Assembly: GCA_964016885.1 (NCBI GenBank) | Contig: OZ024741.1 | Coordinates: 203,174,001-203,238,000, forward strand | DNA length: 64,000 nt | Direction of reading: 5' to 3' | From: Eledone cirrhosa | Lineage: Eukaryota | Part shown: positions 1 to 64,000 of the stretch, piece after piece | Layout: each line of letters opens with the position of its first letter | How positions within the stretch are numbered: the stretch's first letter is position 1 | Made by a program: the position numbers and the translations under genes | The notes under the pieces: generated by a model | Seen by the model: the letters and a program-made list of their open reading frames with translations, nothing else | Database searches by the model: none | Told to the model about the DNA's origin: nothing

Positions 1-296
1 AGCTGTGGGATTAACATAGTCTATTCTTAAATATAAGTAGTTGCACTGTTTATACTTACACCACGAAGCGTGAATTATCATTGAACAAACTTGTATTTTT
101 AAACAAACCTATTTATTTATGCAATACATAACGCAAACTCATCCACCTACACGCACACGCACGACACACACATACATACACACACACACACACATATATA
201 TATTAATTAGCAATAACTCAGCAAAGCTTATGTATGATTATTATACATAAACACTGTACATGCTTTCATATACGCCCATGCACCGCTCTCTGTCTC

Positions 297-398
<102 letters not shown>

Positions 399-424
399 CA
401 TATATACGCAGACAGACACACACT

Positions 425-563
<139 letters not shown>

Positions 564-894
564 ATATATACGCAGACAGACACACACTCACACACATACA
601 TATATATATATTATTGTAGGTATTTAGTAAATATTTAGTTGAAGTTGTTGTCTTCTACACCTAACTGCTGTATACAACTAATATTTCCATTCAAAATAAA
701 CATCAGCCAGTTACTTACTAAAATATTTTGTTTAAGATTTGTTATTTTGGTTTTGTCTCTACCTGTCTGCATCTGTAATTTATGAAGTATTTTTAAGCTA
801 ACAACATGTCATACTCGGAAGTTTGATAAAGTGAAATGTTTCGTCTGAGAACAACAGTTAAACCAGTATTTCATTACAAGTCATGCAATAGTAA

Positions 895-1361
895 TGATTT
901 CTACTTGAGGCACAAGGCCAGTAATTTGAAGGGGGAAGGAAAGTTGATTAAATCGACACCAGTGCATTACTGGTGCTTTATTACATCGACCCCGTAATGC
1001 TGAAAGTCAAAGCTTACCTCGGCGGGATTTGAACTAAAAATGTAAAGGGCCGTAACTCTATGCCACGAAGCATGGTGTCCGATACTGCCAATCCACCACC
1101 TTACTAAATACCGCAAAACAATTTGTCAAAAGCTCTTACGATTCTGATAATCAAATAAAAATAATTGTTTCTGATTTAGGCACAAGGCCAACAATTTTAG
1201 GGGAGGTGAAAGTCAATTAAATCGACCCCAGTGTGTTACTGGTGCTTTATTTTATCGACTTGGATGAAAGGCAAAGTTAACCTCGGAAAGTAATGGGCCG
1301 TAACTCTATACTACGAAGCACGTTGTCCGACGCCTTATCGATACTGCCAATCCACCGCCCT
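895..1361 (-). mobile_element. Two head-to-tail tRNA-derived SINEs (family A, Deu/Nin-like core)
   Basis: The reverse complement shows A-box-like GGATTGGCAGTATCGG, B-box-like GTTCAAATCCCGCC (first copy), core GCCTTTCATCC..GGGGTCGATAAAATAAAGTACCAG and tail GGCCTTGTGCCTAAATCAGAAAC. Copies at about 895-1100 and 1165-1361. Confidence 0.8.
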
Positions 1362-1393
1362 ATAGTAATAATAATAATAATAATAATAATGAA

Positions 1394-1425
<32 letters not shown>

Positions 1426-1722
1426 TGGTTTCTTTATTGGCCACAAGGGCTGACACGAAGAAAAACATTTGAGACGGCACAGAAGAGTACAAGACGATAC
1501 AAAGTGGGTTTTGGTCGTGTAAACAGGTTATGACAAAATCGGGCTAGAAATCCCCCAAAATTAAAACAACAAAAATTCCCCAAGAAGGGGAAACCTCCGA
1601 GGGTCACTCGTGGTGAAAACCACACAAAAGAGCACGGCCACCCTGACCACCAGGGCAAGCGCCCTCTCTCACTTTTCCCACTCCTCAGTCTACAGGCGAA
1701 TACTCAGAGCGGGCCCGTTCAC

Positions 1723-4700
1723 TCAGACCAGACTCGCCACTTTCACCCACCTTTCAATAAACTTACTAGAAGACAACACTTGCCTCTCCACTCTGATTTT
1801 CTTCTTCAAGTGAAACTTGAAAAAGTTAATCAAGGATTGGCTGGAGAGGAAAAAGCCCGTCTTCAACCCTTTCAATCTTGTCCACCACACAATCTCTTTC
1901 GCCATGGTCACCGGGCAGATGAAAACTGGCTGCCCTTCCTCCTCTTTAAAGGAGGATGGCGGGGGTATCTGCACAATGGACTCAGTCGATAACCGGCTCC
2001 GTCGTACACGCGTCAGCAGCTGTTCGACATAGCTCCACAAGTCAGCAATTCCTCGGGCACTGAACGAGTGCGTTCAAGATGGTTTCGTCGCCCTGCACGC
2101 ATCTCGGACAGGCTCGGCTGACAGCAGCTCCGTGCCTGTAGAGCTTATCCCGAACCGGCAACGCTCTCCGGTAGCACTGCCAGGCCAGGGATTTCTGGAA
2201 GTTGTCCATAGGCCTCGGTCTGAAAGTTCTCTTGAATAGAGCGAACAGCTGATCGTCTTCGACGCCCAGGGTTGCCCCGAGAACGTTGTCGCTCTTTACC
2301 TCCACTAGCCCTCTATAGAACGCCGAGGTGGATGTTCCACCGTTACTAGTGCCCAGCCGGTAGAGGGCGGTGAGCGCTTGGAGACATTCCAGCTTCCAAG
2401 CGCTATCCCTCGGTCTTTTCCTGATCCAGGACAGCAGCTCCGTCAAGGAGACGAGCTGGGGAAAAGCGCGTCTGGCAAACGGCGACAACACATGTTCACC
2501 GTCAAGGAAGCACCAGACATGTCGCAGCCTCAGCGCATGTTTGCACATCATCAGCCACAGCATGCCTAGTTCTCCACGCAACGGGTGCTGACCATGGGAG
2601 CACGTCCCTTCCACAAAAAGCGGAAGAGAAGGCGCACCATTTTGGTCAGAGTTGGGCGGGGGCAAGGTACGACGGTCAGATGACGGACGCTATGTACGCA
2701 TTCACCACCTCCACCCGACCTTTTAGAGACAGCCTCCTCTCGGCCCATTTCTGGATGAAAGAGGCCACCCTGCTTGTCACCTCGCTCCAGTCTTTCTTCA
2801 TCTGGAGGTCCGGACCGAACCAGACCCCGAGTAATTTAACCGGTCCTTCCGTCCAACGCCTCACGATGCTGTCGGACGGCATGGACTTGCCTCTCCAGGT
2901 GCCAAGTTGCAAGCTCAGCGACTTTTCCTGGTTTATCTTTGCTCCTGTCACCGCTTCGTATTCCTTAAGAGCGGTGCCGAGCATCTGGACGTGTTTGGTG
3001 CTCGACACCACCACGGTGACGTCGTCGACGTAGGCTGACATGGATCTCCCGCATCCCAGTTCGCGTGGGACCCCTCATCGTCTCCAATTTGTGTATTAAC
3101 GACTCTAGGGCCAGTACGTACAAGAGGGACGAGAGGGGGAAACCCTGGCGGACCGAGCGCATGATGCTGAAAGGCTGCGACAGTTGACCATTCACCCTCA
3201 CGATCGAGCAGATGTCGCTGTGTATCGCAGCGATCCAGCCCCTAAAAACGGGCCGGAAGCCGGCCGCCTCGAGGACCGCAGCCAGGTACCGATGGTCGAC
3301 CCTATCAAATGCTTTAGATTGATCCAAATTGATCAGGGCCCCACCCGTGCCAGGTTCCTTAACCACCCTCTCTATGATGTATCGCATGAGATGGAGGTTG
3401 TCGTGTATGGATCTGTCCGGGATGGCATGTCTGCGCCTCTCCCACCAGATCACTGACGACAAGCGCCAATCTCTTTGCTAACACCTTGGCCAAAATCTTA
3501 AACTCTGCGTTTAGCAAAGTTATGGGCCTGAAGTTGTCTACAACTTCCCCCTTGTTCGGGTCTTTTCTCAGCAGCGCCACCGCTCCTCGGCTCACAAAAC
3601 TGGGAATGCTCCCGTTCTGCTGCCAGTTGCAGTAAACATCTGCCAAGAGGTCGCCGAACAAGTCTGGCATATTCGCATAAAGCTCGTAGGGCAGACCATC
3701 CAAACCTGCCGATTTACCCCTCGTGCAGTCAGACATCGCGCCCCGTATTTCACCGGCTGTTATCGGCTTTTACCAGCACTGCGCCGCGGTCGTGGATAGC
3801 CGCGGCAGTCCGTCGAGGTATGCACCGAAATCCATACTCTGAACCGGCCCGCCGCCGCTCCCGAACAATTGAGCAAAGTGCCTTTGAAAAGCTGCACACA
3901 TCTGCTCAGGTTCGAGCAACATGCGCCCGTTTTGATCAGGCAAAGACTGAATTGTTGCTTTGTTGCCACGTCACGCCTCCACCACCCGGGCCCATTGAAC
4001 GGCTTTCGTGCCCTCGTGTTTTAGAGCACGCGTTATAGCTCTTACAACGCAGCCTTCATGCTTTGCGTTGAAGAATTGGTCGAGTGTCAATCTCGCCACA
4101 AGCACGTCGGTTGCGATGCCTGTCCTAAACGCCTCTTCTAGCTTTCTAACTAACCCTCCCTCTACTCTATTTTCCTCTATCACTACTCCTTTGCTAAACC
4201 TTATCGATTCTACTCTAATAGCCCTTTTCAGGGTAAACCACCACCTGTTGTTGACGATCGCACTCGTCAACGCACGCTTAACTAATTCGCTAATCCGGTC
4301 TCTGTAAGCTTTGCGCGCTGGGAACGACGCGTTCAGCTTCCAGTAGCCGGGCCCTTGCCTATGGAGTCTATCTAAGCCAACTTCACAAATCACAAATTTG
4401 TGGTCCGTGTAGTCGACTACTTTAAATTGTGGACAACCTACACTAGCCTTATCTGTTTCCCTTCAGAATACTCTATCTAAATGTGATCTGGGTGACGCGA
4501 TGCGGTTTGCCCATGTCCACATTGGCACATTCCGATAAGCCAGTCTGTACCTGTCAGAGAGTTCAAAACGTGTGAGCAGGTTGTTGAGGCTTTTACACCC
4601 TCCTTCCCTCTCTACTAGCCCCACATAATCCCAGCGTGCATCTAAGATACCGTTCCATTCGCCCACTAACACTAAAGAGCGGGACGTTCCAAGAAAGGTC

Positions 4701-5080
4701 TCTAGACGTCTGAGGAAATCTGGCCGTCCTGCCTCTGTTGGGGCGTAGACGGCTACTAGCCTGAAAGCATTGCCTTCGCTGCCGGTCACGTCCAGCACCA
4801 CCGACTTACCTTCTGGGTCTAGGAAGATGGCCCTTATGGCGAGATCCAAGCCTCTCCGAATAAGCACTTCAACCCCTCCCCCCGATCCTGGACGGCTGGG
4901 AGATGCGTATACATCGTAGCCGAGGAAGATCGGTGCGAAGGCTTGTGCTTCGGAGATTCTGGTCTCGCTGATGGCCACCACATCTATGTTTAGTGACCTG
5001 AGATCGTTGAGCAGGTGACCCTGCTTCCAAGATGACCCCAGGCCACGTACATTTATACTGCCTATTCTAAGTACGGCCAT
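1723..5080 (-). pseudogene. LINE ORF2 (AP endonuclease + reverse transcriptase), frameshifted
   Basis: Motifs SINVRGL, ISET, VYAP, SHLDRV, GPGYWKLN, GLDGLPYE, NFRPITLLN, LDQSKAFDRVDH, VRQGFPLS, AYVDD and CPRC..ET....LVQC. Confidence 0.92.
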
Positions 5081-5116
5081 GTTGGATGAGAAAAGGGGTA
5101 AGTGAGAAAGGATCAC

Positions 5117-6947
5117 TTACCTTGATCGTGTGGTGAAGGGACAGTAGAACCGTCCTTTTGGCTGGTCATGAAGATGTCGGTGTATATCCTCTTGGTAACC
5201 GACCCTCTGATGTCTCCAACTGCGTTGGGGAATTTTTGTTTTAAAAGTTTGTAATGTTCTATTTTGATTTCAATGATATTTATGTTTGTCGGGATAGTTC
5301 TTGGTGTTGGTGGGATGTAGTAGTTTTTTTCTGTGATGTCTGTGTGCTGCTTTATATGTTGTAAGAGTCCTTTATTTGCCATGTTTATGGCTGTGTACAT
5401 TTTGGGGACAGGGGTGATTTTGTTGCTGTTTTCTTGTTGCTGTTGAGTGTGTGTGTTTTGTTGTGTTTGCGATGTTGGTGTTTTTGGTAATGCTGGTGGT
5501 GGTGTGGTTGTTGTTGGTGGTGATGTTTGTGGTGGTGATGGTGATGGTGGTGGTGTTGCTGCAAGTCTCCTTGCAGCCTTTACCCCTCTTTGTCTGCCTT
5601 CGCTTTTGGAGGATGAAGCTTAGGGATTTTTCCTTTTTTGTTTGTTTATGGCAGACCATTTGCCACTTCCCTCCCGCCTCGTACTCCATGTCAGATTCCA
5701 TGACGTCTGGGAGGGGTATGAGCTCCACTGCTGTTGGTGGTGGTAGTGGAGCCCTCTCTGGCGATTTTGCCGCCGGTGTTGCTACTGCGACTGATGGTGT
5801 TGCTGCCACTGCTGCCGCTGCTTTAGTTTTCCGTGGCCTTGGTATGGGTGCCACGGACGTTGCCATCCTACTCACCACGGAAGGGTCTTCTGCCTCTGTT
5901 GCCTGCCCTGCTCTTGGTAGCAGCGGATTAGGCGTCGGAAGGAGGGGGGGGGGCTCTTCTTAGCTGTCTTCTGCGGGCAGAAGGCCTTGAGGTGACCCTT
6001 CTGTCCACAGAGATAGCACTTTGGGCGCCTTCCTTCCACGCTTATAGGGAATAGGAGCCCTTCTCCGAGGTCAATGATGTCTGGGATGGCTTCGATTCAC
6101 TGCTGGTCAGTCTGTATTAGCATTTGCATTCCTATTCCTGACCAGTTCTCTCTTCCCATTCTCTGTATTTGCAGTATGATGGTCTTCTCCTCGATTCCAG
6201 CCAGTACAGACGCGGCCAGCCAAGGTATGGGCACGTCGAGCGGGACCTGGGTCACTTTGACCCTCACAATTTTCTGCCCGCAGTAGAAGGGCACCAAGAC
6301 TATCTCCTCACTATTTAGGGTTTCCAAAGAGTGCGACTTCGGCTCTTGGTGAGTGTCGAAAAGTACGTCTACTTTTTGCCTCAGGTGATGTGGGTTTTGC
6401 GCACCCAGACGCACCCCAAGGCCTTTTGGATTTGAGCCTCCATGGCTCTCCCCACTCGATGTGATATTTTGCTTACGGTACGGTAAGTTACCGTGCGCAG
6501 CTGCTGGTCTTTGAAGAAATCGGATGGAGGTGTCAGGGAAACTCTGTTGTCATTTCTCGACACCATGGCTCTTGCGACTGCCATCTACTCCACCGTGACT
6601 AGCACTGTCTCCATATTTCGGGCCACACCTGCGAAAGAAGTGGCCCCTTTCCCAGCGGCACCATTATTGCTGCCGCTACTGCTGCTACTGGTCTTGTTGT
6701 TGGTGCTGTTACTGTTGCTACTGCTACAAACGGTGTTGTTGGTGTTGTTGCTGGTATCACTATTGTAGTTGGTTGTGTTTTTGGTGCCACCGTTGTTGTT
6801 GTTTTCGGTGCAATTTGTATTGTTGCTGTTCGTGTTGTTGTGTATTTTCTTGTTCGTGGTGTTAATATCGTTGTTGCATTTGTTGTCATTTTTTTCTGTT
6901 GTCTGTATCTTGGTTGACGCTGTTATTGTTGTAGTTGGTGTGGTCAT
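5117..6947 (-). pseudogene. LINE ORF1 (gag-like), frameshifted
   Basis: Fragments 6585-6947, 6381-6584, 6097-6414 and 5372-5878. Zinc knuckle CYLCGQKGHLKAFC at about 5977-6018. Low-complexity N/T-rich ends. Confidence 0.75.
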
Positions 6948-7289
6948 TTTTTCAAAGTTAGTGTTTTAAGTGTTGTCTTTGTTCACGTTGTTTGTGGTTG
7001 TGTCTGTTGTATGAGTTTCACTAACCCTCCTCTCAACTTTTACGCCGTTGTCACACGGCAGCAGACATATTGCTGGGAGCCGTGATTCAGCATGTTTTTT
7101 TTTTAAAGTAAAATGTTCAAATATTTGGGCCAAAAGGCCCAAATATTATACTTTCCCCTTCACAGGGCAAAGTCTAAGGGCTTATATCCCTTACACAACA
7201 AGACATATTTAACAACAAATAATTTTAACAGGCAAATAAAGCGACTTACTGGGAACGAGAAAAAGACGTCCGATTTGACCAATAATAAT

Positions 7290-7480
7290 AATTGTTTCTA
7301 CTTTTTGGCACAAGGCCAGCAATTACCCAGTACATTACTGGTACTTTATTTTATCGACCCCGTAAGGATGAAAGGCAAAGTTAACCTCGGCGGGATTTGA
7401 AATCAGATCATAAAGGGCCGTAACTCTATGCTGCAAAGTATGGTGTCCGACCCTTCACCGATACTGCCAATCCACCACCA
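7290..7480 (-). mobile_element. SINE family A copy
   Basis: Same head and core as the copies at 895-1361. Confidence 0.75.
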
Positions 7481-7502
7481 ATAATAAATAATAATACAAA
7501 GG

Positions 7503-7870
7503 CAATTTAACCGGTCCGTCCGTCCTACGCTCGACGACGCTGTTGGACGGCATGGACTTGTCTCTCCAGGTGCCGAACTGCAAGCCCACCGACTTTTCCG
7601 GGTTAAGTTTATCTCCCGCCAACCTTCATATTCTTCCAATAAGGTGCCGATCACCTCCATTTCCGAGGTAATGTCGTCCGCATAATCCAACACAGCCCTT
7701 CCGCGTCCCGGTTTGAGCGGGATGCCCTGCAACAGCTCCAGCTTCCGCAGTAAAGGCTCGAGAATCAAGAGAATCAGAAGGGAGGATGGAGGGCATACTT
7801 GACGGACCGATCAGGAGACCTGAAACGGTTCCGTGGGGTGGCCATTAAACTTTGACCACTGAGCAAATTC
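7503..7870 (-). pseudogene. Short RT fragment of a related L1/Tx1 LINE
   Basis: LEPLLRKLE...DYADDIT. DNA similarity to 2830-3200. Confidence 0.75.
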
Positions 7871-8207
7871 CACTCTGGCTTCCTCTCATGTCCATAGCTG
7901 CCTCACATAACCAGGTCTTTGTCATATAACCAAGTCTTTATCGTGTAACCCTGGCTATATTTAATAAGAAAACCCACCACATAACCAGCATTGAAGCCCA
8001 TGTACTCGAAGCCAGCATCTTAATCAACTACCTACACAAATACACAAAAGGAAGGGATGGAATAATGCACCGTATTATTTGAGTTATGTTGATCATCTCA
8101 AATTATTGTACCAGTTAGATTAATACAGTTAAGATTGTTGTTGTTTAACACCAAGTCTGATTGAGCAACCATTTAATCAAAGCCATAACTATCGTCATTA
8201 ATTTTCA

Positions 8208-8648
8208 GGGCGATGGATTGGTAGTATCGGTAGAATGTCCCATGTCATGCTTTTTAGCATGGAGTTACGGCCCTTTATGATCTGAGTTCAAATCCCGCCG
8301 AGGTTAACTTTGCCTTTCATCCTTACGGGCTCGATAAAATAAAGTATCAATCACGCACTGGGGTCGATTTAATCGATTTTCCCCCTCCCACTTAATTGCG
8401 GGCCTTGTGCCTATATAAGAAACCATTATTTTTCAGTGGATTGGCAGTATCGGTAGAGCATCAGACACCATGCTTTGCAGCATAGAGTTATTGCCCTTTA
8501 CGTTCTGAGTTCAAATCTCGCCGAGGTTAGCTTTGCCTTTCATCCTTGCGGGGTCGTTAAAACAAAGCACCAGTAATGTACTGGGGTAGATTTAATTGAC
8601 TTTCCTCTCTATCAAAAATGCTGGCCTTGTGCCTATAGTAGAAATCAT
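8208..8648 (+). mobile_element. Two tandem SINE family A copies
   Basis: Heads at about 8208 and 8436, each with the full core and an AGAAACCATT-like tail. Confidence 0.8.
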
Positions 8649-8788
8649 CGCCTACTTTGTAAGATACGGATTCAAAAATAGTCATTGGCATGGGGGAGAT
8701 AACCAGTGGTGAATTAGGAATGTGTGGGACAAGGCTGGACATAAACATCGCATGGTATCGCTGTTCTTTTGTCTACCCCACGACAATA

Positions 8789-8826
<38 letters not shown>

Positions 8827-9466
8827 GACAGTAAGGGTATTAAAGGACCTGTGGGATATTTTTCAGTGGAAGATTATATTATCCAAAATGGTCTTTAATT
8901 TTATAAGACGTTAGTATATAATCTGAATTAGTTTTGGAAAGTGTTTTTTTGCAAGTCACCGGTTTGTTCGTACTTTAGAAAATTTTATTTGAATTCTTAC
9001 ACATTTTATATTAGTGGAAAATGTTTACATTTTTTCACGACGAAAGCTTCTTATTATAAGTCTGTAGTTTCACATTTACCGTCAAATATACGCTATGTTC
9101 TAGCATAAATATATATCATTTTCTTAATTATGTTGCCAAATGTCAGGCAAATTAAATGAACCATTTCAGCTATATTGTACACCCTGCATAACATAAAATA
9201 CCTTGCTATAGTAAATTTACACAGTAGACAGAATCTTAGTTATTTTCTGATGAGGAGACAAAAATCGCTGAAATGCTACATAAACATAATTAATCTCATG
9301 TTTTTTTTCTTTGCACAGAGGAATAGTGAAAGCAGTTTCCAATCCATTCATTCCACAGCTAAGGTTTCTAATTAAAAAACGGTAAAAATATCTACATTAA
9401 ATTTATCTTAAGATCTTTAAATAAACATTGTGTTCTAGCATGAATATCTATTTACATAAGTTTCTA

Positions 9467-9664
9467 CGGGTGTCGGCTGAAAATATCATAGGTTGACCAC
9501 GATACTTCCATGGAATGACAAAATGAGGTTTATTTTTTAACATAGTCCCTGGAAAGAAACAGTGCAGTTATTAATAAGAAGAGTTGAAATGTATGCATGC
9601 AATATTTCACAGCTCTAGCATCATCCCTTCATAGTCATCCTATGAACTTTTCAGCTGACCCTCA
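9467..9664. mobile_element. Mariner-type MITE
   Basis: Imperfect TIRs of about 30 bp (cgggtgtcggctgaaaatatcataggttgac / gtcatcctatgaacttttcagctgaccctca) with TA on both sides. Confidence 0.75.
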
Positions 9665-10255
9665 TATATAGAAATCTTGAAATTATATAAATCTGATATC
9701 AGGCAGCGAATTGGCAGAGTTGTTAGAACGTCGAGAAAATGCCCCGCGTTGTCTTTCTGGCTCATTGCACACTGAGTTCAAATCCCGCCGATGTCATCTT
9801 TACTTTCCACCATTTCGAAATCGATAAATAAAGTGCAAGTATAGTTCAGGGAGTCAATTTTTCCGCCATACCTCTCTCTCTCTGTATTTATGTGTGTCTC
9901 TCTCTAGAAGAAATCGGCTGTGCTCGGATATTCATAAGGTATAAATGCCCAAGATTATCATTTTGTTTTCTGAGAAACTGAAAGCAAGTTTGTTTTAAAG
10001 CGTATTACACTATCATATTTTAATGCGGCGTATTGACTGAGAAGTTAGAGCATCGGTATTTGTTACGGCTCTCAGAGCTCCGATTTCATATCCCGCCGAG
10101 GTCAACATTTTCTTTAATTCTGTCTGTGTCGATAAATAAAGTATCATTTGAGGGATGCTGGATTTGTGAAATGGTTAAAGAATGGGAGAGATTTCTTTGT
10201 TGTATCTGATTCGCTATACCGCATTCTAAGTTTAAATCCCTTCTGCCAGGAATTG

Positions 10256-10612
10256 CGATCGGCAGATAGAATCAGCAATGAAAAAATTAATAGAAACAGT
10301 TTCCTTAGTTCGATCTGACGATCAGCTCCTTTATTATAAATATATATATATTCAAGGTAAGTTAGACCACTAGATACTGTCAGAAATGGAAGGAAAAATA
10401 TACAAAACAAACAAAACAAAACAATAAAATAATATTCTCTTTCTTCAAAAGTTGTCATCGACAGATAGTATCAACAATAGAAACACCAACTGAAATATTG
10501 TTTCCTTGGTCAGATCTGACAATCGGTAGCTTTCGTCGTGACCGACAGATAGTATAGACGATGGAAAGTTTAATAGAAACTTAGTTGACTTGGTTTGATT
10601 TAAGGATCGGCT
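10256..10612. repeat. Diverged internally repeated element (about 75-bp units); second copy at about 14277-14455
   Basis: Recurrent cagatagtatc..caatrgaaa...tttccttggtc.gatctgacgatc units at both loci. Confidence 0.55.
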
Positions 10613-11033
10613 TTTTTCCTCTCCCCTTTTCTTAATGAGATCTAACTCGCAGTAGAAATGTTTTCATTAATTTATATGTCACTAAAGGTTTTATTGATTT
10701 AAAACAAATCTACATAATAAAAACAAACCTGAGCTGCAGTTGGGAATGGCATAAGGCACTGCAATATGTTTTCTGTTTTCTGATGCCATATGTTGCTAAA
10801 CCCTTCTCTCAATAAAGACTTGGCATGGTACGGAATTATGTTAAGCTTCTCAGAAAGTGTTTTCTTGATTGAAATTATATGGCCTTTCTGGAAATTAAGT
10901 GGATTACAGTAATATATTTTAGATATCATTTGAAGCTGGCGTATAACCAAATAAGAACTTTCTCATCGAAAATTATTGTATCCATCAAACATTTCATATA
11001 CTTATTCACGTAAAATTAACAAACATACACGCA

Positions 11034-11141
<108 letters not shown>

Positions 11142-11384
11142 TGAGAGAGAAAGCAGCGTATATTTGAAGGTTTAGGGTAGACTTAACGTAGATATAACTA
11201 CTGTTTTTTTATGAACCCGTAAGTCCTGACGGAGTCGTACGGGCGTCATACTGACATACGGTGTTTCCGGGGCATTTTTAAACCTAGCGGAGCCCATCTC
11301 CTCTCCAGGTCTGAATACACCAGATTTCTTCTAGAGAAGGATAACGAGTGAGAAGAAGGAAGTGAGAAAGAGATATAGAGGAAG

Positions 11385-11543
11385 AATCGACCCCAGTACT
11401 AGACTAGCACTTTTTTCATCGAACTTAAATGCATGAAAGGCAAAGTTGACCTGGGTTGGATTTGGACTTGGAGAGCAGAGAGTCGGGACAAATACTGCAA
11501 AGCATTATATCTGACGTTCTGACGACTCTACCAATTCGCCGCC
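11385..11543 (-). mobile_element. SINE family A-like copy
   Basis: The reverse complement shows head GGCGAATTGGTAGAGTCG and the GCCTTTCAT core. Confidence 0.65.
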
Positions 11544-11681
11544 TACTTTGTAAGATACGGATTCCAAAATAGTCATTGGCATGGGGGAGATAACCAGTGG
11601 TGAATTAGGAATGTGTGGGACAAGGCTGGACATAAACATCGCATGGTATCGCTTTTCTTTTGTCTATTCCACGCCAATAAG

Positions 11682-11726
<45 letters not shown>

Positions 11727-11934
11727 TGGCAGTAAGGATATTAAAGGACCTGTGGGATACTCCAATTGGCTCGTGGCAGTTTTTGTGATCCATTTTTCCC
11801 TTATTTACTCCTGTTTTTCACTCCCTAACCCAACATACCTTTATCTCTACCTCCACCACTCCGTTTTCGTTATTTGTCCGCGTAATGTCATCTGATTTAT
11901 CACTCGCAGTGTCAATGATTAATTGGGATTTGTA

Positions 11935-12720
11935 TTACATTCTGACTTCAAATTCCACCTAGTCCAACTTTGATAAAATAAAGTACCAGTCAAGTGTTGG
12001 GAACAATGTAATCGACATTCCCTTCTGCATAAGTTGTTGGCCTTGTGTCTAACTTAGAAACCAAAGGGTGGTGGATTGACAGAATCATTCGAGTCTCGGA
12101 TCAAGTGCTTTGCGAAATATAGTTACGGACCTTTACGTTCTGACTTCAAATCCCGCCGAGGTTAGCTTTACCTATGACCCTTACGCGGTCGATAAAATAA
12201 AGTACCAATAATGCTTTAGGGTTGATTTAAACGACTTCCCCCTCCCCAAAAAATTGTTGACCTTGAGCATAAATCAAACCATTATTATACAATGATTTAG
12301 GGCGATGGATTGACAGTATCGGTAGAGCGTCGGACAAAATGCTTTGCGGCATCCATTAACGTTCTGTGTTCAAATCCCGTCAAGGTTAGTTTTACCTTTG
12401 ATCCTTAAGAGGTCGATAAAATGAAGTACCAGCAGTAACGCACTGGGGTCGATTTAATCGACTTTTCCCTCTCCCATAATTGTTGGCCTGGCCTTGTGCC
12501 TAAATCAGAAACCATTATTAGGATTGGCAGAATAGTTAGAGCATCGGAAAAAATGCTTTGCAGTATTTAGTTACGGCCCTTTAAGTTCTCATTTCGAATC
12601 CCACCGAGGTCAGCTTTGCCTTTCTTCATTCATGAGTTGATAAAGAAGTTGAGTCGATGTGATCGACTTTCCAAAACCCACAAATTGCTGGCCTTGTGCC
12701 TGAATCAGAAGCCATTATTA
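11935..12720 (+). mobile_element. Array of four head-to-tail SINE family A copies
   Basis: Units at about 11935-12063, 12066-12288, 12299-12520 and 12521-12720, mostly ending AAACCATTATTA. Confidence 0.8.
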
Positions 12721-13214
12721 TCATTATTATGAAATTATAAACAATTTAATTTAAGAATGCACATGTTCCTTTTATTAAGCAAATCTATACACCAGAAATT
12801 TTCTTTCTTTTTGTATAATTTTTTCATATGTAAAGCGAAACCCCCCCCCCCTCCTTCTTAATAAAGCTAGTATGGTGAAGATGATGTGGCAGAACCTCTT
12901 CTTAAAATAATTAGACGGCAAAGAAAATAAAGATACGGTTCAAAACCTTTATTTATTGCTGAGGTTTATTAGATTTTTATTATGGCGGAACGAAGATAAG
13001 ATAACGCAAAACAATATTTAACCGAACCCTTATTTTACATGCTTCATTAAAATTGATAATATATCCACCTCTTCCCAGCCGTCTTTCCATTGCTGGTTCT
13101 TAGTGTGGCGCTTATGTATTTAATGGTAACAATAACAGCAATAACAAAAAAAAAAAAAAAATCAGCAAACAACATTATTACTCCAAACAATGAAACGACG
13201 GCAAGTTGTTATTG

Positions 13215-13532
13215 GACCTCCGTCGGTTCTGACGACGATTGTTCCACTAATTTGGACAACAGAACAGTCTGCTTATGGAATTATTTTGCAAGTGGCTGAG
13301 CACTCCACGAACACATGTACACTTAAGGTAGTTCTCCGGGAGATTATGCGTGACAGCGTGTGACAAAGTTTGCCCTTCAAATTACAGGTGCATTACATTT
13401 TTTCCAGCTTTGTGAACTGGATCAAGGTGAAATAAAGTGACTTGCTCAAGGAAACAACGCACCTCCAGGAATCTAACTCACAAATATACGATTGTGAGCC
13501 GAATACCCTGACTACTAAACCACGTGTCTTCA
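13215..13532 (-). mobile_element. tRNA-derived CORE-like SINE (family B); related copies at about 32835-33170(+), 39740-40062(-), 47920-48240(+), 22000-22175(-) and 41340-41500(-)
   Basis: tRNA-like head GTGGTTTAGTAGTCAGGG, then CORE-like CCTTGAGCAAGTCACTTTA, and a shared tail. Confidence 0.65.
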
Positions 13533-13533
13533 T

Positions 13534-13571
<38 letters not shown>

Positions 13572-15039
13572 TTACTACTAGCAGCAACAACAACAACAAC
13601 AAATAATCATACAGCATCAGTAGTAGCACTAAGACCAACAATGATGCTAACATGAACGACAATGTAAAAAATAATACCCAGACAAGATAATTCGGAAGCA
13701 ATTTTTTTAGTCTTCATATATTTATCTAATCCAATAAGTCCTTATCTACTGCCTCCCAGCGATGCGATAACCTTGTCTCTTAGAATTAAAATTTCGCGTG
13801 CTTTAATTGTATTTCATAGAAAATGAGCAATGAACATACATCAGCCTGTTGCAGTTTGCTGAGGCACCTGGATCCAGCGGAAATATAAGTTTAAGATAAA
13901 CAGTAATGGTTATGAATATAAGAGTTAAAGGAAATATGAAACACCTCTATCAGGCTTGTGTATGAATACAACTGACGCTTTTCTGTCTCGGTTTAAAAGC
14001 AGACACTTCCTAAACACAAACATGTTTGTTATAGCGGCGAATTGTCTGAGTTGTTTGAGAGTCGGATTGAATGTCTCGCTATTTCTTCCGGATCTCTGCG
14101 TTTTGAGTTCAATTTTCGCCGATATTCAGCTGTGCTTTTCATCGTTTCGTGTCAATAAATAAAATACTGGTCCAAGATTGTCGGAATTTTTAAGGAGCCG
14201 GACAATTTACTCTGCGATATCTGATCTGGCTATGTGCGTTCTGAGTTCAAAACCAATCTCCTTCTGCCAGCATTTTTGATCGGCGGATAGTTTCAACAAT
14301 GAAAAATCAATGGAAGCATAGTTTCTTTGGTCTCATCTGACGATCAGTTCCTTTCATTTAAATATATATATTCAAGGTATGTTGGACCAGCAGATAGTAT
14401 CGGCAATTGGAAAACTAATGAAAGCTGTTGTTTTTATTCGACCTGGCGATCGGCTCCCACGTTTTAGTATTAGAATTTATTTCTTTTAGAAACTCCATAT
14501 CAATATATTGACCGTATATTGATCTAGTCTAGTCATAATCTGGATTAAAGTTATTCATGATATATAAAACTTAAATGATCAGGAAAAACAATTGTGTTAA
14601 ATGGTCTATTAGCAAATTATTTGGCCAATGTCTTTCCTAAGAATTATATCTTATTAACTTCAAAGAGAAGCACAATGTCACAACAAAATTGTCCTGTACA
14701 AAATTAGAACTTATTTTGAAGCTACAAGAAATGTTTCATACAAATAATTCTTACACTTGAAATTCTCAGTATGTCTTAGAATGTATTTCCCTCTTTGGGT
14801 CTTCAAGTTTTCATCGATGTTGACAAAAGACCAGCCGGAGAACATGGCTGTCGATTTAATGCTCCTGGGTGTAATAAGGTGGCAGTTATAGTTGGAGAAC
14901 ATCATGGCGAAGAAGACCTTATTTTGAAGTTTCATGACAGAAGTATCTAATTCAAAAATAACACTCATTGTCCTCACGATGCTTTACAATATTTCTTCCT
15001 TTTGGTCAACGGAAAAGTTGGCTATCATGTTATATGGCA

Positions 15040-15215
15040 TGACAACTTTGGCCTGCCACAAATTGGTGGGGTCACTTTGGTATGCCGAGCATTCGTGGGA
15101 CAAAATGGGTATACCACATGTTGGTGGAAGCCACTTTGGTATACCACAAATTGGTAGTGGGATAAGTTCGGTATACCACAGGTTGGTGGTGGGACAACTT
15201 TGGTATGCCACAAGG
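15040..15215. repeat. Diverged tandem repeat, about 31-bp unit (actttggtataccacaaattggtggtggga)
   Basis: Five to six visible units. Confidence 0.7.
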
Positions 15216-16203
15216 TGGGTGGGGGGGGGGGGGGGGAGGACAGAGCTCGAACAGTCGTCTAGCCAGTATTATATAAATTCGGCGTTATGCATATGAAGCA
15301 ACATAGTATTTCATGACTTATGCGAGCAATTATGGACGCCATGATCTTTTTATCCCTTTTATTTGCAATGCGAAAAAAGAAAGAAATCCAAGTACAGCTT
15401 CTTCAGAATAATTTTATACCGACACCATTACCCATTTTAAAGAGTTTTTCATATCAAAGTTTCTAAAGTGATGTACTTTATAACGAATTCATACATATTT
15501 CAACCAATACGTTGCTACATGCACACAGTTAAATGGCAAAAAGTACCTTCTTTACTGCACCAAACAACATCAGAATGGGTTTGTAATAGTTCTGTTTTCT
15601 GTCTAACATCCAAATGATGATTCCAAGTATTTATTAACCCTACCTCTTACTCTGACCGAAACATTTATAAATGCTTACCTGGTTTGTTTAGTAATCGTAC
15701 AGTTGTTTAGTAATCGTACAGTTGTTAGATTTAGAAGTTGCTTTCAATATATAATGAACAGTTTATATTCTGTAAGATATTTCCCTACTAATGCTAGTAA
15801 CGATAATATATTTTACTTTATTACTCTCTGCAACGACTTCCACAGCAATAACACTTTCCTCTTTTAACAATTATTACTTGTTTTCTTTATACCATAAGGC
15901 GTTTCTATAAAACCAGTATTTTAATGATTGCACCAACTTCAATTTAGACAAGTGACATCTTTTATTTTTATTGCTTACTCACAAACGCTATGAAAATAAA
16001 GATGTCGTCATTTGTGTCACATCAAACGGTGAAATCAACAACCATTTTCTTCTTTTCTTAATTTGTAAATTGAAATTTTCGGAGTTACATCAAGTAATTA
16101 CACCGTGGAAGGCTCATTTTATTCATACAATAAAAACAAAAAAGCAAAAAAAAAAAACAATAAAAAGTACTAACTTTATTTTTTTAAAATAATTTATTTC
16201 TTG

Positions 16204-16248
16204 GTGACAAACGTTTCGTCGCACTGTCTGCGACGTGGTCACTGACAC
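16204..16248 (-). ncRNA. Minimal type I hammerhead-like motif with G3:C8 core
   Basis: Reverse complement: gtgtca GTGACCA c gtcgca-gacag-tgcgac GAAA CG TT tgtcac. Confidence 0.5.
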
Positions 16249-16499
16249 AGTTCCACTGCAACTGAACAGTTTCCGTGTGTTTTCGATGGCTAAAATTACT
16301 CTACATGCGATGTAATTGTATTAGATCAATTCATTTGCTAGACATTTACAATTGTGGCTAAAATGACTCATCCTCGATGTAATTGCTAAATGGAATTCAT
16401 TGTTACACGTTGATACCTTAGTGTTCCAGTCCGTGCTTGTGGTTTATATAAAGACAAACAAACACACACACAGAATGGAGCGGGAACATCACTGATATA

Positions 16500-16890
16500 T
16501 CGACGTAAATCCTTGCACAGACCGCAGAGACGGCAAGCGCTTCGATGGAATCACCCTCTTCCCATTCAAAGGAGGTAGATCCTTCTTCTGAGACGCCACA
16601 TATTGTGACATGTTCTCTGCCTCTAACTTCGGCCACAAACCCCGGTATCGTGGCCCACCTTGCAGAAGAAAGGAAAATAAACAAATACTAGGTATTTGGC
16701 CGCTTCCTCTTCGCACCGGTCACTGTCGAGACCTCAGGCATACTTGGACCCCGTACTGTCGAGCTCCTCCACAAGATCGGAACGTCAACAGCCCGTCTTA
16801 GGTGGGAGCTCTGCGTTGTGGGGGAGGCTGTGGCAGCGGTTGTCGCTGGCCATTTTCTGTAGGAATGCTTTTGCGGTCTTGTCTGCGAAG
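16500..16890 (+). pseudogene. CRE-like non-LTR retrotransposon, RLE endonuclease fragment
   Basis: DGKRFDGITLFPFKGG..DAT and LWQRLSLAIFCRNAFAVL. Homologous to 60550-61047. Confidence 0.7.
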
Positions 16891-17329
16891 GGAAGCCCCA
16901 TTCCCTTCCTTTTCCTTTTTTTTTTTATATGCAGCTTATATGTAAAACGAGTAAAAATGCGCTGCCAGATACATATAAGAAGTAAGTGTTTAATGAATAT
17001 TGACTCTTTAGAATTCAAAGGTTACGGACCTACCAGCTTTTTACGTTTGTATATCTGTAATGTATTTCCTGTTCAAGAATAAATGTTATATGCATATATA
17101 ATAGTTTATCGTTTCTGTTTTGCATTTGAAAGTAGAGTACCAACCCTGAAATATTATGTTGAAATATACTGGGTAAAAAACATTACTTTGTTTTGTTTAG
17201 GTTTGTCACCTTTTGCCCTTTATATATTTCTACCCACTCTACCGTCTTACTGACATCTTTACCAATGAATTATTATATACCTCACAATGCTTCATATTAA
17301 CTATACTACTTTATTATATAATATGTATG

Positions 17330-19684
17330 TTCTTCTGGTTTTGTAATTTCACAAATTTTTTTTTTTCCAATAGAAAGAGAGTCGGTTTCTAACATAGACA
17401 CAAGACTCTCTCATTGGAATTTACACGTCAACTAGGTAGATTATGTATGCATGCATATGTAGATATGGATGTTATTGTATGTGTGGATGTGTATGTTTTC
17501 AGTTGTATGTGTGCATGTGTGTATGCTTTGTATCTGTACATGTGTATATGCAGTTATTAGATGCAAAATATTTGGAATGTTTTACATATTTTTACTGTTC
17601 CATTAATGGATTGTACTTGTAATTTCCTAACTAGTTGTGTTCTTTCTGTTCCCGTTAAGCCTAGCTTCTCAAGATTTGTATTGAGGCAGTTACTAACATA
17701 CCCCAGTGCCCCAATAATCACAGGCATAAATCTGAAGGTGTAATCAGCGTGGAGTATCTGCAGATTTCTCATCAGTTCTGCATAAATATTTTCTTTTTCG
17801 CTAATGTTTGATATTATATTGGCATCTGCTGGGCAGCTAATTTCCACTACTGTGCATGTTTTCTTCTCCCTGTCCCATATCATAATATCTGGTCTGTTAT
17901 GCCTGCATTTTATTGGGGTTTTTACTGGAACATTCCACCAGTGCTCTTTCATATTATGTACATGGATGTCTTCCACATTGCTGTAGATTTTAATGTGTTT
18001 ATTATCGGGGCTATCTTTTTTACGAACTGCATTGTACAGTATTTTGGCCACTACATCATGCCTCATAGGTTGATAGTACCGCGATGACATTTTGGACAGC
18101 TGCTGATGACATGGGTGATATCCTCGATGCTAGTTCTGCAGAGTCTGCACTTGTTATCACATCTAGGTGTTTTGCCTGCATCCCAATCTCTTTTGTGAAT
18201 CAGGTAGTTCGTGTTAATCTCCTGTTCTTGGATTGCAAAAGCATATCCTTCAAAGTGGGAGCCAATATAGCGGTTGTTGGTCCAAGATAGACTACTTTCC
18301 TTATCTATATTACTCTCACTCTGGAGCTTCCTGGCAACATATCCATGCATGATTTTTTGCTGATAAGTATGCAGTTTTTCATCCATGGATTCACTGCGAT
18401 ACTGCTGAGCGACTTCCCTGAGTGTGAGTTTTTGATTATCACACAGGGAATATCTCTGGAAGAGTTCCTTCCCAACTCTCATGATCTTATCTGTTTCATG
18501 CAGATAGACTTGCTCGAGAAACGGGCTCCTACGCTTCGAGGTTCGTAGATGTTGTCGGAGAGATATGATGCGACATTCAAATGTTGTCTGGACTGATGTT
18601 AGGCTTCTACCTCCCTGCTTACGTTTCAAGTAAAGGCGGTCTATGTCACTGTTGATGTGGAAGTTTCCGGTGTTGTTTAATATTTTTCGAGTTACAACAG
18701 CAACTGCTCGGATTTCGTCTATCGTCCAATTGAGTATTCCAAACGTTGGTGTTAGGACAGGCACAGCAAACACATTGTGAGCCACTGTTTTGTTTTGCGC
18801 AGAGAGTTCCGATGACCAGATCTTTCTTAATCGGGTATAGTATTCCCTGGTTACGCGTTCCTTATTACATATACCATTATAGGATATGTTCTCATCTATC
18901 CCCAGGTATGTGTTGCAGTCCTTATCAGATATCGGTGAAACAGTTAGGCCATTGATGACAATGTTGCTAGATTGGGTTGTTGTTTCCCCTCGCTTTACAG
19001 TCATATATGAGCATTTATCTTGGCCAAACTCCATTCCTATTTCCTTTGAGAACGTTGTAACCAGATCAAGATTTTTCTTCATCCCATCCATGTTCTTGGC
19101 ATAGAGTTTCAGATCGTCCACAAAGAAATTATGGGTTAGGTTCGTATTTCGGTCCTCCTGTGAGCCAATGATGTATCCCTCATATTTCTTGAGCAGAAAG
19201 GACAAGGGCTTTAATGATAAGATGAATAATATCACAGAGCGACTGTCCCCCTTAAATATACCCCTGCGATATTTTATTTTATCAGTGAAAATAGAGTCCC
19301 CCCTCTCTGTCTTTAACCTTAGGATAGGATAGTAGCCCAACAAGAAGACAGCCTCTCTCTGGCTCTGACAATAATGTCTGGGACTTTAGCAAGTTAGAGG
19401 GCCTCTATCATCCAAGAGTGGGGAACAGAATCGAAAGCTTTCCTGTAGTCCAGCCAGACTGTAGCCATATACCTCCTAAGTTGTCGCACCTCCGACATCG
19501 CAGTTTTGTTGATTAGGAGTTGTTCAGCACATCCTCAAACTCCTTTCTTTCCAGCTGCTTGTTCATCTGTGATGATGTTATTATTTTCACAGTGATCTTG
19601 GAGGAATAGGTTCAGGCAGGCTGTATACATCTTATACATCAGGTTCTGGCATGCAATGGGTCGGTAGTTTTTTGCCAAGTGGGT
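17330..19684 (-). mobile_element. 5'-truncated R4/Dong-like RLE non-LTR retrotransposon (RT, CCHC, PD-(D/E)xK endonuclease)
   Basis: Motifs NYRPIACQN, RGIFKGD, FFVDDLK, CRLC...HVISSC, RHD and RPDIMIWD..VEISCP...EKENIY. ORFs 18063-19343 and 17557-18090 are joined by a frameshift. Confidence 0.9.
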
Positions 19685-20039
19685 GTATGTATGTATGCAT
19701 GTATGTATGTATGTATGTATGTATTATGTATGCATGTATATGTGTGTGTGTATGTATGTGTGTGTGTGTATGTCTGTGTGTGTGTGTATGTTTTTATATA
19801 TACACGCATACACAGATACATCAAATACATATATAGTGTATCATATATATATTATATATTATACACGTTTATTATATAATTGATATAAAGGTGGTAGATA
19901 ACGTAAGGTCGTTAGCCGTATTTGTTTCAGTTTTTTACTTTCTAAGTTCAAAATCCCGCCGAATTCATCTTTAACTTTAATCCTTCTGGGGTCCATAAAA
20001 TAAAGTACCAGTAAAAGTACTGCTAGCCTCTTGTTTAAA

Positions 20040-20236
20040 TTAGAAATCATATTACTTCGATTACCTTCTGTTGCTAGTCTGAGATTTGCGAGTAGTCGGT
20101 GATCACGCAGTTACGTAATATAAAATTATATATATATATATATATATATAATTTTATATTACGTAACTGCGTGATCACCGACTACTCGCAAATCTCAGAC
20201 TAGCAACAGAAGGTAATCGAAGTAATATGATTTCTA
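20040..20236. repeat. Perfect palindrome centred on (TA)n
   Basis: About 85 bp of unique arm is exactly reverse-complemented around a TA run. Confidence 0.9.
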
Positions 20237-20455
20237 GTTTATATATATATATACATGTATCCTTAATTGCTCGCATGCTCACGTAAACACGCACATGAAT
20301 ATTGGTGAATACACAGCCGCATTATCACCCCAACAATTACACCCAAATACACACATTCGCCCGCTCACAAAAAAAAAAAATAGTGCCGATGCCTATATAT
20401 ATATATACCTTCTCGGGCCGCATACAATAACAAAAATATATCGTTTGTTGCATCA

Positions 20456-20545
20456 CCAGTCTGAAGAGTAGATCGATATTGGAATCGGGTCCATAACACC
20501 TATGGGTTACCTTGAGCCAATCATCTGCGAAACGCACATAACAGG
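20456..20545 (+). ncRNA. Decayed type I hammerhead with long stem II
   Basis: ccagt CTGAAGA gtagat...atctgc GAAA cgcaca TA acagg. Stems I and III carry mismatches. Confidence 0.4.
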
Positions 20546-20597
20546 TCGATACGCAATAAATATTTTTCATATGTAAACAAAAACCCTCATCGCTTTC

Positions 20598-20682
<85 letters not shown>

Positions 20683-20734
20683 TATATATATATATATATA
20701 TATACAGTGTATTGCAAAATACATTATATATACA

Positions 20735-20768
<34 letters not shown>

Positions 20769-20863
20769 TGTATATATAATGTATTTTGCAATACACTGTA
20801 TGCTTAATTAAAAGCATTTTGAAGACCATACGCTACTTAAATTTTCGGCACACAAGGGGAGAT

Positions 20864-20908
20864 AAGTTGACAGCGCTGTTTCGTACTATTTGGTACTTAT
20901 CAAAACTC
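20864..20908 (-). ncRNA. Type I hammerhead, U3:A8 core
   Basis: Reverse complement: gagtt TTGATAA gtac-caaata-gtac GAAAC agcgct GTC aactt. Confidence 0.7.
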
Positions 20909-21095
20909 ACTACTCTCCCCGTCCGCCGAAAATTATGTGTGTTGGATTCTTATAGAATTCTAGTAACAATCAGGAACCGATTTTACAGAGCGGTCGCCGG
21001 CCCAGCAAAAATTGAAAATTAGAATTGGTGCTCTGAAAGAGCGATATATATATATATGAATGTATATATAGTGTATTTTGCACGAGGAGAGTAGT

Positions 21096-21140
21096 GAATT
21101 TTGATAAGTACCAAATAGTACGAAACAGCGCTGTCAACTT
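21096..21140 (+). ncRNA. Type I hammerhead, U3:A8 core (inverted sister copy)
   Basis: gaatt TTGATAA gtac-caaata-gtac GAAAC agcgct GTC aactt. Confidence 0.65.
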
Positions 21141-22402
21141 ATCTCCCCCTGTCTGCCGAAAATTTAATGTCGCTACTTTAAAACAATAGCGTATGGTCTT
21201 CAAAATGCTTTTAATTAAGCATACAGTGTATTGCAAAATACACTATATATACATTCATATATACATTGCTATTTGAGAGCACCAATTCTAAGTTATATAT
21301 ATATATAACATTTTTTGCTTTGTGTTTTGTCTAAAACATCCCCCTAGACAATTCCCGAACTATTTCTGGTAACCCTAAAAAATAGGCGACGTTTCTATAT
21401 TAGGATGGAAACTAAAACGAAATAAGTTTAGTGTTGCAATTTAATTGAATAATTTCTTAATCCCATTAATGATGACTAATTACTGGTCGTAGACGCCTAC
21501 ATACATGACATAGGTGAATTAGCGGATAACGTACAAGACACTTGCCTAACTTGCAACTTATTAGAACCGAACCAGAAACTGCATGGTTGTGAAGCGAACA
21601 TCTTAACTACCACCCCATGACTGCCTTTATAACAATGTTATGACACTTTATTATATATAGAAATCATGTGTTTGTATTTAACAAACTTGTATTTAGTCAT
21701 TGCTGTGAGGATACTGTAGATCCTTCGTTGGATTCGCTGATTAGCATTCAGCCATTCGATCATTCAAAAACCGGACTTCTGAATAAACCTGTAAATAATT
21801 GAGCTTCCACAGACACGTGTGCCCTTAACCAAATTGCCAAGTAGAATCAGCATGATATAATATATGACAAAGTGAGACCTTGGAATTGCAGAAAATGTCC
21901 ATCTTTTCTAATGTAAATGGTTGTATATTCCATTGATACATAAAATACTTCTCAGCGCGATTCAATATGGCACAATGTGTGACAAGGCTGGCTCTTTGAA
22001 TTATAGGCCTAATACATCCGATGGGCTTTTACACAGTTTCAATATATCTCATGTCACTCACAAGGCTTGGGTAGACGTGAAGCTATGGTAAGTACACTAG
22101 CACAATATGCCAGGTTCTGGAATCGAACCCCCGATTTCATGTATGCGACGCAAACGTCTTAATCACTCAGCCTTGCTCACATCCTCTGCGAAAAGCTAAT
22201 CTGCGAATAAGGAATTTGCTAAGGTAACGGTGAGTGAGGAACCACTCGACTAGTTTAAGATTCACCAAAGATTGCTCAACCCCACTATCTGTATATAGTA
22301 AGTTTTCATTTCCCCAAAAGATCTAAGACAAATCGTGATATTAGTCACAGAATAAAAAAATGCACTCACATACACAGACACGCGCTTACATACATACGAA
22401 TA

Positions 22403-22604
22403 CCCTGCAGATACTCCACACTGACTATAGCGTTAGATTTGTACTTGTGATCATTGAGGTAGTTGGATATGTTATTAACTGCCCTCAGCTGAGCTTCACA
22501 AAACCAGAAAGAGCTCAGCTAATTAGGAAATTACAGCTACAATCCATTAAAAGAACTGTAAAATTATTTAAAATGTTCCAGGCTTTTAGCATGTAATAAC
22601 TGCA
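22403..22604 (+). mobile_element. Old 3' fragment of the R4/Dong-like element
   Basis: LQILHTDYSVRF...RKLQLQSIKRTVKLFK matches the C-terminus of ORF 17557-18090. Confidence 0.75.
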
Positions 22605-22678
22605 TCAGATAAAATACAAAGCTTGTTTTATAAGGTATGATTTTCATGGGTATGTCTCTATTTATAAAACAAACTTTG

Positions 22679-22743
22679 TATTTTATCTGATGAAAGCGTA
22701 CCAATGTTGTCTTGGTTGCCCTTGAAATATATATAATAAAATA
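22679..22743 (+). ncRNA. Type I hammerhead
   Basis: tattttat CTGATGA aag..accaa-loop-ttggt..ctt GAAA tatata TA ataaaata. Stem I is 8 bp and stem III is palindromic. An inverted copy of its own 5' flank lies upstream (22603-22633). Confidence 0.65.
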
Positions 22744-22814
22744 AATATGGTATTATAAATATAGTTTCCATTTATTTAATATCATTGTGTGTGTATATAT
22801 ATATATATATATAT

Positions 22815-23080
22815 GAAAAAAGTTTGTCCTTCATCAGTGATCTTCCAATCATCATAGGCATTTCATCGCTTTAAAGACCATATACCTCCGGTTGGTGCGA
22901 GCAACGGCTGAAAAAAATCGTTGGGACACCATTTGTTTGTTTACCCTCGCGTCCCCTTTATTTACGTGTCCCAACGACCTTTTTTAGCCGTTGCTCGCAC
23001 CAACCGGAGGTATATGGTCTTTAAAGCGATGAAATGCCTATAATGGTTGGAAGATCACTGATGAAGGACAAACTTTTTTC
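22815..23080. repeat. Fold-back inverted repeat, about 114-bp arms, next to (TA)n
   Basis: 22815-22929 is the reverse complement of 22966-23080 with few mismatches. Confidence 0.9.
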
Positions 23081-23136
23081 AAATGTAACCCATTTGCAAC
23101 CCCGCAGCGCCCTTATTATCATATATATATATATAC

Positions 23137-23175
<39 letters not shown>

Positions 23176-23746
23176 GCGGCGATGAATTAGTTTTGCGAGG
23201 TTTTTTATATGAAATCGTGTGTCGAAACAGATATTGTTATATTTGGGGAGGGTCATATTTGCGTAATATTGCCAGAATTAATAACAGAACACACTCACTG
23301 TTTGGTTGGTTTTCGCTTCTCGCTGTCTTTTATATGTATATATCTGCGATCTAACTTATTCGGTCCTCAATGTTGCCATTGACTGACCGGCGGTCAAAAA
23401 TAATACAGATACAATATAGACAAACACATATATATATAGTTTACATAAATCTTTCGTTGCACATCTGCAACATCGTCAGTGGTGTTATATTCATTGTTCC
23501 TCCTGTTGTGTTGTATGTCTACGCCATTTTTTTGTTCAGTCTGTCTATATATTTATTTATTTATTTGTTTGTTTATCTTATTTTATTTTGTCTTCTTTGC
23601 GCATGCGTTTGCGTGTGTGTATAGTGTTATGTGTGATGTGTGACTAGTGTGTATAGTGTTGTGTCTGCTGGGTGACTAGTGTGTGTTTATGTGCTTGTGT
23701 ATGTATTTATTTATCTTATTTTATTTAATTTAATTTACTTATTTAT

Positions 23747-24415
23747 TTATACTTCTCTTAGGTCAGTGTTGTTTGTTTGGGTGTTGTTGTTGTTCCACTC
23801 ATTCTTTCTGTTTAGCTTTGGTCTTCTAATTTCTATTTCACTGGCCTCTCTGATTTGCCTATCTGCTGGGTCATTCCTATGTTTAGATATTATTCTAATT
23901 TCTATGTTGTCTATGTTACCGTCATGATGTTGTCTAGCATGTTCGTATAGTACTGACCCGTTTTTTCGTCCTTTTAGTTCCCCCCAGTGTTGGTCTATCC
24001 TTTCACCTATGCTACGAGCTGTCTCACCTATGTATGTTGTTGTCGTGTTTCTGCAAGTACCCTCTGTACATCTTATGCTATAGACTACGTTTCTAGTTTT
24101 ACAGTTTATCCGGGGGTTCACCTTACATATGATACATTTCCTATTGGTACAGTGGGTTTTCTTAAAAGGGTAGGTTTTGCTGATCAGGGATTTTATGGTG
24201 GTTCCTGGCTTTTCTACCACCTTTATTTTTAAGTGGGTCTTTCTCAGGGCCTTTCTACACTGGTTAGCTAATTTCCCTCCAGGGGTGGCGTCCACAAACA
24301 TGACACTCTGATATCTCTGGTTGTCGTACCATGATGTGGCCTTCCCTATCTTATGTCTAGCCCTATCTAAGCTATTCCATGATTTGCTCCTGTATAGTGG
24401 GCAAATTCCTTTCAT
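23747..24415 (-). CDS. Inverted duplicate of the PLE GIY-YIG region
   Basis: 222 aa identical to the C-terminus of 24379-25557. Confidence 0.8.
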   Translation of the reverse strand: MKGICPLYRSKSWNSLDRARHKIGKATSWYDNQRYQSVMFVDATPGGKLANQCRKALRKTHLKIKVVEKPGTTIKSLISKTYPFKKTHCTNRKCIICKVNPRINCKTRNVVYSIRCTEGTCRNTTTTYIGETARSIGERIDQHWGELKGRKNGSVLYEHARQHHDGNIDNIEIRIISKHRNDPADRQIREASEIEIRRPKLNRKNEWNNNNTQTNNTDLREV

Positions 24416-25557
24416 GTCCAGTTATAAGAACACCCCCACTAGAGAGCACTAACAAGTTTGATTTAGAACGTAGCACGATGGAAAGCATCCAGCAGATAGC
24501 TAATTCCATACACCAGAGTATAACTGTAACTATAGACTTCCCTTCCAAACACCCTAACAATAGACTACCTGTATTAGACACAGAACTCTGGATTAACACT
24601 ATAGACGAGAGAGCCCAAATTCTCCACTCACACTATGCTAAACCCATGGCCTCCAAATACCTGATACTCAAAAACTCAGCAATGTCCAGTAGTGCTAAGT
24701 TTAACATTCTGATCGCAGATTTGGTACGAGTGATGAAGAATGTGTCCAGCATGTGCGACCCAACAGAAATGGAAGGACACATCCAACACTTCATCAACCG
24801 CATGCAGTTCTCTGGCTACAACCAAAGAGACAGAGTCAGAGTATACGAAGGAGCCATGGAAAAGTATAAGACCCTCATAGAACTGGACATGAAAGGAATT
24901 TGCCCACTATACAGGAGCAAATCATGGAATAGCTTAGATAGGGCTAGACATAAGATAGGGAAGGCCACATCATGGTACGACAACCAGAGATATCAGAGTG
25001 TCATGTTTGTGGACGCCACCCCTGGAGGGAAATTAGCTAACCAGTGTAGAAAGGCCCTGAGAAAGACCCACTTAAAAATAAAGGTGGTAGAAAAGCCAGG
25101 AACCACCATAAAATCCCTGATCAGCAAAACCTACCCTTTTAAGAAAACCCACTGTACCAATAGGAAATGTATCATATGTAAGGTGAACCCCCGGATAAAC
25201 TGTAAAACTAGAAACGTAGTCTATAGCATAAGATGTACAGAGGGTACTTGCAGAAACACGACAACAACATACATAGGTGAGACAGCTCGTAGCATAGGTG
25301 AAAGGATAGACCAACACTGGGGGGAACTAAAAGGACGAAAAAACGGGTCAGTACTATACGAACATGCTAGACAACATCATGACGGTAACATAGACAACAT
25401 AGAAATTAGAATAATATCTAAACATAGGAATGACCCAGCAGATAGGCAAATCAGAGAGGCCAGTGAAATAGAAATTAGAAGACCAAAGCTAAACAGAAAG
25501 AATGAGTGGAACAACAACAACACCCAAACAAACAACACTGACCTAAGAGAAGTATAA
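24379..25557 (+). CDS. PLE polyprotein C-terminal part: end of RT, thumb, Cys linker and GIY-YIG endonuclease (5'-truncated)
   Basis: LPVLD, HYAKPM, CTNRKCIIC, NVVYSIRC...YIGETARS..ERIDQH, EHARQHH and IREASEI...PKLN. The first 15 codons come from the inverted arm. Confidence 0.85.
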   Translation: MICSCIVGKFLSCPVIRTPPLESTNKFDLERSTMESIQQIANSIHQSITVTIDFPSKHPNNRLPVLDTELWINTIDERAQILHSHYAKPMASKYLILKNSAMSSSAKFNILIADLVRVMKNVSSMCDPTEMEGHIQHFINRMQFSGYNQRDRVRVYEGAMEKYKTLIELDMKGICPLYRSKSWNSLDRARHKIGKATSWYDNQRYQSVMFVDATPGGKLANQCRKALRKTHLKIKVVEKPGTTIKSLISKTYPFKKTHCTNRKCIICKVNPRINCKTRNVVYSIRCTEGTCRNTTTTYIGETARSIGERIDQHWGELKGRKNGSVLYEHARQHHDGNIDNIEIRIISKHRNDPADRQIREASEIEIRRPKLNRKNEWNNNNTQTNNTDLREV

Positions 25558-25820
25558 ATAAATAAGTAAATTAAATTAAATAAAATAAGATAAATAAATA
25601 CATACACAAGCACATAAACACACACTAGTCACCCAGCAGACACAACACTATACACACTAGTCACACATCACACATAACACTATACACACACGCAAACGCA
25701 TGCGCAAAGAAGACAAAATAAAATAAGATAAACAAACAAATAAATAAATAAATATATAGACAGACTGAACAAAAAAATGGCGTAGACATACAACACAACA
25801 GGAGGAACAATGAATATAAC

Positions 25821-25862
25821 ACCACTGACGATGTTGCAGATGTGCAACGAAAGATTTATGTA
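25821..25862 (+). ncRNA. PLE pLTR hammerhead motif (mirror copy at about 23442-23483, minus strand)
   Basis: acca CTGACGA t gttgca-gatg-tgcaac GAAA gatt TA tg. The core and stem II are good; stem I is weak. Confidence 0.5.
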
Positions 25863-26065
25863 AACTATATATATATGTGTTTGTCTATATTGTATCTGTA
25901 TTATTTTTGACCGCCGGTCAGTCAATGGCAACATTGAGGACCGAATAAGTTAGATCGCAGATATATACATATAAAAGACAGCGAGAAGCGAAAACCAACC
26001 AAACAGTGAGTGTGTTCTGTTATTAATTCTGGCAATATTACGCAAATATGACCCTCCCCAAATAT

Positions 26066-26124
<59 letters not shown>

Positions 26125-26367
26125 AATATATATATACATACATACATATTTACATACATACATACATATATACATACATATTTACATACATACATACCTA
26201 TATACATACATACATACATACATACATACATACATACATACATACATACATACATACATACGTTCAAACATGCATACATACTCTCCGTCGTGCTTTTAGA
26301 AGACAATGACTGATAGCAAACATACGCATTCATAAATATCATATCCCCCCCTCTCTCTCTCTTGTCT

Positions 26368-26406
<39 letters not shown>

Positions 26407-26536
26407 TCACACACACACATGCATACACACACTCACACACAAACCACACAAACACGCTCACAAACATTTCATACATTGAAACATTTATATTTTCATGCTC
26501 GCACGTGTACACACTTAAAAATATCCTTGCATGCGC

Positions 26537-26586
<50 letters not shown>

Positions 26587-27506
26587 CTGTGTGTGTGTGT
26601 GTGTGTGTGTGCGTGTATATATACATACAATATATATCTATATGTATATATGTATATATATAGATACAATATATATATGTATGTGTGTGTATGTGAGTGT
26701 GCACCAGCAACAAGACGTGCTAAGAGAGGCGAGGGTTAAGTTCAACGGAGAGAAGCCATTAATCAGAGACAGATGAAGGAAGTTGGCGTGAAAAGAAATG
26801 AATGTTTTTCAGTTCCTTTCTTCACTATTTCATCTAAGTAGTAGCTTAGTTAGTTGTATGTATGTAGTGAGTAATGGAATATGAAGAATTATGGACTTTA
26901 ACGAAGGTCGAGATTGACAGTGTACTTGCTTCAAGTTGAGGTGGGATGTGGCAGATTTGTGGCTAGATGCACCACGCCCTACCAGATTCGTATTGAACTT
27001 GCAGCCGATGGTAGAGAGGTGATTGAAGAACTGGAGAGGCAGGCGAAAAAGAAAAAAAAAATTCACCATGGTAATAGTAGAAACAGTTAACCCCTTCATT
27101 ACCATATTTCTAAAGAAATTCACTGCTTATAATTTCCAAACAATTTTGAAAATAATTAAGAATTTAGTAATATAAATAATTTTTATAAATAATATTTTGA
27201 GCATAAGTTAACAAAGGTTCTTACATGAAATTATAATGGAAGATTTATAGATAAATATAACCACTTCATACACAAAACAGAGAAATTCCCTGGAACTGCT
27301 GAAGGCCGCGACATTGTTGGGAAGAGTCGAAGAGTCGAAATCTTTGATCTCTAGCCAGTTGACAGTTCATGAAGGGTATATCCCTTACTTACTATGCTAC
27401 CCCTGATTGAACCCGGGACCACACACACATACACATACAACACACAGACTCGGGCACACACACACACACGCACACGCACACACACACACACACACACACG
27501 CGCACA

Positions 27507-27585
<79 letters not shown>

Positions 27586-27985
27586 GCGCATACGTCTGGT
27601 AACATTAATGCTGCTTGGCATTGCAGGAAGAAGCGATACTGTAAGGAGTACCCACGATCGTTGAGATCTCTGCCAACAGCTGCCGAGGGGAATGCCCCGC
27701 AGTGCCAGTTGTATGTAGAATAATATATAGTTAGTTATGAAATGAGTGGCTGACAGAGGTAGAAATGTAGTGTAATGTATGGCAAGAAGACATAGCGGAT
27801 ACGGTCATTGCGCTACGGAAGTAAACAGTAACGCACTAGATAGATGGTTCTAATAAACGGTACAAGATGACATTGCATGATAGATAAATAACACTGATGT
27901 CAGCAATTTAGCATTAAGGCAAACATTTTTGAAAACTGGAGAAAGGAGAGAAGAAACTGCATGCTATGAGCGGAATATGCCAATG

Positions 27986-28017
<32 letters not shown>

Positions 28018-28023
28018 TGTATG

Positions 28024-28920
28024 TTCTTCTGGTTTTATAATTTCACAAAGTTTTACCAATAGAGAGAGAGAGTCGGTTTCTAACATAGACACAAGAATCT
28101 CTCATTGGAATTTACACAACATCAACTAGGTAGATATGTATGCATGTGTAGATATGGATGTTATTGTATGTGTGGATGTGGATGTTTTGAGTTGTATGTG
28201 TGCATGTGTATTTGCAGTTATTAGATGCAACATTTTTGGAATGTTTTACATATTTTTACTGTTTCATTAATGGATTGTACTTGTAATTTCCTAACTAGTT
28301 GTGTTCTTTCTGTTCCTGTGAAGCCTAGCTTCTCAAGATTTGATTTGAGGCAGTTACTAACATATCCCAGTGCCCCAATAATCACAGGCATAAATCTGAA
28401 GGTGTAATCAGGGTGGAGTATCTGCAGATTTCTCATCAGTTCTGCATAAATATTCTCCTTTTAACTAATCTTTGATATTATATTGGCATCTGCTGGGCAG
28501 CTAATTTCCACTACTGTCCATGTTTTCTTCTCCCTGTCCCATATCGCAATAACTGGTCTGTTATGCCTGCATTTTATTGGGGTTTTTACTGGAACATTCC
28601 ACCAGTACTCTTTCATATTATGTACATGTATGTCTTCCACATTGTTGTAGCTTTTAATGTGTTTATTATCGGGGCTATCTTTTTTACGAACTGCATTGTA
28701 CAGTGTTTTGGCCACTACATCATGCCTCATAGGTAGATAGTACCGCGATGACATCTTTGGACAGCTGCTGATGACATGGGTGATATCCTCGATGTTAGTT
28801 CTGCAGAGTCTGCATTTGCTATCACATCTAGGTGTTTTGCCTGCATCCCTATCTCTTTTGTGAATCAGGTAGTTCGTGCTAATCTCCTGTTCTTGGATTG
28901 CAAAAGCGTATCCTTCAAAG
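28024..28920 (-). mobile_element. 5'-truncated copy of the R4/Dong-like element
   Basis: High similarity to 17330-18255. (TATG)n on both sides. Confidence 0.88.
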
Positions 28921-28924
28921 TATG

Positions 28925-28958
<34 letters not shown>

Positions 28959-28991
28959 TGTATGTATGTATTTTTTTTTTGATGTATGTAT

Positions 28992-29591
28992 GTCAGGTCA
29001 CCAGTTGGTGCTACTGGTAACATGTATCCCAGTACAACCTGTCTCATGGTCGGGTCGTTGGCGACTAAACTGGCAACCCCACCAAGGTTTCTTGGTGAGG
29101 AGGGTGACTTTGGACATCCTGCAGGACTAAAAACAAAACCTGTCAAAGGGTTAAGGAGCTCTTAAGAGTCAATGGCCATCCAAAATCACCGGGAGAGATG
29201 ACCCCTTAGCCTTTGTCAAGGCAGAATTCTAGGAGAAGGAAAACTCTGATATAACACCTGCAACTCTGATGGTATCCAATGATGTTGACTTGTTCTTCTT
29301 TTTGGTAAATATCATCTTGGTCAAGAGAGTGGGACTGGCTTTGTGCACTGCCTTTGCTCACTATAAAAGCTTCATGGCACAGGCATTGCTTTATATCTGG
29401 AGATCTCTCTGCACTTGTCGTCACATGGGCCCAGCACTATGTGTCAATGATTATCACAAGTGTAGTGTTTGTACCAGAGTTTTCAAGTCGCTGGCTGGAC
29501 TAAAAAGTCACACACGTTCAGCGCATCGGTAGGGGTTCTCCTACATGGATATAAAGTAGTGGCCGTACTCGAAAGCGAGTTGGCAGCCACC
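28992..29591 (+). mobile_element. Non-autonomous bipartite RTE derivative (5'UTR + 3' end); near-identical copy at 35166-35773
   Basis: RTE-like 5'UTR motif ctaggagaaggaaaactctga, then C2H2-type CSVCTRVFKSLAGLKSHTRSAH, a short 3' hairpin and an (ATGT)n tail. Diverged relatives at about 29650-29840, 59400-59660 and 61440-61940. Confidence 0.7.
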
Positions 29592-30085
29592 ATGTATGTA
29601 TGTATGTATGTATGTATGTATGTATGTATGTATGTATGTATGTATGTATGGGTCACTCTTGAGTGCTACTGGTAACATGTAACCCAGTACAACCTGTCGC
29701 ATGGTCGGGTCGTCGGCGACTAAACCGGCAACCCCACCAAGTTTACTTGGTGAGGAGGGTGATTTTGGACACCCTGCAGGACAAAAAACGTAACCTGACA
29801 AAAGGCGGAAGAACTCATGAGGGTCAACGGCCATCCAAAAGTGTGTAAATATATATATACACATGTACATGTCTGTGTTCATGTGTATATGCATGGGTGA
29901 ATGTGTATGTATATGCGCGGGGACATAGAAATAGTCGTCCAGAATTGATGAACGCGAGAATAATTGTTCAATAACATAGTAGAGATTAATAGTTTATTTG
30001 GGTCGTGTCAGTCTTCTGTTTCTCTGGAGTTTCTACTGTGTGTTTCAGGGGCAACAGACCGTGATCAACACACACATCCCCACCC

Positions 30086-30126
<41 letters not shown>

Positions 30127-30254
30127 GGTGTGTGTGCGTGTGTGTACATATATACACATATATATATACATATATATGGAGTGAATGCGGAACAGAAAGC
30201 CAATAGAGATGAAAATAGTACTAACTCTTTTATGAATGAATATATATACGGATA

Positions 30255-30525
30255 GAATCACTCAAGGTAGAATCGCTACTTCTCCGGTTTAAGGAAAGAA
30301 TCACTGGACAGATTTTAAGGGCAAAACCAACCGGCAAGAGACCCAGGAGTAGATGGTTGGATAACATCCACGAGCTTGGCTGGTCATGCTTGGGGATCCA
30401 CCGCATCAGTTGGGGACGGTTGCTTGTGGCAGGACCCACTGGAAGGAGTGTTTGATGACTGCCTTCACGACCCTCTCAAGAAGAAGAAGAAGAAGAAGAA
30501 GAAGAAGAAGAAGAAGAAGAAGAAA
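30255..30525 (+). mobile_element. 3' fragment of an RTE-like LINE with (AAG)n tail
   Basis: AKPTGKRPRSRWLDNI-like translation followed by (aag)n. Confidence 0.5.
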
Positions 30526-31925
30526 TTAGTTCATGTAGTTACACAATAGACTTTGAACACGGTTGTACCCTATTAGTTAAAGATCACGGCTCGCTCTCAG
30601 TGTGACCAAATGTATACGGATATACGTTTTTAAACACACATACGCACGCATACACGCAAACACGTACATATATATACATATGTGTGTATGAGTACATGCA
30701 CACACACATGCGCGCACAAACACACACACTTACCCACACAGACACACAGATACACACACATATAATCCGATCCGATCCGATCCTGGTTAAAGCAATAAAC
30801 AAAATGTTGCACATGAGAACCGACTATTAATTTGGATGATGATTAACGATGAAGATAATATTAAAAATGGTGCTTTTAATTTTAAAAATACTACTTCAAA
30901 AGTTGTATATATATGTATGTATATATATACATGATGTATGTATGGCCACCGTTTTTCCTGGTGTCACACATTTTAGTAGTTGTGTGTACTCTGGACGATA
31001 ATGTATTAATTTCTCGCTCCATTGAGCGCTTTGTGATTGTCTCAAACAACTCGAATAGTACCTTCTATATGGCAGCTACAACTTCGGTTTATACCTAACA
31101 CACACACATATATATATATATATATACCTTTCTACAGTTTTCTCTGGTCTTTTGAAATTGGCACACAGACACACATACATATGTATATACAAACATGCGT
31201 AATATATGTGTTTGAGTGTTGTATAAGATGCACATAACCAATTCCTTCTTCCAACTGATATGCCAGGTTCAATGGCAGATACGATCGCCATTTTACTACG
31301 ACGGGAAGTTATATTCACAAACATTATCGAATTTCACTTCCCCACCCTCTATAGCCTCGCTTCCGTCTCTGTAATATACTTGGAAAGTCGTCCATTTGGA
31401 AAATGCATATGATTGCCATTTAGCAGATTTTCCATAGGCGGCAAATTGGTAGTGTCGACAGAACGTTAGCAAAAAATATTTGCGGTATTCATTCCGGTTC
31501 TTTACTTTTTGAGTTCAAATCCTACTGAGGTCAATTTTACATTTCGTTCTTTCGAGGCTGTTCAGTAATGAGGACGGTTCTTTATCTATTTCTCTTCACT
31601 TTCTTTGAAGGGAATCATTTGTGTCTCAGGCCTTGAGAGTGACTGTCTCCGCCAGTTTTAAAATACCTTACGACTCTATCAAAAGTTTAGAGACTATACT
31701 TTGTTAGACAGACTTACTATTATCCTCCAGTCCCACTCAAATATTACTTTAGAAGATATTAATACGTTTTTTCTTGCAGGGATTGCAAATAAAAATATAA
31801 AATGTTACTTTTTGTATGTTTGGAAACATTAGTGTTTCGCCATTTTGCATACGTGCACTGACTATTTTCTTTGAATGTATAACCGCAAAGCCTCGCCATG
31901 GCTAAATACTGTGAAATTCTAATGT

Positions 31926-32100
31926 CTGCGATCATCAACCTTTCGGACCTCACGGACCACAAAATTCATAATTTTACATCCCGCGGACTACTAATATGAA
32001 TTTTTAAAAAAAGATAAATACATTAAAATTTTTCTGCGAACCACCAAATTTTTCTCGCGGACCACCAAATTTTTCGCGGATCATTGGTTGGCGACCGCTG
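31926..32100. mobile_element. hAT/Charlie-like MITE
   Basis: Right end ggttggcgaccgctg followed by ctctagag, a decayed left TIR ctgcgatcatcaacc, and internal gcggaccac repeats. Confidence 0.5.
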
Positions 32101-33423
32101 CTCTAGAGAACCAAGTTGAAATGACATTCAACATTAGCTCCACGTTAATACACGAACCAAGGTAATCTGCACACTAAGAGAAATCTACAATAAGTTTATG
32201 GCTACTATATTCTAGAAATTGACACAAGATTCACGATAGCTGGAAAACCAGTCAAATCTGCAGGATTCACAAAAGGCCACGAGAAATGCACTCGTAAAGT
32301 AGACATTACATAAAAGTTTGTCTTTCAAGCCTCCGAAATATATAGAACACAGCCAACTTTTATTTCGTAAATTCAGATGTGGGAGGTGGAATGCTGGCAT
32401 TGTGTCTCACCGCCAAATGTCAACAATACAAATGTGCTGCCATTATCCTCGCTATTGAAATATCTCCGTCATTTGTCATGATCCATCGTGACAAGCTCCT
32501 TCAAATCGCAGGCGTACGAAAGATATGATTCATACTGGCTGACACGCAACTGACACGGAACTAAATGGAAGTATATCTATCTCTACAATCACTTTACTTC
32601 TTAAATAATGCTTGAAAAGCTGGAAAGAATTTTGTTGGATGGACATCTTTTGCAGCTGACACAAAGTAAAGAAATGTTCCTTCGTCGTGTTTAAGAGTTC
32701 CATTCCCCTACTACATACCATAATAAACGCTTGGCATAAGCATACAGTTTGAAAGTTAGTTAAAGCGATTTGGAAGTATATAAGAAAGCATATTGAAGTT
32801 GATCTATTTCAGTGCATAACTACGCTTTATGTGGACGATGCATAGCCGAATGGTTGAGAAGTTCGCTTCGTGATCTTAAGGTTCCGTGTTCGATCCCACC
32901 TTGTGACATCTTGGGCAATTATTATTTACCACAGCCTCGAATTGACATATACCTTGAGAGAAAATGTGTATAGGGGAAGTGTTTGAAAATCTTCCGGATG
33001 GGATGTACCTACAATTCAAGAGGTCGGCCATGTTACAATGTGTCAGGCTGAATCTCGCTGAGAATAACGTTAAAGATACACTTATCCGTAGAATGCTTAG
33101 TCACTTACACGTTAATCTCATGGGCAGATGTTCCGTTGATTGAACAACTGGAACACTTAAAAGCGACGTAGAATCCATTCCAGTTTCATTATAATTTTTT
33201 ACAGCTAAATCAAACTAAAGTCGTGAATCTTTAGTTGTTCCTCACAAGTTGAGACTTTCTAGAGAAAACCGAATTCCGGTTAGGTTGTCATTCATTGAAT
33301 CAGAGTAAGTTTATAGCATTTGCAGAAAATTAAGAGACGCTAGGTAAAGGAAAATGACGGCGAATTGGCAGAGTCTTTGGGGCATCGGATTAAATGTCCC
33401 GGTATTTGTTCCGAGATAGATAA

Positions 33424-35125
33424 CACCGTGTAACATATTTTTGGTCCCCGGTTCTAAGTGTCATTTCCTGATTTGTAATATCCCATTATTATAAAAAAAA
33501 ACACTATTATTTAATCAGAAGTTTGGGTTTGTGGCCAGAAGTTTGATATTTCCAAATTTTCATATTTTTCAAGAAAAAACACATTTTGTTAAAATTTATC
33601 AGTTCATATAATTAAATCAACAGAGTATATATTTATTTTATTACACAAGCTTATAAGCAAACAAGTAAAAACAAATAACACTTATAAAGCAACTTATACA
33701 CGTCAGAAATGACTGGATTTCCTGGATTTGCGGTTGTAGTCTAGGTCGCATTCCCACACTAGCCCCCATCACTTTTTTATTGTAGTGGCCCTGGTACCTC
33801 CGCTCTATCTCTTTCACATCTTGGTGGAATCGTTCGCCTTGTTCTTCTGAGTAGGCGTCCATATTGTCCTTGAATTCTTCCAGGTGAGCGTCCAGCATAT
33901 GGAGTTTAAGCGACATCCTGCATCCCATGGCGCCAAAAGCCTTTATCAGATCCTGCACCAGTTGCTGGTAGTTTTCAGCTCTGTAGTTGCCCAGGATACC
34001 CTTAACAACTGCCTTGAAACAGTTCCATGCTGTTCTCTCAATCCTATTGAGCTTATTGGAGAACTCGGTAGACTCAAACACCTTCTTTATCTGAGGTCCA
34101 ACAAAAATTCCACCTTTGATTTTGGCCTCATTAACTTGGGGAAGAACTCAAGAAGGTACTTAAAAGCGGCTGATTCTTGGTTGAGAGCCTTCACAAACTG
34201 CTTCATCAACCCCAACTTAATGTGCAGTGGCGGCATGAGCACAATCCTGGGTATCAACCAGTGGCTCCCACATGACGTTCCGGGTCCCAACTACAGATTC
34301 TGTTCGCTGCTCCCAGTTCTTTCTTTTGTAGTCGTCAGAGGTGGCTCTGCTGTCCCAAAGGTAGAGGAAGCATTGGAATTTGATAAAGCCTCTTTAGAGT
34401 CCAAGCAGGAAAGCCACCATCTTGAAGTCTCCAATGATTTCCCATTTGTACTGGTTGTATTGCAGAGCTTCCAAGAGGACTTTCACACTGTAGTAATCTT
34501 CCTTCAGGCAGACTGAATGAGCTAGGGGCAGTGTCGGGAACTTGTTTCCATTGTGGAGGAGGACAGCCTTCAAACTTGTGGTCTATAAATAGCCGCGACT
34601 CCTTGGGCACAAACGGCACCCTAATAACATCAAATAGTCCAGGCACGTCATGGCAGAAGTAGAGGCCATCCCTCAGAGTGTAAAAGCCTGAGAAGGGTTC
34701 GTGACGACTTCTCTGACTTGTCACCTGCACTTCCTCCTTGACCAAATTCCACTGCTTCATCCTGGAGACGAATGCTTAAAACACAATTTACCCTTTATTC
34801 AGGGTGTGAAAATCCAGTATCAATAAATCTCTTTAATCCACTTTTTAACAATTTTATACTTTATTGCACTTTTATAATTTTCTTTAGGTATTACTCTTTA
34901 TTTTATCATTTTAATTTAACCTGAAACATATATAACAAATCGTTTAACATAAGCAAATTAAACTTACATACAACGTACAATCCAGCATACAAATAATTCT
35001 AGTGAATAGCTTAGAATTTTTACAAACCCCAACTTTTAACTGTTTAATAGCACTTTTTTATTTATTTATTTGGGAACTAAGCAACACAAAAAAGTGAACA
35101 GAGAAAATTTTTTTGTTACACGGTG
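33424..35125 (-). mobile_element. Chapaev3-type (CMC superfamily) DNA transposon, internally deleted
   Basis: 12-bp TIR CACCGTGTAACA and 3-bp TSD TAA on both sides. Transposase relic PPLHIKLGLMKQFVKAL...MSLKLHMLDAH...SEEQGERFHQD at about 33700-34770. Confidence 0.85.
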
Positions 35126-35165
35126 TAATCACACAATGACTGTATGTATGTATTTATGTATGTAT

Positions 35166-35773
35166 GTCAGGTCACCAGTTGGTGCTACTGGTAACATGTA
35201 TCCCAGTACAACCTGTCTCATGGTCGGGTCGTTGGCGACTAAACTGGCAACCCCACCAAGGTTTCTTGGTGAGGAGGGTGACTTTGGACATCCTGCAGGA
35301 CTAAAAACAAAACCTGTCAAAGGGTTAAGGAGCTCTTAAGAGTCAATGGCCATCCAAAATCACCGGGAGAGATGACCCCTTAGCCTTTGTCAAGGCAGAA
35401 TTCTAGGAGAAGGAAAACTCTGATATAACACCTGCAACCCTGATGGTATCCAATGATGTTGACTTGTTCTTCTTTTTGGTAAATATCATCTTGGTTAAGA
35501 GAGTGAGACTGGCTTTGTGCAGTGCCTTTGCTTACTATAAAAGCTTCACGGCACAGGCATTGCTTTATATCTGGAGATCTCTCTGCACTTGTCGTCACAT
35601 GGTACCATGGGCCCAGCACTATGTGTCAATAATCGTCACAAGTGTAGTGTTTGTACCAGAGTTTTCAAGTCGCTGGCCGGACTAAAAAGTCACACTCGTT
35701 CAGCGCATCGGTAGGGGTTCTCCTACATGGATATAAAGTAGTGGCCGTACTCGAAAACGAGTTGGCAGCCACC
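35166..35773 (+). mobile_element. Second copy of the bipartite RTE derivative
   Basis: Nearly identical to 28992-29591, also in (TATG)n. Confidence 0.75.
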
Positions 35774-35821
35774 ATGTATGTATGTATGTATGCATATATG
35801 CATGCATGTATGTATGTATGT

Positions 35822-36560
35822 TTCTTCTGGTTTTATAATTTCACAAATTTTTGTCATTAGAGAGAGAGCCGATTTTTAACATAGTTACAAGACTCTCTCA
35901 TTGGAATTTACACAACATCAACTAGGTAGATATGTATGCGTGTCTGCATGCATGCATGCATGTGTGTGCAGGTATGGATGTTATTGTATGTGTGGATGTG
36001 GATGTTTTGAGTTGTATGTGTGCATGTGCATAAGCTTTGTATCTGTACATGTGTACAGGCAGTTATTAGATGCAGAATTTTTGGAACGTTTTACATATTT
36101 TTACTGTTCCATTAATGGATTGTACTTGTAATTTCCTAACTAGTCGTGGTCTTTTTGTTTCTGTGAAGCCCAGATTCTCAAGATTTGTACTGAGGCAGTT
36201 ACTAACATATCCCAGTGCCCCAATAATCGAAAGTATAAATCTGAAGGTATAGTCAGGGTGGAGTATCTGCAGAATTCTTATTAGTTCTGCAATAGATATT
36301 CTCCTTTTCGCTAATCTTTAATATTATATTGACATCTGCTGGACAGCTAACTTCTACTACTGTGCATGAATTCTTTTCCCTGCCCCATATCATAATATCT
36401 GGTCTGTTATGTTTGCATTTTATTGGGGTTTTGACTGGAACTTTTCACCAGTACTCTTTCATATTATGTATGTGTATGTCTTCCACATCGCTGTAACTTT
36501 TAATGTGGTTATTGTCGGGGCTATTTTTTCTACGGAGTGCATTGTACAGTGTTTTGGCCA
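35822..36560 (-). mobile_element. Third, more diverged 3' copy of the R4/Dong-like element
   Basis: Homologous to 17330-18050. TATG repeats on both sides. Confidence 0.85.
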
Positions 36561-37415
36561 GTATGTATGTGCGTATGTATGTATATGTATGTATATATGT
36601 ACATGCGTATGTCTTTGTATGCGCATGCGCGCGTGTGTGTGTGCGTGTGCACGTGTGTGTGTGTGTTGGTGGTGGTGGTGTGTGTGTGAGTGAGTGTGAC
36701 AGAAGCATCGAAAGAAGAATCTATCTCAATATTAGATTGATACATTATTTATCGACTCTGGTAGGACGAAAGGAAAAGTTGATAACTTGGGATTTGAACG
36801 CAGGGCAGAGAGAGTCTCTACAAGTACAACACATTCCATTCAACGTGCTGACCATTGTAATTTTTACGTTTACTTGCACCTTTACTTATTTAATATTTGG
36901 TCCTGATCCCTCTTCCTCCGTAAGACGACGAAAAGGAAGAGTCGTTAGAATGTCAGATAGAAAGCTTCGCTTTATTCCTTTTAGTTCTCTGCGCCCCGAG
37001 TTGAAATCCGGTGAACTTTGCCTTTTGTCATTCTGGGGTCGAAAAATAAAGTACTAATTCGGTACTGTGACCGATTCTCCCTCCCCACCTCTATCTTTGA
37101 TTTTTTCTCCTCTGGAAATCTGGAGTTGGATGGTCTCCACCATCTTTAAATGCCCAAGACACATCATATATCACTACAGGGCTCCGACGACTCCATAGAG
37201 AGTTAATGTCCTATGGCATGACATGGCCGATAATCTCCGTGTAGTTCTACAGTTTGGTGAGTACAGTACACATATCTGAAATGGCTGACACTATGACACT
37301 TGAAATAATATCACTTTACCAGCATACAATATACTGTAAATTATCTAAGATTAATGAAACGTTACGGTATGTAGAAAAATGTTACACATACAATATCAAA
37401 TACAGACACATATAT

Positions 37416-37539
<124 letters not shown>

Positions 37540-37690
37540 GGGGGGGGGGTAGAGAGAGAAAGAGAGAAAGAGAAAGGGAGTAATTTAATCTCTTAGTGTT
37601 ATTTCATATATATCTACCTCACATTATACCCAATCTCTGAAGACCTTAGCGAAATACATTAGACATTTTGTAAAAGACGATCATATCATA

Positions 37691-37830
<140 letters not shown>

Positions 37831-38260
37831 GTATACTGTACACACATTGTTTATGTTTTTGTACATATTTTATGTCTACCACGTGTTTTTTTTCTGTTTT
37901 TTTTTCACTTATATTTACTTTGTTTTAAACTTTCACGCTGTTCAATTGTTTGCTTCTTGATCTTGTTGCATCGACCCCCACACACACCTTCACATCCAAA
38001 TACCCACACGCCCACACACACACGTATATAAATTAATTACAGAAACTCTGAAAATTAAATATACATTTTAATATTGAAGGAGATTAATGCGATATATAAA
38101 ATAGAATGTACCAGTCATTATACAGTTACTATAATGTAATAGTACTTGTGTTTAAAACATTACTGGATCATGGCATGTAACACCTGCTCAGACGTGTTAC
38201 ATGTTATACTTGTAAAGTGTTACAACGACATGTTACACATGCTATAGCGTGTTTTAGATG

Positions 38261-39072
38261 AACCAGTGACGCCTGCTGTAATGTGTTACAGCGGAGCCTG
38301 TGCCGTCTGCTATAACGTGTTACAGTTGAGCCAGTGGCGTCTCCTGTATCGTGTTACAGTTGAGCCAGTGACGTCTTCTGTAACGTGTTACAGTTGTGCC
38401 GGTGATGTCTTCTGTAACGTGTTACAGTTGAGCCAGTGACGTATTCTGCAATCTGTTACAGTTGAACTAGTGACGTCTCCTGTAACGTGTTACAGTTGAG
38501 CCAGTGACGTCTTCTGCTACGTGTTACAGTTGAACCAGTGACGTCTTCTGTAACGTGTTACAGTTGAGCCTGTGACGTATTCTGTAACGTGTTACAGTTA
38601 AACAAGTGATGCCTGCTGTAATGTGTTACAGCGGAGCCAGTGACGTATTCTTTAACGTGTTACAGTTGAACAAGTGACGCCTGCTGTCATGTGTTACAGC
38701 AGAGCCAGTGCCACCTACTATACTGTGTTACAGTTGAGCCAGTGACGTCTTCTGTAACGTGTTACAGTTGAGCCAGTGACGTCTTCTGTAATGTGTTGCA
38801 GTTGAACCAGTGACACCTGTTCTAATGTGTTACAGCGAAGCCAGTGACGTCTTCTGTAACATGTTACAGTTGGGCTATTGACGTCTTCCGTTTCGTGTTA
38901 CAGTTGAGCCAGTGACGTATTCTGTAAAGTGTTACAGTGGGGCCAGTGACGCTTTCTATGAGTTACAGCGGAGCCAGTGATGCCTACTATACCGTGTTAC
39001 AGCTACATGTGGTACTAGCTATAACGTGTTGCAACATGTTACACTTGCTATAACGTGTTATAGTTGAACCAG
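38261..39072. repeat. 34-bp minisatellite (tgtaacgtgttacagttgagccagtgacgtcttc), over 20 units
   Basis: Period 34 read directly (for example gttga at 38461 and 38495). Confidence 0.92.
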
Positions 39073-40987
39073 TAGATTAGGCGAGTCTACGAAGTCTATG
39101 TTTAATGCTTCGAATTAGTTCAACCGTGTTCTCTCCTTACCCCTCTCTCTCTCTCTCTCTGTTTCCCTCTTGTATGTATTATTACTGTTGATGTAGTAAT
39201 TTTATAGCAGTTATAATAAAGCAAGATAATCTCACCAATATAAAAAAGGAAGTTGTTATAGATTCAATTTCCATACACTGACTTGGTTGAAAGTTTTCAC
39301 TTATAATTAGACGATGGCAGAAATATGATACTGCAAACTAGTCGTACAGAAAATATTTATTCTTTGAAACTGTGACGACTCGTTAATTTTGCAACAAACA
39401 ATTTAACAATCAATCAATTAATTAGTCTACAGATATACCAGGGAATTTTTTTATTTATTTATTATATAATTGCAGTTGTACTTTTCACGGTATTTGTTTT
39501 AACTTAGAAGTTGGCTAATCCACATGAAATTAGCAAACCAAACGAAATCAAAAGAAATCAAACCATTAAATGTGAAAATACTGAAATAATTTGTGGTCTC
39601 GTAGTATTATGTTAGTAGTAATTACGAGGAGAATTGTGTGTGTAGTGATTTGATGGTCAGGGTGTTCAGCTCACAATCGGAAAGTAATGAGTTTGATTCC
39701 CAATTGAGAAAGGCAAGAATATCGTTGTTGCTAGTCTCTGTGTGTGTGATGGTCCTCCATCGGTTTCGACTAACAGTATTCCAGTTGTTTGATTAACGGA
39801 ACAGTTTGTTCGTGAAATAAACGTGAAAGTGGTTGAGCATTTCACAGACACGTGTACTCTTAACTTAGTTCCCGATGAGATTCAGCTTGACTCATTGTCT
39901 AACACGTCTTGCCTTGAATAACAGGTGCAACTTATTTTCGCCAGCTGTGTCGACTGGTGAAACGTGAAATTAAGTTTCTCGCTCAAGGCCACAACGCATC
40001 ACCGGGAATCAAACTCACGATAGTGAGCCGAACACTCTAACCACTAAGACATACGCCTTCACATGTCCAAATCTATACTGCTGTAGAAAGGCTTTTCTGC
40101 TTAATCAAAAAGAATGCATTTTATTTATTTATTTTGCCTCAAACAATTAACAACAATAACCGCCATAGTAACAAACTACTGCCATATAGAATGACATTGT
40201 TCAGACGCTAAAGGAACACATGCAGTGTAACATTTGTTAAATGTTCCAGATATGTTGATGTCATGGCATAATTTGATTATCCAGAACATACTTTAATTAT
40301 TCAGGATGAAAACTAACAATGTAATAAGTATGTTTGTGCGGCCTACAGTATATATAAAAATAGTCTGATTGTAATGATATATCATTAGCTTTGCCATACT
40401 ATAAAGCTACGTTTCAACCATTGAAATCTTGAACAGCCGGAAACACTATATTCTTTTACTCTTTTCTTTTACTGGTTTCAGGCATTTGACTGCGGTCATG
40501 TTGGGGTAGCAGCATAGTTATATTGTGGCATTATCCATAATACCCACAAGGCCAGGTAGACAGTTACAACCAATATATATATATACTTCCTTAAATATAT
40601 AATTGAATTAGCTTGAAAGGATCAACTCTTGCGTTAGAACCATTTGATCTGCGGTTAATGTTTTTTATGGGTTTAAAAGGTAATCACTGAAATGTTGCAC
40701 TTATGCTCTCGGCAAACTAGTGAGCTAGATTCTTAGTTGAACCATTTCACTGCGTTTACCTATGTGATGGAATGGCATCTCTGTTAGCAGTCTTTTTCGT
40801 TGAGTGTAGTATTCACGGCGGAATATTATCTCTACTAGAAATCTTTCCCATGTATTTTCAGGAACAATTTCTTCACTTATAGTGTCCATCTCGCACCCAA
40901 CTCCTCTTACCTATAAATAAGCTGTAGCATAGGCAATGAGGTATAAACATGGGTACAAACACATGCATTCGTACACACACACATACA

Positions 40988-41100
<113 letters not shown>

Positions 41101-41653
41101 GCGTGTGTGTGTGCATGTATGTATGTAAATTGATTGCCTTAACCTATAAACAAAACACTCAGTAAATGCCGTAAACCTACTCACATAATCTCCGCTAAAC
41201 AAACCCTTCACCCGCATTACCGATTTCGTAAACCAACATCAATCCGCACTAGACCCAAATGGGGAAGACAGACTATATCAATCTGCAGCTGTCATATTAC
41301 GTATTTTTAAATAAAACTATTATTACCTTTGTATATATACACGACGGGATTCTGCAGTTTCCATCATCCAATTTCCACTATTGATGCATTAGTCAATCCA
41401 AAGTTATATTAGAAGACATTTGTGTAAGGTGCAGCGCAGTGGGACTGGACACAGAACCACGGGATTCGGAAGTAAACACATTAACCATACAGCCATGTCT
41501 ACTTCTAAGGAAACTTTAATTATGTAATTGGAATACAAGGGTAAATTTCAGTGTAATGCTACAATATAAATATATCTTATGACTAACAAAATATGCATTA
41601 GTGTCAATTTAATTTAGTTCCACTTCCTCCTCCTTCTCGCCCTACTACTCGCC

Positions 41654-41740
<87 letters not shown>

Positions 41741-42258
41741 CCACCACCACCACTACTACTACATATACATATATATATATATATGCGCGCGTGTGTGTGC
41801 GTGTGTGGGTAAAATTTTCCGATCCCAATTTATCTTGTAAATAGGGAACAAGACAACGACATCTTGTAACTATGTTTCCATGAATACATTTGACATAGTC
41901 TGGAAGCTTGGAATGTATGAAGACTACTTAATGGGACAGTGTATCTCCCCAGAACATTGTTGTGGTAAACAATGAATAGACAACGAATACATGCAAAAAA
42001 ATGTTAGGTCTTTAGACTGGTGTGTGTGTATGGGAGGTGAGTACATATTTAAAGAAAAGGTCATTTGGGTAATGTAGTGTTTATGAAAGCGGCGAAGAAG
42101 CAGAATGTCTAGAACGTCTGATGGAGTGGTTCGCGGTAGTCATTCTGGTTCTCTGCACTCCAGGTTTAAATCCCGCCGAGGTCAACCTTTCCTGTCATCC
42201 TTTCGAGAACGACATAAGTACCAGTTTGATACTGAGTCGATCTCCGCCCCCTCTCGCG

Positions 42259-42312
<54 letters not shown>

Positions 42313-42765
42313 ATAATAATAAATGTGAAGACTAAAATCTGAAGAGGGCTCGATAAGGATAAAATATATATAAAAATATATAAAAACCGTAGAGCAAATA
42401 TTTATTAAAATAACAGATTAAAGTTTAAGCAAATAATCGCTGCTTTCACCCTTAACGGGATCTTCTGAAACAAAAAAAAACAAATTCAATCTGTGGACGC
42501 AGGAAGACGATACTTTGGTTCGTGAAGACGTTCCAAATGAACGGAAAAAAACGAGGATAATTACGCCGTTATGTGGAGCGGTGAGAACAATTTCACGCAA
42601 ATACGAAAAAACAAAACCACGTTTATGGTATAAATGGAGTCATTAGACTAATGTTCTATTTAGGAAACCGAATGATTCTCAGCTCCGGAGTTTAAGAATA
42701 ATGTAAATAAATTTGTTGAACGAAAATGACAGAGGTTATTAAAATCGTAAGGTAAGTAATAATAG

Positions 42766-43288
<523 letters not shown>

Positions 43289-43453
43289 GTAGAACACTGG
43301 ATGGTAATATCCGTAGTGGTAGAGCCCTCAGTCCATGGGGCGAATTTGATAGAAGATATAACAGAACGGTTAGTTCACCATACCTCCATACCGATAATAA
43401 TTGTTTTGAAACAATTGTTCTTGGCATGGTGAACTAACTGTTGTGTTACTACT

Positions 43454-43529
<76 letters not shown>

Positions 43530-43533
<4 letters not shown>

Positions 43534-43645
43534 CGAGATCCATGTCCTGCATCTCCAAGAGACCAGTGTCTGTCCTTAGGACATCAACATATGTTAACCT
43601 CGGTCTTCCAGTGTGTCCATGCAGGAGCTCCCACAGGATCACTGA

Positions 43646-43647
<2 letters not shown>
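43530..43647 (-). mobile_element. Small RTE-like LINE fragment inside (TA)n
   Basis: ILWELLHGHTGRPRLTYVDVLRTDTGL. Confidence 0.5.
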
Positions 43648-43701
<54 letters not shown>

Positions 43702-44161
43702 CTTTCTTGGCTAAGCTGCTGCGCACCGGGCTTTTATCGCTTTCTTTTCAGTTGAAGTACATTGGTTTATAACCCTTTTTTTAGCTTTGTTTGTGCAATT
43801 CGTCAAAAGGCACAATTTGTTTTATGTCTCCCTGTCCAGTTCTGTTATCTTCCCACGTGCACTGGAATGGATAGTCTCAGTTTTAATGTACAGAAGCTAT
43901 ACGGATTTCCAGAAGTTGACTGAAGAGAAGGGACAATCTGTTTTTTCCGTTGTTTTTTCCATTGTCTTTTTCTTGTGCTCCCACCCACATTTTGATTGCT
44001 ATCAAATATGGTCTCAAATACGTCGGTCATTTTAACACCTATCTGTACCCCCCCCCCCATATACAAAGTGCATCAGTCTTTTGAAGACATTTTTTTTTCT
44101 TGAGCTCTAGATTTCTTATTACTAACTTGTTTTTATTTATTTTTTATTTTTCAGATAAATA

Positions 44162-44630
44162 ATGTCAGACATTAAATTGACTCAGCAAATGAAAAGGCAC
44201 GCTGTAATCGTTGCCTTAAAAGCACGACATAGTGATACAGCAATAGATTCCTTCTTGAAAGTTGCTCGATCCTTCGTCGTCAAAGTTAGAAAGGAACTGG
44301 AAGCTGCTGACGGGGATCCGACATTAGCAGCCAAGCGCAAAACGCATGCACAATCAGAACGCCTACGTTTATAAAATAGTTTTAAAATTAATCGATAGTC
44401 AATCAGAGCCATCGCCAAAGAACTTAAAATGTCAGAATGCACCATCAGAAGTGTTGTCCATGAAGACATCCGATACAAGTCGTATGTGATGCGGAGAGAC
44501 CAGTTAATGCCGGATGTGATAAAAAAAAATTGTTTGGTCCGTGCAAAGTGCATATTGAATTAGATAAAACATCAAGAAACTGGAATGCTTTGGTTGTTTT
44601 CTGATGAGAAAAATTTGATCAGGACTAAAA
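44162..44630 (+). pseudogene. Tc1/mariner (maT-like) transposase N-terminal relic
   Basis: HTH-like IRAIAKELKMSECTIRSVVHEDIRYKSY followed by WLFSDEKNF. Confidence 0.75.
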
Positions 44631-45273
44631 GAGATAATGGTTACCTGTTTATATGCATACACATCGACACAAGGAATATTGGTAGGATATGCCCATTAAA
44701 ACAATATTAAGGTCATCGGCCGGAAAAACTGTCCTGTGATAAATTTAGGGATTGCTTTTCTATCATATAATATATACAACACAAGGAATGTTGGTGAGAC
44801 ATTCACATCAAAAATACAAGAAACCGATATATTTGTTCAGGAATGAAAAGAAAAAATATGTAAACTTATGGAAGTCACTTGTGAACGTTTATTATAAAAT
44901 CTATGAGAAAGAAAATAAATACGAACAACTGCGTCGAAACCTTCAGATTCTCTAATTCGATTATAAATTAACTCCAATAATCATTGGTGCTAGTAAATGT
45001 ACAAAATAAGCTATAAGTGGAACTGTAAAAATATGCAAGATGTTTCTGAAGTTCAACATTTAACATTAACCACTTTTGTAACTCAAATGATTCTTTTTCT
45101 TCGCCTTGCTCACAGGAAAAATTCAAATTTTTACAAAAGAAAGAAAAATATACATGCATCCGTCGTATGTATTTCTGTCTGTCTATCTGTCTGTCTATAT
45201 GTATGTATGTATATACATACATAATATAATACCTCTTTGTAATATATATATACATACATAATATAATAACTGT

Positions 45274-45348
<75 letters not shown>

Positions 45349-45497
45349 AGAGTCGGCACCCCGACGGCTGAGTCCTTGCCGTTTCAACAGCTATTTCTGA
45401 AACTAGCTGTTGAAACGGCAATACCTCAGCCGCCGTCGATGTCTCTACTACCCCAAATATCTAGTTCTCTGGCGAGTTTCAAACTGAATCCATCCTG

Positions 45498-45571
<74 letters not shown>

Positions 45572-45739
45572 GAATATATGAGAGGGATGGACATAGATAT
45601 AAGTATCCATGTGTTCCAATTGCAAATGACCAAGTTAGCTAGGTTGAAAAATACTAATTTAAAACAATATGGTTTGCCTGACTCGATTTAAAGTAATAAA
45701 TCAATAAAAATAACAAACATATATCGGGCAACAGCCTTT

Positions 45740-45818
45740 GATACCAGGACAGACCTAAATCTGTTTCTCAAGAATTATTAAATGAAAGCCACAATTCCTG
45801 TGCTCTTCAGCGGCTATC
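45740..45818 (-). ncRNA. Partly decayed type I hammerhead
   Basis: Reverse complement: gatagccg CTGAAGA gca caggaattg...taattcttg a GAAAC agatttaggtct GTC ctggtatc. Confidence 0.5.
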
Positions 45819-45979
45819 CCGGATATTCGTACCTTTCACTTAAAACGATCTAAGAAGGCTGAACGATATGCTGATATAAAAGCACATGTCGCAGCGCCTA
45901 GCGCGTCTCATACTCATGCCGCTAAAAATAGCAGCCGGGTTTATGAGTCTAAAGTTAGCTCTACATAAGGAGCCGAGAA

Positions 45980-46106
45980 TATCATAGATTGAGTTAGAAA
46001 CTCAAAATAGTCTTTTACAATTAAATAGTTCATACACAGCTCGGAAAGATTCCCTTCTTTGAGCTATTTAAATGTAAAAGACTATTTTGAGTTTCTAACT
46101 CAAATA

Positions 46107-46110
<4 letters not shown>
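45980..46110. repeat. Fold-back inverted repeat (about 50-bp arms) abutting (TA)n
   Basis: ttgagttagaaactcaaaatagtcttttaca and its reverse complement. Confidence 0.85.
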
Positions 46111-46158
<48 letters not shown>

Positions 46159-46489
46159 ATAGATAGTTTATTTTTTTAAAAAAGTTATACGGAGAGGTTA
46201 AACTCCGAGGCATAAAAATCTGAGGGTTGTCGTATTTTCCGTGGCATTTGCACCGAAGACATGTGTTGTCAGTTCCAAAAAGTGTGGTTGATCGTACACA
46301 AGCCTTCACCACTTAAAACAAAACTTTCTGTGGATAGTTCAGCATCAGTTCACTTTCTCACATTTCCGCCAGTCTTTTGCAGACGGAGTCCGTAGGCGAT
46401 GGGGATTGAAATGTCACATGAGACACTGCCATCCAGAGAACTAAACTTTTATTGGACACTCATATGTCAGATATCGACGAGAGAGTCCA

Positions 46490-46542
<53 letters not shown>

Positions 46543-48642
46543 CGTACATGCATACGAACGTACATAGATACATACACATTTAGTTAAATAAAGTGCATTC
46601 ACAAATCAACAACTGAGACACGTTGATTTGAACATATGAATGTTGTATTTCATACGTAGGTTCATGAGATTTAACTCATCGTTTCAAGTATTAGATACAT
46701 GGAATGTAATGGACCTCGGTCGGTTTTGACGATGAATATTCCAGCTGTTCACATTAACATGTTGAGTATTTCACAGAGACTTGTACCTTTAACAATGTAT
46801 ATGACAAGACTGGCAGAGTTTTCATCTGGCTAGTATCTCTCACAAGGTATGGGTTACTCCAAGGTTATTGTAAATGACATTTGCATAATATTCCATGCAA
46901 GATAATTGAACCGAAACCTAATGATTGTAAAACGAACTCCTTAGCCATTAAGTCCACATTAAATATATAAACCTTCTGTGAATATACAAAAACCAAAACA
47001 ATACATACTGCATTGTGATTGGTGGATATTCTGGACATGTTTCCTTCAGTCACGTCTGTATTTTCGTGACTCGGGAAAGTTACCGAATTATGAAATTGTT
47101 CTCTGCCACTTTCTCTTTCATAACGTGAGAAAAGCTACTCTGATTTTACAAAATTAAGGTTTAGGGAATATATTTTGAGTATTAACTATTTAAATTTTAA
47201 ACTTTTATAGTTAAACATTCTTTGCCCATGAACTTTGTAGACAGCAACGATTTATCGATCTCTCTTTTGATTTCTATTCATGTATTGATCACCTGCACCT
47301 TTCCTTCTAGCTATGGCAGTTTATATCAACCAATTTAAGAGCTCCTGGTGACAAGTGAGCTGCGTGACAAGTTAGAAAAACTAAAATTTACTTATAGAAT
47401 TTTGGAGATAAGCCACCTACTTCTTAAAATTCATATTTTTAAGCATCTTATATTATTTATTTCAGTTTTAAGTAAGGCAGCCAATATATAATAAAAATAT
47501 GAGGTGGTAGGCGAGTATTTCATATCTCTTTTCGAAAGAAATATATGGTCGCGACACTAAGTAGTATTTCAAGTGGTGCGTAGTAGGGAGTAGATTCATA
47601 CTGAACTAATTATAACGTTGACTACATTGCTTGTGTCAGTCACTTGAAATGATTGATATCTATGTCGTAGCGAGATAATTAGATTAAGAATTACATATTT
47701 TAATTATCGGTTTCTTACGCATAGATTCATAAATTTGAAAGAGGTTAATGAGACTTTGGGATATTCAAGTTTTTCTTAAAGACATTCGAGATGTAAATAT
47801 AATGAATTGATTTCAACTGGGAATTGAAACTGCACTGCCGACACAGATTAGAGGCTGTTACTGTATCTATTCGACGGTGCTTGACACACATTTTAATTGG
47901 TAATTTCATTTGATTAGATTTGAATGAAATACATACGATTGAATCATTCCCACTTACCGTAGACAGAAACTGTTTGGAAGTTCTTCAGGTTAACTGTACT
48001 TGTCACACATTATGTCACTTGGAATCTCCCGGAGAATTACCTTATAGAATTCCCAGCCACTTAGATTATAATACAAAAAGAAATGTGCTTGTAATTAAAA
48101 GGGCCAGTCGTTTAACATAGTGGTACTTTGAATCTACCTGAGGGTATACGTGCCTGTGAAATGTTCAACCACTTACACTTTAATTTCACGTGCAGGCTGT
48201 ACCGTTGATGGAACAACTCTAACACTCGTTGTCAAAACCGACAAAGGCCCATCCCCAAACCGACAAAGGCCCATCCCACATCCAGTAAACCATGCAATCT
48301 ACACATGCTACAACACATTCTATTTTCTCTGTCAGTAGTCCTTATGTTTATATAACGTTTACTCCATTTCAAGCAAGAAAAATTGTTTTCTGACAGCTTT
48401 TTCACAATATCATTAACTTCTGTGGTACATTTTGACATTGTGTATGTGGTTCAGAAAACTGAAATCAATGATTGCACATTGATCAGTGATTGGACATAGA
48501 TGAATGAAATGATGTATTAATTACAATGGTGGATCTAGTTAAACGTTCAACGATGCTGATTGGTTTGTTCTGGATCTTTACAAATTAAAAATTTCACACT
48601 TTCGTAAGAATAACAAAAGGAATGGCCCATTAATCTGTTCAA

Positions 48643-48738
<96 letters not shown>

Positions 48739-49024
48739 AAACAAGGGCTGTGTGATTACTTGATAAAGTGTATTTAGAAATAAATGGAAAGCGAACGGGG
48801 GGACAGTCCCTTCTTCAGTTGTCTGCTGGAGGTCACGGACATTTCAACGCATTCAAGCCAATATGTTTAAGTCCAGTGCGTCAATAACTTGTGAAAGTTA
48901 TTGGGGAAGGAAAAAAGGAGGGAGAAATAAAATCAAACAGAAGGGAAAAAAAAGCAAAAAAAAAAGCAGAGAACATACCGAAGAAAGGGGGAACACGAGG
49001 AGAAGCACATGTATGTAAGTAACC

Positions 49025-49112
<88 letters not shown>

Positions 49113-49119
<7 letters not shown>

Positions 49120-49224
49120 ATACTTGGGGAGGGTCATATTTGTGTAATATTGCCAGAATTAATAACAGAACACACTCACTGTTTGGTTGGTTTTCGCTTT
49201 TCGCAAAACTAATTCATCGCCGTT
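49113..49224. mobile_element. Tiny PLE-end fragment with an internal inversion
   Basis: 49113-49198 matches 23232-23318. 49201-49222 is the reverse complement of 23177-23198. Confidence 0.75.
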
Positions 49225-49271
49225 ATATATATATATATATATATATATCCCGGTTACTTGATTAGGCGATA

Positions 49272-49381
49272 CCCGCTGATGAAGCCGCATAAGCCGATTG
49301 TGCATTGTTGCATAATATATGCAGACAGATGGTGCAGTGCACCTTACTGCTGCATTAGTGCGGCAGAAACTCGAGTCCGGG
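49272..49381 (+). ncRNA. Type I hammerhead with large branched stem II
   Basis: cccg CTGATGA a gccgca...tgcggc a GAAAC tcga GTC cggg. It lies in a 280-bp island between (TA)n runs. Confidence 0.75.
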
Positions 49382-49534
49382 AACCTTATAGGCACTCGTT
49401 TTACGTGTGTTGTGTTGAGGCAAATAACTATGTATATACTCTGTGTATCTTACATTGCCCATTGAGTGCGCTGAGATACAACCGGTCCTGGCATTGATAA
49501 ATATGCTGGGTCCGTCAACCCTTATTATTATATA

Positions 49535-49614
<80 letters not shown>

Positions 49615-49620
49615 ATATAT

Positions 49621-49756
49621 ATAGGAACGAGTAGGGCCCGACGGCTTGAGCTCAGCCGTCGGGGTCCTACTCGTTCCTATCACCCACTCTACTACCCTAA
49701 GTATTGAGTACTTTGGTGAGTTATGGTCCATCTGGTTCCTTACCACATTTCCTTCG

Positions 49757-49758
<2 letters not shown>
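49621..49758 (+). mobile_element. Hairpin-headed short element; other copies at 51587-51865 and 56469-56658, diverged copy at about 45350-45500
   Basis: Shared 3' body ttcctat.acccactctactacc...ccacatttccttcgtta(TA)n, preceded by a palindrome of variable length. Confidence 0.8.
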
Positions 49759-49803
<45 letters not shown>

Positions 49804-50926
49804 TATATTTATATATATACATAAGTCCGAGGCTTTATTGACAGCGAGATAGGGAGAGCGAAGAAAAATAAGTCAATAAAATAAAGGGATAGTGGCCCCC
49901 AAACTGTGGTGTCTGTCCTAAATAGAAAGCTAATCATAGCTGTGATAAAGTTAAAAGAATGTTATCTCTGATCGAGACGAAGCGAGAGTGTGTTTGATTG
50001 AATACATATAATTTTGATAAAACTCATCACTATGACAGCCGTTAAAACAGCTAAATTCTGTCAAAGACAGCGATGAGCAAGAATGCCTCAGAATAGTAGA
50101 GAGGCGATGAGGGTGAAGATGGGTGTGTGTGTAAACTTGTCTTGTACATCACCTTTTTTTATTTCCTTCTTCCAGTCACTTCTGTGCGCCAGCGCACTTT
50201 TCCTTGTCCTCCTCCTCTTTTAATATTTTCTATATTTCATTTGCTTATCAATCACCTTGTGGATTGTCTCTCCGTTAACCACTGGCCGCTTGTCTCTGTC
50301 CTGATACAAAAGGGCTAAAGAGAAGTGGTTTAGAAGCATTTATTTCCCCTACCTCCACGTTCTGAATTAAAATCCCATCGAGGTCGTCATTGCATTTCTT
50401 GCACCCAGGATCGATAGAATAATGTACCAATTGAGTACTTGGCTCGATTTAATCGAAATGATTATCATTTCACTCCCACTAACATTGCTGGCCTTCTGCT
50501 TAATGTAGAAACCATTATAACAATAACTCAAGATTTAGTCTCATTCGGTCATATCATACAATTATACGTATAACTCAATACAGAACCGGAAACTTTTTCA
50601 CAATCATTCATAATTATGTAAACAAATTGTGATAATACTACTACTATTGTAATTCCAGTAATCTTTTTCTATTTTTCTATATTTCTCATTTTCACTAAGC
50701 TGCCTCGTACCTTGATTCTATCTCTTCCTTTACGGTTGAAACACATGGGTTTGGAGCAATTTTTATTTCTTTCGTCACAAAAGGCATAACATTTCCTACG
50801 ACACCCTGTTTTATTGCGCCCCAATGTGCACTGGAATGAATAGTGTCAGCCTTGAAGCGCTGAAACTATAGTGATTTTCAGAGGTTATCATTGTCCTGTG
50901 CGCTCCCCGTTATATACATATGTATA

Positions 50927-51040
<114 letters not shown>

Positions 51041-51119
51041 CGTATATGTATATATACATGCATATATATATTTATGTGTGCGTCTGTGTTTATCTATGTT
51101 GTCACTCATTCTCTCTCAC

Positions 51120-51167
<48 letters not shown>

Positions 51168-51268
51168 TTCCTACGTATTTATGTATACTTAGATACAAGC
51201 CCACGTTTCTTATAGGAATGCAAACGAGAAAAAGACTATTCAATACATGTAGTAGATTATATATATTT

Positions 51269-51308
<40 letters not shown>

Positions 51309-51546
51309 AAGTACTTGTTTGCTTATATATTTAATTATTTGTGTAAAGTCAATGATTCACTCCACAGCTACGAGACGTTCGTTCGGGCTCATAAAAAGCT
51401 CATAAAATTGGTTGTTAGCCCCCAATTCTTAACATTAGGCAGTTGAGAAATATATATTCTCTACTGGATAGGACGTCATTTGAGCACCTCCATCATTCCA
51501 TTCCGACAAGGCTGATTCAGTAAAGAATAGAAAATGTAAGCACTAC

Positions 51547-51586
<40 letters not shown>

Positions 51587-51591
<5 letters not shown>

Positions 51592-51863
51592 AACCAGTAA
51601 GACCCCGACAGCTGAGCTCAAGCCGTTTCGACGGCTAATTCTGGACTAAATGAAAATTTATCCTGGTATTTAAATACGTATATGTATATATACATGCATT
51701 TAAATACCAGGATAAATTTTCATTTAGTCCAGAATTAGCCGTCGAAACGGCTTGAGCTCAGCTGTCGGGGTCTTACTGGTTCCTATTACCCACTCTACTA
51801 CCTCAAGTATCGAGTACTTTGGTGCGTTATGGTCCACCTGGTTCCTTACCACATTTCCTTCGT

Positions 51864-51865
<2 letters not shown>
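51587..51865 (+). mobile_element. Hairpin-headed short element, long-palindrome copy
   Basis: Near-perfect palindrome 51587-51786 followed by the family body. Confidence 0.8.
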
Positions 51866-51904
<39 letters not shown>

Positions 51905-51985
51905 TTCTATATATATACATATATGTGTGTGTGTGTGTATATACATATATATGTATGTATATTCTGTTAATATTAATTTAATTAC

Positions 51986-52165
51986 AGGGCGGTGGATTGA
52001 CAGTATCGGTAGAGGGTTGGACGTCATGCTTTCGTTTCGTCCCTTTACGGACTGAGTTCAAATCTCGCTGAGGTTAACTTTTCCTTTCATCCTTACGGGG
52101 TCGATAAAATAAAGTACCAGTAATGTACTGGTTAATTGCTGGCCTTGTGTCCAAAGTAGAAACAA
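51986..52165 (+). mobile_element. SINE family A copy (others at about 9700-9860, 10025-10143, 19888-20015, 36935-37060, 42088-42250 and 50320-50520)
   Basis: Same head, core and tail as the other family A copies. Confidence 0.75.
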
Positions 52166-52426
52166 TTAATTTAATTACACCACTTACTGTGTAAATAGAA
52201 TTATTTGTATACCTCTAGCTCTCTTTAGAGTATAGTATATTTTGTACCAAAAGATCGTAGTTCGCAAAATATCTATAGTTATTTATCATTCTTTATCATT
52301 GATAAGTTTTAATTACGTTTTTAGGCTTCCATAGATTTTAATGTTTTCCTTTACAATATTTCAAAATACGTTTTTCGCTCTTTTCTTTCACTGGAATTCT
52401 AGAACAAGGTATTTGTATTTGATCGA

Positions 52427-52484
52427 TTCTGATGAGTTATTTTAACAGGAATGAATATTCTTGTTAGTCTAACGAAACAGTCGA
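52427..52484 (+). ncRNA. Hammerhead-like motif with weak stem I
   Basis: CTGATGA gtta..taacaggaat-gaat-attcttgtta..taac GAAAC a GTC. Confidence 0.45.
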
Positions 52485-52807
52485 AAATATATTAAACGCT
52501 TTAATTAAAATCCTTGTTAATTTTTCGTTTTTTATATATGTATGTATATCTTTTTATCTTGAATAACGTAGTGGTTCAACAAAAAGAGAGCGATGTGTCA
52601 GACTTAAAAAAAGATAAGTACTGGGATCAATATATCATTTCAAGGCGGTGCCCCAGCATGGCCGAAGTCAAATGACTGAAACCTGTAGAAGAATAAATGA
52701 ATTTGTCTGTTACCAACAGACATACCTACTATTAATTATGTACATACATGCTGATACCTGTTTGCGTGTGCGTATGTGTATGCATGTGTGTGTGTGCGTG
52801 TGTGTGT

Positions 52808-52880
<73 letters not shown>

Positions 52881-53692
52881 CGTGTGTGTTTTATGTAAAA
52901 TACCTAAGCGGAAATTGTTTGTTGTCAGCTCAGATATATCAAGATTTATGTGGTTTATGTGGTTTGTACAGAGCACTTAAATAATATGGAAACAACCGTC
53001 TGGGGTAAAATAGATGGCAGAGCAGCATCTAATCAAACAATGACTGCACTTATCATTCAATTTATGTTAACTATATACAACTAAATTTCTCATTCAGTTT
53101 ATCTATTTGTTTGTACTGTCAAAGTAGTCAAAACAATTTTTGAATGAACGAATCTGAAAAGAGCTCTCATTTTTTTCTTATACAAAAAATTCTAATGCCA
53201 ATATTAATTTTGAATACATTAAATTTAGCTAATGACTTCATGAAAACACTGGTTTTTTTTTTAAAAAAAAAAGATAATTATTATTGAGTTATTTCTTAGT
53301 ATAATGTATTTTTAAAATTAATACATAATTTTCATAAGTAAAATGAACAACTGAAACGACCTCCAACTGAGCTTAGTTTTTGCATATAATCCACTAGAAG
53401 GATATATGTACACTCACACACACACACACACTTGCTAGCAAGGAAAACGGACAGTAAATGACGATTAGAAATGTTTCATTCGTTAGAAATCTACCAATGA
53501 GTTGAGTAATGTTTTTAATTGTGGTTCGCTTCTGTTCTTCTTCGGAAAACCATCTCGGCGTGCCGTACGAGGCAACGAAAATGGTTAGAGTCAAGAAGGC
53601 GATCTAGCTGTAAAACATTGTCTCAGAACATCTCATTCAACCCATGCAAGCATGGAAAGATGAGTGTAAAAACGATGTTGCAAATGCTGCTG

Positions 53693-53726
<34 letters not shown>

Positions 53727-54018
53727 AGTGTGTTGCAGTTTGCTTAAAGCAATGTGGCATGTGAAAAGTGGTTATATTTTGGAAGTCGTTACAATGCAGA
53801 AGGGGTTGTAAAAGGGGTAACAAAAGTCGGGTATAAAATGAGAGAGGTAAGATTGTGTGGAGAAGAGGATAAAAAACAAGAATCAGAGATAATGTAACTT
53901 GGGAAATGTTTATTAGGCACAATATAATTCAGATGTACCATCCATATTAAGGGGAACATTATGGGAGTGTCGGAGAATGACGAAGATGGACCTTTCTCTA
54001 TCTCTTTGCTGGAAGTAG

Positions 54019-54075
<57 letters not shown>

Positions 54076-54182
54076 TCACACACACACACACACACTCACA
54101 CACAAACAAACACACACACGTATATGTCTTTGTATGTGTGTGTATGTATGTATATATGTATATATATATATATGTATATATG

Positions 54183-54261
<79 letters not shown>

Positions 54262-54591
54262 GAGAGTGGTAGATAGATTGATAGATCAGGAGTATACCAG
54301 TTTTAAACTAGGTACACAATACGTTGGAGAGTAGAGCGTAAATCTAGTAGAAAGTCAGGGCTTATACATATACATATGCATAAGCATATATATATATACG
54401 TATACACACACACACACACATATATATATATATGTAAGTATATATATATGGGTGTATATATGTCTCTATTTGTGTGAGTGTGTATGTATGTAAGTATATA
54501 TATATGTAGGAGGTGAGTTTTATTGTGGCACAATAAAGCAATGCAAATATCGGATAAGTAGCACTCTACAGTTTGTAGGACTGGAGTATAA

Positions 54592-55147
54592 ATAATATAA
54601 GATCAAAAGATGGTTAAAAGCGTTCCTCGCACATATTATGAAACCCTTCAATATACAAACCTTAATTTAATATTATTCTTAATCCCTTTTTCTCTTCATG
54701 CATAAACCTCATTAACTTTTAATTTCAAATTCTTTTAAATTATCTATTATCTTCCAACGGCTTTTTAACTTCTCTCTGTGAGACAATATATATTTTTTTC
54801 ACAGTTGTAAAGGCTATCTCTCTCTCTCTATCACCCATCTCTCCTCCTCTCTCATCCTTCCTTCTTATATTCCTCCCCCACCATTCTTTACTCTCATCTC
54901 CTCCTCTTCCTTACCTTTTCCACCCCCACCCCCTCACTTTTTCCCAATCTCATACATCAATCCTAAATTATTTTTCATATATTGATTTAAAACTTCACTA
55001 TTCACAAGTGTTTTTTAAGCTTCATATCATGTATCCCTATTTTATCTGATGAAAACGCAGATATCATCCCATGATGATATTTGTTTTTGAAATGCGCATA
55101 ATAAAATACTTGGAACTCTTTTAACCATCTTTTGATCTTATATTATA
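54592..55147 (+). mobile_element. PLE-type 3' end with a short inverted terminal copy
   Basis: ataatataagatcaaaagatggttaaaag.gttcc at about 54592 is the reverse complement of 55112-55146. A pyrimidine-rich body is followed by an HHR. Confidence 0.65.
55038..55108 (+). ncRNA. Type I hammerhead, canonical core
   Basis: tattttat CTGATGA aaac gcagatatcatc-ccat-gatgatatttgt tttt GAAA tgcgca TA ataaaata. Confidence 0.8.
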
Positions 55148-55394
55148 TATATATATATATATATCACATAAGAAACAGAGAATCAGTGGTGCGACGAATA
55201 AGATTTATTAGAGACATTACAATCGTTTTTCTGGCGACCAGCTCTAGGCACGATCGATGCAATGATCGAACCTGACTCTGAAATTGCAAGATCCTCGGAT
55301 ATGTCTCGATTCTACGAAGAACAGTTTCTATATGTATATATATACTTACATACATACATATAAACACACATACATACACACTCGCACAAATAAA

Positions 55395-55439
<45 letters not shown>

Positions 55440-55675
55440 ATATATTATATATATATATATAAATATAAGTATGTATACGTACATATATATATGTATGCAG
55501 ACGTACAGTAGTATGTATACATATATATATATACATGCACACATATATATATGTACGTATGGATTCACCGAACATTTATTATAATGCTCGGTGTGTTTGT
55601 AAACAAACATCCCGAATTAAGCCGTACAGTGTCTAGCAACCATCGTTGCTCATTTGTTCAACACTGACAAAGGAA

Positions 55676-55718
55676 CGCTGTACTAGTTTCAAGCTTATTA
55701 GCCATCGTCAGCACCGTA
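55676..55718 (-). ncRNA. Type I hammerhead (left arm)
   Basis: Reverse complement: acggtg CTGACGA t ggct-aata-agct t GAAAC ta GTA cagcgt. Confidence 0.6.
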
Positions 55719-56141
55719 TACCTTCCTGCCAGATGATTGAACGTCTGAAAGTATATACTTTCCTTATGCATATTAACGGCTGAGCAGCCTAATTTGCACA
55801 TAATTAATCGACCGGGCGCACCGAAAACAATAAACGGAAAAAATGAAACGAAATCTCATTTCTCACACTTAGTACGGCTGTTACTTAAATATAAGTATGT
55901 ATACGTACATACATATATGTATACAGACGTACAGTAGTATGTATATATATATACATACATGCACACATATATATGTACGTATGGATTCACCGAACATTTA
56001 TACTTTCCTTATGCATATTAACGGCTTTTCGGTGCGCCCGACCGATTAACTCACTCGATATGCAAATTAGGCTGCTCAGCCGTTAATACGCATAAGGAAA
56101 GTATATACTTTCAGACGTTCAATCATCTGGCAGGAAGGTAT

Positions 56142-56184
56142 ACGTTGCTGACGATAGCTAATAAGCTTGAAACTAGTATAGCGT
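56142..56184 (+). ncRNA. Type I hammerhead (right arm)
   Basis: acgttg CTGACGA t agct-aata-agct t GAAAC ta GTA tagcgt. Confidence 0.65.
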
Positions 56185-56468
56185 TTCTTTGTCAGTGTCC
56201 AACAAATGAGCAACGATGGTGCCTAGACACTGTACGGCTTAATTCAGGATGTTTGTTTACAAACACACCGAGCATTATAATAAATGTTCGGTGAAGCCAT
56301 ACGTACATATATATATGAGTGCATGTATGTATATATATATATACATACTACTGTACGTCTGTACACATATATGTATGTACGTATACATATTTATATTTAA
56401 GTAGCAGCCGTACTAAGAGTGAGAAATGAAATTTCGTTTCATTTTTTCCGTTTATATATATATAATAT

Positions 56469-56656
56469 ATAGGAACGAGCAGGACCCCGACGGCTGAGCT
56501 CAAGCCGTTTCGACGGCTAATTCTGGAATTAGCCGTCGAATTAGCCATCGAAACGGCTTGAGCTCAGCCGTCGTTCCTATTACCCACTCTACTACCCTAA
56601 GTATTGAGTACTTTGTTGCGTTATGGTCCATCTGGTTCCTTACCACATTTCCTTCG

Positions 56657-56658
<2 letters not shown>
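56469..56658 (+). mobile_element. Hairpin-headed short element, third copy
   Basis: Same termini and body as the copies at 49621 and 51587. Confidence 0.8.
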
Positions 56659-56710
<52 letters not shown>

Positions 56711-56717
<7 letters not shown>

Positions 56718-57852
56718 TGAGGTTGTCTGTCTGTCTATCGATTTTTGACACACATCTCCTCTTAGAATCTCTCACGGAATTGCACCGAAATTGCTATACT
56801 TGTACATTGAGCCCTAGCGAAGACATCGGGAAAAAAATATTTCAAATTGACCCGCCCTATCTGACGAAATCGAATATAATGTATCGATTTTTGAGCGTAA
56901 GTGATCAGTTATTTCCCTTTGTTCTGTTTACATTCAGCGTAGCGTCTTACGTTCTCTTTACATTTTCTGCGTGCAAAAATTAAAAAAATTACGCTGGCAA
57001 AAATTAAAAAAATTACGCTGGCTTTCTCAGCGTTTAAAATGACATTAACACAATACACGAACAGTTGTCGAGCCAGCAAAATTTTGACCTGCAAAATTCA
57101 TCAGTTCGAACACTAAGCTTCCGTTTTGCTTCATTTCCATTTAAAAGCCTTTTAAAACAATATTTTTACTTGAAAACAAGTCTATTTAAAGACTACGTAA
57201 AACAAGCAAATATTTCGTAAAAAAAAGCAAAAATTATATAAGTTTATTTAAAATATATGTATCTGTAAATTTCGTTAGGCGTGCAGACAGACAGTCGTGC
57301 AGACAGACAGTCGTGCAGAGAGGTGATATAGGCTTGCAGACAGATAGGCGTGCAGACAGATAGTCGTGCAGAGAGGTGATATAGGCGTGCAGACAGACAG
57401 TCGTGCAGAGAGGTGATATAGGCGTGCAGACAGACAGTCGTGCAGAGAGTTGATATAGGCGTGCAGACAGACAGTCGTGCAGAGAGGTGATATAGGCGTG
57501 CAGACAGACAGTCGCGCAGAGAGGTGATATAGGCGTGCAGACAGACATAACTGATAATTTGGTTACGCTAATGCTTTTCTCTGCGTTGCAGTGTTTACAT
57601 TTTCGATCTTTGTTAATAAATAACCAGTGCAGTTTTTATCCCCAGCATCCTCTTTTGTTATAACATTCGGGTTATCGTTATGTTTTCTTAACTTCATAAG
57701 GCATATTGTTGGTTGAGGGAATATTAATCAAAAACACCACATGCAAGTCTGCACAGTAGACACTACAGTTTTTAAGCCAAAAAAGAAACTTAACATTGTA
57801 ACTTTAACACAGCTACTGAGCGACCCTGAGCAACGCCGGGCTTTACTGCTAG
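56711..57852 (+). mobile_element. Non-autonomous Helitron
   Basis: 5' (TA)n-aaaactgagg..(gtct)n head. The 3' end has GC hairpin ccctgagcaacgccggg followed by ctgCTAG|T. Confidence 0.7.
57277..57547. repeat. 37-bp minisatellite inside the Helitron
   Basis: aggcgtgcagacagacagtcgtgcagagaggtgatat, about 7 units. Confidence 0.9.
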
Positions 57853-58109
57853 TATATATATATATATATATAATATATGTTTATTGTACCCTAGTATTAA
57901 TGGAAAATATGCAGTAGAAGGAAATAATTTTTCTATGAATCTAACTAAAATGCAAGTGCAAATGTTTTATTTATTTAAAAGATAGCTATTATTGAGTATC
58001 ATATTACACACACATATAAACATACACGTACACACACACTTATACATGTGTATATAAATATATACATCTACATTTTTACATTTACATACATACATGCATA
58101 CATAGACAA

Positions 58110-58143
<34 letters not shown>

Positions 58144-58179
58144 TTATATAAATTATCTATAGATGTACATATCATATAT

Positions 58180-58266
<87 letters not shown>

Positions 58267-58466
58267 TTGTCTATGTATGCATGTATGTATGTAAATGTAT
58301 GCATGTATGTATGTAAATGTAATGTGTAGCCAAATCATATATATATATATATATATATATGATTTGGCTACACACCATATAACAATGGATTTATTAACAA
58401 ATCGTACATTCTTATTCTTATATGTATGTATATAAAGTATGTATGTATATATATAAACACACACAC

Positions 58467-58541
<75 letters not shown>

Positions 58542-58895
58542 TATATATATTATATATATATATACTGTATATATATATATATATATATATGTACATATAT
58601 ATATGTATGTATATAATATATATATCTTATATATATCTATATATGTATATATATATACATACATATATGTATATGTATATATACATTTTAATTGAACTAA
58701 AAACGTAGTCCTCACTGAAAGTACTTATTAAATAATTAAAAATTAATTAGTCTTGTAACGACAAGTATTTATGAAGGAAATAGGTTGAAATGGAGAAATT
58801 TCATATACATGAGTATGTGTGATGTTTGTGTGATGTTTGTGTATATATATCTATGTATGCATATATATATATATGCATATATATATATATATATA

Positions 58896-58949
<54 letters not shown>

Positions 58950-59015
58950 TATATATGGCTATATATATGTCTATACATATATATGTATATGTATTTATGT
59001 ATGTATGTATGCATG

Positions 59016-59047
<32 letters not shown>

Positions 59048-59125
59048 CAGTATATATATATATATAGTGAGAGAGAGAGAGAGGGGGGGGGGGAGATAAA
59101 GAGAGAGAGAGTAAAAGAGAGAGAG

Positions 59126-59213
<88 letters not shown>

Positions 59214-60075
59214 CACAAAATTAGTTTAAATTCACATTTTCATGACGAATACGCGCGTTTCGCTGCGGGAATATTTCCGGAGCTTGTCAGCCTGACATAT
59301 TTGACTGAAGTGCTCCTACAACTTTGGAGATATAATTTCTTTTTCGAAATTCCCTACACTATATATGTATATATGTAGGTATGTACGACATAGAAATAGT
59401 CGGACTGGACACCTGATCGCGCGGTTAAACCACTGGGATTGAAGGACCCGTAGTCTTTGTCAGGGCATTCTTCTAGGAGAAGGGAACTCAGGAAACTGTG
59501 ATAACTCCGATATAAAACCTGCTGCTCAGTAGTTACCGATGACGTTGATCTTTTCTTCTTTTCGGGTTATACCTACTATCGCTCAGAGAGTGGGATTGGC
59601 TCAGTGCACAGTCTTTCCTCACTTTAAAAAATATCTTCACGCACAGGCATTGCATGATAGAATTAATTAATAATTATTAATAATGGTATATCGTGCAATG
59701 GACATACTCGATAACGAGGGGCAGCCATCATCAGGTATGTATGTATGTATGCACTGGTGGACTGTCCAGGTTGTCAGGTTGCCCAATTGAAAATGGGCCC
59801 CTGGGGGACCACGGCAGCATTGTGATGCCCCACTGTAGTATTTTAGGGGCCCAATGCTATGCTTTCAAAAAAATATCTGAAGTCTTAAAGAAAGAATCAA
59901 ATGGTTTTTAAAAATATAAAACAAGTAAGCAAAGCATTTGGTCAAACAGCTGTACATTGTACTAAATTTATAGTTGCCTACTTTATTCATGCACGCATAT
60001 ATATATACACACACACACACGCACACTACCTCCCCCTCCCCACAGACACTTGCGCGCACCCCTCCACCAACACAC

Positions 60076-60107
<32 letters not shown>

Positions 60108-60128
60108 TGAGAGAGAGAGTGAGTGAGT

Positions 60129-60209
<81 letters not shown>

Positions 60210-60229
60210 GTACACACACAATAATACAA

Positions 60230-60985
60230 TGTCAGGCAACAGGCCACTTTACGTGTCAGGTATGGCGGTCTTGGCCTCCGGTCCCCGATCTCACTGGCTT
60301 TGCCGGCGTTACTTTCGTCGGTAACCTCATGCTACGTGCTCGTCAGCAGGGTTCTTCAAAACACAATAGAACCCTCTGTGTTCAGAGAACGTGAGGCCGC
60401 CTGTGAGACGTGGGACCGGCTGGGACATAGCCCAGTAGACGTCCCTCCTCCTCCCTCTGCTGACGTCAAGTCCCCACAAAGAACTTGGGATGCCATCCAG
60501 TGCAGCCTGGCCTTAGACAGACTCACGCGCCAGCTCGACCAGCACCGCATTGCCTGTTTTCGTGCGGCCTCCACCCGCTTTCCTGTCACCACAGTGCCGG
60601 CCACCTTCCATGCCATGCTGCCCTCAACGAGGTCATAAAGCATGGCTTGGACGCTGCAGGCTTCCCTTCCCAGCTCGAGCCGGTGGGGCTGGACCGAGGG
60701 GGGGGGGGGGGGGGGGGGGGGGCAAAAGGCCAGATAGCATGACCATCTTCCCGTTCCGCGGTGGCAAACCCTTCGTCTGGGATGCCACTTGCACCGACAC
60801 TTTCTGCAGCCGCAACCTGGTGCAGTCTGCGACTAACCCAGGTTCTGCTGCACGTCGGGCTGAGGAGGCCAAACTCCTCAAATACCAGTCGCTCTCCGAC
60901 AGGTTTGCGGTTGTACCCTTGGCAGTGGAGACTTCTGGTGTCCTCGGCCCTATGGCTACCTCCTTACTCACCACCATAGGCGCTG
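60230..60985 (+). pseudogene. CRE-like non-LTR retrotransposon 3' region, deleted and frameshifted
   Basis: QATLRVRYGGLGLR, HAALNEVIK..LEPVGLDR and KRPDSMTIFPF..VWDATCTDT..AEEAK..KY..PLAVETSG. A poly-G expansion lies at 60698-60722. Confidence 0.8.
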
Positions 60986-62419
60986 AAAACTTGTATGTAT
61001 ACATACATAAACCTGTATATACACATTCCCAGATGTATATATATTGAGTAAGTCTGAAAGACCAAAGGTCATTATTGGAAGTCTCTGGATGTGTATATTT
61101 CGCAAGGTACTTTATAATTTTTACTGGAGAAGGTAAGAACGGGCACTTCTATACATTCACAATTATTTAAAAATTTTATTATAACATTCTGTATTTACAT
61201 TTGATATTATTGTATACTGCCAGTACTATGTACAGTATATATACACTATAATTAGTAAAAAAAATACACATTTTTTTCCACAAAAATTTGATTGCATTGT
61301 TTTGTTTCCACTTATGTATTTTTGAAAATGTTATTTATTCATCATAAAAATTAAATGATAGCAAATTATATTATCTCCTGGCAACCAATATTTTTAGACC
61401 CAATCCGCTACTGTATGTTTGTATGTATATACGTATGTCTGGTCACTCCTCAGCGCTACTGCTAAAATGTAACTCAATACAACCTGCGCATGATTGGGTC
61501 GTCGTCGACTGAACCGGTAAACCTACCAAGCTTGTTTCGCGAGGAGGAGGATTTCGGAGACCTGCGAGATGAAAAACAAAACCCGTCAATGGGCGGAGGA
61601 ACTTAGGAGAGTCAGCGGCCATCCAATAATTTTTTTTTTTTTTTTTTTTTGTAGGGCGAGAGACTCCTGATATAAAACCTGCGACTTCGTTTGCATCCAA
61701 TGATGTAAACCAGTTGTTCGTTTTGAATAAATGCATTCGATGTTCAGAAAGTGGGATTAGCCCTTTCCTCGCTTAAAAAAGCTTTTTATCAAGCACAGGC
61801 ATCGTTTGATATTTGACATTTTCTTTGGCATTGCTGGTCATAGGTAGGTAGGTCCTTAGCAGGATTAAAAGCTACGTCCGTAATGCTCATGCGTAAGTAT
61901 CAAGTGATGGCTTTACTCGGTATCGAGTTTCAGCTATCATGTATGAATGTATGTATGTGTGTATGTATGTGTGTGTGTATGTATGTATGTGTGTATGTAT
62001 GTATGTATGTATGTATGTATGTATGTATGTATGTATGGAAATACTCGGTATGGTGCTCGAGCGTGCAGTTAGTCCACCTGGAGTGCGAGAACCTTAGTTC
62101 TTATTAGGACCATTCTTGCAAAAGGAAAGCTCTGGAGTAAAACACTCGACTCGATGGCAGCAAATGATGTTGAACTGTTCTATTTGGATAACTATAACTG
62201 TTATTCAGGGAGTGGGATTGGTCAAGTGGAAGGCTTTACTTCAAGCGCAGGCATCACTTGATCTAAACGATTTTGACGTGTGTTGTCGAGCATTTCTTTC
62301 ACTGCAGCATATGCAGAAACGAATCTAAGTCCTTGACAGGGCTAACATGTCATGTTTGTGCTACCCATGTATGAGAAAAAGATTAACGGATGGCTATTCT
62401 CGAAAATGAGATGCACCAA

Positions 62420-62458
<39 letters not shown>

Positions 62459-62515
62459 ATATATTTATATATATATACACGCGCAAATATATATACATAC
62501 GTACATATACACACA

Positions 62516-62655
<140 letters not shown>

Positions 62656-62724
62656 TATATATATATTAGAAAGTGTGGTTTTTTTACAAAATGAAAAATA
62701 ACCGGTGTCCTCCACGAGTGAAAG

Positions 62725-63200
62725 TATAAAGAAAAAAAGATGAAATCGAAAATGCAACTGGAGTCTTATTTAAAAATATATATATATATTTATTTGGTTC
62801 CTTTACCGGTTTCGCAGTTATTCTGCTTTTCAAAAGTAGAGTTGGGATGGAGGGTTTGTGGTTTTTCTCACATCTGCTGCTAACACAGAAGGGAGCGGTT
62901 AAGCGAGGAAAGGGCCAATCCCACTTTCTGAACATCGAATGCATTTATTCAAAACGAACAACTGGTCTACATCATTGGATGCAAACGAAGTCGCAGGTTT
63001 TATATCAGGAGTCTCGAGCTCCACAATAAAAAAAAAAAAAAAAAAATTGCCAGATGTGAGAAAAACCACAGACCCTCCATTTCAACTCTACTTTTGAAAA
63101 GTAGAAGAACTGCGAAACCGGTAAAGGAACCAAATAAATATATATATTTTTTAAAAAATAAGACTCCAGTTGCATTTTCGATCTCATCTTTTTCTTTATA
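62725..63200. mobile_element. Inverted-repeat HHR element (arms 62725-62876 / 63051-63200)
   Basis: Arms of about 150 bp are reverse complements, each carries an HHR motif, and (TA)n lies nearby on both sides. Confidence 0.75.
62799..62838 (-). ncRNA. Type I hammerhead, U3:A8 core (sister copy at 63089-63128, plus strand)
   Basis: Reverse complement: tactt TTGAAAA gcag-aataa-ctgc GAAA ccgg TA aagga. Confidence 0.55.
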
Positions 63201-63853
63201 TATATATATATATATATATATACGTACGTTTCAACTTCAATATTATCAGGTAACACTAATTCATCGTCAGGCCATTAATTCAGGATTTGAATGATGCAAA
63301 TCCCAAAGAAATACAAGAATCCATATACAATAAGGTAAAGAAATTGAGGTTTTCTTTAGAATTCTTTTCTAAAAACCTCTGCGAAAATGAAGCCTATGTT
63401 GCACAAATAATTAACTGCTTTGTATGTGCCTCTCCGGAGATAAAACTTCTTTCCTTTTTTATTAAACTCTTAAAAAATCTCTTTAATTTCTTTACCATAT
63501 GGACTATATGTTTTATGGACTATATATTCTTTACTTTATGGACTATATATTCTTTACTTTATGGACTATATATTTGCGTATTTCTTTAGACATTGCATCA
63601 CTCAAATCCCGAATTAAAGTCCTGGCAATGTTTTAGTTTTACCTGGTAGTATTGAAGGTGAAATGCCTGTAGACATTACAAAAATGATTTGAAGTACTTT
63701 CTTTGGTTATCTATTAATTAAAAAATTATTACGCTCTATATTCTTCATAAGTGATTAATACATTGAGCTTTTTATCATTTGGTAATAAACGGGTTTCATA
63801 CCCAATTTTTTCATCTCCTATATATATATACCTCCATAGATGTATAGTATAAA

Positions 63854-63919
<66 letters not shown>

Positions 63920-64000
63920 GAGGTACAATATAATATATATTCTGTTAGCTTCTTTGTTGAATAAAATTAATAAATTTTGCATTTAAATTATATAAATTGT

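Follow-up and report, generated by a model that had tools for sequence, protein, structure and literature searches.

A non-coding 292-base repeat unit with a predicted hammerhead inside a TA microsatellite

Arrangement of the repeat unit

The DNA analyzed here, a 64-kb stretch referred to as the window, is microsatellite-rich, of animal type and full of retroelement fragments; repeats near the locus described below may point to an octopus. At 20702-21294 it carries a non-coding 292-base repeat unit with a predicted hammerhead, which lies inside a TA microsatellite. Self-comparison resolved this locus into one full copy and two inverted partial copies within (TA)n, termed arms A, B and C. The left (TA)n tract (20599-20701) is the likely insertion target, at which no target-site duplication is readable, and the right (TA)n flank spans 21293-21306. 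The preliminary description gave the extent as 20702 to 21291, with a partial inverted copy following the minus-strand arm; the start and the inverted copy, arm B, were correct, but arm B ends at about 21294 and arm C is a second inverted partial copy.

Arm A occupies 331 nt on the minus strand (20752-21082; non-coding, 37% GC) and consists of the 292-nt unit (20791-21082) and a 39-nt terminal repeat. When up to three mismatches were allowed, the 26-nt end block R, TGCAAAATACAYTATATATACATTCA, occurred four times in the 64-kb window (20713 plus, 20790 minus, 21082 minus and 21232 plus), always at the locus, and it had no match in 100 dinucleotide shuffles. In arm A, the 5′ copy of the block (21057-21082, minus strand) carries C at block position 12, in common with arm B, and the 3′ copy (20765-20790, minus strand) carries T, in common with arm C. 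The distance from 21082 to 20790 gives the period of 292. The block is followed by (TA)n at both ends, and the terminal redundancy including (TA)n amounts to 39 nt, 38 of which are identical. The earlier observation that the minus-strand arm starts and ends with the same block at this period is thus confirmed.

Along the minus strand, the 5′ block is followed by internal (TA)n and the sequence that forms the 3′ tail of arm B (21016-21056), by a segment present only in arm A (20935-21015), and then by the hammerhead. As the segment is seen once, it may be connected to the tail by a junction unique to this copy. No further copies of the unit were found elsewhere in the 64-kb window, and the monomer length of 292 is known from one locus. 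The exact pattern of the 26-nt block did not occur in prokaryotic genome contigs, and no copy was found in phages and plasmids.

When two units are joined head to tail, the longest frame opening with ATG reaches 53 aa, and an 80-aa antisense stop-free frame, considered in order to catch mis-called ORFs of other copies, has no protein homologue. These results are in line with the previous statement that the arm has no credible ORF. Neither an RT nor a GIY-YIG ORF is present in 20702-21294. In length (292 nt), GC content (37%) and non-coding nature, the unit is within the limits of non-LTR retrozymes (150-450 bp, GC < 50%).

Arm B (21083-21294, plus strand) is a head-to-head inverted, 5′-truncated copy that begins inside stem I of the hammerhead and overlaps arm A by 1 nt at 21082. 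It runs from the hammerhead through block R (21232-21257) into 37 nt of the unit start and crosses the end-to-start junction independently of arm A. This 37-nt extension or tail (21258-21294, plus strand) is present only in arm B; it matches the unit start in arm A and is absent from the 3′ end of arm A. Arm B also contains 18 extra nt at about 21168-21186. The two arms differ by 8 substitutions and 22 gap columns in 216, and the tail is more diverged than the rest (4 of 28 aligned positions vs 4 of 166, p 0.016 in a post hoc test).

Arm C (20702-20751, plus strand) is an inverted copy of the last 50 nt of arm A, placed tail-to-tail across (TA)n, and together with the 3′ end of arm A it forms a perfect 100-nt palindrome (20702-20801). 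A 206-nt near-perfect palindrome centered on (TA)n, unrelated to the locus, lies at 20036-20241, and one of its arms ends in a further TA run. Since this unrelated sequence forms the same TA-centered palindrome, arm C is likely a DNA-level fold-back in the TA tract, later than the insertion.

The predicted hammerhead and its folding

The predicted type I hammerhead of arm A (20840-20934, minus strand) has the core UUGAUAA starting at 20903 and a GUC cleavage triplet ending at 20869. Its stem II has 4 bp and a loop of 6 nt and is followed by GAAA, a palindromic stem III of 10 nt and the GUC; stem I is long and interrupted. Its loop 2 presumably resembles that of Sm-alpha, a resemblance on which a literature text search found nothing. 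The core of arm B (21101-21135, plus strand) is identical to that of arm A from the core to the GUC at 21135, but the 5′ strand of its stem I bears two pair-breaking changes and a truncation. The GUC at 21135 quoted in the preliminary description belongs to arm B, that of arm A being the one at 20869. The core carries U3-A8 instead of C3-G8, which is described in PMC3088659 as a natural core covariation that is active in vitro.

In a custom scan of both strands, the hammerheads of arm A (20903-20869, minus) and arm B (21101-21135, plus) ranked first and second among seven hits, while the average over 30 block shuffles was 0.2 hits, none of which reached a score of 13. A stricter scan missed arm B because of the stem I mismatch, and the relaxed scan that found it missed the hammerheads of a 426-nt family described below, which were found by eye. 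Rfam gave no match at gathering thresholds in the 64-kb window and no hammerhead family among 34 E-value matches for 20600-21400. Its microRNA matches were rejected, as they arise from the AT-rich palindrome and fall far below their own thresholds. The single hammerhead noted earlier in the minus-strand arm stands as a predicted motif on which Rfam is silent.

Stem I is long, and the 106-nt segment folds at z −5.8. The proximal stem I of 7 bp is followed by a bulge, and with a loop 2 of 6 nt the predicted geometry is compatible with a loop 1-loop 2 contact. The 5′ strand of stem I in arm A pairs at −39.1 with the 3′ strand of arm B vs −34.1 with its own 3′ strand. This cross-arm pairing and the two pair-breaking changes in arm B suggest that the arms likely decayed separately.

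The circularized unit is predicted to fold better than shuffled sequences (z −4.8, 200 shuffles; z −3.5 without the hammerhead). In this fold the start of arm A adjoins a hairpin loop whose stem pairs 20791-20797 with 21070-21076, and 20935-21017 has no significant fold by itself (z −0.7). When the ensemble of the circle was predicted, pairing in the proximal stem I and in stem III of the active hammerhead had a probability near 0. Forcing the active fold cost 5.6 kcal/mol relative to the predicted minimum. Both values, from a model of single molecules that leaves out tertiary contacts, speak against activity. The palindromic stem III pairs with itself at −16.9, which makes dimer cleavage plausible; cleavage as a dimer is reviewed for hammerheads of Penelope-like elements (PLEs) in PMC6765202. 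Self-cleavage of the hammerhead is a prediction. The locus contains 1.1 units per strand and two hammerheads on opposite strands, without a head-to-tail pair; with one hammerhead per strand, no monomer would be released by double self-cleavage.

The PLE insertion pattern and other elements in the window

PLE insertions are described as heavily 5′-truncated, and as showing partial tandems, an inverted 5′-truncated copy at the 5′ end, a tail of 30-40 bp that is often at one end only, and a bias for microsatellites (Craig et al., 2021, PMC8557442). The locus carries all four hallmarks: the partial tandem, or pseudo-LTR, is the 39-nt terminal repeat of arm A, the inverted 5′-truncated copy is arm B, which abuts arm A at 21082/21083, the one-end tail is the 37 nt on arm B, and (TA)n lies on both flanks.

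A coding PLE is located at 23176-26073, 1.9 kb from the locus. It is young and 5′-truncated, and its inverted arms are 99.8% alike over 1199 nt; one arm is extended by 55 nt, and (TA)n lies on either side. The inversion, the one-arm extension and the flanks are PLE hallmarks. Its 398-aa stop-free frame has 76 homologues, and its look-alikes include clusters with GIY-YIG and RT. A cysteine-rich linker and GIY-YIG-like motifs were read by eye. The protein had no Pfam match, six of its 76 homologues gave nothing significant, and the two matches in a PDB sequence search were both non-significant. The relaxed scan found no hammerhead in 23176-26073, and no DNA similarity was detected between this element and the locus. 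As they share no DNA, the coding PLE exhibits the insertion pattern but is no demonstrated helper. Parts of its end are found again near 42879-42952 and 49112-49204.

An unrelated non-coding hammerhead element with a 426-nt period is present at 55462-56455, with a terminal repeat of about 116 nt, (TA)n flanks and hammerhead cores at 55711 (minus) and 56148 (plus). Its second arm, arranged head-to-head, deviates by no more than 3 nt from a whole unit and carries a tail of about 58 nt at its end, and a 28-nt extra piece is found at the inversion junction. All four PLE hallmarks are present in this element. Because its second arm is a whole unit, discrete unit lengths occur in this genome, and by analogy the 426-nt element supports a discrete unit length for the 292-nt element. 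It is arguably a cleaner test case than the 292-nt locus.

Several other sequences in the window were recorded. An inverted pair at 62725-63200 (91% over 152 nt, between (TA)n tracts) has an extension on one arm and a weaker hammerhead-like motif, also with U3-A8 (62833 minus, 63094 plus). Three short-stemmed motifs resembling type I hammerheads, with the core CUGAUGA, occur at 22687-22735, 55046-55100 and 9247-9282, the first two with a palindromic stem III and shortly upstream of (TA)n. An inverted repeat at 22808-23087, which is flanked by two (TA)n tracts and made up of 122-nt arms separated by 36 nt, contains CUGAUGA without a complete hammerhead. A palindromic repeat family adjoining (TA)n (49621-49757, 51587-51863 and 56471-56657) is 86-93% alike and varies in hairpin length. 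Broken LINE-type retrotransposons lie at 17322-19385 and 2042-5116, with an RT frame at 18063-19385, of which partial copies occur near 28016-28921 and 35813-36563, and an endonuclease frame at 4463-5116. Two retroelement proteins of the window had best matches at 48% and 55% identity, the matches being nearly all unnamed proteins. A minisatellite at 38248-39002 has a 34-nt period and about 22 copies, and ARAGORN called a possibly spurious tRNA-Thr at 5700-5783, within a GC-rich retroelement region.

Origin of the locus and comparison with known retrozymes

In the study by Frangieh et al., 2024 (PMC11167929), a PLE protein cleaved AT-rich DNA on both strands, extended both and began reverse transcription at two internal sites that define the tail. 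According to the same source, uncleaved RNA is the main PLE template in vitro and endogenous loci are tandem. On balance, we lean towards the explanation that the locus is a non-autonomous retrozyme-type unit copied into (TA)n by a PLE reverse transcriptase-endonuclease from head-to-tail RNA, either a circle or an uncleaved multimer. As both arms span the cleavage site, their templates would have been uncleaved or religated. The PLE enzyme may have nicked both strands in (TA)n. One end would have primed at the internal TA run of the unit, and extension over a whole unit and at least 26 nt more would have given arm A. Priming from the other end would have taken place 37 nt further on, on a second template unit that differed slightly, and synthesis would have ended within stem I to give arm B. 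The two cDNA ends would then have been joined head-to-head, and arm C would have been added later by fold-back in the TA tract, leaving the locus as a putative dead-end offspring copy.

The preliminary description proposed that reverse transcription ran past one full turn of a circular or multimeric RNA. In support, the order of arm B fits what a head-to-tail template predicts. However, terminal redundancy alone is no proof of a circle, because a partial tandem, an inverted copy and a tail are the ordinary PLE pattern and uncleaved RNA is the main PLE template. The 8 substitutions and 22 gap columns between arms A and B also make one single circle unlikely as the template of both. The C/T split at block position 12, considered as proof against a single circle, was set aside as ambiguous. 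Judging from the sequence, a circular RNA stage is possible for the 292-nt unit; we regard a circle as the template only tentatively, and a linear multimer as slightly less probable still.

It is doubtful that the template was instead a linear unit-length RNA with fixed ends, the 5′ end near 21015 and the 3′ end at the tail, and that the terminal repeat arose by a template jump at the 5′ end to the 3′ end of a second RNA, without circle or multimer. Such a jump would yield an identical sequence, and it would suit the end blocks of arm A, which differ at one site, where the 5′ one agrees with arm B and the 3′ one with arm C; the second arm of the 426-nt element, which starts within 3 nt of the tail end, is as compatible with a fixed 5′ end as with a full turn of a circle. 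But one difference in 26 nt also fits ageing, with arms A and B differing by about 4% and each having its own pair-breaking changes, and the tail of the studied PLE is set by internal starts on a longer RNA, its endogenous loci being tandem (PMC11167929).

We consider it similarly improbable that the arms are 3′-terminal pieces of a longer coding PLE. Arm A would then be a chance partial tandem, in which a very short copy upstream, made up of end block and tail, is fused to a copy truncated about 250 nt from the end, and the figure of 292 would be accidental. This explanation persists because the segment 20935-21015 was seen once. The tail of arm B ends where this segment begins, and by itself the segment does not fold significantly (z −0.7); PLE insertions are 5′-truncated and form partial tandems (PMC8557442), and the nearby coding PLE, of another family, has an inversion and a one-arm extension. 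On the other hand, stem I is long here, whereas PLE hammerheads are usually minimal (PMC6155905) and those of the canonical long form belong to short units in tandem (PMC7229834), and the unit holds no coding remnant. A search of the Naiad/Chlamys/Hydra supplement of PMC8557442, a text in which line breaks can hide matches, with five 10-11-nt motifs of the element gave one match, whose surroundings are GC-rich and unrelated.

That all duplications and inversions result from DNA rearrangement or assembly error at an unstable (TA)n, from one ancestral hammerhead copy, is very improbable: such an origin is likely for arm C alone, a perfect fold-back centered on (TA)n with the same pattern at the unrelated 20036-20241, but the A/B junction lies outside (TA)n, the substitutions and gap columns between these arms are unlike an assembly duplicate, and the four-part layout recurs in the unrelated 426-nt family.

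A further-reaching and correspondingly speculative form of the retrozyme explanation is that this locus and the 426-nt element are footprints of retrozymes reverse-transcribed from covalently closed circles by a PLE-type enzyme, with fixed internal starts and a stop at or past one full turn. If this were true, the copy ends would map the integration step directly, and retrozymes would be tied to PLE enzymes by an insertion signature, beyond phylogeny and co-occurrence. Both the enzyme that mobilizes animal retrozymes and the circle as its template are described as proposed, not demonstrated (PMC7229834; 10.64898/2026.07.22.740005). As a single decayed insertion, the locus is ordinary repeat content. 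Given a non-coding hammerhead unit with the PLE signature of tail, inversion and (TA)n, and a second unrelated example within 64 kb, a genome-wide map of copy ends could test the mobilizing enzyme and the template.

Among the papers listed for octopus hammerheads, cephalopod retrozymes and non-autonomous Penelope hammerheads, as far as these lie outside subscription journals, no report of the 292-nt family was found, and ribozymes are absent from the main text of the 2026 Octopus vulgaris repeat annotation (PMC13282606). Among known elements, endonuclease-bearing PLE insertions share with the locus a sense-strand type I hammerhead with palindromic stem III, but the locus has no RT/GIY-YIG ORF and its stem I is long compared with the minimal hammerhead usual in PLEs. 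Sm-alpha of Schistosoma mansoni, a non-autonomous repeat with a full type I hammerhead (PMC6155905), is alike by this description and has another core pair at positions 3 and 8.

Non-LTR retrozymes are described by Cervera and de la Pena, 2020 (PMC7229834) as tandem units of 150-450 bp, low in GC and non-coding, with a type I hammerhead and expression as circles, for which PLEs are the proposed helper. Li, Clavereau and Pollet, 2026 (bioRxiv 10.64898/2026.07.22.740005) link retrozymes to PLE pseudo-LTRs and count solo monomers as likely offspring; of the nine predicted Xenopus retrozyme dimers reported there, one was cleaved in vitro and eight were not. The unit differs from metazoan non-LTR retrozymes in its U3-A8 core and in its folding: its predicted minimum is not the active fold, but in most retrozyme circles of metazoans the ribozyme is predicted to stay free (PMC7229834). 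The locus also differs in having no head-to-tail hammerhead pair and thus falls outside the 'active retrozyme' class as described in 10.64898/2026.07.22.740005. The label retrozyme-like, given in the preliminary description, is accordingly apt for the 292-nt, 37% GC, non-coding unit with its type I hammerhead and long stem I, but not for the locus as regards tandem hammerheads, of which it has none. The likeness to metazoan non-LTR retrozymes extends to a unit of about 300 nt, low in GC and non-coding, one type I hammerhead per unit, indel length variants of about 20 nt, solo 'monomer' copies and coexistence with PLEs. The locus thus likely works like a retrozyme offspring copy and likely belongs to this family, and the element is likely a new example of a known animal retrozyme type.

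What the first reader, a model, noticed from the sequence alone, without database searches (positions are those of the whole stretch)
55460..56455. About 426-nt unit present in two circular permutations, one almost exactly a monomer
Seen: the left arm holds 1.27 units (direct repeat, period 426). The right arm begins ttttcggtgcgccc and ends ccgtttat, and these two sequences lie 2 nt apart in the left arm (ccgtttat-tg-ttttcggtg, reverse complement of about 55814-55837). The right arm is therefore one full turn from a different start. Each unit has one HHR and no ORF, and a 25-nt internal filler (56001-56025) joins the arms. Inference: strong footprint of a circular RNA template, that is a retrozyme.
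Basis: partly seen in the sequence, partly recalled or inferred. Interest (0 to 1): 0.78.

Follow-up and report, generated by a model that had tools for sequence, protein, structure and literature searches.

The report
Hammerhead repeat inserted in Penelope fashion
This is an older copy of an abundant 430-base non-coding repeat with a predicted self-cutting RNA motif, present as two back-to-back arms whose ends match the pattern of a Penelope-type jumping gene nearby, so it was likely written in by that kind of enzyme, possibly from an RNA circle, which this one copy cannot prove.

Summary
A left arm of 1.27 units and an inverted right arm of one unit minus 2 nt are joined by a templated filler. 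Each arm has one type I hammerhead motif and no ORF. Reads show a high-copy family that runs on across the unit joint in 5 of 5 runs laid.

The 'strong footprint of a circle' is overstated. The two permutations arise because the arms end at two recurrent 3' points 56 nt apart in (TA)n. A protein-coding Penelope-like element in the same window has the same build: inverted arms, ends 54 nt apart, and a hammerhead core 215/269 nt upstream against 221/277 here. That matches the known Penelope 'tail'.

Both arms cross an intact cleavage site, so the template was a circle, an uncut multimer, or a monomer crossed by a jump. The near-exact monomer length has a 2-7% chance under random truncation. No RNA data were available.

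Verdict: retrozyme-type element, likely Penelope-mobilised (about 0.85); circular template about 0.45. New member of a known kind; interest 0.4.

The parts
55460..56001 (-). Left arm, 542 nt = 1.27 units; 3' end (the 'short' end, equivalent to 56399) abuts (TA)n at 55460
55460..55579 (-). Copy 1 of the 116-120 nt direct repeat (TA-rich hairpin part of the unit)
   Evidence: 94% to 55886-56001
55886..56001 (-). Copy 2 of the direct repeat (partial extra turn); its 5' end equals position 56280 of the right arm
55675..55717 (-). Type I hammerhead motif of the left arm; helix I 5 of 6 pairs (one G-G), helix II 4 bp, palindromic CUAG helix III; predicted cut after A55681
55828..55829 (-). The 2 nt that join unit end to unit start (TG here; CG in most family reads)
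   Evidence: (55829 A>G in 99% of X1 depth)
56002..56025 (+). Templated filler, exact copy of 55754-55781 in the left arm's orientation; 3-nt and 1-nt overlaps at its ends
56026..56455 (+). Right arm, 430 nt = one unit minus 2 nt; 3' end (the 'long' end) abuts (TA)n
56142..56184 (+). Type I hammerhead motif of the right arm; helix I 6 pairs, helix II 4 bp, CUAG helix III; predicted cut after A56178
56400..56455 (+). 56-nt stretch between the two 3' ends, equivalent to the Penelope 'tail' (inferred)
   Evidence: comparator tail of 54 nt
55399..55459 (.). Left (TA)n target flank
56456..56470 (.). Right TA-rich flank, followed by an unrelated hairpin repeat; no target-site duplication can be told

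Best explanation
This is a decayed copy of a high-copy, non-coding 430-nt repeat with a predicted hammerhead ribozyme, which a borrowed Penelope-type enzyme likely copied from RNA, probably a ligated circle, into both ends of a break in a TA microsatellite. Shown: the two-arm anatomy, the two 3' ends in (TA)n, the templated filler, the continuous unit in family reads, and the same anatomy in a coding Penelope-like element 30 kb away. Inferred steps: (1) tandem or read-through transcripts are cut by paired hammerheads and ligated to circles; (2) a GIY-YIG endonuclease cuts (TA)n; (3) each DNA end primes reverse transcription at one of two preferred sites 56 nt apart, helped by 2-3 nt of TA match, which is what yields two 'permutations'; (4) the left cDNA ran 1.27 turns, jumped 174 nt between two AU-rich loops and copied 24-28 nt more; (5) the right cDNA stopped 2 nt short of a full turn; (6) the two cDNA ends were joined. 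About 0.85 for the Penelope-mobilised retrozyme-type reading; about 0.45 with the circle included.
For: Unit joint 56455->56026 read through in 5 of 5 runs laid (3 samples, 3 studies): 1000 and 1072 raw reads from 89 and 103 start places in X21, and 1-3 contigs each in X1-X4. Both 3' ends recur: 81, 87 and 81 contigs run from the long end into (TA)n in X1, X2, X3 (one sample; agreement 0.55-0.59), and 5383/5469 X21 reads run into (TA)n near the short end (agreement 0.85, restriction-site-biased library). Comparator: a coding element at 23177-26073 has inverted arms (99.8% over 1199 nt) ending 54 nt apart, with a hammerhead core 215/269 nt upstream against 221/277 here; a second mini copy at 49112-49222 uses the same two ends. 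Its ORF shows CX4CxxC, two Cys before YIG and an HH, the C-terminal endonuclease marks given in PMC8557442. Family variants near the ribozyme fall on N7 (56152), loop II (56162) and helix I (56145, 56179, 56181), and none on the core, among the 40 of 59 rows shown. Helix I 6 bp, helix II 4 bp and a palindromic helix III fit the canonical metazoan motif (PMC4209133, PMC7229834, passages). Both arms carry the cut site intact and internal, so a cleaved linear monomer copied once cannot be the template. Related animal repeats accumulate as circles (PMC7229834).
Against: Nothing here shows RNA, cleavage or a circle. The active ribozyme fold is 4.4-4.7 kcal/mol above the minimum and helix I pairs have probability 0.18 or less in both copies. 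In the one Penelope system tested in vitro, ribozyme cleavage was not needed and unprocessed RNA was the main substrate (PMC11167929). 8 of 9 Xenopus retrozyme dimers did not cleave in vitro (10.64898/2026.07.22.740005). The unit has no sequence likeness to the comparator's 3' region (46 of 200 shuffles scored as high), so the mobiliser is not identified, and the comparator's own motif fails my stricter descriptor. The arms differ by 5% and the two turns of the left arm are not identical (3 substitutions and 2 microsatellite indels in about 116 nt), so one shared template is not shown. The left arm passed both start sites without stopping. The locus has no two hammerheads in tandem.
Confidence: 0.45

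Rival explanations
1. Same Penelope-type two-ended insertion, but the template was an uncut linear multimer transcribed from a tandem source locus. The right arm's one-unit length is chance, or a stall at the upstream copy of the enzyme's own binding site.
For: Coding Penelope-like elements form partial tandems and inverted arms (PMC8557442). Single-pair helix III motifs cleave poorly as monomers (6% in one hour for the axolotl motif, PMC7229834). Unprocessed RNA was the main substrate in vitro (PMC11167929). The unit joint is common in genomic reads.
Against: The right arm is within 2 nt of one turn (chance 0.023-0.069). A multimer brings two hammerheads together, the arrangement reported to cleave well (PMC7229834).
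Confidence: 0.33
2. The template was a linear monomer (cut at the ribozyme, or with promoter-defined ends near 56026/56455) and the enzyme jumped from its 5' end to a 3' end to make longer-than-unit arms.
For: The filler shows that the copying enzyme switched templates once here. A T6 run at 56442-56447 precedes the long end and an octamer-type word lies at 56060 (label recalled; 201 of 5000 shuffles hold it). Newt satellite 2 is said to have an snRNA-type promoter (PMC2220036, passage). Lead from the AI note e1-8664908.
Against: No indel at the cut site in either arm or among listed family indels at 10% or more. Most reads upstream of 56026 continue with the unit's own end (97, 87 and 108 contigs, agreement 0.75-0.76), so 56026 is not shown to be a common start.
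Confidence: 0.1
3. The arms are only the pseudo-LTR ends of a protein-coding Penelope-like family, truncated before the ORF.
For: Same spacing of ribozyme, short end and tail as the coding comparator. Most Penelope insertions are 5'-truncated (Li et al. preprint, discussion).
Against: Every adjacency of the unit closes into a 430-nt cycle in the window and in reads. The listed high-agreement loose ends are subfamily variants or the unit's own end, not a way into an ORF (24 of 1554 and 12 of 575 rows shown). A coding element's tail should lead into its body, not back to the ribozyme after 122 nt.
Confidence: 0.08
4. DNA-level tandem duplication and fold-back inversion of one older monomer, or an assembly artefact.
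For: TA-rich, hairpin-prone region; templated fillers also arise in DNA break repair (general knowledge). No listed read spans the central junction.
Against: Each arm has its own departures from the family majority (11 right, 5 left, among rows shown), which an assembly echo would not give. Both outer ends coincide with recurrent family ends. The right arm holds 6 nt that the left arm lacks, and the left arm holds the 2-nt joint that the right arm lacks.
Confidence: 0.04

Closest known systems
Metazoan non-LTR retrozymes (Cervera and de la Pena 2020, PMC7229834; review PMC7761336; Li, Clavereau and Pollet 2026, 10.64898/2026.07.22.740005)
   Same: Non-coding unit of a few hundred bases (150-450 bp in the first paper, 51-972 bp in the preprint), GC under 50%, type I hammerhead, predicted self-paired fold, co-occurs with Penelope-like elements. 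The single-pair helix III with a palindromic tetraloop resembles axolotl HHR_Amex1, and the U-U at the base of helix II resembles HHR_Amex2.
   Different: This locus is two inverted arms with one ribozyme each, not a tandem array. The texts I read describe no inverted two-arm build or tail-type ends for retrozymes (supplements not seen). Expression, cleavage and circles are untested here.
Canonical C-terminal endonuclease Penelope-like elements with a CX2-5CxxC linker (Neptune/Nematis type; Craig et al. 2021, PMC8557442) and Poseidon of the anole (Frangieh et al. 2024, PMC11167929)
   Same: Partial tandem plus inverted 5'-truncated arm, optional tail at one end, (TA)n target, hammerhead near the 3' end, two internal start sites for reverse transcription.
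   Different: No ORF. The tail is 56 nt against the 30-40 bp reported, although the coding comparator here has 54. No sequence likeness to the coding element in the window.
Newt satellite 2
   Same: Hammerhead repeat with weak helix III (PMC7229834, passages); reported to have an internal snRNA-type promoter (PMC2220036, passage).
   Different: Only an octamer-type word is seen here (4% by chance, noticed after the fact). The primary papers were seen as reference titles only.

Membership tests
Metazoan non-LTR retrozyme | Type I hammerhead motif with intact core in the unit | tested here: met
   2 of 2 arms; 0 hits in 30 shuffled windows; weak Rfam HH9 alignment
Metazoan non-LTR retrozyme | Non-coding unit of a few hundred bases, GC under 50% | tested here: met
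   426-430 nt, GC 0.37, no ATG ORF over 54 aa
Metazoan non-LTR retrozyme | Tandem organisation somewhere in the family | tested here: inconclusive
   Joint read through in 5 of 5 runs, but no listed read or contig spans two ribozymes
'Active retrozyme' as defined by Li et al. 2026 | Two or more consecutive units, each with a complete hammerhead | tested here: not met
   One ribozyme per arm, arms inverted; this locus fits their monomer/solo class, so I do not file it as an active retrozyme
Metazoan non-LTR retrozyme | Self-cleavage | not testable with these tools
   Folding only: active fold 4.4-4.7 kcal/mol above the minimum
Metazoan non-LTR retrozyme | Expression as linear and circular monomers | not testable with these tools
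   No RNA run was available to lay
Metazoan non-LTR retrozyme | Co-occurrence with autonomous Penelope-like elements | tested here: met
   Young truncated coding element with endonuclease motifs at 23177-26073
Penelope-like element (insertion anatomy) | Partial tandem, inverted 5'-truncated arm, tail at one end, (TA)n target | tested here: met
Penelope-like element (autonomous) | ORF with reverse transcriptase and GIY-YIG endonuclease | tested here: not met
   No ORF in the locus; not filed as an autonomous element
Pseudo-LTR derivative of a named Penelope family | Sequence homology to a coding element's terminus | tested here: inconclusive
   None to the one family in the window; no whole genome held
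Plant LTR retrozyme | Type III hammerhead in LTRs, 4-bp target duplication | tested here: not met
   Type I topology, no LTR pair, (TA)n flanks

The most novel reading that the evidence does not exclude
Both cut ends of a TA microsatellite primed on a ligated ribozyme RNA circle at two fixed sites, and the right-hand cDNA stopped on meeting its own primer after one turn. Such loci would be fossil records of rolling-circle reverse transcription by a Penelope-type enzyme, and arm lengths across the family would pile up at whole turns.
Probability: 0.25. Interest if true: 0.72.

Novelty: new member of a known kind. Interest (0 to 1): 0.4.

Why it matters
How animal retrozymes spread is proposed (circle plus Penelope enzyme) but not shown in the papers I read. 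This locus adds anatomical support for the Penelope half: a non-coding ribozyme unit with the same two arms, two ends, tail length and ribozyme spacing as a coding element beside it. It gives a cheap genome-wide test for the circle half, namely whether arm lengths pile up at whole turns. My searches (open-access library only) listed no paper on cephalopod retrozymes or on two-armed retrozyme insertions. As a single, 5%-diverged, one-turn locus it is weak on its own, and unchecked notes of this scan describe younger multi-turn families in the same genome that suit the test better.

Tried and rejected
Whole genome: none held, so no copy census, flank survey or search for the mobiliser. RNA: no RNA holder listed among 23 runs; this is no evidence on expression. 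Pattern scans found 0 matches in metagenome contigs, prokaryote genomes and viral contigs. Rfam microRNA hits are TA-repeat noise below gathering scores.

Rejected as library artefacts: the large X21 loose ends at 56433/56434 and 56091 and the joint 56434->56091. Read ends in that library sit on AATT sites (55615, 55791, 56065, 56241, 56430), agreement is 0.34-0.53, and 56091 lies in a six-base palindrome in the majority allele (enzyme identity is my inference). Opposite-strand joints at 55808/55820 and 55992-55999 are reads switching between similar parts of the reference.

Left/right differences in the ribozyme first looked pair-preserving, but two of three are private departures from the family majority (55703, 56179), so they are no evidence of selection. 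The filler matches the left arm at its one differing base, but that base is the family majority (56089), so it does not name the template. Departures from the majority, 11 right against 5 left, are not significantly unequal (p 0.21).

RNA-editing lead: A>G 8 vs T>C 9 (X21) and 6 vs 8 (X3); 3 of the 5 left-arm private changes are A-to-G; inconclusive. The strong folding score of the monomer (z -6.45) is partly due to the TA-rich palindrome and is not used as proof. Helix I probabilities had an index error and were redone. The bacterial promoter scan is irrelevant. Pfam, NCBIfam and PDB gave no endonuclease hit for the comparator ORF or its relatives, so its label rests on motifs. Paper searches returned 0. 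Read depths are not copy numbers.

Full report
Observation. The region is two inverted arms of one unit between TA-rich flanks. The left arm, 55460-56001, reads in sense on the minus strand and holds a direct repeat of period 426 at 94% identity. The right arm, 56026-56455, reads in sense on the plus strand and covers the whole unit except two bases, 55828-55829. The rotated left monomer and the right arm agree at 399 of 432 columns, with 21 mismatches and 12 gap columns. Between the arms, 55999-56026 is a 28-of-28 copy of 55754-55781, a net insert of 24 nt. No ATG ORF exceeds 54 aa when either unit is read as a cycle.

Ribozyme. Each arm has CUGACGA, a 4-bp helix II with a U-U at its base, GAAA, the palindrome CUAG and UA, closed by a 6-bp helix I (5 of 6 pairs on the left). 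Predicted cuts follow A56178 and A55681. My descriptor finds these 2 sites only in 64 kb, and none in 30 of 30 shuffled windows. Rfam gives nothing at gathering score and a weak HH9 alignment on short stretches (E 0.13, 0.38). The sizes fit the canonical metazoan type I motif, whose weak helix III needs a second copy to cut well (PMC4209133, passages; PMC7229834, parts 2-4 of 6). Against activity of these two copies, the active fold lies 4.4-4.7 kcal/mol above the minimum and helix I pairs have probability 0.18 or less. Among the 40 of 59 variant rows shown, changes fall on N7, loop II and helix I and none on the core. This fits selection on the fold, but phase is unknown.

Family. No genome is held, so I used sequencing runs: five runs laid, from three samples and three studies. 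Tens of thousands of records were laid in the organism-A runs and 167 in X4 (where the stretch also held neighbouring repeats); on the 491-nt stretch alone, 70562 reads and 12186 contigs. Depth is not a copy number. The unit's end runs into its start in 5 of 5 runs, mostly with CG between (926 and 989 X21 reads). The right arm's ends therefore lie inside continuous family sequence, and the unit closes as a cycle. Both outer ends recur: 81, 87 and 81 contigs pass from the right arm's end into (TA)n (X1-X3, one sample), and about 5400 X21 reads pass into (TA)n near the left arm's end. Several larger X21 signals sit on restriction sites and were rejected. Each arm has private departures from the majority, 11 right and 5 left among the rows shown (40 of 59 and 40 of 164), not significantly unequal (p 0.21). 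The locus is not young. The two turns of the left arm differ at 3 substitutions and 2 microsatellite indels, about what drift at this level would give, so one template is neither shown nor excluded.

Internal comparator. A hammerhead core pattern also occurs at 23452-23479 (-) and 25825-25852 (+). These belong to a head-to-head insertion at 23177-26073 whose arms are 99.8% identical over 1199 nt and carry a 5'-truncated ORF. The ORF has a CX4CxxC linker, two cysteines before YIG and an HH pair, the marks of canonical C-terminal Penelope endonucleases in PMC8557442 (passages). Profile libraries gave no endonuclease hit. Its best named relative is an Octopus vulgaris protein at 62%, so the host is likely a cephalopod. 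One arm ends 54 nt beyond the other, both in (TA)n, and a mini copy at 49112-49222 uses the same two ends. The distances from the core's cut position to the two ends are 215 and 269 nt, against 221 and 277 in the finding. There is no sequence likeness between the unit and this element (46 of 200 shuffles scored as high), and its motif fails my stricter descriptor. The parallel is in build, from one comparator family.

Meaning of the two permutations. Penelope-like insertions are described as partial tandems with an inverted 5'-truncated copy and a 30-40 bp tail at one end, often in (TA)n (PMC8557442). In the anole element the tail is the stretch between two internal start sites of reverse transcription, both DNA strands are cut and extended, and ribozyme cleavage is not required (PMC11167929, abstract and parts 1-2 of 4). 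The finding's two phases are thus explained by two start sites, with 2-3 nt of TA match at each, and need no circle. What bears on the template is that both arms cross an intact cut site and the left arm exceeds one unit. This excludes a cleaved monomer copied once and leaves a circle, an uncut multimer, or a jump. The right arm's stop 2 nt short of a full turn favours a circle but is one event, with chance 0.023 (own start only) to 0.069 (three special sites) under uniform truncation, and the left arm passed both start sites. The filler reads as a switch by the left cDNA between two predicted AU-rich loops (56277-56282 and 56103-56106), skipping 174 nt. This is an inference; DNA repair can give such fillers too.

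Mechanism and odds. Most likely a Penelope-type endonuclease and reverse transcriptase, supplied in trans, wrote this RNA into both ends of a TA break (about 0.85). For the template I put a ligated circle at 0.45, an uncut multimer at 0.33 and a linear monomer with a jump at 0.10. A truncated coding element gets 0.08 and a DNA-level origin 0.04.

Known kinds. Animal non-LTR retrozymes are tandem type I hammerhead repeats expressed as circles in coral, mussel and axolotl, with Penelope-like elements proposed as mobilisers (PMC7229834; PMC7761336, passages). A 2026 preprint ties them to Penelope pseudo-LTRs, counts solo monomers, and found cleavage in 1 of 9 dimers (10.64898/2026.07.22.740005, parts 1-3 of 5). 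This locus works like that kind but fails the preprint's definition of an active copy, so I file it as a solo-type copy. The supplement of PMC7229834 could not be read and preprint supplements are closed; either may list cephalopods or inverted copies. PMC2220036 was seen as passages. The newt satellite 2 primary papers were seen as reference titles only. Searches listed no paper on cephalopod retrozymes or two-armed retrozyme insertions; the library is open-access only.

Earlier notes. No note matched this place or sequence. Searches list unchecked AI notes on other units (310-592 nt) in the same genome with the same two-arm reading. They are leads, not support, and suggest that better loci exist for the circle test.

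Verdict. A real feature and a new member of a known kind. It gives useful anatomical support for Penelope-type mobilisation and only weak support for a circular template. Interest 0.4.

Noticed in passing
window 23177-26073: Very young head-to-head insertion of a coding Penelope-like element (arms 99.8% identical, ORF 3' part with endonuclease motifs, hammerhead core in each arm, 54-nt tail on the left arm only), in (TA)n; used as comparator.
   Followed up: yes
window 49112-49222: Miniature two-armed copy of the same coding family: a 93-nt arm ending at the short end and a 22-nt arm ending at the tail end, joined through a 4-nt overlap, in (TA)n.
   Followed up: partly
window 42879-42952: Older fragment (84%) of the same family's end and tail next to (TA)n.
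   Followed up: no
window 56469-56581 (to about 56660): Strong hairpin repeat (z -13), MITE-like, right beside the right arm; related pieces near 45332, 49611 and 51577; high depth in runs.
   Followed up: partly
window 56060-56067: Octamer-type word (label recalled) in the right arm, 220 nt upstream of the point equivalent to the left arm's 5' end; changed in the left arm; present in 201 of 5000 shuffles. Possible internal snRNA-type promoter, as reported for newt satellite 2; untested.
   Followed up: partly
window 56145 and 56181: Both sides of one helix I wobble pair vary in family reads (T>G 14-55%, G>T 40-69%), a possible U-G to G-U swap in a subfamily; phase unknown.
   Followed up: partly
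window 56118, 56139, 56164 joined to 56407-56408: Three single-start opposite-strand joints in X21 share one side at 56407-56408; either other inverted loci or library chimeras; unexplained.
   Followed up: no
window 56107, 56206-56233, 56382: Reads show subfamilies of the unit: an 8-nt deletion, a replaced segment after the ribozyme, and a 4-nt insertion.
   Followed up: no
window 17557-19385 (-) and 2042-5116 (-): Broken retroelement reading frames; the first has a Pfam RVT_1 hit; the second looks LINE-like by eye.
   Followed up: partly
window 55160-55330: Separate multi-copy repeat on the left flank (depth in runs) with no second copy in the window.
   Followed up: no
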